This document shows, piece after piece, positions 1 to 64,000 of a stretch of DNA of 64,000 bases. Every line of letters starts with the position of its first letter. Within the stretch, counting starts at the first letter, position 1. This stretch comes from Octopus vulgaris (Eukaryota). The position numbers were made by a program, and so were the translations under genes. The notes below the pieces were generated by a model. That model saw only the letters and a list, made by a program, of their open reading frames with translations, was not told where the DNA came from and did no database searches. The stretch covers positions 33,666,001 through 33,730,000 of the forward strand of contig OX597818.1 of assembly GCA_951406725.2 (NCBI GenBank), in the 5' to 3' direction.

Positions 1-1029
1 ATCTGGGGGATTACTCTCTACTTTTATAGTATACAAGTTAATTCTTCAACAAGAATACTGTTGACAGTGACTTCGAAGCTTCGCCCATTTAATCCATCGT
101 CAGAGTTCGTATTACTTACATATACATTTATCTGAGAGGTACTGGTTCGTCTCCCGTAGCTGTCTGCTGGCAACATTTTTCACCCAGTCATTCTGCTCTG
201 AGTGTGTATGTGTGACTCTGTATGTATGTGTGTGACTTTGTGAGTGTGTACGTGACTCTGTGTGTGAGAGAGACGCTGTGTGTGAGAGAGACGCTGTGTG
301 TGCATGTGTGTGTGTGTGTGTGGCTCTGTATGTGTGTGTATGCATATATATGTATAACGAATGTTTCAGAAGATCAGTTTTCAATTACGTGTTACTGGGT
401 TCGATCTCACAGACTGGTACCCTAGCGCTCCCTCGTGTCACCTTTCATCTTGTGGAGAAAACTAAGCAGACAGAAATTGTGTAGAATCTAATCAGATGGA
501 CTGCACTTGTAATTAAAGTTTAAGCTTTGTCATATAGTGTATGACACTGATTCTACCTGAGGATTAGAGTAATGATCCGTGTTGTCGCTAAATTTTTTGG
601 CTACTTGCGCGCTAGTTATTTGAAATGGTAAATTCAGTTGTTGGAACAGTAGAATGGTCACTATCGAGAGCAACACAGAACCGAATGTTCTTTCACTGAT
701 TTCAAAATTTGCATATTTATTGCACGTCCATCAAAGGATTTTAGGCGATTACAGGACACAAAATACACATGTAATTTTGTCATTTATTTCATTGATCTGT
801 ATACAGAGTATGGGCCAGTTTTACGTCGGCAAATATAAATACAGAAAGGGCAAAAACACGTACACACGAAATAAACACGTACACACATCTACATACATAT
901 ATACACACATGCATACACCTAAGTATAGATAAATATATACATACTGTATTTTCCTCAAAATGTATCCACACTTCAATAGCAGACAGCTCGATATATACTT
1001 CTTTTAAGGTTAAACCATCAGAAATAATG

Positions 1030-1840
1030 AAGGTGTCAGACAAAGCTTTCAGCTTAAGAAGGTTTCTGCTAAAATAATCATGAGTATTTGAAAGTATAGT
1101 CGAAGTACAACGATATTTTAGGAGAGAGAGTTTTAAACGGATCGACCTATATCGCAATTTAACCTCATTCGAATTAGAAATAAATTTGAAGCAGATAGAA
1201 CTCTTCAGAAAGTTTACAAGAAACGGCACTGACGACCACAGACATCGCTGCGATCTTACCACAGTTCAAGAGAATCTATGTGCGTCGTGAGCTAGGAATT
1301 TTAAAATCAAGTGCTCATCGGATTTTGAAGTTGTATCATCTGGTAAAGTTACATTCCGAGAATAATTAATACTCCTAATGAAGATAATCCAGAGAGAAGT
1401 GCTCTTTGAGTGGTACTTGGATAGATGTGTAGAAGATGCGTGCTATCCAACTAATTTTGTTTGTAGTGATGAGACTACATTTTAAAAAATATTCCTCGCT
1501 TAACCGCTGAAATTGCACTTACAGGAAATCTGAAAATCCGCATATAACGGAGGAACATCAAGCTTTCACAAAAAAAGGATTAACTAGACCGCCATTTTAA
1601 TTATTTTAAAAAAATTGGGGGGAAGGGTCTATACTGTGACCTAATTACTAGAACTAGCAGCAATATTCTGTCAAGTCAAGCATTTAAGAGGACTTTGAAG
1701 AAGTGGGGTTTATTTCCAAGACAGTGCACACCCACATTACCATAGAAATGTAACGGGCTATCTTGATGAGATTTTTTCCAGCAAGACGATTAGACGAAAT
1801 GGATCAGTAGATCCATTTCGGACTCACACCACGAGACACT
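1030..1840 (+). mobile_element. Degenerate Tc1/mariner-superfamily (DD37D/maT-like, DUF4817-type N-terminus) transposase pseudogene
   Basis: Broken frames give ESIVEVQRYFRRE, IRIRNKFEADRTLQKVYKKR, FVCSDETTF, SENPH, a FQQDGAPPHY-like PHYHRNVTGYLDEIFP and an SPDLTP-like remnant. There are many stops and frameshifts, and TIRs are not resolved. Confidence 0.75.
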
Positions 1841-2869
1841 TTTATATATATAAAACAAAATAAGGCCCTAAAATATAAATAAGTCAAAGCTAAGCTCAGC
1901 AAGATTTGAACTCAAAGCACAGTGACGCGGATCGACAAGAGCAAAGTATTTTGACTCGCGCTGTAATGATCCCGTCATTTCAAACACCAGGTGATTCTTA
2001 TTATTCTATACGTAATACGATGCATCATACATTATTCACTAATATCTTATCCGTGTATTTATGTGGCTATAACCTCAAGTGTATTTTAAATCAACGCTGA
2101 ATACATATACACGCATATATGGATATACATATACGTGTCTCTGTGTGTGTATCTTTGTATACTCGAATTCATTTACTCAATAGTTGTTAGTGTAAACTTC
2201 CTTGAAAGTCCTGTACCACCTGACGATTTATTTTACATATTTATAACCCTGGATCATTTATAATGGATATCTACAACGTTCGATGATTTATTCTGAATAG
2301 TTATACCTCTGGATAATACATTATATGTATATATATATATATATATAAATACACACATGCACACAAACACACAGACAGAGACACACACACACACAACAAT
2401 GGATAATTTATGAGCCAACGAGGATATAACTACTCGGCCGCTCTACGCTGCTAGAATTAGCAGCTGAATCTTCTTCGAATCGTATCCCACTATGAGAGAG
2501 GGAAATGACACATTATATAACGCAGTCTTGGATAGACATTTCATGAACAAAAAGAAAGGATAAGAGCCAGGGTGTTAATGGTAATGCCAGCAGCAACTCA
2601 CACAGGATAATTTATTGAAGATACCGACCCGAATTGATATCGCAATTCTTCAGTTGTCATACAGGAGGATTGCGATATTATATATCTCAAGTGGTTGTAA
2701 CTATAAATTATTTTAGAGCATGACTAAATATTAAATATATAATACATACACACACACACACACATACACACATTTGTATATATACATACATATACAGGCA
2801 TACACACACACACATGTGTATATACACACACACATACATATATGTGTGTATGTATGAAAACATAGATAA

Positions 2870-3160
<291 letters not shown>

Positions 3161-3507
3161 GAAACAGAGTGAAAGAGAGGGAAAGTGATAAAAGTTAGAG
3201 TATATTTATCGTCCATTCATGATTTTGTGTGGTCTAGTATTTCCTGTACATATAAATGGTTAGAATCAATTGTTTCATATATCTTTTTCATATGAAATAT
3301 CCCGCAACTAGAACCTCATCGCTAATGAATCAGTGGTTTGGGATCAAAGGTTTTCGTTAGTAAATGAAATAGCTGCGAGTGTAAGCAATTGCGAATACAT
3401 ACTCAGATCAATGCGTGTTTATCACATACAAGCAGAATCATGAATTTATTGGTGTATAGGTTGTAAAATTGATATGTATATGTATATATATATACTTACA
3501 TACATAC

Positions 3508-3548
<41 letters not shown>

Positions 3549-3549
3549 C

Positions 3550-3908
3550 TCTTTTATGGTTTTACTTGTTTCAATCAGGCTGCGGACATGTTGGGGCACC
3601 GTCTTGAAGTATTGTCGAACGAATCAACCCCGGGACATTTTTTTAAAGCCTGGTATTTTATTCTACGAATCCTTTTTGTCGAATCGCTATGATCCGAGGA
3701 CAGAAACATACCAACAGCGGTTTTCAGCGCTGGTAGGGAACAGACACAAAGACACACACACATAGATATATACATACATGTATATGTGTGTGTATATATA
3801 TATGTGTGTGTGTATACACACACACACACTTATTTATAGTAGAAGACACTCTCCCAAGGTGCCACACACTGGGACTGAACCCGGAACCACGTGGTTAGGA
3901 AGCAAACT
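3550..3908 (-). mobile_element. tRNA-derived SINE family A, degenerate copy
   Basis: Matches other copies (ttttacttgtttcagtcat...gcggccatgctggagcaccgcc; atagtagaagacacttgcccaaggtgccacgcagtgggactgaacccggaacc). Confidence 0.85.
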
Positions 3909-4349
3909 ATATATATGCATCCATGCATGCATACATACATGCTCGCATATATACATACATACTTACGTACATACATGCATACATACACACATACGTACGT
4001 ACATACATACATACATAAATACATACATACATACATACATACATGGCGCCTTGAACATCAGACGTTCAGGCGTTGAGGACCATTTAAAATTACTTTTTTA
4101 ACGTTTTCTTTTCTACCTCTACATATATGCCGACTCGTCTAGCCTAAAATAGTAATTGCTTCATTTCTCCAATCATAAATAAATGGTGACATTGTTTCCG
4201 TTATCTACATTCCAACGATAGAATTTTGTATCTCTGTTAGAAACCAGCTTCTTCCTCAGCGGAAGAATTTAAATAATCAGAAACAGAAGAACGCTTACGT
4301 ACATATAAGCATACATGCATAATATCAACTGGCTCTACCGTGGTATCAA

Positions 4350-5290
4350 CAGGCTCTACTTAAGAAGAGATAAAGGAGGTAAGAGGCTTCGGATCAGTGC
4401 AGACAGTCTGTCTCTCTCAGACAACAATTGCTAAACAACATCAGAAAAATAAATACATTGACTTAGTGCTGAAAAGTGAAGAAAAGAATATCTTACCTGT
4501 TGCAATCGAGCTCCTTGGGGGACACTTTTTTTTCTCCTGACGACCTCCCATACAATCGCAAATCAATGAACCGGACTAGCATACCTCAAAGAAAACCTGG
4601 ATGTGAAACGCTCAGCATACCAAATAAAGACGAGTATGGTTCCTGAAGCATTGAAGAAGACATTACTTTTGACATGAAGCGAAGCCTCTCTTGGACTTGT
4701 GACCGCTACATCACACTTTGAAGGTTATACATTTACATTCCAAGAAGAGGAGATTGCTACTAATACCTAATAAAGAGACAGTGAATTCCTTAGAGCTTCA
4801 TGATGGATGACTCCACAAGCAAAACATATGTCAAGGGTAACCGTAACAGGCCGGACATTGTTGTTTGGGACAAATACGGTAAAGCATGTACCTTCAGAGA
4901 GGTTAGCTGTCTTACTGATATGAATATCCTTTTGAAGATATAAGAGAAAGAAGATAACTATGAAGAACTGCTTCGAAACCACCATCATTTATATCCAGAT
5001 TACAAATTTACATTTATACTAATAATAATTAGTGCACTTGGATTCGTAAGTTAATGCCTAACTGTGAGTTTCAATATGCTTGGATTTTCAGAAAAAAAAA
5101 TCAACCATCTGATTCGCACATTACAAGTACAATCTGTAAGCGGAACAGTAAAATAATGCATGGCTTTTCTCAGGTTTAAAATGTGACATTGCGTTCGTAA
5201 TTGACATTCCAATGATGGAGCTTTGTATCTTTATTAGAAACCAACTGCTTCTTCAGAGGAAGAATTTACATAATTGAATACAGAAGAGAC
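4350..5290 (+). mobile_element. 5'-truncated RLE-type non-LTR retrotransposon (R4/Dong-like) fragment
   Basis: Contains RLYLRRDKGG (RLYLPRxxGGRG-like) and RNRPDIVVWDKYGKACTFREVSC...KEDNYEELL...YPDYKFTFILIIISALG (restriction-like endonuclease). The 3' UTR at 5183-5290 is repeated at 4186-4290 and is followed by (TACA)n. Confidence 0.85.
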
Positions 5291-5992
5291 ATACATACAT
5301 ATATACATACATGCATACATATACACATACATACATATTAAGATTTCGTTTAAATAGAATTATAGTAATAACCTAAGGATCGTATTTATCTAAGCCCCTC
5401 TACGATTATCAGCTACCGAATGTCATCGCACAGAGGAATATTATTTTTACTGAAAATATATAAGAGCAAATCCGTTTAGCCTCCGCAGAATCCATACTAA
5501 AGAAAAGACGGTAGAATGAACAGGCTTCAATCCAAACCACAACAATTGTTTCTGTGCATTTCTAACAGTTTTTAGTTGCTGAGATTTCTATATTCTACAT
5601 ATTGTTATATTAAAATCAGTCGAGTTGTTTTGAGAGCACTCTGAGAGCACTGCTTTGTTCTCAATAACATCCACCTGATGACGTGCGAGTGCACAGCCAT
5701 GGTATTTATTTAATGATATGTACAATAAGCAAAATTCAGTACCTGAGAACTGCTACTAATGCACAGAAACAATTATCATTTGGATTAAATCCTATTCATT
5801 CTATTTCCTTGCAATATATCAATATATCGTGTCACGTTAAGAAGCGTTGAACTGAACCAGCATTTTGACTCGAATCAAGTCTGAGAAACAACTCCAAATC
5901 GTTGTTACTTTCCCCATCAGAAGAGTTAAGACCGATGAGTTTTTACTGGTATTGTGTCGTATTTGTTATAATAATACATTAAAGTTAACTAC

Positions 5993-6153
5993 TGATATTT
6001 TGAAATCATTTAATACGTAAGATTCGGTATTTGCTATATATAATGGAAAACGCATCAATTACATATAGGTTATTTTTGAAATGCATTAACGTAATGGAAG
6101 CATTTCCTGTTCTATATTCTGATGCGTACGTATTAAATGATTTCAAAATATCA
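5993..6153. mobile_element. MITE-like foldback with perfect 27-bp inverted repeats
   Basis: tgatattttgaaatcatttaatacgta (5993-6019) is the exact reverse complement of 6127-6153. Confidence 0.75.
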
Positions 6154-6186
6154 CTTTATTATTATAACTTTGTATACATATATATA

Positions 6187-6335
6187 TGGCTGTGTGGTAA
6201 GAAATTTGCTTAGCAACCAAATGATTCCGGGTTCAGTCCTATTGCGTGGCACCTTCGGCAGCTGCCTTCTACCATAGCCGCGGGCCAACCAAAGCCTTGA
6301 GAGTGGATTTGATAGACGGAGACGGAAAGAAGCCC

Positions 6336-6338
<3 letters not shown>
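6187..6338 (+). mobile_element. SINE family A, 5' (tRNA-like) part
   Basis: tggctgtgtggtaag (A box-like) and ggttcagtcc (B box-like) are followed by the family body. Confidence 0.85.
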
Positions 6339-6375
<37 letters not shown>

Positions 6376-6376
<1 letters not shown>

Positions 6377-6699
6377 TCACCGACTCCTTCAACTGCACCT
6401 ACAACAATATCATCTATTGCATCTCCTGATACCTCTGCCATTCTCTGTACGTCGGACAAACAGTACGCCGTTTGGCTGACCGGTTCGAGGAACACCTCCG
6501 AGATATCAGCCTCGGCAATGACACCCCGGTCTCACGCCATTTCCGCTCTACCGGTCACTCTTTGCAACACCTGTCTGTGTTCGGATTGTCCTTGCACAGA
6601 GGCCATCCGGACTCCCATTTGCGTCGTGAACAGGGATTGATCTTCTCTCTTCGCTCCTTTACGCCATTTGGGCTTAACTGTCCTCTCCTCTTCATCTAA
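6376..6699 (+). pseudogene. Penelope-like element GIY-YIG endonuclease fragment
   Basis: ITDSFNCTYNNIIYCIS*YLCHSLYVGQTVRRLADRFEEHLRDI...PVSRHF...GHS...REQGLIFSLRSFTPFGLN, with one in-frame TGA at 6427. It starts at a (TA)n tract and is followed by a pyrimidine-rich 3' region to ~7500. Confidence 0.9.
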
Positions 6700-7688
6700 C
6701 CTCCTTCCCTTGCCTCTCTCCCCCGCCCTCCTACTTCCTCCCACCCAACTCTCCTCTCTTGCCCCGTCTCCTACTTCTCTTCACTCCTACATCTCTTCAC
6801 CTCTACTCGCTTTCCCTCTTCTCTCTTACTCTCTTTCTCTCTTCTCTCTTTCCCTCTTCTCTCTCACTCTGCTTCTCTATTTCTCTCTTCTCTCCTACTC
6901 TCTTTATCTCTTTCTCTCCCGTCTTTCTCTCTTCTCTCTTACTCTCTTTCTCTCTTCCCTCTTTCTCTCTTCTGTATTATTCTCTTTCTCGCTTCTCTCT
7001 TACTCTCTTTCTCTCTTCTCTCCCCCCTCCCTCCTCACATACCCACCTCCCCATACCCCCATAAGCCCACCCACCCTCACACATTCATACTCCATCTTCC
7101 CTATCCTTCCAATCCTCCGATCCCATCCCCCATCCTATACCACACACCCTCTGCCTACCCACAAACCCCAACTCTACCCCAAACCTCAGCCGAAGCCACA
7201 CCCCACCCGTGCTTTCCCCAATCTCGCCTCCCCCACCACCCAACATCACACCACACCATACTACACCATACAACATTACACATCACGTCACAACCACCAC
7301 TCACACACCAATCCCCACATTTTCACACCTACACATACATACACGCACACGTCCATACCATCAGCCCTCTTTCACACGCACATAGTTACTCTCTTATACA
7401 CACACGCACCTTCGTGTTGGGGGTCATCTTTACTCTGTTATCTCCCCTACTTCTTGCCCCCTCTCGTGTGTGACCCTTCTGTCCGAAATCAGTCGCCATG
7501 ATAGATCGTTAGCCACTACACACATTTTTTCTCTCCTTGTTTATTCGTGTCCTTTTCATTAGAAGAGCGTAGGCTCGAAACGTAAAAGCTCATACAAAGC
7601 TTTACATTTTACTTTTGACAATCTTTTTCTATAAAAGTGAAAACGGTCACGTGAATAAATATCTTTAAAATTGCATTTTGAAACCTTC

Positions 7689-7733
<45 letters not shown>

Positions 7734-7764
7734 CATGCATATAACATTACCCACTCAGTTATGA

Positions 7765-8096
7765 TATATAAATGCATGCCTTTCTATGTACATAGAGAAG
7801 ATATCCCAAGATCTGCGATATGGATTCGGATGAAACTTTCAGGAATGCTTGGCCTCGTGACTTGTACGGACTGACTAGATTTTGGGATCGATCCGGTACC
7901 GGTACTGGATTATTTTTTCCTGTTTTTTTTTTACTTACATTTTGAGTGCGGTCGCGTTCATTTTTAGTATTCTCGTTTATGAGAGCAGTTGAGTTTATTT
8001 CAGATATTCTCATTTTAAACATCATCTCTGGTTAATCGTTGAGAGGACGTTGGGGTTGCCTTGACGGAGCTTTGTGCTCTTTGAGTGCTCTTGTTT
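7765..8096 (+). mobile_element. Non-autonomous Helentron/DINE-1-like element
   Basis: Internal 'ggattcggatgaaactt...gattttggga..gatccg' motifs and a 3' hairpin-like end, gacggagctttgtgctctttgagtgctcttgttt. Confidence 0.55.
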
Positions 8097-8236
8097 ATAT
8101 ATATTATATATGCAAGAATATTTCCACATGTGTAAATATGAATCTACGTATACATGTATTCGTGTATTTATATTTATGGAGGTCAGAAAACAATAACCAA
8201 AGGCTACAAATATATCCGCATTACATTCGTCTACAC

Positions 8237-8269
<33 letters not shown>

Positions 8270-8280
8270 TATATATATTT

Positions 8281-8374
<94 letters not shown>

Positions 8375-8859
8375 GTGTGTTTCTGAAACACAGAGACAGT
8401 ATAGTCATCGCACTCACATTATAGATACAAACACAGAGTCCAAACACACACAAGCATATGTATATGTACATATAACTACATATTTCCACGTCAGCAAAGC
8501 AAATATGAAAGCATGGTGTTTTGTTGTTTTCTCTCGTGTATGTGTGTGTGTGACCTTCAGTTAATATGAGTGTATTTTTTTATTTTTTACCTTCTATACA
8601 TTGGCATTGTTGTGTGTGTATCATTATGCTTAAATTACGTTCAGAAAGTTACGTTGGGAAAACTTCCTGTTTTCATCAGCTGTCTCTTTGACACAGCCAC
8701 AAACAACTGTGTTTACCAATAACGGAAGAATCTATTATTGCACATCAAAGCCCATACGGACTCACTGGACAAGCGGAATAGGTAAATTAAGGAACATCAA
8801 AGTGGGATGCCAGACGTAATTTACATCCAATTAAATATATGTGTGAGTGTGTTTGTATG

Positions 8860-8974
8860 TTTGTGTTTGTATGTGTGTACATATGCAAGCATGTATGTAT
8901 ATATATATATATACATACATACACACACACACACACATACATATATATATATAATGTATATATATATATATGCA

Positions 8975-9009
<35 letters not shown>

Positions 9010-9135
9010 CACACATATGTACGTTTGTATTTATGTATGTGTTTATGTATATATAACTGATGCATTTACATATATGTATGCATCAATGATATCCACTAAA
9101 TCTATATACATACATACATATATACATACATGCAA

Positions 9136-9194
<59 letters not shown>

Positions 9195-9307
9195 AATATG
9201 TATATATGCAAATGTATATATATGTATGTATACATATATATATATATATATATATACATATATATATGTATATATATGTATATATGCAAATGTATATATA
9301 TGTATGT

Positions 9308-9356
<49 letters not shown>

Positions 9357-9375
9357 CATATACATATATATATCA
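8860..9375. repeat. Compound TA/CA-rich microsatellite
   Basis: Direct inspection. Confidence 0.9.
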
Positions 9376-9562
9376 GAAATGGAAAAGCACAACAAAACAA
9401 TGAATTGAACAATTACAAATTGAATTCAATTTAAATATTTTATACAAACAAATGGCACATCTCATAAATTACATGTTTCCGCTTCATTCATAAACTAAGT
9501 TTTCAAGAATACTCGAATCCATTTGAATATGTAATGATGTTTCATAAGATTAACATAACTTC

Positions 9563-9600
<38 letters not shown>

Positions 9601-9601
<1 letters not shown>

Positions 9602-9905
9602 CGCATGGCTCAGTGGTTAGGGTGTCGAGCTTAAGATCGTGACGTTGTGAGTTCTAATCCCAGGCCGGTCTGCGTGCTGAGTTCTTGAGCAAGAGACTTT
9701 ATTTCACATTGTTCCAGTTCACTCAGCTGTAGAAATGAGTTGCCAAGCTGTATCGGCCTTGGCCTTTCCCTTGGTTAACACTGATGGTGTCGAGAGGGGA
9801 GGCCGGTATGCATGGTCTTCCATAAACAACCTTGCCTGGACTTGTGCCTAGGAGGGTAACTTTCTAGGTGCAATCCCATGGTTTGTCATGACCGAAGGGC
9901 GTTTC
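9601..9905 (+). mobile_element. tRNA-derived SINE (family B)
   Basis: tggctcagtggttagg (A box) and gagttctaatcc (B box-like) are followed by the cttgagcaagagactttatttcac core. Confidence 0.8.
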
Positions 9906-9999
9906 ATATATAAAGAAATTATATATTCACCAATGCGGAATTGAGTGCTCATTTCATCGTTCTACATTTACGCTTATATACATATGTATGTATATATAT

Positions 10000-10128
10000 T
10001 TCCTAACCATATGTTTCCGGTTTCGGTCCCATTGCGTAGCACCTTAAGAAAGTGTCTTCTACAATAACCATGGGCTGACCAAACCCTTGTCAGTGGATTT
10101 GGCTGACGGAAACTGAAAGATGCCCGAC

Positions 10129-10164
<36 letters not shown>

Positions 10165-10335
10165 CTGTGTTTGTCACCCCACCCTCGCTTGAGAACCAGT
10201 GTCGGTGTGTTTGCGAAAAGAGAACGATCGAATAAATATTAGACTTATAAAGAATACGACCTGGGCTCGATTTGTGCTACTAAAGCTCTAGCACGGCCAC
10301 TGTTAACCGACTGAAACAAGTAAAAGAATAAAAGA

Positions 10336-10340
<5 letters not shown>
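10000..10340 (+). mobile_element. SINE family A copy
   Basis: Same body as 6187-6338, plus the 3' tail actgaaacaagtaaaagaataaaagaata. Confidence 0.85.
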
Positions 10341-10422
<82 letters not shown>

Positions 10423-11581
10423 TGTTATGTGAGTAAGTGTGTCAAGATACCCACATCGTTAGAAATAAGAGCTAAAATGCTCCAATGCTGTTGTTATAAA
10501 GCACATAACATATATTCGGATAGGGGCAGTAAACGCCCCAAACACCGGTAAGTTTTGATTCAAGGTTTGTTTGATATTAAGCGTATAGTCTCCATTAAAA
10601 TATATATGGCCAGGAGCTGGAGCGTATAGTCCCCATCGATAGATACATGACCAGCAACGTCTTCTATATTCAGTTGAGCACGAAATTCGATCTGTAATTG
10701 TTTGGAGCCGGTAGTATGAGATAAGTTCTTCCGAGAAATGTGTTAAAGAAATCATTAGGTCAACATATACATAGCGACTAGTGAATCCCACGCCAACAAA
10801 ACATCTTTATATTTTCTTTTTAATACGAGTATACTTTATGCTACAAAAAATGTGTAAAAAAAGGGAACTGAGAATCATGATATACGCAAATTACATGCAT
10901 AAACCACATTACAATCAAATGTAAAAACGATTTTCAGCATATCTATGCATGTGTAATATAAACGTTACGTGTCTAATAATAAATATCATCAATGAATGTC
11001 AGTAAAAATTATTTAGTATGGCATAAGTTTCCTGTGTACATAGAATGAAAATTGGGAAGATTTTACGATTTAGACATCAGAGACCAAACAAAATATCGGA
11101 TCTTTAATCCCTGTGTGCATTATTGGTTTCTGTTTATGCTGAAAGTTTTTTTCTTGTTTTGTTTTTTTGTCAGATGAAAGTTACAGACAATTGTATTGAC
11201 AAAGGTACATTTCACTGATTGTCGATATGAATAAAAGAAATTTGATCCTAGTAGGAATGGAAGTAAAATCGATCAAAAATTATTGGAAGAAAATATATTT
11301 ATGCTTTCGATGGGTGGATATAAATCAATGAAAAGGGTACTAAACAGGCTTAAAGCAACCAGTTGTTATTTTTTTAATTATTTGCATAAGTGATAATATA
11401 TTATTTATGAATATTCACACACAATATCCATATATGCTAGAGAATCTGTGTGTAAGCGTGTACAATTTTTTGATCTTATTTTGAATTATTAAGAACTGTG
11501 ATCATTTTTATACGAAGTTACTTAACTACCGATGAGTATTCGTAGGCACATTTCCTTTTGACAACGTCATTCAACCTTTCG

Positions 11582-11624
<43 letters not shown>

Positions 11625-11665
11625 TTTCCTTTCGGCTTCGATATGCAAGGTTCTAACAGCTAATA

Positions 11666-11983
11666 TGTGGAGGCACATGGCCTAGTAGTTAGAGCAGCGG
11701 ACTCGCAGTCGAGGGATCGCAGGTTCGAATCTCAGACCGGGCGATGTGTGTTTATGAGCGAAACACCTAAGCTCTACGCGGATCCGGCAGAAGGTAATGG
11801 CGAGCTACTGCTGACTCTTTCACCACAACTTTCTCTCAGTCTTTCCTCCTGCATCTTGCAGCTCACCTGCGACGGACCGGCGTCCCGTCAAGTTGGGGAA
11901 CCTATACGCCAAGGAAACCGGGAAACCGGCCCATAATGAGCCAGGCGTGTCTCGAGAAAGAACAAACAAAACAACAACAACAG
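11666..11983 (+). mobile_element. tRNA-derived SINE (family C)
   Basis: tggcctagtagttagagc (A box), ggttcgaatc (B box) and an (AAC)n tail. Confidence 0.9.
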
Positions 11984-12000
11984 CCAATATAGCCGTTAGA

Positions 12001-12205
12001 AAGGCGGCGACCTGGCAGAATCGTTGCCACGCCGGGCATTATGTATATCATTTATTCCATCTCTACGTACTGAATTCAAATTTTGCCGAGCTTACATTGC
12101 CATAAATCTTCTCGGGGTCAATAAAACAGGTACCAGTTGATAACTGGAGTCGATGTAATTGACTTTGCGCTTTCCCAAAACCTCTGGCCTTGAGCCAAAA
12201 TTTGT
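12001..12205 (+). mobile_element. SINE family D (aaggcggcgagctggcagaa head), degenerate
   Basis: Matches 16587-16790 and 51608-51840. Confidence 0.75.
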
Positions 12206-12464
12206 ATTCAATATTATAACTGTTAGATTTCCCTCACAGATTATTTGCTTTTCATAGTGAAGTCTTGTGTAAAATCGCCCATACATTTTTCGAAATGCTG
12301 ATTGCAGACATTTGCTACAAACTGTTTGCCATACCACAAACTCAAACAACATAGCTCAAAGTTTTCTATAAGAATTCTCTTTCTCATTGTTTAGCTGGCA
12401 TCGCCACGGCTTACAGACGAATCTTGTATGTTAAGTGGACGCAAAGCCAGAAATTGCTTGTTTA

Positions 12465-12854
12465 TCTCTCTATATATATATAAACGGCAGTTTGTCTGTG
12501 CGTGTTTCTGTGTGTCTGTTTTCTCGTACCCTCACCCTGACCACGGCTTTCAACCGATTCTGATGAAACTTGACACACACATAGCCCAATGTCATAATTC
12601 AAAACTAACGCAGCGAAAATTTTGAAAAGTTCCCCCAGTTCTGAAGAAAATCGATAAATTCGACATGGGGTCGAGAATCAGGAATACGAACCACAAACTG
12701 TCTAGGGGACGCAACTCCATCCTTTTTTAACTCTCAAAAAAAAATTTACCATCATTTCTTTCCATTTTTTGGCTATTTTTTGGCTATAACTCTATAAAAA
12801 TGCTTTGTAGTTATTTCCCTTACAAACCTGAGCAACGCCGGGCGATACTGCTAG
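12465..12854 (+). mobile_element. Non-autonomous Helitron
   Basis: 5' TC follows an A. A 3' subterminal hairpin (cctgagcaacgccggg) precedes CTAG then T, with no TSD. The 3' end is shared with the 22.6-26.6 kb copies. Confidence 0.85.
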
Positions 12855-12896
12855 TATATATATAACAAGAAATTTCTGGCTTAGTATACAAGACTC

Positions 12897-13114
<218 letters not shown>

Positions 13115-13589
13115 ATATAGACAATGACTGATGCAGAATTATTTCAAACAAAACGTAACGTTTATATATATATTGTATGACTTGGGAACGTAATAATAAT
13201 TTTTACTGAAGAAAGTCAAAAACAACATCTGGTTTTTCCATTAAAGATCTTGACAACTTCAGGTACAAAAACTCTTTTCCTTTCCTACTGATGAGACCAA
13301 TGAGTATTGACTTCTAATTAAAGTCTAACCATACCAATACAAAAGCCACGGCTCTTTACCTCCCCCTACTCAAACTTTTGGTCAACTTTCTTTCATATTG
13401 CTTGGCAAACCCCACAATTCTTTATTTACAAAAAGGCCAAGAAATCTAACTTTAAACCACTTTTTGATAAATCCGATAACGGAAGACAGCGCTCAAAGTG
13501 TAAATAAAATGTAAATAAAAATATATATAATCATCCAACATTCTGACTACCTCATTATTCTAAATATACAATATATTCATCACTTCAAA

Positions 13590-13828
<239 letters not shown>

Positions 13829-14021
13829 GAACCTCGAGATTGTAGACGAGTGAGCAAGGAAAAAGAAAATGAACAAAGACAGAAAAAATTATTATTCAGG
13901 GTTGTTAAATGGAAAATTACAAGAAACAAACTGTGAATCATTTGATCAAAATGATAATTGCCACACAGAAAAATGACAGAGAGAATCGAAGAGAAAAATA
14001 TAATATAGTCACACACCTTAA

Positions 14022-14132
<111 letters not shown>

Positions 14133-14570
14133 TGTGTGCGTGTGAATAAATGCGTACGTGTGCACGCATGTGAATGTATATGTGCGTCTATGTGTATTTA
14201 TATACGTGTGTATATCTGTACGAGTATATATATGTAAGTGTAGACACACGTGTGTGTGTGTGTGCACGCGTGTACATGCGTGAGAGTATGTGTTTATTTT
14301 AGTATATGTGCGTGTTTGCATGTACTTATATATACGTGTATACTTATATGTGTATATGTAGGTGTAAATATGTGTTTTTGTTTCTCTGTGTGTATTTATG
14401 TATAAGATCCAGTTAGAGTCGCTATACAGAATTTTCACTATTCACTCTATATTTCGCATAATTTCATATATATTTGCTGAGTATTCATTCATTATGCTTG
14501 AATATAAATGGGTATCTGTGTCGGAATTATATGTATGTCACCACATATGCATACGGACATAGACGCTCTC

Positions 14571-14623
<53 letters not shown>

Positions 14624-14726
14624 GGAAGACAGAGTAATAGATATGTAGATATAGGGGTCTGTCAACACCAACATCATTTCTTCTACATTTGAACTTACTT
14701 GGATGAATAACAATAATACTTTTGTT

Positions 14727-14796
<70 letters not shown>

Positions 14797-14817
14797 AATA
14801 TACATGTATATATTTGC

Positions 14818-14849
<32 letters not shown>

Positions 14850-15222
14850 GTATATTTATATATACGTAGGTATATGTGTGTGATGTGTGTGTGTGTGCAT
14901 ATGCATATGTATATACGTAAGTGAAATATGTATATTGATGATGATGTTAATGATGATGATGATCATCAACATCATCATCATCATCATCATCTTGTTTGTG
15001 GTTGTGATGATTCTGTTTCTTTTTTTTGTTCCTGCTTACATATGAATATCATTTCTCTAGTTGTAGGCAAAATTTTCTGAAGTTCTAACGAGCTTAAAAT
15101 TCATAGAATAAACTTCGGTAAATATAAATCAACCCTCATATTATTTTGGATTACTGAGGACGCAAGAGGGAGGTGTTGTTTGTGCGAGTTCCTCTGTGAT
15201 TAAGACAAAAGTAAGATGGATG

Positions 15223-15268
<46 letters not shown>

Positions 15269-15489
15269 TAGAGAGGAAGTGGAATTAAGAGACTAAGATG
15301 ATGAAAGGATGAGCAACGTATATATGTATTTATGTATGCATGTATATATATATGTATATATATATATGTATATATAACTGTTTATATGTATGCACACAAA
15401 TATGTGTGTTTATATATGTTTATATATATACGTATGTATGTATATGTGTATGTATATATATATGCACATATATATGTATGCATATATAT

Positions 15490-15521
<32 letters not shown>

Positions 15522-16586
15522 ATATATATATGTGTATATATATATGTGTATACATATATACACACACACACACACACATATACATACATTAATTATCTAT
15601 GTGCGCATGCTACATAGATACACATTCATACACACACACACACATATATACATGCAGAGTCTGAAATAAAGGGAAGAGTGCAGGAATGAAAGCGTAAATA
15701 TGAGAGTAAAGAAGGAAAATACAAAACACAAAATGGAAAGGATTCTGAGAAAATTAATCCGCTTTTTATATTGATCGAAGGTTCATAAAAAGAGCATGGA
15801 ACAAGGAGAGAGAGAGTGAGAGAGAGAGAGAGAGAGAGATAGTAGAAGGGAGATAGGAGTAAATAAGAGCGTGCGTATGAGTGCGTGTGTTGCCTGTAAA
15901 ATAATGAAAGTCAATTGGGCGATTCTAGTTAACTTTTATCAAATAACTAATCTCGCGGCATTTATTCGATGTATTTAAATCGTTTTTTGTTTTGCTTTCG
16001 CTTTTGGATTCCTTTTTTAAATACTTCTGAGTCAATCCTTAAACAAATTCCTAGTAAAAAAAATCATCAATCTCATCAACAGTTCTTTCAAAACACACGA
16101 ATATTTAATTGCCTACTAACTAGAAAAGGAAGGAACATTCCAAAAGTAGTCTTTCTCGCTGGTTACTAATCCATTCAGTCTTTTCTTTTATATGATTCTT
16201 CGCATTTCCGCTCTTATTTTTAAAATCTTTCCGCTCTGAATTTTAGTCTTTTACTTGTTGTTGTTGTTGTTATTGTTGTTGCTCAATTTGTTATGTAGAC
16301 CATGTTATTCTTGTAGTATTTTCTCTTATTTTTCCTTACTTTGTTCATTCTCCTTTCAATAAATTAGTAGAAATCTTTAGAAATGATGAAATGAAGTGCA
16401 TTACAATAGTTATATCAGATTGTATGCCAAAGAATATGTTATCTAATATATCCATTCCTTTTCATGTGAGACTATAGGCGGTAATTTGAGGAAGACTCGG
16501 CTGATATTTCTAGCAAACAGAGCTCCTGCACAACTACCCCTTTAGCTTGTGTTTACTAATACCAGTTCAATAGTAAGCTTTCATAA

Positions 16587-16795
16587 GGCGGCGAGCTGGC
16601 AGAATCGTTAGCACGCCGGGCGAAATGTTTAGCAGTATTTCGTCCGTCTTTACTTTCTGACTTCAAATTCTGCCGAAGTCGACTTTGCCTTCCATCCTTT
16701 TGGGAGTCGATAAATTAAGTACCAGTTGCGTACTGGAGTCGATCTAATCGACTGGCTCCTTTCCCAAAATTTCGTCCCTAGAGTAGAAACGAATA
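16587..16795 (+). mobile_element. SINE family D
   Basis: aaggcggcgagctggcagaatcgttagcacgccgggcgaaatg...ttcaaattc...gtcgataaattaagtaccag. Confidence 0.85.
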
Positions 16796-17159
16796 TTTGT
16801 TTTGTTCTTCGAATAGTCAGTAGTCAAATTCTGTTTAAATTCATTTTCTTTCTCCACATTCATCGAAAGTAAAGTCGGTGAAATGACTCATAGTGTTTTG
16901 AATATTGGTGCATGTGACCACTGATAAAATCTGGACTACTACCAGTCGACTAAGTAGTAACTATGGTATTTTTGTAGTTGAGAATCTAGGGGATCCTAAT
17001 CGAAGGGGCAAATAATCATAAGTACCGTGTGGGTTTATTCTTTTTATTTCACTTATAGTATACCTAAGAAAAGGTGCGATAGGTATGATTTTAAAATTTA
17101 GCTTCCAATTCTTATGGGTAGAGCAACTTCGAGAGAATCCATCGACTAATTTATATGCA

Positions 17160-17208
17160 TATAATAGTAATAACAACAATGATGATGATGATGATGATGA
17201 TGATAATG

Positions 17209-17298
<90 letters not shown>

Positions 17299-17315
17299 GT
17301 AATGATAATAATAAT
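17160..17315. repeat. (TGA)n/(TAA)n microsatellite
   Basis: Direct inspection. Confidence 0.95.
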
Positions 17316-18240
17316 AGGCCTTGAAGCGTACCTTAATGCAAGTGATGTGCTCTTACGAACTGCTCTGATGCATGAAGATTCCAAGCAAGCTTCAATCATG
17401 AATCTTAGTCAGAAATTTGAAATGTCTCTTGGCCTACAAGTTTACAATAAGAATGACCAAAGACATCCAAATACTGACAGACCTACCATTGCTTCTCCTG
17501 ATTTAGAAATTAATAATCAGAAAGACCTACGAGATCGAAATAGTGACAAACCTATCACCGACGCAAAAACATGTAAGAAAAAGCAAAGAAGGCTTGCATG
17601 AATAATATCGAAGAAACTGGAAAGGCAGACTTCCGTACGGAAAATATCCTAACCGCCTGTCCAGGCCAGATATTTATCAAAAGCTAACACATCAATGGCT
17701 ACAAGGAAAGGGAAAGGTCTGAAAGGAGAAACAGAAGGTTTTATTATTGCAGCACAAGATCAAAGCTAGCCTACCAGAAAATACCATGCAAAGCATCCTT
17801 AAAGACGGAACGGACCCCTCGGGCAGAATTTGCGGAAAGTTCATGGAGATAAATGATCGTGCTGTTTCTGGCTGTCCAGTCCTCGCTGAAAAGAAGTACC
17901 TCACCAGACATGACAGACTAGGGCAGTACATCCACTGGAATGTACTTGTAAGTATTACAAAATTAAAACCCATGGTCAGTGGTACAGGCACCATCCAGAG
18001 GATGTAGTAAATGGCGAGGGCGTCACCATCGTTTGGAACTTCCCAATACAAACAGACAGAAAAATTTACTCCAATCCACCAGACATTGTGATCAAGAACT
18101 ACAACAGAGGACCTTGTCAGTTAATAGATACGTTTGTTCCTCAAGATCAAAATGTCTCAAGGAAAGAATGCAAAAAGATCTCTGCCAAAGAATACGAAAA
18201 GATCTCTGCCAAAGAATACGAAAAGATCTCTGCCAAAGAG
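17316..18240 (+). mobile_element. RLE-type non-LTR retrotransposon (R4/Dong-like) ORF fragment
   Basis: HQWL...LKGETEGFIIAAQDQS, a degenerate CCHC knuckle (RICGK...VSGCPVLA), YLTRHDRLGQYIHW, and TIVWNFPIQTDRKIYSNPPDIVIK...LIDTFVPQDQNV. It abuts (TAA)n. Confidence 0.9.
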
Positions 18241-18815
18241 GAATGTATCTATCTTTGTGACTTTTAGCTTAGCCCACCAAACAGCCTCTTTCGCCACAAC
18301 CACCAAAGGAAAGCTGCTGTGCCTGTCCGGTTCATGAAGGGCGGTGATGCGATCATTTCTACAGACTCAACCGACAGACTGATCCATCCGACATAACTCC
18401 GCAAGTCAGCAATGCATGGACAATGAACGAGGATGTGCAGAACGGTTTCGCCACACTGCGCGTACCTCTGACAAGCCTGTCTGACAGCACATATGTGTCT
18501 GTAGAGTTATCTAGAACTGGTAGCGACACCTCCCCCGGTGGCACTGCCAGGCCAAAGACATCTGGAAATTCTCCATGTTAGTTCCCGACCGGAAAGTCCT
18601 CTGGAACACACTAACCTGTTCATTCTCGTCGGCGCCCAGAATCTTCCCGTGAACGTTTTTGCACTTCCCAGCCAGTAATCCTCTATACATTTCTACAGTG
18701 GAACATCCACCGATCCCATTGCCCGACTGGTAGAGTATTATGAACGCCTGATGACATTCTAAGAGCAAGGCGCCTAGTCTAGGTCTTTTCTTCACCCGTA
18801 ACTGCAGCTCCATCA
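18241..18815 (-). mobile_element. Tx1/L1-like LINE ORF2 C-terminal fragment
   Basis: Frameshifted RPRLGALLLECHQAF...EMYRGLL...NFQMSLAWQCHRG..LPV...HALLTC, resembling the zf-RVT region of L1/Tx1 ORF2. Confidence 0.65.
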
Positions 18816-18817
18816 AA

Positions 18818-19052
18818 AATAATAATAAAGATGATGATAAAGAGTATGAAGACTTGATCATTCACAAAGTATATTTTATAGCTATATATAGTATATATTA
18901 AAATGACCGACAATATTGCAAGGCTGCATTTGCAACAGTGCGTAGTCGCTACAGCGGAAACTCGAGTAGTAAGTCATTATAATATGCTGTATATAACTAT
19001 AAAATAAATATTGTTGATGTACAAGTCTCTATACCCTTTATTATTATTAATA
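18818..19052. mobile_element. Imperfect ~230-bp foldback (MITE-like)
   Basis: Arm ataaagagtatgaagacttg...tattttatagctatatatagtatatattaaaatgac pairs with gtcattataatatgctgtatataactataaaata...caagtctctataccctttattattatta. Confidence 0.65.
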
Positions 19053-20529
19053 TTAATATACAGTCTAGACAATTGTTACTGTTCAGCGAAGAGAACACGG
19101 AATTACCGATCGGAAGAATTCACGAAGTGACTAACAACTACTAACGTCTCTGACTATATTTAGATGTTTGGTGCTAATCGTTGTGGTTAGCCGTTAACTG
19201 GAAGTTATCTGGGAGCTAATATGGTATTCACCCGGATAATATATCCAGCTTCACTTATATATATCATGTATTAGGAGGCTGATTTACACTCTAAAGAGAA
19301 ATTGTACTCTTAGCTACATAAAATTGTAGAAGAGTTCGATACGTTTATTTTAAGTGAGAAATAAAGTAATATTTCGGTTCTTTATCCTTCGTCTCTAAGT
19401 GACAAAGAAAGAGAGACAGAGACATAGAGACAAACAATGAGAGAGAGAAACAATGTGTGTGCGCGCGCGTGTGCATGTGTATTGAGGAGAAAGTGAAAGA
19501 GAAATAGCGAGAGAGAGAGATTGTAGTGATGCCGATTTCTTTCGCTGATAACTTCGAATTTAGCATTTCGTGAGTGCTTGAACCCTGGACGATGATTCTA
19601 CTTTCAACTCTTAATATTGCTTCAAGAGTGCTCTATACATGATAACGTTACTTTTTTCCGTGAATTTTATTTTAATTTTCTTTCAAAATATTTTGTCCTC
19701 TTCTTTAAATTTTCATTCTTTTCCATTTCCTTTTCCTAGCTATTCTTTTCCTTGCTATTCTTTCTTTCTCCTTTTATTTCTAGCGTCTCTTCTCTCCCCC
19801 TCCTTTGCATAATTTTTTTTACTATTTTTCTCGTTTCCTATCATTCTTTCTCTTTGATGAAATTTAATTTCAGTTATATCTACCACTCTCACTTCAATAC
19901 TTTTTTTCCGTATCACATTCATGTTTTCCTTTCCCCTTCTCATTTTATTATTTTCTTCTCCAATTCCTCTATTTTTCCCAGCACCCATTTTCTCTTCCCT
20001 TTTCTCTGTTTCCTTCTATCTTTTTAATGCCTACCTCTCCCTTCATCTCCTTACATGATTATTAGAACACAAGAGTTTTCTTCTCCTAATTCTCTACCAT
20101 TTCTTCAAATTCACCCCCTCTCTCACTCTCTTACACACACACCCACTCTTTAACGTTTTTTTTTCTTTTGTGGAATTCTCACTCCCTCACCATCTTTCTA
20201 TTTTTAAACTCCCCTGGTTTTTCAACTTTGGAATCGAGTCATTTACTTGTCAACAACATCTAAAGATTACCAATCGAGAAATGTCAGGATAGCAACCATT
20301 TTAATGCCACATCACTGGATCGATATCAAAGATAACAAAAATAGCAACAACATCCCTTCACATCTCTAGGAGTTGACTATTTGATCATAATAATGGCGCG
20401 CTTAACTTTTAAACTCAGATACACCGCGATAAAACAGACAAACGATGAGCGGCGTCATGCGCGCAGCTAGAGTGTCTTACAAACAAGTTCTAGCCGTGCC
20501 TAATACAGTTTCTAGTATATATTCGTTTC

Positions 20530-20810
20530 AAATTTCATTCTTTTATGCACTTTAGCTCAAAAGCTTTGCCCATGCTGGGGTACCGCCAGTATATCATCTT
20601 TTCAATGGCCGTTGTCTTGTAATTGGCTTTTGGTGAAAGGATATTTCTCCACTTTTTTGAGCTTCTTTCCATGATGAAGGTTCATCTGGGGTCATGGAGA
20701 TTTGAATATCAAGTTTTGTCTTGAAAGCAACTTCCACCACTCAATATGTATCTCTCAGATTTTCCGGCATGATTTTAAATGATTATTGAAGTATCTAGAT
20801 CCTACTCTAT
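20530..20810 (-). mobile_element. CR1/L2-type LINE 3' end fragment
   Basis: The minus strand encodes MPENLRD...AFKTKLDIQISMTPDEPSS, followed by the tail ggcggtaccccagcatgg...aaaagaatg. Same family as 43165-43690. Confidence 0.7.
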
Positions 20811-21312
20811 ACGGGATGGGTGAGACAATTGGAACAGTGCAGTAGTGACGTGGTGTCAACCACTATATATATAGTCAATCCAAACATGAACAAGCAAGAA
20901 GAAACAACAACGCGAGGACGTGCAATAAGTAAAGTGTTATTGGACGCTCAGGAAAGGAAAGGAAAGAAAAGAAAGAGGATTTCACGCTTTGAGCAGAGCT
21001 CTTCGCCAGAAATATAGAAAATGTCCAAAGAAGGGAAGACGGAGAAAAAAAATCACCAACGATACACACGCAGTCTCCGAATTCTATATTTTTATGCAGA
21101 TGAAGATTGCTCTACATTTTAAAATTGATGTAATATTTGCAAATTTCAATTAAATGGAGTAGCATGAAACGATCGTACTGCATTACCTCTGGATCTCCTT
21201 CTTGCTTATTTTGACTATAATCACCTCATTTTGAATCATATGGATAATACCATAGCAAATTCTGGTGCTTTTAACTTAAGTACCATATTCAACAGAATCT
21301 AAATTTTACTGG

Positions 21313-21366
<54 letters not shown>

Positions 21367-22155
21367 TATTATAAAAGGCAGATTTTATCTGCCTCCCTTT
21401 GGGAGTTATACAAATCTACAATATAGGATTTCTTCAATTACAATTTACCTAGCAATTTTAAGAGTACAATGCATCGCGTCATGCCAGCTCCAGTTTTTAA
21501 AATTTAAACTCCAATTAAGCAAAATTTACAGAAAACTCACATTCTGGTGTGTGTGTCAAATGCTTTTCTTAGTCTGGTTTACAGCACACGCAAACGCACA
21601 CACACACTGTGTAACGAATAAAATGAAACTAGATGTAATATTTGTTGCTGTCCATGAACGCTGATAGATACACGAGTAAAATGTATGGGAAGCTAACAAA
21701 TAAGAGTGAGTGAAAATGTTCTTGGAAGAGAGTAAATTTGAAGCTTGAGAACAATCAGATACATTTGCAACACATCTGTTGAAAATATTATTATTCACAC
21801 ACATACATATACATATATACATACAGACAGACAGACAGATAGACACACACACACACACACACATGATCCAGCATGGCCACAACCTCAAGGCTGAAACATA
21901 TAAAAGAATAACAGAATATAAATGTGTGCATGTGTGTGAGAGAGAGAGTGTGTGTGTATATGTATGTATGTATGTATGTATATATATATAATAATGCGGT
22001 TTTTTCAACAGCTTGAACTAAAAGTCAGAGGGGAATGGGATAAACTACTTATATTAACTTGCTATAAAAGCAGGTAGTAATTTTATCTTGTCCTTATTCA
22101 TAGTGCAAGTTTTGAAGAGTGCATTTCGATTTTAACAGCTATTTTTTTCAAAGCT

Positions 22156-22580
22156 ATGTTGGAAGTAACAAAGGAGCATATTTGGCATATTTTGCTTTAT
22201 GAGTTCAATAAAGACAACAACGCAACGGAAAGTACAAGAAATATTAATGCAGTATATGGGGATTGGACAATAAGCGTAAGGCAGTGTCAATGGTGGTTCC
22301 AGAAATTCCGAGCCATAAACTACAGCCTAGAAGACGAGCCTCATCCTGAAAGATCTGTAGAACTCGACAAGGACATCCTGAAAACCCTGGTGGAACAAAA
22401 TCTCATCGTAACTGTTGAGGAACTAGCAGAGAAGCTTGGATTTGGTCATTCAACCATTCATTGAGACCTGTGTGCTATCGGAAAAGTCAGCAAATTGGGT
22501 CAATGGGTTCCTCACGAACTTTCCGAGTCTAATTGCATGCAGAGAGTGAATGTATGCTTTTCTTTGCTGTCACATCTCAC
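22156..22580 (+). pseudogene. mariner (Mos1/Hsmar-like) transposase N-terminal fragment
   Basis: HILLYEFNK...INAVYG..TIS.RQCQWWFQKFR...SLEDEP...TVEELAEKLG..HSTIH*..GKVSKLGQWVPHEL, i.e. an HTH plus the WVPHEL linker. Confidence 0.92.
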
Positions 22581-22599
22581 CACTACTGCGCTATGTATA

Positions 22600-23235
22600 T
22601 CTATATATATAAAACTGTAGTTGTGTGAGTGTCTGTCCCCTTCGATTTAGATTCCTAACTACTCCCACATTTTGCGGTGCAGTTTAACCAAATTCGGGTA
22701 GCTTATAGTCGTGATTCATATCGAGCCCGTCTGAGTATTAGCGCGCGTCTACGATGAGTCTACGATTTTAAAAATAATTTAACATCATTTTTTATTCCAT
22801 TTTAATGCATAATTTTTCGTGTGTCGATGGCGGTGGAGTTGGCGTCCACGCTCACACCTGCACCTGTGGGGAAGGGAGTGTAAGGAAATCAACGTCGTAA
22901 TGCGTTGTCAAGGAGACCAGCGTTCTTTTAGAACAACGACTTCATGGCTTGAAGACACCAAAACAGAAATGGCTAAGAAAGCGTCTACATGAGTCTACGA
23001 TTTAAAAAAAAATTTACCATCGTTTTTTTTCCATTTTAATGCATTTTTTCGCTATTATATAAGGGAAGTAACTCTCTAAAAATGTCTACGATGAGTCAAC
23101 GATTTAAAAAAAATTTACCATCATATTTTTTCCATTTTTAATGCATTTTTTGCTATTTTTTGGCTATAACTCTCTAAAAATGCTTATATAGTTATTTCCC
23201 TTACAAACCCGAGCAACGCCGGGCGATACTGCTAG
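22600..23235 (+). mobile_element. Non-autonomous Helitron module
   Basis: Starts A|TC and ends cccgagcaacgccggg...CTAG, with internal ctacgatgagtctacgatttaaaa repeats. Confidence 0.85.
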
Positions 23236-23695
23236 TCTTATTATAAAAGGCAGATTTTATCTGCCTCCCTTTGGGAGTTATACAAATCTACAATATAGGA
23301 TTTCTTCAATTACAATTTACCTAGCATTTTGAGAGTACAATGCATCGCGTCATGCCAGGTCCAGTTTTTAAAATTTAAACTCCAATTAAGCAAAATTTAC
23401 AGAAAACTCACATTCTGGTGTGTGTGTCAAATGCTTTTCTTAGTCTGGTTTACACCACACGCAAACGCACACACACAGTGGGCAACGAATAAAATGAAAG
23501 TAAATAGCGACAGAGTGATTTGAGGAAGACTAAAGTGAAAGTATTCTGTCTATGACGCTGATAGATACATGAGTAAAATGTATGGGAAGCTAAGAGCTAA
23601 GAGTGAGTGAAAATGTTCTTGGAAGAGAGTAATTAGTAATAAAGTAAACATACACTCATACATACATACATACATACATACATACATACATACAT

Positions 23696-23726
<31 letters not shown>

Positions 23727-24041
23727 TACACACACACATACATACACACACACATACATACATACATACATATACATACATACATACATACATACATACA
23801 TACATACATACACACACACACATACACACACACACATACACACAGTATTGAAGCTTGAGAACAATCAGATACATTTGCAACACATCTGTTGAAAATATTA
23901 TTGTTCACACACATACATATACATATATACATACAGACAGACAGACAGATAGACACACACACACACACACACACATGATCCAGCATGGCCACAACCTCAA
24001 GGCTGAAACATATAAAAGAATAACAGAATATAAATGTGTGC

Positions 24042-24392
24042 AAAGTACAAGAAATATTAATGCAGTATATGGGGATTGGACAATAAGCGTAAGGCAGTGT
24101 CAATGGTGGTTCCAGAAATCCCGAGCCATAAACTACAGCCTAGAAGACGAGCCTCATCCTGAAAGATCTGTAGAACTCGACAAGGACATCCTGAAAACCC
24201 TGGTGGAACAAAATATCATCGTAACTGTTGAGGAACTAGCAGAGAAGCTTGGATTTGGTCATTCAACCATTCATTGACACCTGTGTGCTATCGGAAAAGT
24301 CAGCAAATTGGGTCAATGGGTTCCTCACGAACTTTCCGAGTCTAATTGCATGCAGAGAGTGAATGTATGCTTTTCTTTGCTGTCATATCTCA
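24042..24392 (+). pseudogene. Second copy of the mariner transposase fragment (5'-deleted)
   Basis: Near-identical to 22230-22580, including WVPHEL. Confidence 0.9.
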
Positions 24393-24412
24393 CCACTACT
24401 GCGCTATGTATA

Positions 24413-25049
24413 TCTATATATATAAAACTGTAGTTGTGTGAGTGTCTGTCCCCTTCGATTTAGATTCCTAACTACTCCCACATTTTGCGGTACAGTTTAA
24501 CCAAATTCGGGTAGCTTATAGTCGTGATTCATATCGAGCCCGTCTGAATATTAGCGCGCGTCTACGATGAGTCTACGATTTTAAAAATAATTTAACATCA
24601 TTTTTTATTCCATTTTAATGCATAATTTTTCGTGTGTCGATGGCGGCGGAGTTGGCGTCCACGCTCACACCTGCACCTGTGGGGAAGGGAGTGTAAGGAA
24701 ATCAACGTCGTAATGCGTTGTCAAGGAGACCAGTGTTCTTTTAGAACAACGACTTCATGGCTTGAAGACACCAAAACAGAAATGGCTAAGAAAGCGTCTA
24801 CATGAGTCTACGATTTAAAAAAAAATTTACCATCGTTTTTTTTCCATTTTAATGCATTTTTTCGCTATTATATAAGGGAAGTAACTCTCTAAAAATGTCT
24901 ACGATGAGTCAACGATTTTTTAAAAAATTTACCATCATATTTTTTCCATTTTTAATGCATTTTTTGCTATTTTTTTGCTATAACTCTCTAAAAATGCTTA
25001 TATAGTTATTTCCCTTACAAACCCGAGCAACGCCGGGCGATACTGCTAG
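24413..25049 (+). mobile_element. Non-autonomous Helitron module (duplicate)
   Basis: Copy of 22600-23235. Confidence 0.85.
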
Positions 25050-26215
25050 TCTTATTATAAAAGGCAGATTTTATCTGCCTCCCTTTGGGAGTTATACAAA
25101 TCTACAATATAGGATTTCTTCAATTACAGTTTACCTGGCATTTTTGAGAGTACAATGCATCGCGTCATGCCAGGTCCAGTTTTTAAAATTTAAACTCCAA
25201 TTAAGCAAAATTTACAGAAAACTCACATTCTGGTGTGTGTGTCAAATGCTTTTCTTAGTCTGGTTTACACCACACGCAAACGCACACACACAGTGGGCAA
25301 CGAATAAAATGAAAGTAAATAGCGACAGAGTGATTTGAGGAAGCCTAAACTGAAAGTAATTAAACCACTACTCAAAAAATAAAAAAACACAGCAAACAGA
25401 AACAAATAAATACATAACCATTTAGTCCTCACACAATTTCTTCAATTAGAATTTACCTAAGATTTTTCAAAGTACTCCATTCGCTCATGCCATAATATAT
25501 TTCTTTCAATTTCACCCCAATTAAGACAAAATTCGAGAAAACTCAATATTTTAACATATCACTCCGAAAGCATTGATGTACATGTGTGCTTGCGAGAGTG
25601 TGTGTGTGTCATTCCTCACACACACGCATACACATACATATACAACTACATACAACTACATACACATACAACTACATACAAACACGTGTGTGTTTGTTAT
25701 TAGTAAAAAAGGCGCAAAAACACAACTCACTTATCATTCCAACACATTTGCAAAGACACACGGAGGACAGAAAAGGTAAATTGGTTTTTATTTTACTCTG
25801 TATATATTTTATTATATAATATTATATATAGATATATGTATACATAATTGCAGTATGAAACAGTGTTTATGTATAAACAGACGACACTTATATATAGTTA
25901 CCAAGCCGCCCGAATTTACCTATTCATATTTAAATGAGAATATCAGAGCAAATCTCTTTAGTACATTCGTGAAAACACGTATTATACTTCGTAAACACTT
26001 CAACTACAGTTTTGTACAAAAATCGAAGTGTAATTTTAATTCCGTGAATTATGGGAGATTTTTTTCCGAAATTCGTTCCTATTGTGTTTTCAAAATTTGT
26101 AATTCTGACAAAAAATGGATACGAATTTCATTATATCAAGCAGCGAGTCAGAATTCGAAGGATTTTCTACTGAAGACCTTCATAAATCTAACTCTATGAC
26201 TGAAAAAAAAAAGCA

Positions 26216-26598
26216 TCTTTATATAAGAGTGAAGTTGTGTGTCTGTCTCCTACGATTTCGATTCCTAACTACTCCCACATTTTGCGGTGCAGTTTAACCA
26301 AAAGCGGGTATCTTATAGTCGTGATTCATATCGAGCCCTTCTGGGTATTAGCGTGCGTCTACGATGAGTCTACGATTTAAAAAAAATTTACCATCATATT
26401 TTTCCATTTTAATGCATTTTTTTCGCTTTTATATAAGGGAAGTAACTCTCTAAAAATATCTACGATGTGTCAACGATTTAAAAAATATTTACCTTAATTT
26501 TTTTTCAATTTTTAATGCATTTTTTGGCTATAACTCTCTAAAAATGCTTATATAGTTATTTCCCTTACAACCCGAGCAACGCCGGGCGATACTGCTAG
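26216..26598 (+). mobile_element. Non-autonomous Helitron (shorter relative)
   Basis: A|TC start, hairpin and CTAG|T end, same family. Confidence 0.85.
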
Positions 26599-27084
26599 TA
26601 TATATATAAACGTCAAAGTGTCTGTCTGTGTGCGTGTGTGTGTGTGTCCTTTATACAAATTCAAAATTTTTCAGTTAGAGGGCTCGCACTTTCTATGGTC
26701 ATTCAAAACCGTCCAAGGGTCGTCGTGCACATCTTTACATTTCCCCAGTCACCCCGCGAAGCCATTAAACAATCAATAGAAGTGACACTTTTGTGAATTT
26801 GCTATCCAAAACCCAATCAAAATGCTCGAAATTTGATACGCCAATTGAATGCCAGCTAGCTGTATGTGATTTATCGGAGATTTGGACAGTACTCGCGTGT
26901 ATGTACGCACGCATGCAGCTGTGTATGCATGCACTAGCATGCTTCCTTCTCTGATTTTCGCGTTTCTTTTCTCATTCAATTTTAGTTCGTTAAAATATGT
27001 AGTTTGTGTCTGATGAACATGTTTGGGGTATTTTTCAACAAATGAAACTATTAGCAAGCACATAAAAATGTATTGTGTCTATTA

Positions 27085-27129
<45 letters not shown>

Positions 27130-27979
27130 TTTTCAAATTAGGTTGGTAGGGATATGCAGTCCTAGCGGTTACCGTATTAGTTTTTACAGGTTATTAATAC
27201 TGGCTAACTTCAGTGAGCGTAGGAAAACTCCAGTTTGTTTATTTTACTATCCACAGAAGATTTTCACATCGGTAAATCCATATGTCTCTATAGGGACTTC
27301 CTGTTGTCGGTAGAGAAGAAGTAATAAATAAATGATAAGGAGATGAGAGATTTATATATCCAGAAATGGAATGACGTGGTTGACAACATCTCCTTATTTT
27401 ATATGTATATGTGTATATGTATATACACATACAGTAATTTTTTTTCCTCTGTCTTCCCATCTCGGGATCTTTCCTTCTCCTTTGTTTCCGACGAAGAGCT
27501 CCGCTCGAAACGTTAAACCCTCCTTCTTCCCTTCTTTCCTGAGCGTCCAATAATACTTTATTTGCTCCACGTCCTCGCGTTGCTGTGTTTTTATTTCGTG
27601 TTTTCTTGTTTGGATTAACTATACATATATATATATATATTATTATTTAAAGATATAATTTTGCGTAATTTAAGGGAAGATTAACTGTTGTTCCTAACTT
27701 GAAAAGCAACTACATACACTGTTGTAAATGCATGCTAGTAATGCTGTAGGAGTGCTTAATGATACTGCAATGATGATGTAGTTACTGTGGATGTTATTCT
27801 TATGGTTGCTGATCTAAAGATACTTAACGATGTTTACTTGTTTACCTGCCTGCTAATGATGTACTGCTGTCGTAATAACTTTTGCTGTTTTTATGGCATC
27901 TGATTCTTTCCATTTTTTTTTTCCGATCAGTGAAATTGATAGATTTTGATGCGGTGTTAAAAATTATACCAGCATTGCA

Positions 27980-28197
<218 letters not shown>

Positions 28198-28319
28198 TTT
28201 TGTTGTTATTGGTGCTATTGCTATTGGTGTTGCTGATGTCGAAGCTACTGCTTCTGCGGCTATGGCAACAATGTCATATCGCCACATTTTTTTGGTGCGT
28301 AACACAGGCACATACGCAC

Positions 28320-28837
<518 letters not shown>

Positions 28838-29611
28838 GGAGACAGACATAATTTTGGCAATGAAAGTGTTGCCTCTGAAACTGTCATTGTTTCGTTCATT
28901 CGTTTATTTTTGTTGCAGACGTAATTGTTGTTCTGGATTTTTTTTTTTTTCATTGTTGAATATTCTACAGTAAATAACAATTCCCGAGGCGCACACAGAG
29001 CTGCAAGAATACGAAGTAATTCGTATCTATTCATTTTGAATAAGTTCTAACATATTTGAACGTGTATGCCTATCACTGTTTTTAATTCGTCATCAGAGGT
29101 CATGTCCTCACCTTAGACTCTGACTGTTCACAACGTTTGAGACGGCACAGTGTTTCAATCTTATACGTGTCTCTCCTCAGTCGAAGCTAACTCACAGAAA
29201 TGAATCTAAAAGGAGAACAAACTCTTGATTGTAGAAATCTGCAAAAATATGATGTGCTGATGAATGCTGATCTTTGGTGTCTGTTAAACCGATAACAACA
29301 ACGAGGTGCTTGCAGAACAGCGAGAATCCAAATAACAATCTCACTAACCGTTCTTACTACGATCTGTCAGATTCGAACGTGAGTATCTATTTGCTGTTGT
29401 TTTTTTTTTTTTTTTCAGTAGTGAATATCACCTTTGTTTAAACGATTTGTGATTATAACATACTGGATTCATTGGTGTAAGAGTAATTTGAGACACTACA
29501 ATGTTTCGATCTTATTGCGTGTATCCTCAGTTAAAGCCCACCCGGACCAATGAATCTGACAAGAGTAGAGGCGTTATTTATAGAAATCATCAAGCAAGTT
29601 ATTTGACAAAT

Positions 29612-29880
29612 ACTCTTTTACTTGTTTCAGTCATTTGACTGTGGCCATGCTGGAGCACCGCATTTTAGTTGGACACACAAACATATTTACACACATACAT
29701 ATATATACACATATACGACGGGCTTCTTTCAGTTTCCGTCTACCAAATCCACTCACATGGCTTTGGTCGGCCTGAGGCTATAGTAGAAGACACCTCCCCA
29801 AGGTGCCACGCAGTGGGAATGTACCCGGAACCATGTGGTTGGCAAGCAAGCTATTTACCACACAGCCACTCCAGTGCCTA
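29612..29880 (-). mobile_element. SINE family A (internally deleted)
   Basis: Head (taggcactggagtggctgtgtggtaa on the minus strand) and tail (gctccagcatggccacagtcaaatgactgaaacaagtaaaagag) are both present. Confidence 0.9.
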
Positions 29881-31291
29881 TAATAGATAATAATTTATGT
29901 GCGTACAGAATTTTTTATGAAATATAGAGAACATTCAATTAGTATTTCATAAACGAAGAGTAGAATTGTCAACTAGTATTGAATACTATATTTAATGTCG
30001 CTGTTATTGCTGTAATTGTTGTGTAACTTCAACTAATTAGAATAATGGCCAATAGCATTCCAGCCGTGACCATGAAATTTTCTTTTTCTAGATCACTGTA
30101 CCATGGATGAGTCTAATCTAGATATGTTGTGTATTTCATTAGAGTAGGGCTCCAGAGTAGTTGATACTGCATATCAGTGAAGGTGTTATAATTATTACTA
30201 AATAAAGATTTTCTCTCTATTTACCTTGATGATGGATCATCCATCAATTTCGTTAATGACTTTTAGGTTGTTCGATCAACTGAAATATCGATCTGAGTAA
30301 TTAATATGTAAGTAACTAATTATTCCTCAGATTTCTGCACTTCTGATAGTAATTCTAGAGTAGTATTAACTGGGTAGAATAGCAAAAAGTCCCTTAAGTC
30401 CTTGGGGGTCGTTGAGGCGCTGCAGCAATGCAACATATCTGGGGTGAGAAAGCCTGGTGTAAACCCATCCCTCTCCAGGCTAAATTCATTTCTATAGCTG
30501 ATTCGACTGAAACAACATCAAATGGAGTGTTTTGCTCAAGAAAGCAATGGATCACCCGCTCTAGGGATCGAAACCCTAACCACTAAGCGACACATCTCCA
30601 CTCGTGGTACTCATTTCTACAGGTAAGTAAAGTAGTGCAACGTGAAGTGAAATGTTTTGCTCAAGAAAAAACGCACCGCCAAGTCCAGAAATCGAAATCA
30701 CAGTCTTACAATCGTGAGTCCCAGACCCTAACTGCTAAGCCACGCGCCGCCTGCTGGGCAGAATATTTGACTGTAAAAGCCTTTCAAATTACATGTCTAG
30801 TCCATCAAACTTACTTCCACAGAGTTTTTATAAATCTAATTTTACCCACAAGTCAAAAATCGAGTGGAGACTGTGGCAAAGTACACTTTCCCTAACCGCA
30901 TGCGCTGTGATCGAAAACGTAAACTCACTGTTGCAAAGAAACATTCTTAAACATTCTGCTATGCTTTCATCCACGCAGTGTATCTAACGTTACATTATCC
31001 TTAGTGTACCTAAGATAAAATATTACTTAATCTCTTAACCAATAGAAGCTCCTGTCTTGCTCCAAATGACTGAGATGATGTTAATGACAGGGGATTAAAA
31101 TAAAGCTGAAACAACCAGTCTGCTAAACTTCTGAGATCGATTGGATCACTGTGGGTTAATAATACTAAGTGTTTCCCAAGAAAAAAGGCCCGTAGCGAAT
31201 CCCACGTTCCAGTGTGCAGGAAACCCCTAAAAATAAATAGACATTTTATTGTGACCATACCAGCTTCCAGTGCTCATGTTGAATGTATGTT

Positions 31292-31327
<36 letters not shown>

Positions 31328-34269
31328 TCACACATATATTCACGCACACTCACATTTATAACATAAATGACTTGATTGAGAATCCAAATTTCACTTTGAC
31401 CGCTTTTTCAACCAATCTGATCAATAATTTTCACCCTTCTTACATTCTTCTTACGTTGTACAATCGGATAATCAGTGTTTTTTGTTATTTCCTATACCTG
31501 CTACTGATTAATAAGGCTAAATATTACTTCTATATTGCACTGAGAATCTAGAATTTATCGTCCAGAAAAGAAGGATCGATATATAGAGAGATTATGGAGT
31601 ACTAAAAAATTTGGTTCTTTTTTTTTTAAACCATCCTTATTTTTCACAAAACATGTAAGCCGGAAAGTAAACGCTGAATAGAACATGTCATAATTTATCG
31701 TGATGAAAAATGCAATCAATAACAATATTTTTTGAAAATATTCAAGATATGAACCCAGTCCACTGACCCACTTCTGGCAGATTATAGGACCTTTGTGTCT
31801 AATCAAATGTAAACTGTATGTGAGGAAATTCAAGTTCCCTGCAATTAATTTAAATTTTGGAAATATTTATAGTTTATTCAGAGAGTAAGGAATCGCTTAT
31901 AAATTTTTGCAGGAATTAGGAGTCTGGTGTAGGCGGAATGAATGCAGCGTCATAAAAGAGTCGGTTATCATGCCTTGCTTTATTTTTTTATGAAAAATTA
32001 CTCCTCAAAAATGTTTATCAATGTTGATAATCAACAAGAAAGAACTGGCACACAAGTTCCGTTTCAATATACGCAGAAATAGTTTCGGAATTAACACTCT
32101 CAATTAATATACATCTAATTAATTTATCTGATTGTTCTAATTTAGGTACACGTGCAGCAATTTTGATGGAATGGATTTACTCAAAAATGTCAATAACATT
32201 ACTTGACTGTCACACTATCTTATCAACCTTTGAGGGATGAAATGCGATATTGACCTTACTAGGATTTGAACTTAGAACGTAGAGTAGTGAAACTAGATAC
32301 TTCGAGGCTCCAGTCAGTCCATTGCTCTAATGCAGCTGATTAATAAAATATATAAAATGGAATGTATGTGTTTGCTTGACAAACGTTTAGATTACCTGTT
32401 CTCTCAGCACAGCGACTTATTCAATTTTGCGAAATGTATTAATTGATTTTTGCCTCCATAGACCATGCCTGTTGCCATGGTTTCCAGTCAATATTCTTTG
32501 ATGGTTAAGAGAATCCCATTGTGACTAGTTGGAATAAATATTGGAGACCTAGAAATAATTTGAAGAAGGAAAAGGTGCACGAGAGGGAGAAAGCGAGAGC
32601 AAGAGAGAGAAAGTAATAGATAAAGAAGCTTAGAATGAATAAATTTTAAACAGTAAGAAGGGAGAAAATATTTATATTCATGCATTTGCAATCATTTTCA
32701 ATCAAGAGCATTCACCTCTAGAATATTTGAGCAAATTTCATCGTTTCTCCACAAAACTTCATAACAACAATATCAAGGCAAATAAAGGAAAACAATGGAA
32801 AATAAAATTGGCTCACAAATGTTCGACCAGAGTCGAGGATAAGTATTGTGTCTAAAGGAGAATGTTACTAGCAAATATGAACTTGCAAGAGGGAATGTTT
32901 ACTTTCTTAAAAATTCTCTTTCAACGTATTCACCTTAGGATAAGAAATGATGTATTGTGTTGATTCTGTTGAGGTGCATAAAATAGCACATTTACCACGG
33001 TGTAACCTTTTTCTCTCGTTTCATCGATCCAGTATATAAAGTTCTAATAACTCCATTTATGTTTGCTATCTGGTCCATTTACTGCCTTGGGGAATCTATT
33101 TACGACTAACTGCTATCACAACTAATATAGCTGAGAGTCTTGTAAACTTTATCATGTAACAAATTTGTACGAGAATATCTCTTGTCAGAAAAGCAAATTT
33201 GATTGTTCGCTTCTTTATGTTCCCTTCCACTTAGCAAAGTACTATATTTTCCTTAGAAAATACAAAGGAAAATCCTTTTATGCATGTGTGTGTGCGTGTG
33301 TATTTGTATGTGTGTCCATCTGACTGTTCTATATTCCTGTGTCTGTATAGAAATAACAGTATTAGGTACGAAGAGTTAATCTATACATTAGCTATGTGAA
33401 TATATACATAATTTACACTACATTTGTATTGGACATTCAATTCTTGTCGATGTCTAAATGTATGTTAATGTTTATATATGTACGTATTTGTGTACGTAAT
33501 GCTGTGAGAGAGATCATCACCTAAAGCATGGTTACTATATACATATATACACACATATGCACACACATACTCACACAAACACACACATATATAGTTTGCC
33601 CGCTTAAAGTTGTAATGTCCCCTTGATGTAATGGTTAGCATGGTTATGCAGCTCACCTCTTAAATGATGTTTGATTCCAATAAACTGTGTTACAGCATTT
33701 TTCTGTTTTCTTCCATATTAGACGGTTTGTTATATTTTAGAAAAATACATGATCTTGGCCAAATCTGTCCATATTCAACTTGTTCGAACAGCTATACTAC
33801 AAAGCTCATTGATTTAGCATTTATTGTAATCCTTTGTGGAATCGGCGAGACGCGGTGTTACAAGGCTGGACCCTCAGCATATAGGTACGGTTCAACCAAT
33901 GGTTTTCTGTTCAGTTTCTGTCAACCTATTTTCACTCACAAATTATGCGTTGACCCAAGGCTCCGAAAATTGACAGTTGCCTCAGATAATGTTGTGTTAA
34001 ATCCACAAGTATTTTTTCATTCTCTCCCTTTTTTTTTCATACTTCTTTCTGCTGAAGAGCGTAGACTTGAAATGTAAAGACGTACTTTCCCGAGCGTCAA
34101 ACAAATACACCTGCTTGTTGTTCATAAACCTGTCTTCGTCTTCTGCTTTTCTGTAAATTTCAACTTTATATATATATTATATATAGAGATATATATATAA
34201 CGAAAAAGGAGGCAGTCGGAATTTTGGATAATTTTTATTAGATCTTTCGTTCGTTTAACCGTTCGTTTA

Positions 34270-34451
34270 AAGGGGTCACGAAAGGCTTGGTTGGAGGCGC
34301 AACATTCTGTGCTGGGCATAGAAAAAGCTGAAGGACTGCTGCAATAAGTATGTGAATCTGAGAGAGAAATATGTTGCATAAAATCATAATTAACTGATGG
34401 CCCTTTAATTATTTGTACTCCCATCCAGGAACATTTCGGCACCCCTTCGTA
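34270..34451 (+). mobile_element. mariner 3'-end remnant with right TIR
   Basis: KAWLEAQ...KLKDCCNKYVNLREKYVA* resembles a mariner C-terminus. It ends ccaggaacatttcggcaccccttcg-TA. Confidence 0.7.
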
Positions 34452-35005
34452 TGTATCTATATACATATATGTATATATACATACAAAAACAATTCGCCCC
34501 AAAAGCATATATATATATATATATATATATAATAATATATATATATATATATACTACAGACGCTAACGTCGAACAATGACAATGAGTTCTGAATATTGCA
34601 TTTGTGAATTAATATTCTTTATATGCGATTTAACGAGACTACTATTGTTTTCATGCCTAGAATTCTTACAAATTACCAAGCCTGCCACATGGTCTCTGTT
34701 CATGTGGGGGAGTTGTATGTGTGTGTATGTCTGTGTTTTTTCTGCACACGCGTACGTGTTGTTTATATTCTTATAGAAGAAAGTCTAAGCTGTAGTTGTG
34801 TTTACGACTGCATCGGCTAAAACAACATCGGTTTCATTGTTTGTGCCACGTGAATTAGTGGATCAACGAACAGAGTTAGATAAGGTAAGTATCAAATTAA
34901 AATATCTACTAAATTTTGATTTCATAATGAGAGAAAAACATTGAAAATGGTAACCCATGTTTGACATTCTTCAATTAATGAAACCAGTTACAAAATAAAT
35001 GCATG

Positions 35006-35038
<33 letters not shown>

Positions 35039-35092
35039 GCCCCAACATGGCCACAGCTCGTGAGCTGAAACTAGATAAAGATAAAGATAAAG

Positions 35093-35153
<61 letters not shown>

Positions 35154-35175
35154 TGCATACTCAATATAAAATAGT

Positions 35176-35335
35176 ATACATTTTATCGAGAATATGTTGT
35201 CTATTGACTTTTTATACATGCTAGGCTACTGGTGGTAAAATTTCTAAAAATATTCGCCATCCTGTATATTTCACGTATTTATAAATATATATATATAAAA
35301 TTTCTAAAAATATTCGCCATCCTATATATTTTACG

Positions 35336-35367
<32 letters not shown>

Positions 35368-35487
35368 CGTGAAATATACAGGATGTCGAATATTTTTAGA
35401 AATTTCACCACCGGTGGCCTAGCATGTATAAAAAGTCGATAAAATGTAAAAAGTCAATAGACAACATATTCTCGATAAAATGTATAT
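35176..35487. repeat. Inverted repeat centred on (TA)n
   Basis: 35176-35283 is the reverse complement of ~35360-35487, with a few mismatches and a short insertion. There is an internal partial direct duplication at 35297-35340. Confidence 0.9.
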
Positions 35488-35924
35488 AGAATATAGATTA
35501 GTTTACGCAAATATATCCACCAAGCAGTTCTTTAGAAATATATCTGCATTCCTGGTTTTCTGTACCAGTTTTATAGTGAAAATAGAATTCTTTTAAAATG
35601 CGTAGAATATCTATTTTGTGCATTAATTTTATTAATTTCCGGCTCATTAGCAAAATGCTTAAAGTGTTTTACACAGATGCGCATCCATGTCTCTATTTCT
35701 AATTACGAATTACAAATTTTTTTTAATAATCTCATTAACCCATTTGATATATCTAATAGCTACTTCATCTTATAAAATCCTTCAAATTCATTTCCACCTG
35801 CGCTCAGTCTAAGACGAAGCTCCAATAAACTACATACACACAAAGACTAACATAAAGTAGTTAATAAGTTAGTTGAAGGGTTGGTTATTTGGTTCGTTAG
35901 TCAGCTAGCTAGCTAGCTAATTAG

Positions 35925-35926
35925 CC

Positions 35927-35999
<73 letters not shown>

Positions 36000-36030
36000 G
36001 TTAGTTAGTTAACTAGTTAACTGGTTAGTT
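35925..36030. repeat. (TTAG)n microsatellite
   Basis: Direct inspection. Confidence 0.9.
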
Positions 36031-36394
36031 ACTCATTTACGTACGTAATTACTTGATTTTTAGCTTATTAATTTAGACGGGAAATCAGTAAAGATGGCAA
36101 TTTCTAGGCTCTTCAAACATGGTGGAAGTGTAGGGAAGTATATATTTTCAAAAGAGGAATGCGACCAAAATTCTAGTACGTACGTGTAAGTAAGTCCTCG
36201 CGTTTGTGTTCATTTTCGCAGGTTAACAACTGGTGTATTTTCGACCCCGTGACGTAGCGGTGCAGGGAAACAATCCAATAGAACAAAACTTTCTTTCAAA
36301 AATAAATGTTGACTACACACTTCAAGGCTGTACCCTAGCTTACCCGCTAGTGCAAGACTACAAGAAGGACAATATAAATACATGTATGTGTGTA

Positions 36395-36489
<95 letters not shown>

Positions 36490-36652
36490 GTTATCGCCAT
36501 ACTAATATGGCATTCTTATAAAAATAAGAAAAAAGCTGTCCGCTTATTAGCTCCATGAGGCCATCGCCTTAAGTTAGCTATTTGATACACAAACTGTATC
36601 CATATAACCTTCGAACAAGGGAGGTCAGTCGCTCCACACTACTTGACCGGCA

Positions 36653-36694
36653 GCTACAGATGCGTTTCGGAGTATTGCCCCTTTTCAATGCAGC
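36653..36694 (-). ncRNA. Type I hammerhead ribozyme, unit 1 (stem III palindrome mutated, AUC triplet)
   Basis: Minus strand reads GCUGCA UUGAAAA GGGG-CAAUA-CUCC GAAA CGCAUC UGUAGC. Confidence 0.7.
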
Positions 36695-37014
36695 GTAGCC
36701 AGCCAGTAGGTGTCGCTTCCGACAATCTCTGTTCGATGCTTTTATTTACCTAGTTTCGGTGGAATACATCCACTTGTTTTCAATAATAGAAATATTAAAA
36801 TAACTAAGTCTCTCTAAAAGAGAACAACGGCAGCGTTCCCGGAAAATAATAGTTATCGCCATACTAATATGGCATTCTTATAAAAATAAGAAAAAAGCTG
36901 TCCGCTTATTAGCTCCATGAGGCCATCGCCTTAAGTTAGCTATTTGATACACAAACTGTATCCATATAACCTTCGAACAAGGGAGGTCAGTCGCTCCACA
37001 CTACTTGACCGGCA

Positions 37015-37056
37015 GCTACAGACGCGTTTCGGAGTATTGCCCCTTTTCAATGCAGC
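37015..37056 (-). ncRNA. Minimal type I hammerhead ribozyme, U3-A8 core variant, unit 2
   Basis: Minus strand reads GCUGCA|UUGAAAA|GGGG CAAUA CUCC|GAAA CGCG UC^UGUAGC. Stem I is GCUGCA/UGUAGC, extended by UGGCUGGC/GCCGGUCA and CUAC/GUAG. Stem III is the palindrome ACGCGU and the cleavage triplet is GUC. Confidence 0.85.
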
Positions 37057-37376
37057 GTAGCCAGCCAGTAGGTGTCGCTTCCGACAATCTCTGTTCGATG
37101 GTTTTATTTACCTAGTTTCGGTGCAATACATCCACTTGTTTTCAATAATAGAAATATTAAAATAACTAAGTCTCTCTAAAAGAGAACAGCGGCAGCGTTC
37201 CCGGAAAATAATAGTTATCGCCATACTAATATGGCATTCTTATAAAAATAAGAAAAAAGCTGTCCGCTTATTAGCTCCATGAGGCCATCGCCTTAAGTTA
37301 GCTATTTGATACACAAACTGTATCCATATAACCTTCGAACAAGGGAGGTCAGTCGCTCCACACTACTTGAGCGGCA

Positions 37377-37418
37377 GCTACAGACGCGTTTCGGAGTATT
37401 GCCCCTTTTCAATGCAGC
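37377..37418 (-). ncRNA. Minimal type I hammerhead ribozyme, U3-A8 core variant, unit 3
   Basis: Core identical to 37015-37056. Confidence 0.85.
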
Positions 37419-38097
37419 GTAGCCAGCCAGTAGGTGTCGCTTCCGACAATCTCTGTTCGATGGTTTTATTTACCTAGTTTCGGTGGAATACATCCACTTG
37501 TTTTCAATAATAGAAATATTAAAATAACTAAGTCTCTCTAAAAGGGGCAATACTCCGAAACGCGTCTGTAGCTGCCGGTCAAGTAGTGTGGAGCGACTGA
37601 CCTCCCTTGTTCGAAGGTTATATGGATACAGTTTGTGTATCAAATAGCTAACTTAAGGCGATGGCCTCATGGAGCTAATAAGCGGACAGCTTTTTTCTTA
37701 TTTTTATAAGAATGCCATATTAGTATGGCGATAACTATTATTTTCCGGGAACGCTGCCGCTCTTCTCTTTTAGAGAGACTTAGTTATTTTAATATTTCTA
37801 TTATATATATATATATACATCTTATATATTTGTGGTTTTCGTCACTGTTTACAATTATCTTCAAAAAGATTTTTTTAATGTATCGTATAGATGTATTATT
37901 TGACGCTGAATCCGAATTTGATATTCATTTACTCCAGAAAAGTTTTACAGAAGTGTAACAGGTGTTCAAATTTTGAAAATTTTCAGTATTTTCAGCCCAT
38001 CAGAAAACAACAGGTTCGCTGCCTCTTCCATCATTGGAGCAGGGGCATCGGCATGTCAAAACATTAAACTAGCTACAGTAAACAGTGAATAAAAAGA

Positions 38098-38280
38098 AAA
38101 CATTCGCGAGCAAATTAAATATTTAAAAGCCACGAACAAACCAACACGAGTTGTAAGAAATAACAGTCAAAATATAAAAATATATTCATGCAAATTTAAC
38201 ATTAAAACATTCGCGAGCGAATTAAGCATTTAAAAGCTACGAACAAACCAACAGAAATTGCTAAAAATAACAATCAAAGC
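38098..38280. repeat. Diverged ~108-bp tandem duplication
   Basis: aaacattcgcgagc(a/g)aattaa...tttaaaagc.acgaacaaaccaaca occurs at ~38098 and ~38206. Confidence 0.8.
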
Positions 38281-39014
38281 ATTATTTAAAACTGGTATTT
38301 ATTTGTTTAAAAAAGTTTTAAATACACTCTAGGATTTTATAAAATAAATTATCATTCTCGTACATCTTTTTCCACCTAAATTCACGGAGATATGAGACAA
38401 CCATGGAACGGTGTGTCCCACACCAGCATTTGTTGCCTACATTCCTTGTGCGCATGCGCTGCATCTATGGTTACTATGGAAACAGAGTTCTTCGCAATCA
38501 GCTATGGAACATGTGATGCTGCTTTGCTTTGTATACTATGGAGACAGAGTTCTTCACCAGAGTGATGTGTAAAATATTCGATTCGGATTGGCTAAAATAC
38601 CCCAATTTTCCAAATTATAGGAAAAATAATTTCATTTTCATAATTAGTATACAAAACTTAATCCATATGTCAAATTTGAAAGCAATTTGAATAAAATTGT
38701 AAAGTGGCAGAGGAATATTACTACTAGTTTAACCCAAGGCGGCTCATCATCTACACGCACCTGCACAGTGAGGTGACAGTTAAGACCCGCATTCATCAGC
38801 GATATATTGTAAACAAATTGATTTGCATATATATATATATATATATGTCCCTTGTATTTGAATACTATGCAACTTTTAAATTTTTTTCTTTTAATTTCTC
38901 CCAAATTTAATTATTTTCCAGACATACAGTCGAAAAAATCTCAGTGACTGAAACCGGTACTGAAATGTTTTATATAATATTATTTTAGCATTTCCTACCT
39001 TGACTTTTTTTGCC

Positions 39015-39111
<97 letters not shown>

Positions 39112-40673
39112 TGTATGTATATATATATATATATATATACACAAATATATAAGCAATTCAAAAAAGGAGAGAAAAAGAAAAAAACAAACGTTTGGATGTG
39201 GCTTAAGGAATGTAATAATAAGACGCTCAGAGAAAGGAAAGTGTAAAAGTTTTACATTTCGAGCATAGCTCTTCTTCGGAAGAAACAGGAAAGTTCAAGA
39301 CGAAGGAGGAAAGAAATTCCCGACAATCTCGTGCAGTTACACATTTGAAGTAAATGACCGGGAGTAGGAATAAGGAGAAAATGCTTCCTGGAACAAGGGA
39401 TTACGAAAATTGTCAGTATGCGTGTACGCACGCGCACGCGTGAGTGTGCATTGTAGCGTGTGGTGTGTGTGTTAGCGTGTGTATGTATGGTAGCGTATTT
39501 CGTAGCGTATTTGTCTACGGTGTGTGTTTCGAGGAAATAAAAGAAGTTAAAAAAAAGTTGCGTATGTGTGTGTTTGTGTGTATAGATATACATACACACT
39601 TTTCAGTATCTATTGCGAAGAAGAGTTTAAACGGAAGAGGAAGTCGCTCATATTTGATTAACTTTGATTCTTTAATAATTCTGTATTATTAAACAAATTG
39701 ATTTTTATCTTTAAAAAATCATTCTCATATTCATACTTGTGAATAAGGCAGCTGTTGAAGCTAGGTACACACAATATAATTTGACTATTATAGCTATATA
39801 TTTTAGCAAAATTTAAATGAATATAATTAGCAATAATTATTTTCAGTACAGCAGAACAGGAAAAGGCGCTAATTTATTCAAATTGTTCAAAGCTACATCG
39901 CCTGTTGCGATTTCAAAACGTAAAATGATTCAAAACATTTGTACGACTCTATTATTCCTTCTATTCTTTTATTCTTTCCTTCTTTCTATCAGCCCTTTCA
40001 CACTTACTTCGTTCATTCCACTCCTCCGTCTTTCGTTTCCCCTCTCTCACATTTCCTGGACTTCTCTTCATGCTCACCTTCCATCCTCTTTCACTTCACT
40101 GTGTTCCTTTCATTTTTTCTCGCCCCTCCTTAATTCTTCTATCCCTATCCCTCTACCGCTACCTCTCTCTCTCTTTTCTCGCCACGTTACCGGTGTTCGG
40201 CCAAAACAGACCTTTCTCTCTTGGTTCGACTACCATCCGTGCAACATCTATATTTCTCCCTGTGCCTGTCAAATCTTAGGTCCCTGCCGTAAGGCTTTAC
40301 TTCCACACACGCCAGCTTAATTTACTTCGTACTTAGTCGAAAGACACCTGTTGTTATATCTTGATATTCGCATTTCTTTTTGTGTACCATTTCTCCGTTT
40401 TTTTCGTCCTTGTTTTCGCATACATTCGCTGCTTTCTTCCAAGGAATCTAATGCTCTTCGCTTAGTTTTATCTTAGGGCTAGCTAGATTGGAGCAATCTT
40501 GAGTATAACCAGCCGAAATTGCCAAGAAAATCTGGAACTCTACTGAGGAAAGAAATCTCCGAATGATACGTCCTTGTTTTCTGTGTATCGTCTATCTGGA
40601 TGTTTTGCGTTCTTGTCCTATTTTTATATATATGTGTGTGTGTATGTGTGTATGTCTGTATTTATGTAGATAT

Positions 40674-40707
<34 letters not shown>

Positions 40708-40712
40708 TGTAC

Positions 40713-40770
<58 letters not shown>

Positions 40771-40949
40771 GTGTGTGCGTGCGTGTGTATTCCTCTTATT
40801 CTTTTCTAGCGAAGAGCGTAGACTCGAAACGTGTAGGACTTTTCCATTTTTCCCGACCGTTAAACTGAAACATATGCTTGTTTTTCCTACAGCTGTCTTC
40901 GTCTTTTATTTTTCTGCAAATTTGAACTACATATATATATATATGAGAA

Positions 40950-41008
<59 letters not shown>

Positions 41009-41577
41009 CATACATACATACATACATACATACATACATACATACATACATACATACATACATACATACATACATACATACATACATACATACATACACT
41101 GTCTGTCTCCACCTGACAAGGTCAGGTGGAGACGGACAGTAAAAATGTTATGGTTTCGTCTGCGGACGACTGATGATGATGATGAGGTCTGTATTTATAT
41201 TTGAGTAAGTGTGTGTACGTCTGTGAGTGTGTATGTCTTTGCGGGTCAGTTTGTGTGTGCATGTATGAGTACATACATATGGAAATCTACTAAACTGCAA
41301 TATTTGTCTTCAGAAAGTTTCCCCTATAGACGTATCGTTTTAATAAGCACAGGAGTATATGTCTGGTAGGCATATATAATAGCTTCATCTCGAAATTAAA
41401 TTTGTTTATATGCTTTCATTGCCGATCATTCATTCCACTATTTCGGCATATTTTAGAAGCAGATATTTGCGTACCGCTACATTGTTCGCTTCTGTTAATA
41501 CAGTGCCAAAGAATTCAACACCGTCTCAATAGATAATTCTTTTGGATGAAATTTGTGGTAAAGTCCATTTAGATTGC

Positions 41578-42377
41578 TTATCGTCACTTAAACATGGCCG
41601 TTTCCCAAGATGACACCTCTTCCAGCTAGTTATTCGATGCAATCTGCACCCGATATATATTTCAAACCAGAAGGTATGGTTTCGACCTCTTTGTGGTCAT
41701 CCTGGGTAGTGGATACTCGTCCGGTAGAGATAGCAGTATTTCACTCCAGCACGGAATTTATAGAGAACAAGTGACACACACAGTCCAGATCTTACAACAA
41801 GCAAATTAGTTAGGTAGAATATCTCTATAAGAGATGAAATACAGAGAAGTGATGTTTATCGCCACTTAAAATGGCTTCTCCAAGAAACCGATGTTACTAC
41901 TACTTTTAACCTAAGGAGGGCGCCTTCTCCAGTTAGTTATTTGATGCAGTCTGCACCCGATACATATTGCAAATAGGGGAGTGAACTCTACCAACTTCCA
42001 GCCACGAGACCGCCAGACCGTACGGTTTCGACGACCTCTTTGTGGTCATAATTGGTAGTGGAAATAGCGCTAGTCAGCACCAGCTCGCAACAAGTGACAT
42101 ACGGTCACTGATCTTGCAATAAGCAATTTAGTTTGTTAGAAAAGAAATCAAAACCGTACGGTGGTCCGGCGGTCTCGTACCTGGGTGTTGGTAGTGGTGC
42201 AATCCCTTGCTTGCAGACTGCATCGAATAACCTGCTTGAGGAGGGATCCTCCTTGGGTTAAAAATAACAGTAACGTCAGTCTCCAGTGAACAGCCATGTT
42301 TAAGTGGCGATACGCATTACGTCTCAATATACTTACTGCTTCCATCTCTTATAGTGTTTCTCTAACTAGGTAATTTG
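41578..42377 (-). mobile_element. Older retrozyme/PLE-like element: two diverged tandem units plus an inverted partial unit, with degenerate HHRs
   Basis: Units start at ~41578 and ~41856, and the inverted copy spans 42148-42377. Minus-strand motifs are GACC-acaaaga-GGTC GAAA (intact at 41667-41712) and GAAA CCGTACGGTC (intact at 42010-42060). Confidence 0.75.
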
Positions 42378-43164
42378 TGTTTTAGATTGTTTCCTAAATA
42401 AGTAGCGAGCTTCTGATGGCAATAATACAACGGAAAACTAATGTCTTCCAATACCATGCACGATCAAGTCTTCTATTGCGTTCACTCATAGTTACAATCA
42501 GCTTATATTTTTACCAGCTTTTGACATGTACATGAAAACATATCTTTTGATTACTCACTGCAATTCCCAGACCCCGCAAACTTTTTCATTCAGGTGTCAT
42601 AATATTCTCCGGATACATCTACACCGATTGTGCTGCTATTTATGCACTGATATTGCACAGCTAGCTACTTGTAATTTTTTTCTAATATTTCAGCTAAAAC
42701 ATTTCTTGTGACTTTTACGTAATTGAAAAGTTAGCATTTTTCCTGTAATTTCTAATGTGCTTTTCGTCTTTGTACAGAAAAATTTTACATTGTAAATTTA
42801 TACAAGTTTCTTGCTTTGGATATGGAATACATTTTAACATTAATCACAAAAATATGCGGTTTAAATGAGGAATATTAACAATTGTTTCTGCCGAAATGCA
42901 AATGAAATTGTCTTCTACAGTTGAATACCTGTATTTGAATTTATAATACTATGTCCTTATTTCTCGACATAATTGAAGACACTTATTATCAAAAGCATGC
43001 TCGGTATAAGCATTGTGTATCTAGGACAATATTAGCTAAACAGTCATCCCCATTCAAGATGTTATGGTGATATATAAAGATAATTTTGCTGCAGATCAAG
43101 CTGCCATACAGATCATTCAATGGCTGGAAGTAGGCGATATTCTAACCTCATATAACTATAATTT

Positions 43165-43690
43165 TAGTTGTTCTAGTTCGAGATTTGCAGCCATGCTTGG
43201 GCGCCATGCTTGGGCGCCACCCTTAGCCTTGTTACACTTTCATTATTTGAAAACCCTCAGACTGACATTTGGTGAATGAGGTAGTTTGATGTTCCTGCCC
43301 TCGTCTGCATTTCCTGCCGAGAGGTGGATTCATCCGGAACTCTTGACAGGACGAGATTCAGTTTTGGTTTGAAGATAACTACATTCACCTCATATAGCTC
43401 TCTCAAGCTTTTTATATGTTTTATATGGTTCTGTATTTCTGATGGCTATTTGGGGATATTTGACAGTATACTGTGGTGTTCGGGTGTTTTTGTGAATTTC
43501 GATGCCAATGTTTGGTACAAGCCCGTCCAGGATTTTCTAGCTGTATATCACTACATATTTCTCCCATCTTTGTTCTAGAGAGAAGAACCTTAACTTTTTT
43601 CTGCCTCTCCTAGTAATTGACATGTCGCATTGAGACATTCTCTGTGTAACTTCGCAAGATAGCTTCGGGTTCCACCGTAAATTTCCCATT
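43165..43690 (-). mobile_element. CR1/L2-type LINE ORF2 3' fragment with 3' tail
   Basis: The minus strand encodes NY*ERQKKLRFFSLEQRWEKYVVIYS*KILDGLVPNIGI...FKPKLNLVLSRVPDESTSRQEMQTRAGTSNYLIHQ, followed by the tail ggtggcgcccaagcatggc. Confidence 0.8.
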
Positions 43691-43693
43691 TAC

Positions 43694-43756
<63 letters not shown>

Positions 43757-44024
43757 TGTGTGTGTGTGTGTACGTGAAGAAAGTGTTCCGAAGGGCCTAA
43801 ATTAAGTGAAGTAAGAGAAAAAAAGACGAAAACTGTCCTTCCCGAAGTCTTAATGCAAGGAGATTCTCCTTTCAAACAGTAATCCTTCTCCTCCCTGATC
43901 TATCGTCTTCCTCACGCACAAACCGTCCCAACTTTAATGTAATTCAGTTAATAAAATGAGTTTACATATTTCTTTTGCATTCTCTTTTCTATAATTGTCA
44001 TTTGTAACTATATCTTTTCTGTTT

Positions 44025-44182
44025 TAAAACCCATGAAAAAATATTGGGGATTCGTTATGCGGGCTGGCACGGATTAATTATATTTTAGTTAATTTCAATG
44101 GAGAAAATTGATTGTAAAACGAGTAAATCCTAAAACGAGCTCGGTCATGGAACGAATTAAACTCGTACTGCAAGGTATCACA

Positions 44183-44186
<4 letters not shown>
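44025..44186 (+). mobile_element. pogo/Tigger-like MITE right-end remnant
   Basis: Ends ...gaacgaattaaactcgtactgcaaggtatcacagTA, resembling Tigger-type termini. Confidence 0.5.
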
Positions 44187-44227
<41 letters not shown>

Positions 44228-44245
44228 ATTTTATTATATAGAAGG

Positions 44246-44296
44246 AGCTTCTACAGGACTAGTACTGTTTCATTCAAGAGAAATCTTCAGGAAGCT
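44246..44296 (-). ncRNA. Type I hammerhead ribozyme (left palindrome end)
   Basis: Minus strand reads AGCUUC|CUGAAGA|uUUC-ucuu-GAAu|GAA ACAG-uacuaguc-CUGU A^GAAGCU. The core is canonical, stem I is 6 bp, stem III is 4 bp and the triplet is GUA. The first stem II pair is a U-U mismatch. Confidence 0.8.
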
Positions 44297-44703
44297 ATTT
44301 AACAAGAATCGTATTAGCATTTATACATTTAGAGGAGTGGTGGTGGGGGACTTTTTGGGGGTAGGCATAGCGCAAAATATCATACTTGGGGGAGTGGTCA
44401 AGGTAATAAAAAAATAAAAAAAAATAAAAAATAAAAAAATAAAAAAATAAAATAATAAAAAGATAAAATAAAAGAATAAAAATAAAAAATATAAAAAATA
44501 TAAAAAATAAAAAATATAAAAAATATAAAAAATATATATAAATATATAAAAAAATATATATATAAAAATATATATATAAAATATATATATAAAAAAAGGG
44601 GGGATAGAGTTATAGGTAAATAAGGAGATTCTCACTTATACCTATACACACATGTATACGTATCTACACACACATACGCACATACACATATATCTACACA
44701 CAC

Positions 44704-44751
<48 letters not shown>

Positions 44752-45210
44752 CCTACACATACACACATACATACATACAAATATACGTATACATACATAT
44801 ATATACAATCCAATACAGGCCCATTCCCTAATTTTAATTTTATTATCTTCATTTATTACTTTTGTTATCTTTGATCGCTAGGGCTAAGAATCCTGGCAAT
44901 AGCTGCTTGTCCGTTTGTCTGTCTACTAGAAGGCAAGTACTCATTCCCGCACGCACACTCATTAGCACGTACATTCACCCATTCGTACACTCATACACAT
45001 ACACGTACGCACGCGTTATATTCATACATACAAACATCTACATACGTTCACGTATATACACATACGTACTCGTACCTACAGATTCGTGTCTACACTTTAG
45101 GAGGCTAGTCTATACATATACACCAATAAATATACATATATATATATATATATATACCCGCATATACATACACACACACACATATATACTCCTACATACA
45201 GATACATACC

Positions 45211-45252
<42 letters not shown>

Positions 45253-45462
45253 TACATATATATATATACATATATACACATACCTACACATACACACATA
45301 CACATACACACACATACATACACATATATATACATACACAAACATATATACACACACATATATATACATACACACATACACACATACATACGTATACATA
45401 CATACATACATCTATACATCCATACTTACATGCATTTATACGCATACACACACCCATCTATA

Positions 45463-45499
<37 letters not shown>

Positions 45500-45790
45500 T
45501 CACACATACATATACAAATCTACGCACACACATACATACATACACGTATACTCATACACGCACATACACATATACATGCGTACCCATACACGTGCACACA
45601 CGCACGCGCATCCATATAAATACACACACACACATATATATATACACACATATATATACACGTGTGCAAGCATACATACATACTCATACGCGCACACATA
45701 CTTACAAATACATATATGCACACACTTACACACATATATATACATACACATATACATGCATACATACATATATGCATACATACACACACG

Positions 45791-45844
<54 letters not shown>

Positions 45845-46466
45845 TACATAGACATACATACACATACATACACATACACATACGTACACACACATATACA
45901 CATATATATATATACATATATATATATATACACATATACACGCATACATATATACACATATACATACATATACATACACACACACATACATATATACATA
46001 TACACTGATACACATACCCATACATACACATGCATATACTTATATTACTACATACTCACATATATAGACATATATACATATACACACATACACATATACA
46101 TGTACATACACATACGCATGCATATATATATATATATACACACACATATATACACATACATATATATATATATATATATAACATACGTACACACACACAC
46201 ACACATACATATACACATATACATGTATACATACGCAAAAATGATACGCATATATACACATACACACACACAGACAGATGCATATACATACATATATATA
46301 TATATATAACTACATATCTATATAAATACAAACATAATACACATATACACACACATATATATACATTCATGCATATACATATACAAGTATACATACACAA
46401 ACATACACACACACGCGCACACATACATATACACACACACATATACAAATACATACATACACACAT

Positions 46467-46505
<39 letters not shown>

Positions 46506-46901
46506 CATACATGTACACATATACATATGTATATATATATCAACAAGGGAGGGTAAAGTTAATTAGTTATTAATCAATTTCATCAAGTGTTCAGTATGTA
46601 AAGGGACCATTATTATTTTGAGTAAACAATGTTAGAGGAAAAAAATTCTCTAAGTAGTGGAAGAGGCTAAAAAACTTTATTGGCTGCTATTTCTAGAAAG
46701 TTTAGTATGTGGCAAAGTAATTTATTTTATTTTCCTAAGCCCTAATTATATAATATTTTATACATACATACACATACATAAGCACATACATTTACACATA
46801 CATATGCATATACATATATACACATATACATACAAACACATATACACATATACACACACACACACATACAAGCACATACATATATATATACATATATATA
46901 C

Positions 46902-46971
<70 letters not shown>

Positions 46972-47336
46972 GCTTGTATGTGTGTGTGTATATGTGTATA
47001 TGTGTTTGTATGTATATGTGTATATATGTATATGCATATGTATGTGTAAATGTATGTGCTTATGTATGTGTATGTATGTATAAAATATTATATAATTAGG
47101 GCTTAGGAAAATAAAATAAATTACTTTGCCACATACTAAACTTTCTAGAAATAGCAGCCAATAAAGTTTTTTAGCCTCTTCCACTACTTAGAGAATTTTT
47201 TTCCCTCTAACATTGTTTACTCAAAATAATAATGGTCCCTTTACATACTGAACACTTGATGAAATTGATTAATAACTAATTAACTTTACCCTCCCTTGTT
47301 GATATATATATACATATGTATGTGTGTACATGTATG

Positions 47337-47369
<33 letters not shown>

Positions 47370-47890
47370 ATGTGTGTATGTATGTATTTGTATATGTGTG
47401 TGTGTATATGTATGTGTGCGTGTGTGTGTATGTTTGTGTATGTATACTTGTATATGTATATGCATGAATGTATATATATGTGTGTGTATATGTGTATTAT
47501 GTTTGTATTTATATAGATATGTAGTTTATATATATATATATATGTATGTATATGCATCTGTCTGTGTGTGTGTATGTGTATATATGCGTATCATTTTTGC
47601 GTATGTATACATGTATATGTGTATATGTATGTGTGTGTGTGTGTGTACGTATGTATATATATATATATATATATGTGTGTATATATGTGTGTGTATATAT
47701 ATATATATGCATGCGTATGTGTATGTACATGTATATATGTATGTGTGTATATGTATATATGTCTATATATGTGAGTATGTAGTAATATAAGTATATGCAT
47801 GTGTATGTATGGGTATGTGTATCAGTGTATATGTATATATGTATGTGTGTGTGTATGTATATGTATGTATATGTGTATATATGTATGCGT

Positions 47891-47932
<42 letters not shown>

Positions 47933-48019
47933 ATATGTGTGTGTGTGTGTATGTGTATGTATGTGTATGTATGTCTATGTATGTATATGTGTGTGTATAT
48001 ATATATATGTGTGTGTGTG

Positions 48020-48059
<40 letters not shown>

Positions 48060-48571
48060 CATATATGTATGTATGCATGTATATGTGTATGTATATATAT
48101 GTGTGTAAGTGTGTGCATATATGTATTTGTAAGTATGTGTGCGCGTATGAGTATGTATGTATGCTTGCACACGTGTATATATATGTGTGTATATATATGT
48201 GTGTGTGTGTATTTATATGGATGCGCGTGCGTGTGTGCACGTGTATGGGTACGCATGTATATGTGTATGTGCGTGTATGAGTATACGTGTATGTATGTAT
48301 GTGTGTGCGTAGATTTGTATATGTATGTGTGAGTGTGTATATATATATATATATATATATACATATATATAGATGGGTGTGTGTATGCGTATAAATGCAT
48401 GTAAGTATGGATGTATAGATGTATGTATGTATACGTATGTATGTGTGTATGTGTGTATGTATATATATGTGTGTGTATATATGTTTGTGTATGTATATAT
48501 ATGTGTATGTATGTGTGTGTATGTGTATGTGTGTATGTGTAGGTATGTGTATATATGTATATATATATGTA

Positions 48572-48613
<42 letters not shown>

Positions 48614-49072
48614 TATGTATCTGTATGTAGGAGTATATATATGTGTGTGTGTGTATGTATATGCGGGTATATATATATATATATATATGTATATTTATTG
48701 GTGTATATGTATAGACTAGCCTCCTAAAGTGTAGACACGAATCTGTAGGTACGAGTACGTATGTGTATATACGTGAACGTATGTAGATGTTTGTATGTAT
48801 GAATATAACGCGTGCGTACGTGTATGTGTATGAGTGTACGAATGGGTGAATGTACGTGCTAATGAGTGTGCGTGCGGGAATGAGTACTTGCCTTCTAGTA
48901 GACAGACAAACGGACAAGCAGCTATTGCCAGGATTCTTAGCCCTAGCGATCAAAGATAACAAAAGTAATAAATGAAGATAATAAAATTAAAATTAGGGAA
49001 TGGGCCTGTATTGGATTGTATATATATGTATGTATACGTATATTTGTATGTATGTATGTGTGTATGTGTAGG

Positions 49073-49127
<55 letters not shown>

Positions 49128-49520
49128 AGATATATGTGTATGTGCGTATGTGTGTGTAGATACGTATACATGTGTGTATAGGTATAAGTGAGAATCTCCT
49201 TATTTACCTATAACTCTATCCCCCCTTTTTTTATATATATATTTTATATATATATTTTTATATATATATTTTTATATATATATATTTTTTTTTATATTTT
49301 TTATATTTTTTATTTTTTATATTTTTTATATTTTTTATTTTTATTCTTTATTTTATCTTTTTATTATTTTATTTTTTTATTTTTTTATTTTTTATTTTTT
49401 TATTTTTTTATTACCTTGACCACTCCCCCAAGTATGATATTTTGCGCTATGCCTACCCCCAAAAAGTCCCCCACCACCACTCCTCTAAATGTATAAATGC
49501 TAATACGATTCTTGTTAAAT

Positions 49521-49571
49521 AGCTTCCTGAAGATTTCTCTTGAATGAAAAAGTACTAGTCCTGTAGAAGCT
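49521..49571 (+). ncRNA. Type I hammerhead ribozyme (right palindrome end; C>A in stem III)
   Basis: agcttc CTGAAGA tttctcttgaat GAAA aagtactagtcctgta gaagct, followed by aataaa. Confidence 0.7.
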
Positions 49572-49637
49572 CCTTCTATATAATAAATTAATTTTACTCT
49601 GCTATGTATTGAGTACCTTACTTACTGTGGTTAACCC

Positions 49638-49788
<151 letters not shown>

Positions 49789-50279
49789 TAAACTTAATTT
49801 ATCTTTATCTTTTTGATGCGAGTCTATACTGTTTTCTTTTTCATCCTTTCACTAATTCCCTTTTTCCTCCCCTTCAAAGTTTTCCATCTCTCTCTCCTTC
49901 GTTCTCCATTTCTCTCTCTCATTGCTCACACGTGACCCTCGTCCATCTTTTTCTTCCTCGCGTCGTCATCTTTCTTTTACTTCAGGATTGTCTTAAGGAC
50001 AGCACGTATCCTATCTCACTTTTCTATCTTTTCTCTTGTGAAAGAAAATATTTCTCCAGCGTTCGCTGGTTTACCCTCGTTCTGGTCTAACAACCCTCCA
50101 TGTTTGCTTTCGTTCAGTTTCTTTATGGGAGCAAGTATTTTCGAAGACTCATATTGTCGTTTAATGTAAATATGTAGGAGTAGATATGTTACTTGTCTTG
50201 TTGTTTCTGTATTGAATCCATTTGCTTTCATATTGCATGTTGTTAACTGTTGGTGACGTCCTGTACCCATATATGCATG

Positions 50280-50322
<43 letters not shown>

Positions 50323-50439
50323 GAGTAAATATACAGTTGTATGAATATTTACACATATTACTAAGCAAGCATACATAAATACATATACATACATGCACAT
50401 ATACATAGGTATATGTAGGTGTATCCATCTATCTATCTA

Positions 50440-50549
<110 letters not shown>

Positions 50550-51386
50550 CATAGATATTGTTTACATATATATACATTTATGGCATGGATAGATTATGAT
50601 GATAAAGAACTGTAGCTCTCTTTACATATACACTATACGTATGTGTACGCCTCTGTGTACGTGTGTGATCCTTGAACATAGGCACGATAGGAAATAACAC
50701 GCGCTCCAAATTTATCGCACATGCACACAAACAAACGATGATCACGTCAACACGTAAACACTACATCACACGAAATTTAACATTCTAACAGTAAATTTCC
50801 AAGACCAAAAATTCTTCATTCCAGAACGTAAATATAGAGATATGCTTGGTTAAGATTTCTACTTTTCCAATAATGCAATTTGCCTACAGAGAACTTTATC
50901 GCTGTGTTCCATAATTATGGCAAGTGCTTCAGATTCGTTACGCATCAACTAATCTATTTTATTCAATTTATTAAGTGTTTCAAAATAGCTATCATTTACA
51001 TAGGGAAGAGTAAATTATGGCTTTACACATCTTCCATATTAACTGCTTTGATATAATTACGTCTCATTTACTTGTTTCTTGGGTATTCCAGTCATGCGCA
51101 GTGATATATGTATATATATTTGTGTGTGTGTGTAGATAAATATATATATGTATATATATATATGTGTGTGTGGGGGGGTGTACATATATACATATAGACA
51201 TATATATATGTATATATGTAGGTATATATGTAGGTATATGTATATATATGAATGAATAGTTGAATATGTACGTATATGCATATATATTGAAAGGGAGAGG
51301 ATGGTAAATTGATAGCTAAATATGCAGAGTGCGAGAGATGCTTTGGTATGCTTGTACATGCAAATTTTTGAATTCATACATAATAT

Positions 51387-51420
<34 letters not shown>

Positions 51421-51607
51421 TGTATGTATCAATCTCCCCTAATATACACAAATAATCTAATGTGCATACATTTACATTTGTGAGTGTGTGTGCGTGCGCG
51501 ATTTATTTGTGGATAGATGACACAGGATTTTAGTTCTATATACGAATATCTCTAAGAATAAAGCGAACTCATTACTTTATACAGAGTAATATTTATTTCA
51601 GGAGTCA

Positions 51608-52780
51608 AGGCGGCGAGCGGGCAGAAACGTTGGTACGCTGGGCGAAATGCTTTGCGGTATTTCGTCTGTCTTTACGTTCTGAGTTCAAAATCGGCTGAGG
51701 ATTACTTTGCTTTTCATCTATTCGGGGTCGATAAATTAAGTACTAGTTACTCACTGGGGTCGATGTAATCGACTTAATCTCTTTGTCTGTCCTTGTTTGT
51801 CCTGTCTGTGTTTCGCCCCATGTGGGCAATAAAGAATTAAGAAAGGTTACCATCTCGAGCGAAATAGTTAACAGCATTTCGTCCGTCTTTACAATCTAAG
51901 TTCAAATTCCGCGGCGGCAGGCTTTACCTTTCATCCCTCCGGGGTCTATAAAAATAAGTACCAGCTGAGCACTGGGATCGATGTAATCGATTTATTCTCT
52001 TCCTCCAAAATGCTGAACGTGTGCCAAAATGTGAGACCAATATTATTTCAGTTTAATATATCTCGGTAGCCAGTAATTTCTTCAAGGGATTTTCAAACAG
52101 AATGTATATTTTGTGAGCTTCAATCTATGTTTTAAAATTTTGACACCAGGTCAATAATTTCATAGGTAGGTTTAGTCAATTACATCGAACCCAGTGATCA
52201 ACTGATACTTATTTTAGTGACTGCGAAAGGATAATAGGCTAAGTCGACCTCGGCGGAATTTGAAGACAGAATGTATATATGAACGAAATGCCGCTAAGAA
52301 TTTTGCTGGGCGTATTAATGACTCTGCCAGCTTGCCACCTTAACTTCAAATCATACTGATGAGAAATGAGGTCTTCTCGCAAGAAAGAAGAAATTCCTGC
52401 TTTACGAGAGGAAGTTAGTGTTGAAGTCTTCTGGCGGCAATGAATCCTTTTGCTTAGCGTTTTGATGGGGAAGATCTACTTCTTAATTTGGAAATGGAGG
52501 TGCGAGTTTGGTGTTGGGGTGTATATATTACTTTGAATACGTAGATACGTTAGATAAAGTAGGGTTTTAGATTGAATGTCGGGATTGTTAAATATGGTAC
52601 AAATATCAAACAATAGAAAGTGGAGAGCTGACAACGTTCTTAGGTCAAATTCCGCTGATATCAACTTTGCTGTTCGTCCTTGCGGAATCGATATAGTGAG
52701 TACTAGTTGAGCACTGAAGTCGATGTAATCGGCTTACCCCATCCTCCCGATCTTACCGGTTTCTCACCGACATTTGAAAC
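51608..52780. mobile_element. Cluster of SINE family D copies (51608-51840 +, ~51865-52045 +, ~52140-52342 -, ~52625-52785 +)
   Basis: Repeated gttcaaattccgcc...gactttgcctttcatcc..ggggtcgataa..aagtaccagt..gcactggggtcgatgtaatcg modules. Confidence 0.8.
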
Positions 52781-53129
52781 CAATATCAAACAATACATAT
52801 AGACACACACATGCGTATATACATATATAGACACATACACACATGCATACACACATGCGTATATACATGATAACACTCAACGACAAGCATGCATATACAA
52901 TCATATATTCACAAATATACGTGAAACAAGCATATAAATACGAGTGTGCTTATATGCAAATATATGGATGTATGTAAACACTGGTATCTATTTTCGTAGA
53001 AATTTATGAAGAAATATATAAACATTATCGTTTACACATACATAGTGTATGTGCTACCGATAATGTTTACATTACCAGAGTTGCTTTTAAATCGTAATTT
53101 ATAGAAATATATATTTACATGTATACACA

Positions 53130-53720
53130 TGCTGAAGATGTCCCTGTCCAAGTATTGTTAAGAAGTGCTTCCATATTTGTAGTTGAAAGGTTCTTTATTA
53201 TCGAAGATGTTTGCAAATTTTATCTATGTAGATAGTTTTCTACTTTGGCTTTCTCTAGTAATGCTGTTTATCTGTGTTGATGTCCAAAGTTACATCTAGG
53301 AATTTGGTTATAGGTAAATTATTGCTAACTTTTACATTTATATCAAACACCTCGAATATAGCAGTGAAAATATTCTTCTCGCTATCTGTACAAGTCGTGG
53401 TTAATAATACTGCATGTGATTGCTAAGCGCCCGTCTCTTGGGAAGGTGTTTTGGAGTTGTTTAAGATTAGTAATTTTACGTTGTCGTTTGCATCAGTACC
53501 ATCATAGCTAGTCGTCGATGAGTTCAACGAATGGCTACTTTCATTTTTGATCCAGTAGGAATCGCTGTGATATATTTGTGTCTCAAATATGTATTATCAG
53601 CTTTTTCAATAGTTGTGGCGAGTTTCTTGCGAAATTCAGGACCTCCAGAAGTGATTTACTCATAGACTGACGAAAGTTTAAGATGTCAAATTAGTTGACG
53701 TTCAAACTCTGCATCTTTGT
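53130..53720 (-). pseudogene. Degenerate Penelope (Poseidon-like) reverse transcriptase fragment
   Basis: Minus-strand remnants in the expected order: FDILNF (FDIVDFYPSI-like), SYWIKNE, SYDG (MGSYDGAE-like) and KFLDVTLDI. Confidence 0.65.
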
Positions 53721-53948
53721 TACAATTCTTTGGGTAAACTCATTGACTATTATGACGTGTGTAGACAAGTCTGGTGTAAAATAGTATTACACAAATAAAT
53801 AGTTAGTTGCGGTTATCTAAAAATAAACTATCGCAGAAATATATGTCAACACAGAACGAACTCCGTACTACTCTAGCGTAGATGCGATACTCAGTATTCG
53901 CTGTTCAACTACCGACTGTTAAACCAACACATGTCGAGCTAACACGGT

Positions 53949-54297
53949 GATGGAAGCACTCCGTCGGTTACAACGACGAGGGTTCCGGTTGATCCGAATC
54001 AACGGAACAGCCTGCTCTTGGAATTAACGTGTAAGTGGCCGAGCAGTCCACAGACACGTGTTCCCTTAACGTAGTTCTCGGTGATATTCAGCGTGACACA
54101 GAGAGTGACAAGGCCGGCCCTTTGAAATACAGGTACAAAAGAAGCAGGAAGTAAGAGTGAGAGAAAATTGTGGTGAAAGAGTACAGCTTTAGGTGTTTTC
54201 GCTCAATAAACACTCACAACGCCCTGTCTGGGAATCGAAACCGCGATCCTATGACCGCGAGTCCGCTGCCCTAACCACTGGGCCATTGCGCCTCCAC
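53949..54297 (-). mobile_element. tRNA-derived SINE with 12-bp TSD
   Basis: Minus-strand head tggaggcgcaatggcccagtggttagggcagcggactcgcgg...ggtttcgattccc. The TSD agctaacacggt lies at 53937-53948 and 54298-54309. Confidence 0.92.
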
Positions 54298-54412
54298 AGC
54301 TAACACGGTAAACCAGCGCGGTCGCACTAATAGCGTCAACTATCCCCCTTGACAGTTCACTCAATTCTTATTTATTGTAATCGATTGGTCCATCTTAAGT
54401 CACGTGGGAGTC

Positions 54413-54762
54413 TTTTACTATTTTAATTGTTTCAGTCATGTGACTGTGGCCATGCCGGAGCACAGCCTTTAGTCGAGCATATAGACTTCAGGACTTATTC
54501 TTTGTAAGCCTAGTACTTATTCTATCGGTCTCTTTTGCCGAGCCGCTAAGTTATGGAGAGGTAAACACACCAGCATCGGTTGTCAAGCGATGTTGGGGGG
54601 GGGGGGGGGCAAACACAAACACACAAACACACACATATATATATATACATATTGTATATAGATGGTAGACGGCTTCTTTCAGTTTCCGTCTACCAAATCC
54701 ACTCACAAGGCTTTGGTCGGCCCGATTCTATAGTAGAAGACACTTGCCCAAGGTGCCACGCG
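54413..54762 (-). mobile_element. SINE family A copy
   Basis: Family body and tail. Confidence 0.88.
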
Positions 54763-54982
54763 GCTTTAACAATTTACCAAACATTACATATACGTCAAAT
54801 GTAAATAACGTAAATAATGTACATAATTCCTCATCTCTTAAATATAGAACTGCATTGCATAATCTTATAGGACATATAACAGTTTGTATCAATAGAATGA
54901 GTCATAACTGATTCCCAATAAATGTACTCCCTATTTGAGTAACGTTTCTGCTGTAAAGATAAACGTGTGCATGCGTGTGTGT

Positions 54983-55357
54983 GGATGGAAGCACTCCGTC
55001 GGTTTCGACGACGAGGGTTCCGGTTGATCCGAATCAACGGAACAGCCTGCTCGTGAAATTAATTTGTAAGTGGCTGAGCACTCCACAGACACGTGTACCC
55101 TTAACGTAGTTCTCGGGGATATTCAGCGTGACACAGAGAGTGACAAGGCCGGCCCTTTGAAATACAAGTACAAGAGAAACAGGAAGTAAGAGTGAGAGAA
55201 AGTTGTGGTGAAAGTGTACAGCAGGGATCACCACCATCCCCTGCCGGAGCCTCGTGGAGCTTTACGTGTTTTCGCTCAGTAAACACTCACAACGCCCGGT
55301 CTGGGAATCGAAACCGCGAGTCCGCTGCCCTAACCACTGGGCCATTGCGCCTCCACT
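54983..55357 (-). mobile_element. tRNA-derived SINE with 12-bp TSD (same family as 53949-54297)
   Basis: The TSD atgcgtgtgtgt lies at 54971-54982 and 55358-55369. The body is highly similar to 53949-54297. Confidence 0.92.
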
Positions 55358-56019
55358 ATGCGTGTGTGTACCCTAAAGGTGGCGGTTAGTAAGAATAGAA
55401 ATGAATCAAACCTCAACTATCGACTGTGGTTATCAACGGAATCAGAACTACATTTCTAAGTGTATCTCTTGGTCCACTAATTACCTTTAATGGTCACCAT
55501 CCAAAATTTTTCGTTTGGATAATCTTATCTAATACAGATGTCTGTTAGCCTGATAGAGCAGACCTATGATCAAAGCCGTTCCAGCTGTAACTACTCCAAA
55601 TTTTTTAATCACTTATCTAATGTGTCTTTCCTGTTATTTGAAGAAAGTTTGGCAGCTATCTCTAAAGATTAAATTTGTTCCCGCAGTCCTTTTTTCAAAT
55701 AAACAGAATTTCGGCATTCAGTGAACATCCACTTATTACACTTAGCTTCAAGCGTTTCTATCTTTTACTAAATCAAAATATAATGAAACACCATCATGGT
55801 ATTCTCATGTATATCTACAGTTGTAAAATTGATGAAAACATGCTTACAGCAACCGTAGGAATATAGACAATTTCGACGTGGTAACGTCCACTTACCATCG
55901 TAACTGATGTAGGAGGACCATTGCATTACACTTCTGTTAAAGTTATCTCCCCTTCTAAACGCAGACGGCTTTCATAATATTCGCTTCATGATATTCACTT
56001 ACCATCGTAACTTACCACT

Positions 56020-56181
56020 TTAACCCCTTACCCGGCAGAAACGAATATATACGTTTTGACCGAAATCGTTTTTTTCTATCTCTGGCGAGTTAACTCGTCA
56101 AAAGATAGACTCGCCAAAATCGACAGCAAACGAGTTCCTTCGTCTAAAAACGGGTTAACTCGTTTCTGCCCAAAGCGGTAA
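56020..56181. mobile_element. Small MITE, possibly piggyBac-like
   Basis: Imperfect terminal inverted repeats: ttaacccctta...ggcagaaacga and tcgtttctgccc...ggtaa. Confidence 0.45.
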
Positions 56182-57344
56182 TTTAAAATCAATATTATTG
56201 AATTAAAATTCATAATAAATAAGGTTTGAAATATACCTCGAAATCACCATTCAAAACATAGTAAAATAAAACAATTAAAAAATATGTCTGAAAAAATACA
56301 TTTATTTTCAAAATAATTGTTGGACAACCGTTCTTAAAGCAATGGCTATCTTCGTTCATTGCACTATTTTTCAAGTTAGTTCACATTCTTAAATCTGTCG
56401 GCTTTCGTCTCCTTTATGAAGTCAATTTTTATTTCTCTTGTGCAATTCTACTTGAAAATTCATAGCTAGGCCGGCTCTATAAGCAATATTTTTTCAGATT
56501 CCATTCCCTCTCTAGACAAAATTCTCCGATATCCTGTTATAATCTTCATTTACGTCATTACATACTCACACATTTCTATTATTATTTTACACCACCAAGT
56601 TACTCAGTTCAGGCGGTTTATACCATTTATTATGTACCTTTACATTTGGAATCATGTGATGCTATTCTTTGAAGTGAAAACTTTTCTCAACCCTGCCATA
56701 ATATGGCCTTCACTTCTCACTGATGAAAAGTGATGGAAATAATCGAAAATGACTATTTTTTATATCACTTTCAATCTCTTTCTCTCCTCCCTAATCAGAA
56801 TTACCGCTTCTTTAGAGACAGACTTAAGAGAGATCAACTTCTCCCTGCCCCTCTCTCCCCTGCTTCTCTTTTTCCATCTCTGTCTTTTGTACTCTCCCTT
56901 TTCCTCCCTCTCTATTTCCTCTCCACACACACTCAAACAAATTTCTAACTAGAAAAGTAAAAGAAAAGAAATCCATTCGTGTCATGCCTGAGAAATTCCG
57001 ACATCCTTTCCTACTCATTGGTTCTACTTGTTTTTCATCTCTTAAATAGCAAATCTCTTCCCAAAATCATCCCCATGGCTATGGGTAGCATTCCCATCCA
57101 CCTACATTTTTTTTGTGAGTTCTACTCAAGTATCACTTAAGATACTCGATATTCTTTTTCGTTAAATTTCTAATTGAATTATTATTTATAACATCCCATA
57201 CTGCTATAGAGGTGGAACCACTTCGTACCTCTTAAAAGCCATTGCATAATGTAATTTCATTGCCGATACGTAATTGCTGAATCAGTTTAAAACACTTGTG
57301 TCTGATGACATTTTGATAACACATCGATCTTTCTTGTTTCTTTC

Positions 57345-57955
57345 TTTTATTCTTTTACTTGTTTTAGTCATATGACTGTGACCATGCTGGAGCACCGCCT
57401 TTAGTCAAGCAAATCGACCCCAGGACTTATTCTTTGTAAGCCTAGTACTTATTCTATCGGTCTCTTTTGCCGAACCGCTAAGTTACGGGGACGTAAACAC
57501 ACCACGATCGGTTGTCAAGCAATGTTGAGGGGACAAACACAAACACATAAACACACACACCCACACACACAAATATATATATACACATATATACTACGGG
57601 CTTCTTTCAGTTTCCGTCTACCAAATCCACTCACAAGGCTTTCGTCGGTCTGAAGCTATAGTAGAAGACACTTGCCCAAGGAACCATGTAGTTGATAAGC
57701 AACCTACTTACCTATTTCTTTATTACCCACAAGGGGCTAAACACAGAGGGGACAAATAAGGACAGACATAGGTATTAAGTCGATTACATCGACCCCAGTG
57801 CGTAACTGGTACTTAATTTATCGACCCCGAAAGGATGAAAGGCAAAGTCGACCTCGGCGGAATTTGAACTCACAACGTAACGCAGACGAAATACCGCTAA
57901 GCATTTCGCCCGGCGTGCTAACGTTTCTGCCAGCTCCAGCCACTCCTGCGCCTAT
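57345..57955 (-). mobile_element. SINE family A interrupted by a nested family D SINE (57713-57935)
   Basis: The family A body spans 57345-57712 and its head remnant cagccactcctgcgccta is at ~57937-57955. A full family D copy lies between them. Confidence 0.85.
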
Positions 57956-58986
57956 TTTCTGAACAAAATATCTCAAGTACATCATGGAATGGCAATTGGT
58001 AATTGGAGAAGACATGATGGTCGGTATGCGACTGATTATAACGGGGCTGGGGATTTTCGAACTGGTTGTGGTGATGGTGGCGGTTGGTGGTGATGGTGAC
58101 AGCGATGGTAACGTTGATGGTAGTAGATGTGGACGTTGTATTTGTAACTCTGATTGGTACAGTTAGGACAATGATGGTTAGGTTGTGGTCATGGAAGTGG
58201 TTTTGATGGCAGTCTTAGTAACAGTAATGAGAATGGTACCAGAAGTAGTATTAGGAGGAGTAACAACACTCGCTATTAAACTTAAGTGTTTCCGATAAAA
58301 TTATTTTCGAGTAACTTACACTATTTTTATTCATATTGAATGCAGTAAAAAAATCGAGATATTCATGGCTGGAAAACAGCTATAGATCGGTGAGATAATT
58401 GCAAACTGGGTTTTAATTAATCGTAATAATAAATATCTTAGACTGCCTACAAATATCGTATGTAAAGTCACTCTTATTCAGGTTTAAAGCAAAGTGAAGG
58501 AAATTACACTATTTTACCAGGAAAAATACTTACCAAAGATTGTAGGGAAGAAATATGGCAAACAAATTTAATTTTTGAGGCAAATATTTTTTCTCACCTG
58601 GAATTTAAGTTTTGAACTCTTGTGAGCCGTATAACAACTATAGATTTTTGTGATTCATGATCGAATTAATATTTTTAAACACATTTTTTAAAAACTAAGT
58701 AACTATAAAACTAATGTTTATAAACAGAATTAAAATATCAAATAAATTCTAAATTACTAAACTCATTTTTCTTCTTCATCACTCCCAATTGGAATTTCTC
58801 TCTCATGTTATTCCTTGTATTTTTGTTATCGCCAGCAGAATAATTTAATCCCTCTCATTCTAACTTCATTCTTATATTTAAGACTTTCTTCCGTTTCAGC
58901 TCTCTCTCGCAACTGTTCCTCAAAGAAAGTAAATAGTATTGGATCAGGAATGAATTAATATTGATTTTCATACTCTCCTTTATTGC

Positions 58987-59049
<63 letters not shown>

Positions 59050-59086
59050 CATCATCATCATCATCACCAACATCATAATCCCCTTT
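58987..59086. repeat. (TAT)n/(CAT)n microsatellite
   Basis: Direct inspection. Confidence 0.95.
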
Positions 59087-60957
59087 CTTCCTTTCACTCT
59101 CTCTCCTCCTCATCTCTCTCACTTTCCCTCAATACTTCTTCATTTGTTCTTTTAGTTGCTGAGATCATATTGGTATTTGTCACATAAAGCAATTCTAGTC
59201 ATTCGTAGTCATTCGTACTAAAGGGCTGGTCTGGAATTTGAAATATTTCATTATCAGTTGCTAACAATAATGAATAGTATGATGTATTAACTTGAATACT
59301 TTTATTTATTTTATTATTATTATTCTTTGCTTTCTTTTTTTTTTTACTTGTGTTGTCGGATGATGGTAATCTCCCCAGAAACGAACCTCCAGTTCAGATG
59401 CAATTGTCGCTGAATTCATTTCAGTTTATTTTCTGAACTAATGACCTTGGAATGCAACTAAATAAAACTTCTTTCTTGTTTGCTGTCGCATTAAAAGTCC
59501 TTGAAGTATAAGGCCTACTAAATCGGCTACTGTCAATAAAATTGTGACACATGAATATCGTCTTATATAGCCTTGTACACGTCGTCAACGTTGATTTGAG
59601 TATAAACTGAGCAGGAAAATACTAACAGACAACTAATGCGTTCCACGCTTCTACCTAGCCTACTGCATACTGCATACACGCGTTTAAACCATTTAATCAT
59701 GTAATCATGGTACTAAACGTCATCTACTTAACAAAGTGTACTCGGGAATGGGTGATAATACTCTGAGAATAGACAGTTGGCCTTCACCTTTAATTACGCA
59801 AAACGGTCCGATGGTGAATAGGAAAATCCAGACTAGAAAAGGTGTAACCTGAATAGAAATTTAGATGAGATGAAATCGATGGTAGATGTACATCTCGGCG
59901 ATTAAACTTGCAAAGAATTTGCCCTATAGGTACTAAACAATGTTGAATTTGATACCCTTATCTAAATATTTTATATCTTCACTGTAAATCATTTCTTATT
60001 AATAAATTCTTATTAAATAAAATTGCCTCGCGCGTTTTTTTATTTCCTTCTTTATCTGGCGCACCCATCACTTTTATTGCTACTAACTATTATCGTTGTT
60101 CTTGATGTCGATTAGATTTAGGTCAACCCTAATCCAAGAGATCTGTAATCAAAGTATCTCCAGCCTTGACATTCTAATCTTATGTTCAGTCACGATGTAT
60201 TTGATATATTTAGTAACACATTATCCCAAATTGCCTTTTGGCTTTTAAGATGATATGATTTGACAAAAACCTGGCTACTATTTCTAGCATGTCAGGCAAC
60301 CACAGCAAGACTCGTACGCTGGCATTTTTTCTTATTTCCTAAGCGTTATATTTCATGCCTTCTTCAAACTTACTTCTGTACTACTATAGATTTTACACAC
60401 TTGTTTCCTTTTATTTATAGCATCTTTCCTACCAAATATTTCATTTTACCTCCTTTATAACTTTCTTCGTTGTTTTTTAAGCCTGACACTTCAACACATT
60501 TTCCTCTAAAACCCCTCCAATGCTTCTCTCCTATCTTATTTCGTCCTAACAACTTCTGGTGTTAAGTAAATTTTCAGTCTCGCAATTAATATCGAACTGT
60601 TATAAAACAGTGACCAATGAACCAGCTTTCAAGTCTCTTGTATTCATCAATTGTCTTCATAATGTGTCAAAAGCACCAGCTTCAAACAAGCATAAATCAC
60701 TGTAACTCATAAAATTGAATCCGACATATCTGTTTCTCACTTTTCCTCGCTCTATTTTGTCTCTTGCTTTTTCTCTTTTTTCAATTTCCATCTAATTCCG
60801 ATGTTGCCAATATCAATAGTCCATTGTCGTAAGAAACTGTTATCTTAACTAGGTCGAAATATTTCTGTCCATTTACATACTTTTAATCTTCTCTTTCTAC
60901 ATATTATACCAATGAACACACGCACATATTTGAGTATGTTTCTGCATGTATATACAC

Positions 60958-61152
60958 GACCGATAGAATAAGTACTAGGCCTACAAAGAACAAGTCCTGG
61001 GGGCGATTTGCTCGACTAAAGGCGGTGCTCCGGCATGGCCGCAGTCAAATGACTGAAACAAGTAAAAGAGTAAAAGAGTAAAGAGTATATATTCTATTAT
61101 TCTTTTACTTGTTTCAATCATTTGACTGCGACCATGCTGGAGCACCGCCTTA
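60958..61152. mobile_element. Two SINE family A 3' ends arranged tail-to-tail
   Basis: 60958-61087 (+) ends in (taaaagag)n. 61095-61152 is the reverse-complement tail. Confidence 0.85.
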
Positions 61153-61170
61153 AATATTTAAAAGTGTGAG

Positions 61171-61288
61171 ATGCTTACAGCACCTAGGTTTCCCAAGCGG
61201 TCACCCATCTAAGTACTTGCTAGGCTCGGCTTTGCTTAACTTAGGCGATCGGACAAAAACGGTGCATTCAACGTGATATGGCCGTACA
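61171..61288 (-). pseudogene. 5S rRNA pseudogene (isolated, diverged)
   Basis: The minus strand tacggccatatcacgttgaatgcaccg...gtccgatc...aagttaagc...agtacttagatgggtgaccgcttgggaaacc..ggtgctgtaagc aligns with metazoan 5S over ~118 nt with multiple substitutions. There is no oligo-T terminator or tandem array. Confidence 0.88.
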
Positions 61289-62235
61289 TATAAATGCATG
61301 TATATGTATGTGTGTGTATGTGCATGCGTGTGTGTGTGGATGTTCTTGTGTGTATGAACGCGCAAGTGTATTTGTGTAACCGTTCCTGCCTAAAAAGATG
61401 TTCTTGCTGTATGTATTACTATCGTGACAACAATAAAAAAAAATTGTTACTATTTCATCCATAGCAGGAGCAACGGGTTGAGTTACTGAGCACTCTCAGG
61501 GGTTAAATATATTGCTAAGATGCTCTAAACTTGAAATGCCAAAACTGAACTATGTATTTTTACTATATAACCTCTAGAATGTAAGTCAGCGATCCGATAT
61601 ATCAAATACAGCTTATAGAGTCCTCTGAAGGTAATTTTTATTGCCCATACTAAATCAGTTATTATTTGTCGTTGATATATAAAGTAATTTCTTCTTACGT
61701 TTTATTTTTATTCCAACAATTGCTACATATATATTGGGAGGCTAAAAGTGTAACTATCTTAAATTCAACAGCGGCTGACGTGGTGATAGATCACCGAAAT
61801 TTTTAGATAGGCAATAAATTAGCAAGTAGATATCCAATATTTTGTACATTGACTTATATCTTCAGCTTAAAGAATAACTGATAAGAGAAGATGATATTTA
61901 GAAACTCTTAATTAACCCGCCATAGATATTCATATGTGTCTGTGTGTGTGTGCGTATTTGAGTGTTTCAAGTTGAAAGGATGTTAGATTCTTTATGAAAT
62001 AACATTCCCCAAAAAGAAGCAAGTACTAGAGGCGATTCGATTTCCAGTTGGTGTCATAACGTAATCACTGTAAAATGATGAACACAGGTAAAAGAAAATT
62101 AATAATAACAAAGACAATTTTAAGGAATGTGGGTAACTGGAATACTTACCTACTCGTATTTGACAGGTATAATTTTCGATCGGCCAAGAGAAATGGAAGG
62201 TAAGTTGACCTGGGCGGTATTTCTACTCAGAACGC

Positions 62236-62266
<31 letters not shown>

Positions 62267-62583
62267 AATGTATGTATGTATGTATGTATGTATGTATGTG
62301 TGTGTGTGTATGTATGTATGTATGTATGTATGTATGTATGTATGTATGTGTGTGTGTGTATGTATGTATGTATGTATGTATGTATGTATGTGTGTAACTA
62401 TGTATGTATGTAAGTATACATGTATGTATGCATGTATGTATGTATGCATGTGTGTATGTATGTAGGTATACATACACAGGTGGGTGCCTGTGTATATAAA
62501 TGTATGTATATCTATATAAAATAGTAAAATAGTAAAATAATAAAATAATATTTATATACATAAGTAGCACATACACACACACA

Positions 62584-62637
<54 letters not shown>

Positions 62638-62785
62638 GTATTACTAAAATATATGGAATGTATATTCGACTTTTATTAAGTACAACACATGTTTCGACCC
62701 GCTCTTCTCGGTTTCTTTCGGTACATCAATAAAAGAGGTCGCACAAGAGATATTTTGTGTCGGCTTGCTTACCGCTATATGTATA

Positions 62786-62849
<64 letters not shown>

Positions 62850-63944
62850 TATATATATACATATACACATATATATATATATATATACGTTATTTGCGTA
62901 TAAACAATCTTTATCCACCAGTGTAGTGTTGAGTACTCATTCTCATTGTTCAATACTTACGTATACACATATATACACACATTATGCTTGGTATTGTGCC
63001 ACTGCGGTCCGAATGAGATCGAAATGGGATTCTGTTGCTATGTTGAGAAACTGCTACAGAGACACATCGCATAACTTTCACACCTTCATGCGTTGATTAT
63101 GCAGCGCATGTGCCCTAGCACGAATAACGCGCTCTATATCGTTCACTCTAGCGATATGACCGGTATCAATTCCACCTTCATTTAATGTCTTTTTATGCGC
63201 CTATTCTAAGCTATTCACTATCCTCTCTATTCTACTGCTTTCTATTGCTCTTTCTTAAACTCACTTTAACCAAGCATGATGTTGAGAATATTTTCTGTTT
63301 GTTGTGGCTTGTCTAATTCCTTAACCCGGTCCTGAAATCTTCCCTTGTCGAGATTGTCTAGTTTTCTGTAACTTGATCATTAACCTATTGGTCTTGTCTA
63401 AGTTGAACTATCAAATCTCGAATTTGTGGCCTGTGTATCGAAATACCTGACATTGTAGATAGCTTATGCTAAGTTTGTCAGTACATTTAATGAGGTCATC
63501 AATTTACCACCGGAGAAAATCAAGGTGATGTCTGACAGATAGTTGAAAGCGTCTTACGGGGCTAATTCTTTCTAGATTTGGAGCCTAAACGACTATTCAT
63601 CTGAATGTAATGTTTGCTGTCCCTGCATATTATTTGTTTAATGTCTCTGCATATTATCTGTGCTTACCTGTGACAAAATTCCTATGATCACGTGTAAGGG
63701 TCACGGATAAAAGCTTTTTGTTACTCAGTCTATGGAGTGCTGAAACCATTCTTTCTTCTTCGTTATAGCTTTCTTGATTTAACTGTTTATCTCATCAGCC
63801 AAATGAGATTTTGCTACATCCTTCAGCCTTTCTTGTACCAGAGCGAATTTATGCATATCTTCATATATTATCCTTAATAACATCTGAGTTAATATTTTGT
63901 AGCGAAGCGTACAGACAAAATAGCCTAACAGTATGTCTGGGTTT

Positions 63945-64000
63945 TTTTCTAGCCCTTTTCAAGCCAAGCCTAGCCAGGCTAATGGGCCCGGTGTCCCGGT
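63945..64000 (-). mobile_element. SINE family C 3' end (runs off the window)
   Basis: The reverse complement accgggacaccgggcccattagcc resembles 11917-11945. Confidence 0.55.

Follow-up and report, generated by a model that had tools for sequence, protein, structure and literature searches.

A young ribozyme-bearing tandem repeat of Octopus vulgaris with two-armed insertions in (TA)n and a Tx1-like LINE at a fixed site in its unit

Results

Structure of the repeat in the window

The window analysed is a stretch of 64,000 nucleotides from contig OX597818.1 of Octopus vulgaris. Tandem Repeats Finder reported a 362-bp unit repeated 2.9 times at 36484-37544, with copies 99% alike. The GC content of the unit is 41%. 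No ORF of at least 120 aa lies over the element, and the ARAGORN search found no tRNA at it. The three-unit array is the long arm of an insertion, and an inverted arm of 265 bp (99% complementary) adjoins it on the right. The two arms overlap by 5 nt, and (TA)n stands outside both outer ends. On the right, the insertion terminates at unit position 300 (site B) and so has 63 nt that the left end lacks. The initial annotation had placed three nearly identical ORF-less 362-bp units inside a (TA)n tract. The units were found as stated, but the array does not meet (TA)n directly at its right end because the inverted arm lies between. The ribozyme-bearing RNA of the long arm is the minus strand. The features of the locus are as follows.

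36403..36486, no strand: left (TA)n tract, part of the target microsatellite (sequence, tandem repeat search)
36484..37544, minus strand: long arm, 2.93 head-to-tail units of 362 bp, outer end at unit position 1 (site A)
36639..36709, minus strand: unit-1 hammerhead with extended stem I, damaged (AUC triplet, broken stem III palindrome), predicted cut 36659/36658
37001..37071, minus strand: unit-2 type I hammerhead with U3-A8 core, 4-bp stem II, palindromic stem III and bulged extended stem I, predicted cut 37021/37020
37363..37433, minus strand: unit-3 hammerhead with intact core and a single private change (distal stem I), predicted cut 37383/37382
37021..37382, minus strand: predicted 362-nt monomer, cut to cut (folding)
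37066..37082, minus strand: unoccupied 17-bp target site of the Tx1-like LINE, on the 5' strand of extended stem I
37540..37544, no strand: inversion junction, arms overlapping by 5 nt
37540..37804, plus strand: short inverted arm of 265 bp, covering unit positions 202 to 1 followed by 362 to 300
37742..37804, plus strand: 63-nt "tail" between sites A and B, at one end only, outer end at position 300 (site B)
37805..37817, no strand: right (TA)n tract

Two further empty 17-bp LINE targets are located at 36704-36720 and 37428-37444. The hammerhead of the inverted arm is truncated at the inversion junction. The window repeat is a single young copy; the non-coding mobile RNA that it represents is very abundant and has a ribozyme motif. 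The locus itself may be a poor source, since read-through RNA could pair the inverted arm with unit 3.

Other elements were seen in the window. By eye, a second and larger tail-out inverted insertion lies between (TA)n tracts at 44225-49580. Its outer ends show a hammerhead-like motif with a C3-G8 core, and an inner inverted pair at about 46540-47300 resembles a PLE-like (Penelope-like element) end in another locus (L002). Two related reading-frame fragments (22081-22464 and 23852-24277) resemble remnants of Mariner-type transposases.

Hammerhead motif

Stem II, the GAAA and ACGCGU were found on the minus strand as initially described, the triplet being AUC in unit 1 and GUC in the other two units, and the same three predicted cut positions (36659/58, 37021/20 and 37383/82) were recovered. 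The palindromic stem III had been assigned to each unit; it holds for units 2 and 3 and is broken in unit 1. The unit-1 triplet change also breaks the stem III palindrome and weakens the stem III duplex (–2.3 vs –7.5 kcal/mol). Therefore, only units 2 and 3 look intact, and the intact motif is present in 2/3 of the window units. The term "minimal" does not suit this hammerhead. It is a type I motif of canonical size, with a stem I of 6 bp and a stem II of 4 bp. Its core reads UUGAAAA, with U3-A8 in place of C3-G8. The Rfam scan, which had been suggested as a check, gave no hammerhead for this core among the 14 matches in 35500-38700 with E up to 1. The miRNA-like matches of the same scan were dismissed as microsatellite noise.

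The 151-nt region around the unit-2 motif folds with –61.3 kcal/mol (z = –5.8), and none of 200 shuffles was as stable. The cut-to-cut monomer gave z = –4.4 as a linear RNA and is 64% paired as a circle. The predicted MFE fold of the actual two-unit RNA is a double hammerhead, in which the two ACGCGU stretches are paired with each other. For comparison within the family, 23 hammerhead regions from young and older copies, chosen for diversity, were aligned. Pairing was retained in 95.1% of the cells, against 26-50% in slid controls, and U3-A8 was invariant (23/23). Five base pairs differ on both sides. Distal stem I contains two of them and proximal stem I one; the other two close stem II and occupy the middle of stem III. 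In the main variants stem III is ACGCGU, ACAUGU or ACUAGU, each of them palindromic. Relatedness inflates the cell counts, and the number of pairs changed on both sides is not above shuffles (203/500); therefore, it is the pattern that carries the weight. The motif is a predicted self-cleaving hammerhead with a fold conserved across the family.

The U3-A8 swap is reported for Schistosoma PLE hammerheads in the accessible text of PMC4209133. As for activity, 8/9 Xenopus retrozyme dimers are described as cleaving poorly or not at all in vitro in the available part of bioRxiv 10.64898/2026.07.22.740005, and poor or no cleavage in vitro is also given for PLE hammerheads in the partial sources. Unit position 188, in stem II, is mixed within a locus far oftener than other variant sites. 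It is deleted in two units of one locus (L041), and the G run there is a possible slippage hot spot of reverse transcription.

Family size and relatives

The unit matches 168 places, mostly at 98-100% identity (40 scored of 1,186 candidates in the 2.8-Gb genome). Exact hammerhead cores were counted with three non-overlapping exact patterns and amount to at least 1,655 (147 + 1,198 + 310), and the reversed-pattern controls gave 0. The third pattern has a longer loop and counts the older subfamily only (310 cores). This subfamily is about 73-83% alike to the window unit, and a few intermediate copies are at 94-96%. Its unit length and ends appear similar to those of the window family (20 loci viewed, ends without tally). 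In relatives 77-83% alike, the unit length is about 362-365 bp. More than half of the sampled words of the repeat occur in 20 public runs from 13 studies with 7 organism labels; none of these runs is on record as RNA, which speaks neither for nor against expression.

Two further hammerhead repeats were found. The second one has a CCGAUGA core, a unit of about 366 bp and 92 exact cores of the variant that is targeted by LINEs; it occurs also in L191, L193, L195 and L196. Its relative in L066 (6240-7027) has a two-armed layout and matches the window unit at 60% over 237 nt. The third one has a UUGACGA core and is a single degenerate copy (L197).

Insertion architecture across the genome

For the genome-wide view, 82 loci were fetched, 14 overlapping ones were dropped and one merged record was added, which left 69 loci with 72 clusters. 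The loci were selected by likeness to the window copy, and the sample leans towards young insertions. Two opposed arms are present in 55/72 clusters, and the remaining 17/72 are single-armed, split or interrupted. The ends of the 55 two-armed insertions are A+B in 48, B+B in one and A+A in none, while six have one eroded or interrupted end. With free choice of ends, 48/49 A+B would arise by chance with a probability of about 1e-13. The flanks are TA-rich on both sides in 46/48 A+B insertions. The tail is 63 nt, lies between unit positions 1 and 300 and appears at one end only. Arm length ranges from 25 to 3,571 nt (median about 450 nt, mean 537 nt), and arms reach about 10 units. At the arm junctions the overlap is mostly 1-7 nt, and the junction positions are spread over the whole unit. 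A two-armed tail-out architecture with fixed A/B ends is thereby shown for the sampled insertions.

According to the available part of bioRxiv 10.1101/2021.04.23.441226, PLE insertions are marked by a truncated copy in inverted orientation, by a tail at one of the two ends and by a preference for (TA)n, and the usual PLE tail is 30-40 nt. The 63-nt tail is longer and counts against the PLE reading. In the accessible text of PMC11167929, the Poseidon protein cuts and extends both strands in vitro, reverse transcription starts at two RNA sites and the spacing of these starts corresponds to the tail; hammerhead cleavage was dispensable for insertion in that assay. Classical twin priming on a single RNA is not favoured, because the junctions are spread over the unit without clustering at A or B. 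Some inversion junctions are recurrent, namely unit positions 128/137 in four loci (L002, L026, L034 and L036) and 132/189 in two (L009 and L013). The A and B arms are swapped between such loci, which suggests microhomology hot spots.

Variants of the two arms and the RNA

The two arms of a locus agree at shared variants in 38/38 and 47/48 loci, where 0.71 and 0.86 would be expected if they were independent. Eight locus-private variants, in seven loci, occur in both arms ("private" being relative to 83 sampled loci). Among the private variants, 11 are fixed in every covering unit and 80 are singletons. In L075, every unit of both arms carries the new private variants (5/5). The arm variants would fit a single monomer that was copied repeatedly, as from a circle. 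Two observations count against such a template: most rare variants are singletons (80 vs 11), and position 188 is mixed in 7/30 loci, which speaks against a pure single monomer. In one of three runs that were guessed to be RNA, the unit appears as a 392-nt contig (362 + 30) whose two ends join up. The same contig would also result from a tandem transcript, the kind of the run is a guess, and strand, ends and level are invisible in it. An RNA circle of the retrozyme is therefore likely.

A-to-I editing was considered for the fixed variants and rejected as too weak (5 T>C vs 3 A>G of 19, three in one locus). In L058, two units share a cluster of three T>C changes, which read as A>G on the ribozyme strand and could be fixed A-to-I editing.

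Penelope-like elements of the genome

Protein and GIY-YIG searches of the genome gave three young families of PLEs, whose open frames are 775, 717 and 781 aa long. No convincing unit-like end was found in seven copies of these three intact families and in 20 older fragments; the best match has E 0.007 over 22 nt. No PLE ORF is joined to the unit in the 69 + 20 loci, and no autonomous PLE ORF (RT + GIY-YIG) was found in the element. The 717-aa family (L186, L187, L072) has many open copies, a hammerhead-like motif with a CCGAAGA/CCGAUGA core and a (TA)n end. Its apparent tail is about 72 nt from the reading of two copies.

A Tx1-like LINE inserted in the unit

A LINE of 5.35 kb interrupts several arrays at one and the same position. 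Its ORF1 has a CCHC knuckle and its ORF2 has an APE endonuclease, an RT and a zf-RVT domain. From this domain layout we take it to be Tx1-like; its Atlas matches are unnamed RVT_1/zf-RVT clusters. The LINE site is 15 nt ahead of the hammerhead core, in the same sense as the ribozyme RNA, with a 17-bp duplication. Among the best 30 of 42 matches to the LINE 3' end, the retrozyme 17-mer follows in 19/19 at 98% identity or above and in one at 92%. Of these 20 ends, 17 run into the unit itself and three into the 17-mer plus another LINE copy. The ten other 3' ends, at 85-97%, are without the 17-mer. For the 5' end, 30 of 40 matches were examined, and the retrozyme 17-mer precedes 16/16 of those at 93% or above. 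Both copies of the 17-bp duplication match the allele of the host unit. These results show a fixed site of the LINE in the retrozyme unit. All of the 20 LINE-adjacent units carry the same allele at position 188, which is not special because 1,198/1,345 young cores carry it too.

A chain of at least five Tx1-like copies (L086, L087, L090, L091, L094 and L116-L119) was seen at G000:C2:73046564-73068724. It is joined three times by the bare 17-bp target and once by a whole retrozyme unit. In another locus (L085, G000:C14:42980061-42983365), a 5'-truncated LINE fragment of about 680 bp stands at the inversion junction of a retrozyme insertion. This is probably the PLE machinery copying a LINE-retrozyme read-through RNA.

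Close relatives of the LINE are associated with U1. A complete U1 gene (Rfam) directly adjoins one 3' end, two 5' ends come after the first 17 bases of U1, and in L110 the U1-associated sister LINE is at the first base of the U1 gene. The loci of this sister LINE are L110, L129, L130 and L106; L130 has 17 U1 bases at the 5' end, a non-U1 3' flank (L106) and a U2 gene nearby. Distant relatives (69-75% at the 5' end) were found in the second hammerhead repeat, 15 nt ahead of the core, in 4/11 windows, and in the third, 11 nt ahead of the core, in 1/11. Of the other windows, 1/11 has a partial LINE match and 5/11 have none. By eye, the four target sequences (three hammerhead repeats and U1) look unlike each other. 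In the tree of the ORF2 3' end, the LINEs of the window family form a clade (97/93) among U1-type copies, and the LINEs of the second and third families stand apart (100/100, midpoint root only). These ORF2 trees comprise 22 rows, after removal of short matches and of eight nearly identical rows. A tree of the endonuclease divides along the same main line, and at the protein level the U1-type enzyme has about 95% identity.

The literature search, which covered neither Repbase nor subscription papers nor supplements, any of which may describe these families, found no report of a Tx1-type LINE targeting a retrozyme, and for octopus Penelope hammerheads Craig 2021 (bioRxiv 10.1101/2021.04.23.441226) was the sole match. 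The LINE clade that sits in retrozymes just ahead of the ribozyme is the part for which we could not find a description.

Discussion

Proposed mechanism

The unit is quite probably a non-autonomous, PLE-dependent non-LTR retrozyme, whose arrays would yield cut monomers that are inserted by a PLE protein from two starts, and whose repeat is a target of the LINE. A retrozyme with Penelope-type mobilisation had been proposed for the locus, and this proposal is supported by the copy number, the covariation, the predicted double-hammerhead fold and the footprint of tail and inversion. That account did not mention the inverted arm, the U3-A8 core or the role of the unit as a LINE target. The arrays would be transcribed on the hammerhead strand. 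Neighbouring hammerheads would pair through the palindromic stem III, cut and release 362-nt monomers; the fold is computed and the cleavage is deduced from it. The monomers probably circularise. A PLE protein would then nick both strands of (TA)n, with one cDNA primed at A and the other at B, 63 nt apart. Both cDNAs would be copied from the same RNA or from one sequence lineage. Each would run a variable distance, up to about 10 turns, and the arms would be joined by short microhomology. The outcome is the tail-out two-armed insertion, whose architecture is seen directly and whose enzymology would follow the accessible text of PMC11167929. The Tx1-like LINE inserts into the repeat with a 17-bp duplication, 15 nt ahead of the core and in the sense of the ribozyme RNA, and presumably borrows the transcription and processing of the repeat. 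Besides the tail length and the variant patterns given above, three points count against the model: the three young PLE families and 20 older fragments gave no convincing unit-like end, PLE hammerheads and most Xenopus dimers are described as poor cleavers in vitro, and insertion in the Poseidon assay did not need hammerhead cleavage.

Alternative explanations

The same element could move through a linear multimeric template or through template jumping without a stable circular RNA, the hammerhead being kept as a structural signal or because it cleaves slowly or with the help of a protein. This is possible, if distinctly on the unlikely side. The mixed alleles at position 188 (7/30 loci) would be expected from it, the closed 392-nt contig is equally explained by a tandem transcript, and hammerhead mutants were still inserted in the Poseidon assay (available part of PMC11167929). 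However, arms reach 3,571 nt despite a median of about 450 nt, stem III has stayed palindromic although its centre changed in two different ways, and the private variants fixed across both arms of L075 (5/5) are most simply explained by a monomer bottleneck. That the units are truncated pseudo-LTR ends of an abundant autonomous PLE is very improbable. TA target, inversion and tail are as in PLE insertions, and U3-A8 cores are known from PLE pLTRs in the accessible text of PMC4209133, but long arms lead to more units (up to about 10) and never to a PLE ORF in 69 + 20 loci, and the unit length stays at about 362-365 bp in relatives 77-83% alike. An ordinary minisatellite that spread by unequal crossing-over and carries a chance hammerhead look-alike is hardly credible. 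Rfam recognises no hammerhead here, and a local amplification model is discussed in the available part of bioRxiv 10.64898/2026.07.22.740005. Copies on many chromosome-scale contigs, the variable inversion point and covariation in every stem are against it, and it is already contradicted because of the fixed-end architecture.

The link between LINE and retrozyme could also be hitchhiking, in which one or a few insertions without target specificity were spread as a composite by the PLE machinery. The truncated LINE of L085 ends at the inversion junction without a 5' duplication, as PLE copying predicts, and younger LINE copies are found in younger unit variants. As the explanation of the whole link it is improbable. 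For the 16 copies with a 5' end, a single arm longer than 5.6 kb would have a chance of about 3e-5 if stops are memoryless with a mean of 537 nt. The three LINE-17-bp-LINE tandem junctions, the host allele in both duplication copies, the spread of LINE hosts over several unit sub-lineages and the related LINEs at the matching site of two other hammerhead repeats also argue against it. Hitchhiking occurs at least once (L085), but it does not explain the 16 LINE copies because their 5' ends are intact.

Meaning of the findings

For the PLE-dependent retrozyme, the PLE mechanism is visible in the junctions of a young family, with A+B in 48/49 insertions that have both ends intact. Both arms would come from one template lineage, while the earlier case for retrozyme movement was built on co-occurrence and pLTR similarity. 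With its defined 362-nt substrate, the family could be used in the new in vitro PLE assay, and rolling-circle reverse transcription could be tested on its genomic copies. The LINE treats a ribozyme repeat as other retrotransposons treat snRNA or rRNA genes. Its nearly identical lineages with different targets (U1 vs retrozyme) are a natural experiment on a switch of specificity.

A wider reading is offered tentatively, and we regard it as rather doubtful. It sees three tiers of RNA parasites, in which a PLE would copy self-cleaving retrozyme circles by rolling circle from two fixed starts and a small clade of Tx1-like LINEs would have repeatedly colonised retrozymes and U1, steered by RNA. The LINE site would then depend on the position of the ribozyme and not on a sequence common to the targets, the co-transcribed host RNA would mainly steer the target, and the hammerheads would cut the LINE RNA from the array. 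If this is true, targets could switch with only about 5% change in the endonuclease.

Comparison with known systems

Animal non-LTR retrozymes are already described as a class, and their mobilisation by PLEs was proposed from co-occurrence and pLTR similarity, as given in the available parts of PMC7229834 and bioRxiv 10.64898/2026.07.22.740005. The present family is a new member of this described class with an unusually clear PLE footprint. It shares with the retrozymes of these partial sources the tandem non-coding units of 150-450 bp with GC below 50%, the type I hammerhead in each unit, the weak palindromic stem III and the proposed PLE mobilisation. A mussel family of 350-390 bp is reported in the same two sources. 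The octopus family differs from what their accessible text describes in having a U3-A8 core and in its insertions, which are two-armed and tail-out, lie in (TA)n and have fixed A/B ends. No matching pLTR was found for it. The word "inverted" is absent from the main text of the 2020 retrozyme paper (PMC7229834), and "tail" from that of the 2026 one (bioRxiv 10.64898/2026.07.22.740005).

With endonuclease-bearing PLEs the family shares the inverted 5'-truncated copy, the tail at one end and the AT-rich or (TA)n target (available part of bioRxiv 10.1101/2021.04.23.441226). Two internal RT start sites with cleavage and extension of both strands (accessible text of PMC11167929) and the U3-A8 core of Schistosoma PLEs (that of PMC4209133) are further likenesses, and non-autonomous multi-copy Chlamys elements exist according to the last source. 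Unlike PLEs as these partial sources present them, the unit is without an ORF, its tail is 63 nt instead of 30-40, and its arms are multi-unit concatemers. The motif of the window is canonical in size with a long stem I, unlike the minimal PLE hammerhead described there.

Target-specific LINEs of the Tx1 clade are described in the available part of PMC4494074, where Tx1L inserts in Tx1D, Keno in U2 and Tx1-Mar in Mariner, and where the targets in a tree legend include "satellites" of unspecified kind. The LINE reported here resembles this clade, as presented in that part of the source, in its domains (CCHC knuckle in ORF1; APE, RT and zf-RVT in ORF2), in its fixed target within a multicopy repeat, in the target duplication, in tandem re-insertion and in its U1-associated relatives. 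It differs from the Tx1 LINEs described there in its target, which is a hammerhead retrozyme entered at a set distance ahead of the ribozyme core. In the three hammerhead families the LINE sites lie at a fixed distance from the core, in target sequences that differ from each other.

Follow-up and report, generated by a model that had tools for sequence, protein, structure and literature searches.

The window analysed here, a 64,000-nucleotide stretch of the Octopus vulgaris genome, carries a hammerhead motif whose core reads UUGAAAA in place of CUGANGA, so that U3 and A8 stand where C3 and G8 are normally found. This locus raises the question of whether the double change preserves the tertiary pair of a working ribozyme, and of what kind of element carries it. 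We compared the motif with its relatives throughout the 2.8-Gb, microsatellite-rich host genome, and coordinates of the features are collected in Table 1.

Table 1. Features of the hammerhead repeat and its insertion site (window positions; strand relative to the window).
Feature	Positions	Strand	Basis or remark
Type I hammerhead of unit 2	37015..37056	-	Sequence and folding; helices backed by covariation
Stem I of unit 2, 6 bp	5' arm 37056-37051, 3' arm 37020-37015	-	Sequence
Core of unit 2, UUGAAAA	U3 37050, U4, G5, A6, A7, A8 37045, A9 37044	-	Sequence
Stem II of unit 2, 4 bp with 5-nt loop	37043-37040/37034-37031	-	Sequence
G12-A15.1 (GAAA) of unit 2	37030-37027	-	Followed by CGCG
U16.1 and C17 of unit 2	37022, 37021	-	Predicted cut between 37021 and 37020
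Swapped tertiary pair, U3 (37050) with A8 (37045), replacing C3-G8	37045..37050	-	Sequence
Stem III palindrome ACGCGU	37022..37027	-	Predicted inter-hammerhead pairing (dimer)
Hammerhead of unit 1, U3-A8 core	36653..36694	-	Stem III palindrome broken at 36661
Hammerhead of unit 3, U3-A8 core	37377..37418	-	Sequence
Tandem arm, 2.9 units of 362 nt, 99% alike	36484..37544	-	Ends at short terminus 36484 in (TA)n tract
Inverted 5'-truncated arm, starting inside core at A6	37540..37804	+	Ends at long terminus in (TA)n
Predicted 362-nt monomer between two cut sites	37021..37382	-	Prediction only
(TA)n target tract, left	36403..36486	.	Sequence
(TA)n tract, right, shorter	37802-37818		Sequence

The motif of unit 2 contains every element of the hammerhead core (U4, G5, A6, A9, G12, A13, A14, the A15.1-U16.1 pair and H17), and the canonical type I definition (PMC4209133) fits it, with a helix I of 6 bp, a helix II of 4 bp, and a short helix III with a palindromic loop. 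One G.U pair occurs in stem I and one in stem II. The first-pass annotation had placed the limits of the motif exactly where we find them. It had also described the UUGAAAA core as common to all three units, with U4, G5, A6, A9, the GAAA and the stems intact. The core does recur at 36688 and 37412, but set against unit 2 the other two units show only 4 and 2 differences (~99% identity); because the three units are nearly identical, U3-A8 in the window counts as one observation. The core nucleotides and GAAA were as described, whereas the stems were not intact throughout: the change at 36661 in unit 1 breaks the palindrome and weakens the stem III self-duplex from −7.5 to −2.3 kcal/mol. The further claim that positions 3 and 8 form a Watson-Crick pair, so that C3U plus G8A is compensatory, agrees with PMC3088659, which states that C3-G8 pairs and covaries to U3-A8 in several natural hammerheads, and which cites Przybilski and Hammann 2007 for the in vitro activity of U3-A8.

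A core of this kind might also be a chance match, or a decayed satellite hammerhead with two independent changes. The near-identical tandem copies lend no independent support to a functional motif, and fold z-scores of the isolated motif were weak (RNAfold, −1.2 to −1.8). Stems I and II were present in the RNAfold minimum-energy structure of units 1 and 2, and stem I was absent for unit 3. No Rfam hammerhead family reached its gathering score in the window, nor did any appear at E up to 10 in 36300-38000. Against a chance origin, the full type I descriptor found exactly three sites in the window and none in 100 first-order 64-kb resamples. The counts and alignments that decide the matter follow.

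We examined conservation of the fold at two depths. Five subfamilies with 83-95% mutual identity retained all 12 of 12 core positions, with 24% of columns outside the hammerhead varying (P about 0.04). Taken by themselves, positions 3 and 8 would be expected to stay invariant among these young subfamilies simply through common descent (P = 0.58), and N7 varies among A, C and U. In a 19-row alignment (A1), 4 of 22 stem pairs change on both sides, and U-A occupies positions 3 and 8 in every row (19/19). The paired cells and covariation score of A1 exceeded all 500 shuffles; its count of doubly changed pairs did not stand above them (145/500). In an alignment of wider families (A2), both partners have changed in 11 of 14 pairs, and the share of paired cells is 96%, compared with 29-54% in slid controls. 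Here the 3/8 states were C-G in 8 and U-A in 6 of 14 rows, which had been chosen by paired-core patterns. Loop 2 reads CAA(N)UA in 14/14 rows of A2, these rows having been selected for that loop, and an internal loop follows stem I. Across these alignments, stems I-III show compensatory change.

Stem III behaves in a particular way. It is palindromic across families even though its sequence changes (CGCG, CUAG, CCGG, CAUG and longer forms), and this palindrome and the other core positions are kept across families that are only 42-65% identical. Closing stem III within a monomer was calculated to cost +5.6 kcal/mol, compared with −7.5 kcal/mol for the self-duplex. That is, because monomer closure is costly and the palindrome is retained, the data support the dimer mode described for hammerheads in PMC4209133 and PMC6765202.

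The 362-nt unit belongs to a large family. Among the 40 of 1,186 candidates that were scored we obtained 168 matches, the best of them 99-100% identical and located on many contigs, and the U3-A8 core with window-type stem II matched 1,484 times in the genome; by these matches the genome would hold about 1,500 close copies. Copies range from monomers to about ten-mers and include perfect head-to-tail multimers. Judged from its copies, the repeat is young and very abundant, and U3-A8 is found in its youngest, most abundant subfamilies. Parts of the unit were covered by contigs of four runs guessed to be RNA, which we did not count as evidence of expression.

Metazoan non-LTR retrozymes (Cervera and de la Pena 2020, PMC7229834; bioRxiv 10.64898/2026.07.22.740005) are described as non-coding tandems of 150-450 nt units with GC below 50% and one canonical type I hammerhead per unit, dispersed as monomers to multimers, with a stable predicted circle and PLEs (Penelope-like elements) in the same genome. 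The window repeat is alike in each respect. Its 2.9 units of 362 nt each carry a type I hammerhead, are too short to encode an RT, have 41% GC and are dispersed in many copies, and the predicted circular monomer is strongly self-paired (−110.7 kcal/mol, z = −5.0 against 100 shuffles, 64% of bases paired). A single-pair stem III with a palindromic tetraloop is also known from axolotl HHR_Amex1. The retrozyme class is assigned here from sequence, and the RNA and cleavage features belong to the published retrozymes. Unlike those, the present element has a U3-A8 core, and the main text of PMC7229834 has no passage on 'U3-A8' or 'covariation'.

Insertions of the family are 5'-truncated tandems, usually with an inverted arm. 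In the window, the inverted fourth copy from 37540 is missing U3-G5 together with the stem I 5' arm, so that its core is incomplete, and its long terminus lies 63 nt beyond the short one. In the 20 loci examined, insertions ended at either of two fixed sites 63 nt apart; 26 ends were seen in 18 of these loci, every end ran into TA-rich sequence, and loci with both ends visible had one short and one long end. Any target-site duplication would be masked by the (TA)n target. This layout (tandem or inverted, 5'-truncated, tailed on one side, in a microsatellite) is of the PLE type. Endonuclease-bearing PLEs (Craig et al. 2021, PMC8557442) likewise show 5' truncation, partial tandems, an adjacent inverted copy, a tail at one end and microsatellite targeting, whereas the window element has no ORF and a tail of 63 nt rather than 30-40 bp. 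No ORF with RT and GIY-YIG endonuclease was found in the insertion. The inverted arms, 63-nt tail and (TA)n targeting were not met in the portions of the retrozyme accounts compared (PMC7229834 and bioRxiv 10.64898/2026.07.22.740005). Going by these sequence features, we classify the window repeat as a non-coding non-LTR retrozyme with a Penelope-type footprint, PLE-like in its insertion but not classed as a PLE. This accords with bioRxiv 10.64898/2026.07.22.740005, in which retrozymes are derived from PLE terminal repeats.

The same footprint allows another reading, in which the units are pseudo-LTRs detached from an autonomous Penelope-like element by 5'-truncated insertion and not an independently replicating retrozyme. 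The inverted, 5'-truncated, tailed (TA)n footprint is indeed common to the unit and a PLE-like family in this genome, and it was in PLE pseudo-LTRs that the U3-A8 core was originally reported. We nevertheless judge this origin to be quite improbable, given the perfect head-to-tail arrays, which reach about ten units, and given that no inspected locus joined the unit to a coding flank or an ORF. The hammerhead itself also speaks against it, as a canonical 6-bp/4-bp motif without the extra base after A9, the longer helix II and the shorter helix I of PLE minimal hammerheads (min-HHR). The comparison with the Cercyon PLEs of Schistosoma mansoni (Cervera and de la Pena 2014, PMC4209133) is instructive: they share the swap from C3-G8 to U3-A8 and a predicted dimer mode, but their motifs have all three of those minimal features, lie in PLE terminal repeats, and are mostly single and heterogeneous, whereas the window motif is canonical and sits within a homogeneous non-coding tandem.

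A search with a PLE-like protein fragment yielded two ORF-bearing families in the genome, and among 50 PLE-like loci we found no autonomous element sharing the unit's sequence. Long PLE-like ORFs of 718 and 806 aa lie at L113:3010-5163 (-) and L112:2987-5404 (+), and Pfam returned no fitting match for either. The L113 family consists of near-identical copies whose two fixed ends lie ~70 nt from each other in (TA)n, and its hammerhead core is of the C3-G8 minimal kind. With this footprint, which is like the unit's, the family also resembles HTH_animal/GIY-YIG clusters in the Atlas. It is a candidate helper and no more, because it has neither a fitting Pfam match nor a sequence link to the unit.

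We surveyed positions 3 and 8 genome-wide with a less strict descriptor, which required 4-nt arms in stem II and a CAA(N)UA loop, and with reversed-pattern controls. All four states together gave 3,621 matches, compared with 42 for the reversed control. U3-A8 accounted for 2,804 matches (77%; reversed control 31) and C3-G8, the CUGANGA form, for 344 (9.5%; reversed control 1). The mismatched states numbered 90 for C3.A8 (reversed control 6) and 383 for U3.G8, the last obtained by subtraction from the total. Watson-Crick pairs thus made up 3,148 of 3,621 matches (87%) and mismatches the other 473. The odds ratio of 28 in favour of pairing is descriptive only, because the copies are not independent. 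A 2x2 table among unrelated degenerate motifs (32, 27, 6, 8), which are not independent either, also favours paired states. Positions 3 and 8 do not covary within the young window clade: a single C3-G8 match carried the window's own stem II, compared with the 1,484 for U3-A8, and it was not homologous. When stem III was fixed as CRCG, the window clade held 0 of 65 C3-G8, 6 of 26 C3.A8 and 2 of 19 U3.G8 matches, and at least two of those six C3.A8 matches were truncation junctions. Separately, a group of old and heterogeneous hammerhead-like motifs (L144, L145, L153, L159, L166, L177, L183, L184, L200, L201), which is not related to the unit, seemingly contains all four 3/8 states.

These counts settle several points. 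The reversed control (31 against 2,804) and the compensatory stems, taken with the resamples above, refute a chance match, and a decayed motif is hard to reconcile with the presence of the variant in the youngest, most abundant subfamilies; we regard this whole explanation as extremely improbable. The first-pass annotation had warned that CUGANGA searches would miss the family, which was borne out by the ratio of U3-A8 to C3-G8 matches and by the failure of Rfam to match the motif. Surveys by CUGANGA and Rfam scans therefore undercount retrozymes in this genome. It had also named a majority of copies with unpaired 3/8 combinations as the outcome that would tell against it, and the majority proved to be paired.

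Some C3-G8 families proved homologous to the window unit with the hammerhead cut out: L262 exceeded 200/200 shuffles on both flanks, L252, L251, L257, L217 and L248 did so on one flank, and L222 was marginal. The trees were midpoint-rooted and built from rows picked by pattern. The 54-row tree, from which one of 20 new loci was dropped, required at least three switches of the 3/8 pair, and a single U3-A8 clade was rejected (p-AU = 2.6e-5). A fixed U3-A8 of single origin, suggested by a 35-row tree, was overturned by wider sampling.

Both mismatched states were represented by more than scattered copies. U3.G8 made up 16 of the first 100 listed rows, and among 13 such loci most of the full copies had intact stems and short end branches. 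L288-L298 form a young retrozyme subfamily with the U3.G8 wobble core and a CUAUAG stem III. The tree with U3.G8 loci dropped L286, L287 and L293/L298 in part and kept the chimeric junction row L298. For C3.A8, 26 of the 90 matches were one exact motif on 11 contigs, and six loci (L314-L319) were near-identical, including a tandem trimer at 360-nt spacing and inverted pairs; this subfamily is sister to a 359-nt C3-G8 family (L218-L226). Seven other C3.A8 loci (L301, L304-L308 and L310), which have ~74-80% identity to the unit and a stem III of CUAG, are old members of the window clade. They branch deepest in it, in a position intermediate between C3-G8 families and the crown of U3-A8 copies, and so lie near the base of the U3-A8 group. 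Two U3-A8 rows fall among these basal loci, and two other C3.A8 rows look like back-mutations. The tree with C3.A8 loci left out L299, L247, L250, L248, L249 and 5 of 20 new loci, for lack of an intact stem I or repeat flank, and its bootstrap had not settled.

Judging from these copies, both mismatched states form mobile subfamilies and are not all products of decay. The branching order suggests that the window lineage likely passed from C3-G8 through C3.A8 to U3-A8. The first-pass annotation had taken covariation at 3/8 as an argument for selection on catalysis. Because the swap recurred, with at least three switches and covariation genome-wide, that reading is supported in part. Within the window there is no covariation, and the inference is weaker than stated, since mismatches account for 473 of the 3,621 matches and each of the two mismatched states was mobile. 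The 3/8 pair appears to be favoured, which falls short of its being shown to be required.

We consider it probable that the window contains the hammerhead of a 362-nt non-coding tandem retrozyme, one that likely cuts itself as a dimer and was likely pasted into (TA)n by PLE-like enzymes. Pairs of hammerheads, held together by their palindromic stem III, would cleave multimeric transcripts at C17 and release 362-nt monomers. By analogy with the conclusion reached for other species (PMC7229834), a host ligase would circularise these monomers. Reverse transcription over circles or multimers would then generate tandem arrays, with the RT and endonuclease of a PLE copying the retrozyme RNA into (TA)n. 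U3-A8 would maintain the tertiary pair normally made by C3-G8. Watson-Crick states may be favoured as the better cutters, with mismatched states tolerated and capable of modest spread.

It may be instead that the family spread without efficient self-cleavage, and that U3-A8 came to dominate because a single lucky master carried it. The fold would then have been retained because the Penelope machinery uses it as a structural or recognition signal, or else weak cutting would be enough. Masters with mismatched cores were mobile, and the two fixed insertion ends do not coincide with the predicted cut but lie ~175 and ~240 nt downstream of it. Naiad PLEs proliferate without canonical hammerheads (PMC8557442). 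Moreover, most vertebrate retrozyme dimers tested gave no cleavage: 8 of 9 Xenopus dimers yielded no product in vitro (Li, Clavereau and Pollet 2026, bioRxiv 10.64898/2026.07.22.740005). We find this account unlikely, though not negligibly so. Other core positions and the palindromic stem III are kept across families as little as 42-65% identical, paired 3/8 states recur on separate branches and comprise 87% of matches, and coral retrozymes cleave fast and give circles (PMC7229834).

For the self-cutting retrozyme, the four states suggest a further and more tentative idea, which we hold with somewhat less than even confidence. The family may be a natural and datable record of a catalytic tertiary pair crossing a fitness valley: four mobile 3/8 states, among which the window lineage would have moved along the path given above and amplified most once the pair was restored, with a sister lineage spreading as U3.G8. 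If this is true, either copy number tracks cleavage rate, or cutting can be tuned, or in part dispensed with, as retrozymes spread.

The U3-A8 swap is itself already published, and what is new is confined to the natural series of four states. In S. mansoni, about 1,300 U3-A8 motifs of Cercyon PLEs were missed by the first cuganga descriptor, and the supplement of the same paper gives a PLE motif with a UUGAAAA core (PMC4209133). A saltern variant has U3 and G8 plus an insertion (PMC7151607). Amplified U3.G8 or C3.A8 families were not met among the natural core variants in the portions of Perreault et al. 2011 (PMC3088659) compared, nor did we find any elsewhere in the literature searched; Lunse et al. 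2016 and Przybilski and Hammann 2007 may already cover mismatched cores and their kinetics. The four-way comparison of 3/8 states, which the first-pass annotation wanted engineered, exists in natural, related backbones. It bears on whether self-cleavage rate limits retrozyme spread, a matter left open in the parts of the literature examined.

Other features were observed nearby and in related loci. An inverted arm pair of the L113 PLE-like family occupies window positions 44226-49661, with C3-G8 minimal cores at 44290 (minus) and 49527 (plus); the pair contains no coding sequence that matches the L113 ORF. The RT region of the PLE-like ORF is matched weakly at 53201-53584 (-) (26%, E = 9e-6), and at 61172-61289 (-) there is a 5S rRNA-like copy (75 bits) with several broken pairs, which is probably a pseudogene. 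Outside the window, an open 1,140-aa LINE-type ORF (endonuclease, RT, zf-RVT) lies between two retrozyme pieces at L065:3284-6703 (+).

Follow-up and report, generated by a model that had tools for sequence, protein, structure and literature searches.

Head-to-head insertions of an octopus hammerhead retrozyme pair two fixed ends and suggest two-sided target-primed reverse transcription

The inverted retrozyme copy studied here is part of one insertion of a non-coding hammerhead retrozyme and is typical of its family, in which every head-to-head insertion with intact ends (85/85 loci) combines one outer end at a fixed site A (monomer positions 170–180) with one outer end at a fixed site B (233–241). 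Monomer positions are counted throughout from the predicted ribozyme cut. Pairings of A with A or of B with B were not found among these 85 loci, and a free choice of site would give such pairings in about half of the loci. Because the priming points are fixed and always different from each other, the copies point to enzyme-directed insertion with a short target duplication and not to the repair of chance breaks. The reading preferred here, to which a probability of about 0.7 is assigned, is two-sided target-primed reverse transcription by the machinery of Penelope-like elements (PLEs) on one multimeric, probably circular, RNA.

The locus was found in a window of 64 kb (the whole stretch of Octopus vulgaris DNA that was analysed, 64,000 nucleotides) of a 2.8-Gb, microsatellite-rich host genome. 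A left target tract of the (TA)n type (36403–36483, no strand) is followed by a long arm on the reverse strand (36484–37544, 1061 bp, 2.9 units of a 362-bp retrozyme), the tandem units of which start at 36484, 36846, and 37208, are ~99% identical, and end with a third unit that breaks off at 37544. Expressed in monomer positions, this arm runs from its 5′ end at 201 through two more units to its 3′ end at site A (~175). An inverted arm on the forward strand (37540–37804, 265 bp) extends from monomer position 336 via the predicted cut (37566/37567) to site B (238) and is followed by the right (AT)n target tract (37805–37817, no strand). At the head-to-head junction (37540–37544, no strand), both arms have AAAAG in common, i.e., a 5-nt microhomology at monomer positions 201–205 of one arm and 336–340 of the other; an overlap of at least 5 nt occurs in 0.7% of random joins of the 362-bp monomer. 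The reverse complement of 37540–37804 matched the unit over 265 nt (one difference relative to unit 2), which together with this overlap bears out the claim of the first-pass annotation that an inverted partial unit is joined through AAAAG. The same holds for the proposed head-to-head arrangement with both 3′ ends at TA tracts, as both arms terminate in CTATTAT and each terminus adjoins one of the two tracts. The junction was crossed without differences by one 53-nt short-read contig of run X1 (flanks of 28 and 30 letters, slightly under the 31 letters required of a bridging contig; X1 is possibly the assembly's own sample). In runs X2, X3, and X14, no contig over this junction was among the matches listed, which carries no evidential weight.

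Two further claims of that annotation stood in part. The inverted copy had been described as reading through the unit boundary; the read-through is real, but the boundary seen there is site A, and the extra 63 nt from site A to site B (37742–37804, forward strand), which are terminal on the inverted arm only, form a 'tail' of the PLE type. A multimeric or circular template is needed because the inverted arm reads through the ribozyme cut, not because it crosses site A. The break had also been placed inside the ribozyme core, and its location is correct, with the inverted arm beginning at A6 of the core and lacking the 5′ strand of stem I as well as U3-U4-G5. It has no special role, however: since only 6/152 arm 5′ ends of the family lie at monomer positions 331–350, the breakpoint inside the core is incidental, and the studied locus by itself is ordinary for its family.

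Judged by sequence criteria, the element fits a metazoan non-LTR retrozyme (dispersed tandem units of ~150–450 bp, type I hammerhead, non-coding, low GC), with a GC content of 41% (retrozyme criterion: below 45–50%) and a longest internal stop-to-stop frame of 60 aa. No long frame, and hence no open reading frame for RT and GIY-YIG, is present within it, and the element is non-autonomous. As read from the sequence, each unit carries a type I minimal hammerhead motif on the reverse strand with a U3-A8 core, stems I–III, and a stem III formed by a 2-bp palindrome (unit 1, 36654–36693, where a G-to-A change at 36661 breaks a C-G pair of stem III; unit 2, 37016–37055, with palindromic stem III; unit 3, 37378–37417, with the predicted cut between 37383 and 37382). 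The U3-A8 core is a published variant of PLE hammerheads (PMC4209133); within the 64-kb window, no hammerhead match reached the Rfam gathering score. Two copies of the hammerhead co-fold via stem III. An older subfamily is identical to the young monomer at 298/362 positions and differs from it by a G-C to A-U exchange in stem II, a G-U to G-C exchange in stem I, and a stem III palindrome that is altered yet still palindromic, so that hammerhead pairing is kept by compensatory changes. A second, hammerhead-like motif (37474–37507, also 37112–37145 and 36750–36783, reverse strand) begins exactly at site B and comprises a U3-A8 core, a 5-bp stem II, GAAA, a short stem III, and a stem I that is one base out of register. 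This motif is near-invariant (122/144 copies identical) and may be a relic or an enzyme-binding element. Pieces of the family in one run guessed to be RNA were rejected as evidence of expression.

For the family analysis, 110 merged loci were sampled, one of which had no family match, leaving 109. These loci were taken from a DNA search (38 loci, from the best-scoring 40 of 1186 genome candidates), from matches to an internal 38-mer (32 loci, drawn from the first 100 of 584 matches without the last C2 locus and the C3 rows), and from end patterns, with 29 loci picked solely by their A end and 11 by their B end (first 100 matches listed for each pattern). A 28-nt stray piece in L125 was excluded. 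In L100 and L104, the entire two-armed insertion is present twice, 2.4 and 1.1 kb apart, with an identical junction, i.e., as a local duplication that followed insertion, and each of these two loci was counted once. The family is young (copies ~99% identical) and probably comprises ~900 or more insertions, since the A-end pattern had 460 forward matches in the genome.

Head-to-head arms were found in 90/109 loci (83%) and tail-to-tail arms in 0/109, while 19/109 had no inverted partner. In five of the 90 head-to-head loci one end was truncated or interrupted; the 85 with one A end and one B end came from all sources (31 from the DNA search, 24 from the internal pattern, 22 from the A-end pick, and 8 from the B-end pick), and nine of them belong to the older subfamily. 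The 63-nt tail was present on one end only in 85/85 loci, TA-rich flanks occurred on both sides in 82/85, and only 5/85 had a B arm that did not extend beyond site A. Target duplications of 8–14 nt with a non-TA landmark were detected in 10 of 39 informative loci, whereas 300 shuffles gave 2.7 such loci on average and never more than 8, which is weak evidence; in L042, L066, and L106, a non-TA base close to one end (a few nt at most) was not duplicated, and the studied locus is uninformative in this respect.

The exact overlap at 76 young junctions was 0–1 nt in 14, 2–4 nt in 44, and 5–7 nt in 7, with inserted bases at the remaining 11 (133–263 nt in three of these). Overlaps of at least 2 nt were present at 51/76 junctions versus 16.4% of random joins, and overlaps of at least 4 nt at 25/76 versus 2.0%. 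The first-pass annotation had proposed that two cDNAs were primed from both ends of a break in (TA)n and joined by microhomology, and had counted a lack of inversions or TA flanks in other copies against this proposal; the inversions and TA flanks counted above, along with microhomology far above chance, support it instead. Arm 5′ ends are scattered across the monomer and slightly concentrated around a hairpin at 39–51. Only 4/152 of them fall 6 nt or less from the predicted cut, so the copies show no trace of cleaved linear templates; in the BLAST table, arm ends had seemed to cluster at this cut, but the cluster was gone after base-by-base extension. The three long inserts (L113, L114, and L098) consist of unrelated sequence between the arms, SINE-like by eye in two of them, and are either later insertions or the result of jumps to other RNA templates.

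As the predicted ribozyme cut was crossed by an arm in 62/77 two-arm loci and arms reach up to ~10 units, the template was a multimer or a circle. In 145 comparisons at four subfamily markers, the two arms disagreed only once: they agreed in 24/25 loci at position 350 (14 variant on both arms), in 57/57 at position 128 (5 variant on both arms), in 37/37 at position 219 (3 variant on both arms), and in 26/26 at position 352 (2 variant on both arms). A multimeric or circular template shared by both arms and primed from two sides, as annotated at first pass, is in keeping with the variants common to both arms and with the crossing of the cut. In L083, L092, and L113, a private variant was present in every copy of both arms and in 0 of the 84, 77, and 85 other loci covering the respective site. 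Such variants would be expected from the repeated reading of one monomer circle, and an unsampled uniform source array would be equally adequate. The mixed units of L093, which follow the same order on both arms, are not predicted by a monomer circle. Rare variants at positions covered by both arms were unshared in 92 cases versus 14 shared (one of the latter spurious on inspection); variants on one arm only are expected as later mutations, copying errors, or sequencing errors. A shared variant at position 178 of L095, which had seemed to fix the register of the arms, consists of two different changes. An RNA circle that was read round and round is slightly favoured as the template, and a linear multimer would be a serious candidate at less than even odds.

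The proposed mechanism starts from features seen directly in the copies (fixed ends, A+B pairing, TA flanks, microhomology excess, shared variants, and read-through of the cut). A GIY-YIG enzyme of a PLE would cut (TA)n with a stagger, leaving two AT-rich 3′ overhangs, one of which would prime at site A and the other 63 nt downstream, at site B; at either site, 2–4 nt of the overhang would pair with UAUUAU. A single multimeric RNA would be copied into both cDNAs toward the 5′ side of the RNA, and round the circle if one is present, for which the B copy would often have to displace the A copy. The 3′ ends of the cDNAs would anneal by microhomology, as with AAAAG at the studied locus, and each cDNA would template the second strand of the other. 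The PLE enzyme, the RNA circle, self-cleavage, and this order of events are what the model adds to the copies. At a chance only a little short of even, two-sided priming may be the normal integration route of endonuclease-bearing PLEs and retrozymes in general: a dimer would seat both overhangs on two fixed sites of one RNA circle, rolling-circle copying would write the array at insertion, and the cDNAs would supply each other's second strand. If this is true, a single mechanism would underlie the tandem arrays as well as the inverted repeat and the one-sided tail.

Single priming followed by fold-back, in which the cDNA would snap back to serve as its own template and endonuclease resolution would determine the second end (ideas contained in sections of PMC3846280 and PMC8557442), is decidedly unlikely as the general route. 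This was addressed by a containment test on 77 loci (7 three-piece loci and L108 excluded): a self-primed copy would lie inside the other arm, yet neither arm was contained in the other in 27/77 loci (26 when allowing for deletions in L045; 26.4 with shuffled lengths), which contradicts fold-back in this role. Fold-back alone also leaves unexplained why A-primed arms were never paired with an A end. In its favour, arm starts lay within 15 nt of each other in the same unit in 10/77 loci (2.7 expected; 0/5000 shuffles reached 10), near-symmetric arm starts in different units were present in 9 loci (3.8 expected, p = 0.012), and L026 and L041 share a change placed symmetrically on both sides of the junction, a pattern expected from fold-back or conversion. 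However, hairpins would also provide two separate cDNA ends with microhomology, a possible cause of the near-symmetric excess, and the symmetric joins in L088, L137, L040, and L045 are situated on 4–6-nt palindromes with no space for a loop. L026 and L041 may be true fold-backs, and fold-back may act as a minority route, e.g., when a long cDNA folds at the hairpin at 39–51 and then anneals to a short cDNA from the other end.

Priming from both sides on two separate RNAs of one source locus, with the asymmetry stemming from two protein subunits or two cut ends, is improbable as well. An extra rule would be needed to bar A+A and B+B pairings (0/85), and variants found in a single sampled locus sit on both arms, even though shared alleles could come from one source locus, arm lengths are nearly uncorrelated (Spearman 0.12), and the usual passage of B arms beyond site A would be simpler without strand displacement. 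Least probable are inversions that arose after insertion, through recombination or replication template switching in satellite-like arrays, or that are assembly errors. Some arrays were indeed altered later (whole duplications in L100 and L104, mixed units in L039), and local amplification by unequal crossover is discussed in a section of Li et al. (10.64898/2026.07.22.740005), but each outer end is a precise site next to a TA tract, 90 head-to-head loci stand against no tail-to-tail locus, and the copies are ~99% identical. Regarding assembly errors, head-to-head joints of the family were present in short-read contigs of four runs, with sides of only 20–35 letters, and the studied junction was present in X1.

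Two-sided priming on one RNA, the preferred reading, can be set beside LINE-1 twin priming, in which both target ends prime and a head-to-head inversion with microhomology results. In LINE-1, the internal site is a chance site, the arms are not known to overlap, and a minority of insertions is concerned. In contrast, the second site is fixed in the octopus family, there is usually sequence overlap between the arms, and 83% of the sampled loci are inverted.

An inverted copy with a one-sided tail has been described for endonuclease-bearing PLEs and ascribed to self-priming or endonuclease resolution (sections of PMC8557442 and PMC3846280). The octopus family resembles this footprint in its inverted, 5′-truncated head-to-head copy (90/109) and in its tail on one end, and the likeness to inverted truncated Penelope copies noted in the first-pass annotation was thereby supported. 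It differs from the PLE layout published in those sections by a protein-free carrier, a tail of 63 nt instead of 30–40, and the exception-free one-sidedness of the tail (85/85). The containment test disfavours the self-priming or resolution account of the PLE layout. In vitro, the Poseidon PLE of the anole cuts and extends both strands, has two internal RT start sites, and is predicted to form a dimer (PMC11167929). Likenesses to Poseidon are the two internal start sites bounding the tail, AT-rich cutting, extension of both strands, and the predicted dimer; in contrast to the octopus sites, the Poseidon start sites are not homologous to the cut DNA and do not differ between strands, and the pairing of ends per event was outside the scope of that study, which left second-strand synthesis open and did not treat inversions or non-autonomous templates (PMC11167929). 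For metazoan non-LTR retrozymes, mobilisation by PLEs and templating by circular RNA have been proposed (sections of PMC7229834 and 10.64898/2026.07.22.740005). The octopus element shares with them the dispersed tandem non-coding units with one type I hammerhead per unit; unlike the retrozymes described in those sections, it has head-to-head arms, fixed ends, and microhomology joins, in addition to the U3-A8 core variant and the second hammerhead-like motif after site B.

The PLE-type inverted copy with a one-sided tail and the proposal of a link between retrozymes and PLEs were already known. Neither the strict A+B rule nor a two-sided model for PLEs or retrozymes was found in the literature searched, and subscription reviews (2005–2006) and supplements, including Fig. 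S9 of PMC7229834, may hold one. The completion of PLE integration, the inverted copy with its one-sided tail, and the movement of retrozymes are stated as open in passages of PMC8557442, PMC11167929, and Li et al. 2026. With its hundreds of near-identical, protein-free insertions, the young octopus family constitutes a per-event record of integration, and the rule of one A end and one B end on the same template can be checked against PLE integration. The findings argue that retrozyme arrays are born multimeric and are not grown by unequal crossover.

Two young PLE families were identified in the genome. The first (e.g., L164:2884–6593, reverse strand; loci L160–L174) has a 776-aa open frame with an RVT_1 match and, as read by eye, a CxxC motif before the endonuclease, a feature of Neptune/Nematis according to a section of PMC8557442, and the family is putatively of the Neptune/Nematis type. 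Upstream of this frame and overlapping it lies a 480-aa frame in a different phase that has no Pfam match, possibly due to an intron, a frameshift, or a second ORF. The second family (L186, L191, and relatives) has a 781-aa frame with GIY-YIG above the Pfam cut-off, 57% identity to the 776-aa protein over the 591 aa compared, tandem repeats in its terminal region with short and long ends, and a hammerhead-like stem III palindrome identical to that of the older retrozyme subfamily. As read by eye, hammerhead-like motifs of the U3-A8 type are present in both families. The two families insert into TA and terminate in a short or a long end ~35–45 nt apart; the 776-aa family combined a long with a short end in 6/6 loci with both ends found (15 loci fetched), and in the 781-aa family only single ends were seen per locus.

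Comparison of the young and older monomers with the terminal repeats of these two families yielded no extended match (70 PLE-related loci), and the tails of the two families share a motif that is absent from the retrozyme tail. Common to the retrozyme and the PLE families are the U3-A8 core and the end geometry, and it is by analogy from this shared footprint that PLEs are considered candidates for mobilising the retrozyme. An RT fragment in L125 and Pfam GIY-YIG matches, followed as routes to an autonomous partner, led to the young PLE families and to no sequence match. In L125:2500–3950, the 5′ end of an older retrozyme arm is fused to ~180 nt from the RT region of a PLE, preceded by inverted pieces of the end of that PLE, a possible chimeric insertion and the single, weak hint of a PLE link. 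The retrozyme in L198 was rejected as PLE-linked, since all it has in common with a PLE end is a TA tract. Elsewhere in the window, decayed PLE remnants were present at 6382–6561 and 7602–7733 (a weak match to the endonuclease region and a piece of the terminal repeat of the 776-aa family), and a 5S rRNA match at 61172–61289 (reverse strand, 75 bits) represents an isolated gene or pseudogene.

Follow-up and report, generated by a model that had tools for sequence, protein, structure and literature searches.

The 64-kb window analysed here (the whole stretch of DNA, from a microsatellite-rich octopus genome of 2.8 Gb in 227 contigs) contains a decayed repeat with remnants of a hammerhead ribozyme. 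The question it raises is what this repeat is, by which machinery it was inserted, and what the blocks are that it shares with a younger element outside the ribozyme. We consider it probable that the locus is a decayed two-armed insertion of a dispersed 360-bp non-coding hammerhead repeat, likely written by a Penelope-like reverse transcriptase (RT) and endonuclease. This reading draws on the family itself, its consensus motif, the target duplication, the two 3′ ends, the head-to-head arms and the hairpins that covary in the sister families.

The insertion and its 360-bp family

Inspection of the locus showed a single insertion at 41577-42380, consisting of about 1.9 minus-strand units followed by 0.7 of an inverted unit and flanked by 9-bp target duplications, both reading TTTAGATTG (Table 1). 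An earlier note on this DNA had described two diverged tandem units, a minus-strand hammerhead and then an inverted copy, and this arrangement is present in the window; its limits, 41578 and 42377, were roughly right, and the true ends are set by the flanking TTTAGATTG. The left arm spans unit position 251, through one complete unit, to about 206-209, and agrees with the family consensus at 88.4% (496 of 561 aligned letters). Its 3′ end, called site A hereafter, lies directly after the GCCA/UGGC hairpin. The agreement of the right arm is 84.8% (190/224). In copy 1 of the hairpin cluster, the model match extends into the flank, to 41535.

Table 1. Features of the locus and of the young sister element, numbered along the window
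Feature	Position	Strand	Remarks
Young sister element	36484-37804		2.9 units of 362 bp and an inverted arm, in (TA)n
Left target-site duplication TTTAGATTG	41568..41576	+	
Left arm, ~1.9 head-to-tail units	41577..42143	-	5′-truncated at unit position 251; internal deletions
Conserved hairpin cluster, copy 1	41577..41654	-	40.5 bits; partly deleted, cut at site A
Decayed type I hammerhead, copy 1	41666..41712	-	core CCCAGGA; damage in palindrome and 3′ stem I
Conserved hairpin cluster, copy 2	41819..41961	-	98.4 bits, model R1
Decayed type I hammerhead, copy 2	42010..42061	-	core CCAATTA; 3-nt duplication before GAAA
Right (inverted) arm	42151..42380	+	unit positions 31 to ~275; ends at site B
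Conserved hairpin cluster, inverted arm	42206..42360	+	105.9 bits
GCCA/UGGC hairpin, inverted arm	42293-42308	+	
Right target-site duplication TTTAGATTG	42381..42389	+	

A contig from a second organism (run X4, by its coding; depth 5.6) covers 42037-42600, that is, the arm junction and unique flank, with 34 differing letters and 5 gaps relative to the window. Provided that the coding of the run is right, this single contig suggests that the insertion predates the split of the two organisms.

The insertion belongs to a family. Unit 2 as query returned 52 matches, with 40 of 487 candidates scored, a second query for the old family gave 1944 candidates, and a consensus built from 35 segments closes into a 360-bp unit. 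The copies are dispersed on many contigs; exact 20- and 30-mers gave 8, 3 and 6 matches, from which the family can roughly be put at a few hundred copies, probably. Non-CpG substitution in 91 arms at 58 loci was 11.0% (2635/23991), and because these are the best-scoring copies, the average divergence of the old family is probably above this value.

The young 362-bp element carries the core UUGAAAA, and its palindrome is ACGCGU, with ACGCAU in one copy; it terminates at sites A and B and has the same hairpin cluster. The top copies of its family are 99-100% identical to one another. Both non-ribozyme blocks quoted in the earlier note match the 362-bp unit. Against dinucleotide shuffles, the similarity to this unit was significant for unit 2 (score 50; shuffles 23.5 ± 3.7) and unit 1 (score 40), with 0 of 500 shuffles as high in each case, and was not so for the inverted arm alone (139/500). 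The two consensus sequences scored 78 against 25.1 ± 3.7 for shuffles (0/500), with 51% identity, and the old family is a sister of the young one, not its parent. The notion of an old and diversified relative, alike in architecture and different in its palindrome, with non-ribozyme blocks conserved, thus holds. Searches with block patterns brought more families to light, and gave 5239 matches for one pattern, with none for its reversed control, and 785 and 4840 for the others. Three clades were distinguished, namely the young family with its variants, the old family and clade C (352-358 bp), with 47-57% identity between clades. One locus (L201, G000:C2:14086636 onward) is an array of at least nine clade C units of 352 bp; its core, CCGAUGA, is the second case of U4C in the clan.

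Other structures were recorded in the window. A 19-bp near-perfect hairpin with a 3-nt loop was seen by eye at 41099-41139, directly after an (ATAC)n run. At 44226-49591, about 5.4 kb of mostly microsatellite DNA folds back on itself around 46920/46921; its arms reach 100% complementarity over 482 nt, and it is either a recent palindrome or an assembly artefact. On the minus strand, 61172-61289 gives a full-length 5S rRNA match (75.3 bits), which may be a gene, a pseudogene or a 5S-derived repeat.

The hammerhead motif

The old-family consensus holds a complete type I hammerhead. Stem I has 6 bp and stem II 4 bp, the latter closed by a 7-nt loop; the core is CCGAGGA, followed by an extra U, and GAAA, the 10-nt palindrome ACCGUACGGU and C17 complete the motif. 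Rfam reported no hammerhead at either the old insertion or the young 362-bp element, and the motif was established by a descriptor and by alignment. Stem II GACC/GGTC, GAAA, palindrome ACCGTACGGT and GTC triplet, as listed in the earlier note, can all be seen in the window; the palindrome is intact in copy 2 (42017-42026), where the cut is predicted after 42016. The CUGANGA segment had been called eroded. It is indeed altered, by substitutions and not by loss: the core of unit 1 is one change from that of the family, and loss by deletion was rejected. Judging from their two cores, both hammerheads of the decayed window copy are probably dead. A further minimal hammerhead-like motif lies at about 27483-27520 on the plus strand, with the core CCGACGA, and the same motif occurs in locus L086.

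Among the copies, the core letters were conserved as follows: C3 (61/66), G5 (57/66), A6 (61/67), G8 (54/68), A9 (66/69) and the extra U (70/70). Position 4 was C in 41 of 66 copies and T in 21. The majority core is CCGAGGA, the U4C variant, and the canonical form CUGAGGA is in the minority, so the family passes only in part the earlier note's refuting check for a CUGANGA or UUGANAA core in the consensus. At the CpG of position 4, C>T changes outnumbered G>A changes (21 versus 6, p = 0.006), more lopsidedly than at the other 14 CpGs. C4 and U4 each occur in both stem II variants, so CpG decay from C4 would explain much of U4, a letter that might otherwise mark a real subfamily. U4C is known as a natural variant that lowers activity in vitro and still supports viroid infectivity, according to the accessible text of PMC3088659. 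The core was kept in 17 of 56 copies, and core and stems together in 9 of 56.

Stem II changes in pairs among copies (GACC/GGTC, GAGC/GCTC, GGGC/GCCC). Helix III is palindromic in all seven variants: ACGCGU, ACAUGU, ACUAGU, ACUCGAGU, AUCAUGAU, ACAUGCAUGU and ACCGUACGGU. The calculated duplex energy of the palindrome is -16.4 kcal/mol in the old family versus -7.5 in the young one and -10.7 in clade C. If dimers work, turnover of this palindrome would insulate the ribozymes of the families from one another. The isolated consensus motif favors a non-active fold (-18.3 vs. -13.1 kcal/mol). The circular consensus folded with a z-score of -8.0 (40 shuffles), and its opposite strand with -6.4; in the predicted circle, the two monomer ends pair together as a long rod. 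Like the PAc element, the old consensus has an ATG where stem II begins; read by eye, it opens no more than a short frame, and the young clade lacks this ATG. A Penelope-like family at L266 (about 2000-2050) with relatives L267-L294 has a hammerhead with the core AUGAAUA (A3-U8 pair) and the palindrome ACCGGU.

The inverted copy had also been said to begin at the hammerhead. In the window its start is indeed unit position 31, and the predicted cut follows 13 nt downstream. As a rule for the family this was rejected, for the junction-side starts are spread over the unit, and those inside the hammerhead numbered 12 of 50 arms in the old family (p = 0.033 in a query-biased sample). The corresponding figures were 7/56 for the young clade and 7/52 for clade C.

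Fixed ends and the shared hairpin cluster

The outer ends of the arms are concentrated at two positions. Among the 91 old-family arms, 28 ended at site A and 26 at site B (54/91), compared with expected numbers of 4.6 and 3.8. Head-to-head pairs combined A with B in 25 of 28 cases in the young clade, 18 of 26 in clade C and 10 of 25 in the old family; A+A pairs were found in no clade, and B+B pairs twice, in the young clade. The pair in the window is itself A+B, though it was scored as 'Bx' when the alignment broke at a deletion. The 15 of 25 old pairs without A+B speak against the explanation favored here. In 5 of 25 old pairs, the two ends had a non-simple word of at least 7 letters in common, which was so for 33 of 600 mismatched controls.

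All three clades have site A about 10-16 nt beyond the GCCA/UGGC hairpin, with more scatter in the old one, and site B lies about 70-79 nt from this hairpin in two clades and 55-64 nt in clade C. Partial tandems, an inverted 5′-truncated copy and a tail at one end are described as a hallmark of Penelope-like elements (PLEs) in the accessible parts of PMC8557442 and PMC3846280, and the tail is explained by two internal positions at which RT starts, with a protein able to cut both strands (PMC11167929, accessible text). The position of site A matches this Penelope 'tail' signature.

These data also bear on the view that the locus is a satellite or palindromic repeat made by local duplication, which resembles a hammerhead and the 362-bp unit by chance. 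The non-canonical cores in the window and the silence of Rfam would fit it; the dispersed copies, target duplication, fixed ends, significant similarity to the young family and complete consensus motif refute it, and we give it almost no credence.

The covariation analysis of the shared blocks that the earlier note had proposed revealed helices with compensatory changes across the three clades. With 20 real copies picked from the families of these clades, RNAalifold gave four helices of 21 pairs, 7 of them with double changes. In a 27-pair structure, 92.2% of the cells pair, versus 35-46% when the structure is slid, and double changes occur in 50 cells compared with 21.4 after shuffling (0/500). 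The number of pairs with a double change (206/500) and the number of pair types (492/500) were no better than in shuffles, so that two of five covariation measures failed; the sequences represent only three main clades, and their relatedness limits such tests. Helix 5 is weak (79% paired) and was not counted, nor were two more hairpins that could not be aligned in register. Eight representatives folded at -32.2 versus -3.4 ± 2.0 for column shuffles (0/500), and the tree and pair table imply, by eye, about 10 independent double changes. G-U cells exceeded A-C cells (34 versus 12), favoring the hammerhead strand.

A better control arose by chance when the hairpin model picked up two further families from outside its training set, L271 (44.0 bits) and L282 (49.9 bits). 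In both, the helices persist although their letters differ, and the hammerheads have palindromes of their own. They lie on the minus strand at L271:700-1240 and L282:2400-2890, have the palindromes ACAUGCAUGU and AUCAUGAU, respectively, and are more distant families of the clan. Consensus patterns of the RNA polymerase III A and B boxes had no match in five units on either strand. Taken at the level of sequence, the compensatory changes, the helices of L271 and L282, the G-U excess and the lack of a box match in those units indicate that these blocks are structured RNA rather than a promoter motif in DNA.

The earlier note had left the blocks as promoter or RT-recognition sites. The compensatory helices, the G-U strand bias, the missing A/B box and the fixed end beside the GCCA/UGGC hairpin favor RT recognition and disfavor a promoter. 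One may still ask whether the blocks are DNA promoter elements, or meet needs of a circular RNA such as stability or recognition by a ligase or polymerase, unrelated to the start of reverse transcription and leaving the rest of the account unchanged. Hairpins are compatible with any RNA function, and the distance of site B from the GCCA/UGGC hairpin varies among the clades; against this stand the compensatory changes, which speak against a DNA motif, the absence of an A or B box match, and a nearly constant distance from hairpin to site A in three clades that are about 50% identical. We regard this alternative as rather doubtful.

A bolder interpretation is that these repeats form a self-standing retrozyme clan of at least five lineages, about 50% identical and selected as RNA, whose multi-hairpin domain is a parasite-specific handle that places the Penelope RT at two starts in trans and is not a copy of a PLE terminal repeat. 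Ribozyme core, dimer palindrome and primary sequence would then have turned over while one multi-hairpin domain was kept. We put this forward tentatively, as a possibility less probable than its negation.

Penelope-like elements and known retrozymes

RT and GIY-YIG elements that carry hammerheads and (TA)n ends are abundant in the genome (6136 GIY-YIG candidates, 150 scored), and a 781-aa ORF carries both RVT_1 and GIY-YIG. The family with this ORF has its own hammerhead and then (TA)n ends at two sites about 35 nt apart, and a second PLE family, of the L090 type, likewise has its own hammerheads and ends; neither has the hairpin cluster. In 39 + 33 PLE loci, of the 6136 candidates, no hairpin cluster was found in the PLE's own terminal repeat; the cluster hits at those loci are separate insertions. 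PLE 3′ ends showed no significant similarity to retrozyme units, with 21 of 500 shuffles as high in the best case. Head-to-head pairs 2.9-6.6 kb apart had no PLE-type ORF between them. When three PLE proteins were searched by tblastn, no RT or GIY-YIG match was found in the 64-kb window, and six loci matched among 224 loci and the window, of which only one site (L014 = L064 = L250) is of the old family.

Two retrozyme copies are fused to PLE coding fragments. At L014:1440-2265 (G000:C2, near 94349300), an old-family arm stands head-to-head with a GIY-YIG and 3′-UTR fragment of an L090-type PLE, and each outer end is bordered by microsatellite. The PLE arm breaks off some 100 nt short of the hammerhead of its own PLE family, and for this reason the chimera may be a nested or deleted insertion. 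At L162:888-1740, a clade C element is immediately preceded on its own strand by a piece of PLE reverse transcriptase, an arrangement that a template switch would produce.

It could be argued that the units are pLTR fragments of an autonomous PLE, left by 5′ truncation, and not an independent family. Their tandem and inverted structure with a tail is that of PLEs (PMC8557442), Xenopus retrozymes match PLE pLTRs (bioRxiv 10.64898/2026.07.22.740005), and an additional nucleotide separating A9 from stem II characterises PLE hammerheads (PMC4209133), all as given in the accessible text of these sources; moreover, the PLE loci sampled are a small share of all. However, successive units abut directly, in the window as well as in other copies, the single old-family site with a PLE match among the 224 loci and the window is head-to-head and not upstream of the repeat, and the monomer ends pair as a long rod in the predicted circle. 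We therefore hold this origin to be improbable.

Our preferred reading remains insertion of a dispersed hammerhead repeat by Penelope-like enzymes, and its steps are inferred from the accessible parts of PMC7229834 and PMC11167929. Read-through transcription would yield a multimeric transcript, which the hammerhead would cut either as a monomer, with 3 bp in helix III, or as a dimer held together by the 10-nt palindrome. The cut unit would be ligated into a rod-like circle. The Penelope protein would bind to the hairpins of the cluster and nick both strands of AT-rich DNA at points about 9 bp from each other. From each nick, cDNA would be primed at the internal RNA sites A and B, the first about 10-16 nt after the GCCA/UGGC hairpin and the second about 60 nt beyond A. 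Joining of the two cDNAs at their unfinished ends would give the two-armed insertion. Decay since then has probably left this copy dead. Arms that cross the cut site must have been copied from either a circle or an uncut multimer, and the data fit both; insertion of the PAc element is described in the accessible text of PMC11167929 as having no need for hammerhead cleavage.

When compared with described classes, the old family shares with metazoan non-LTR retrozymes a short non-coding head-to-tail unit (360 bp), dispersed copies and target duplications of more than 4 bp, and its consensus has a hammerhead per unit, with a U4C majority core and decayed copies in the window. Two fixed 3′ ends, giving a tail, and an inverted 5′-truncated copy are as expected of Penelope mobilisation. 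An ORF with RT and GIY-YIG, as in an autonomous PLE, was not found in the window. For a tRNA- or 5S-type SINE, Rfam gave no such family at the locus, and the pol III A and B box patterns had no match in the five units. By these sequence-level tests, the insertion is a member of the metazoan non-LTR retrozymes, likely moved by Penelope-like elements.

The likeness to the metazoan non-LTR retrozymes of Cervera and de la Pena (2020; PMC7229834), as far as its accessible text describes them, includes the 150-450 bp non-coding head-to-tail unit (350-390 bp in mussel), a type I hammerhead per unit, a GC content below 50%, a target duplication of more than 4 bp, a highly self-paired predicted circle and coexisting PLEs. 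Cleavage and circular RNA have been demonstrated for those retrozymes and are predicted for the old family. It differs from that description in its U4C majority core, its 10-nt palindromic helix III, its two-armed A+B insertions and the covarying non-ribozyme domain common to several families. With PLEs, as characterised in the accessible portions of PMC8557442, PMC3846280, PMC11167929 and PMC4209133, it has in common the partial tandem with an inverted 5′-truncated copy, the optional tail at one end, target duplications of 8-10 bp and AT-rich or microsatellite targets, and with PLE hammerheads (PMC4209133) the palindromic helix III and the extra nucleotide after A9. The U3-A8 core of PLE hammerheads is found in the young sister. 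Unlike PLEs, the old family has no ORF, and its tail, at about 60 nt (in clade C about 45), is longer than their 30-40 nt; its stems I and II, of 6 and 4 bp, are of canonical size, unlike those of the minimal PLE hammerheads so described.

Mobilisation by PLEs and a pLTR origin of animal retrozymes have been proposed by Li, Clavereau and Pollet (2026; bioRxiv 10.64898/2026.07.22.740005), in whose accessible text nearly every retrozyme family is sister to a PLE pLTR. In the octopus clan, at least three clades share the hairpin domain with each other, and it was not found in the sampled PLE termini. PLEs are named as candidates for RT recognition of animal retrozymes in the accessible text of PMC7229834, and the RT mechanism is still to be worked out according to that of the bioRxiv report. 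In the literature covered, with most subscription papers and the repeat databases outside its scope, we found neither a description of the old 360-bp family nor a non-ribozyme domain that covaries between retrozyme families.

The value of this locus is comparative. Because the old family is far from its young sisters, the parts of a retrozyme that are under selection besides the ribozyme become visible. The covarying hairpins and the two mapped start sites offer a concrete substrate, with mutations to make in it, for an in vitro assay of the kind in the accessible text of PMC11167929. If the tentative reading of a self-standing clan is true, its hairpin domain would be a recognition element for PLE-primed reverse transcription, defined by covariation and usable to insert a chosen RNA.
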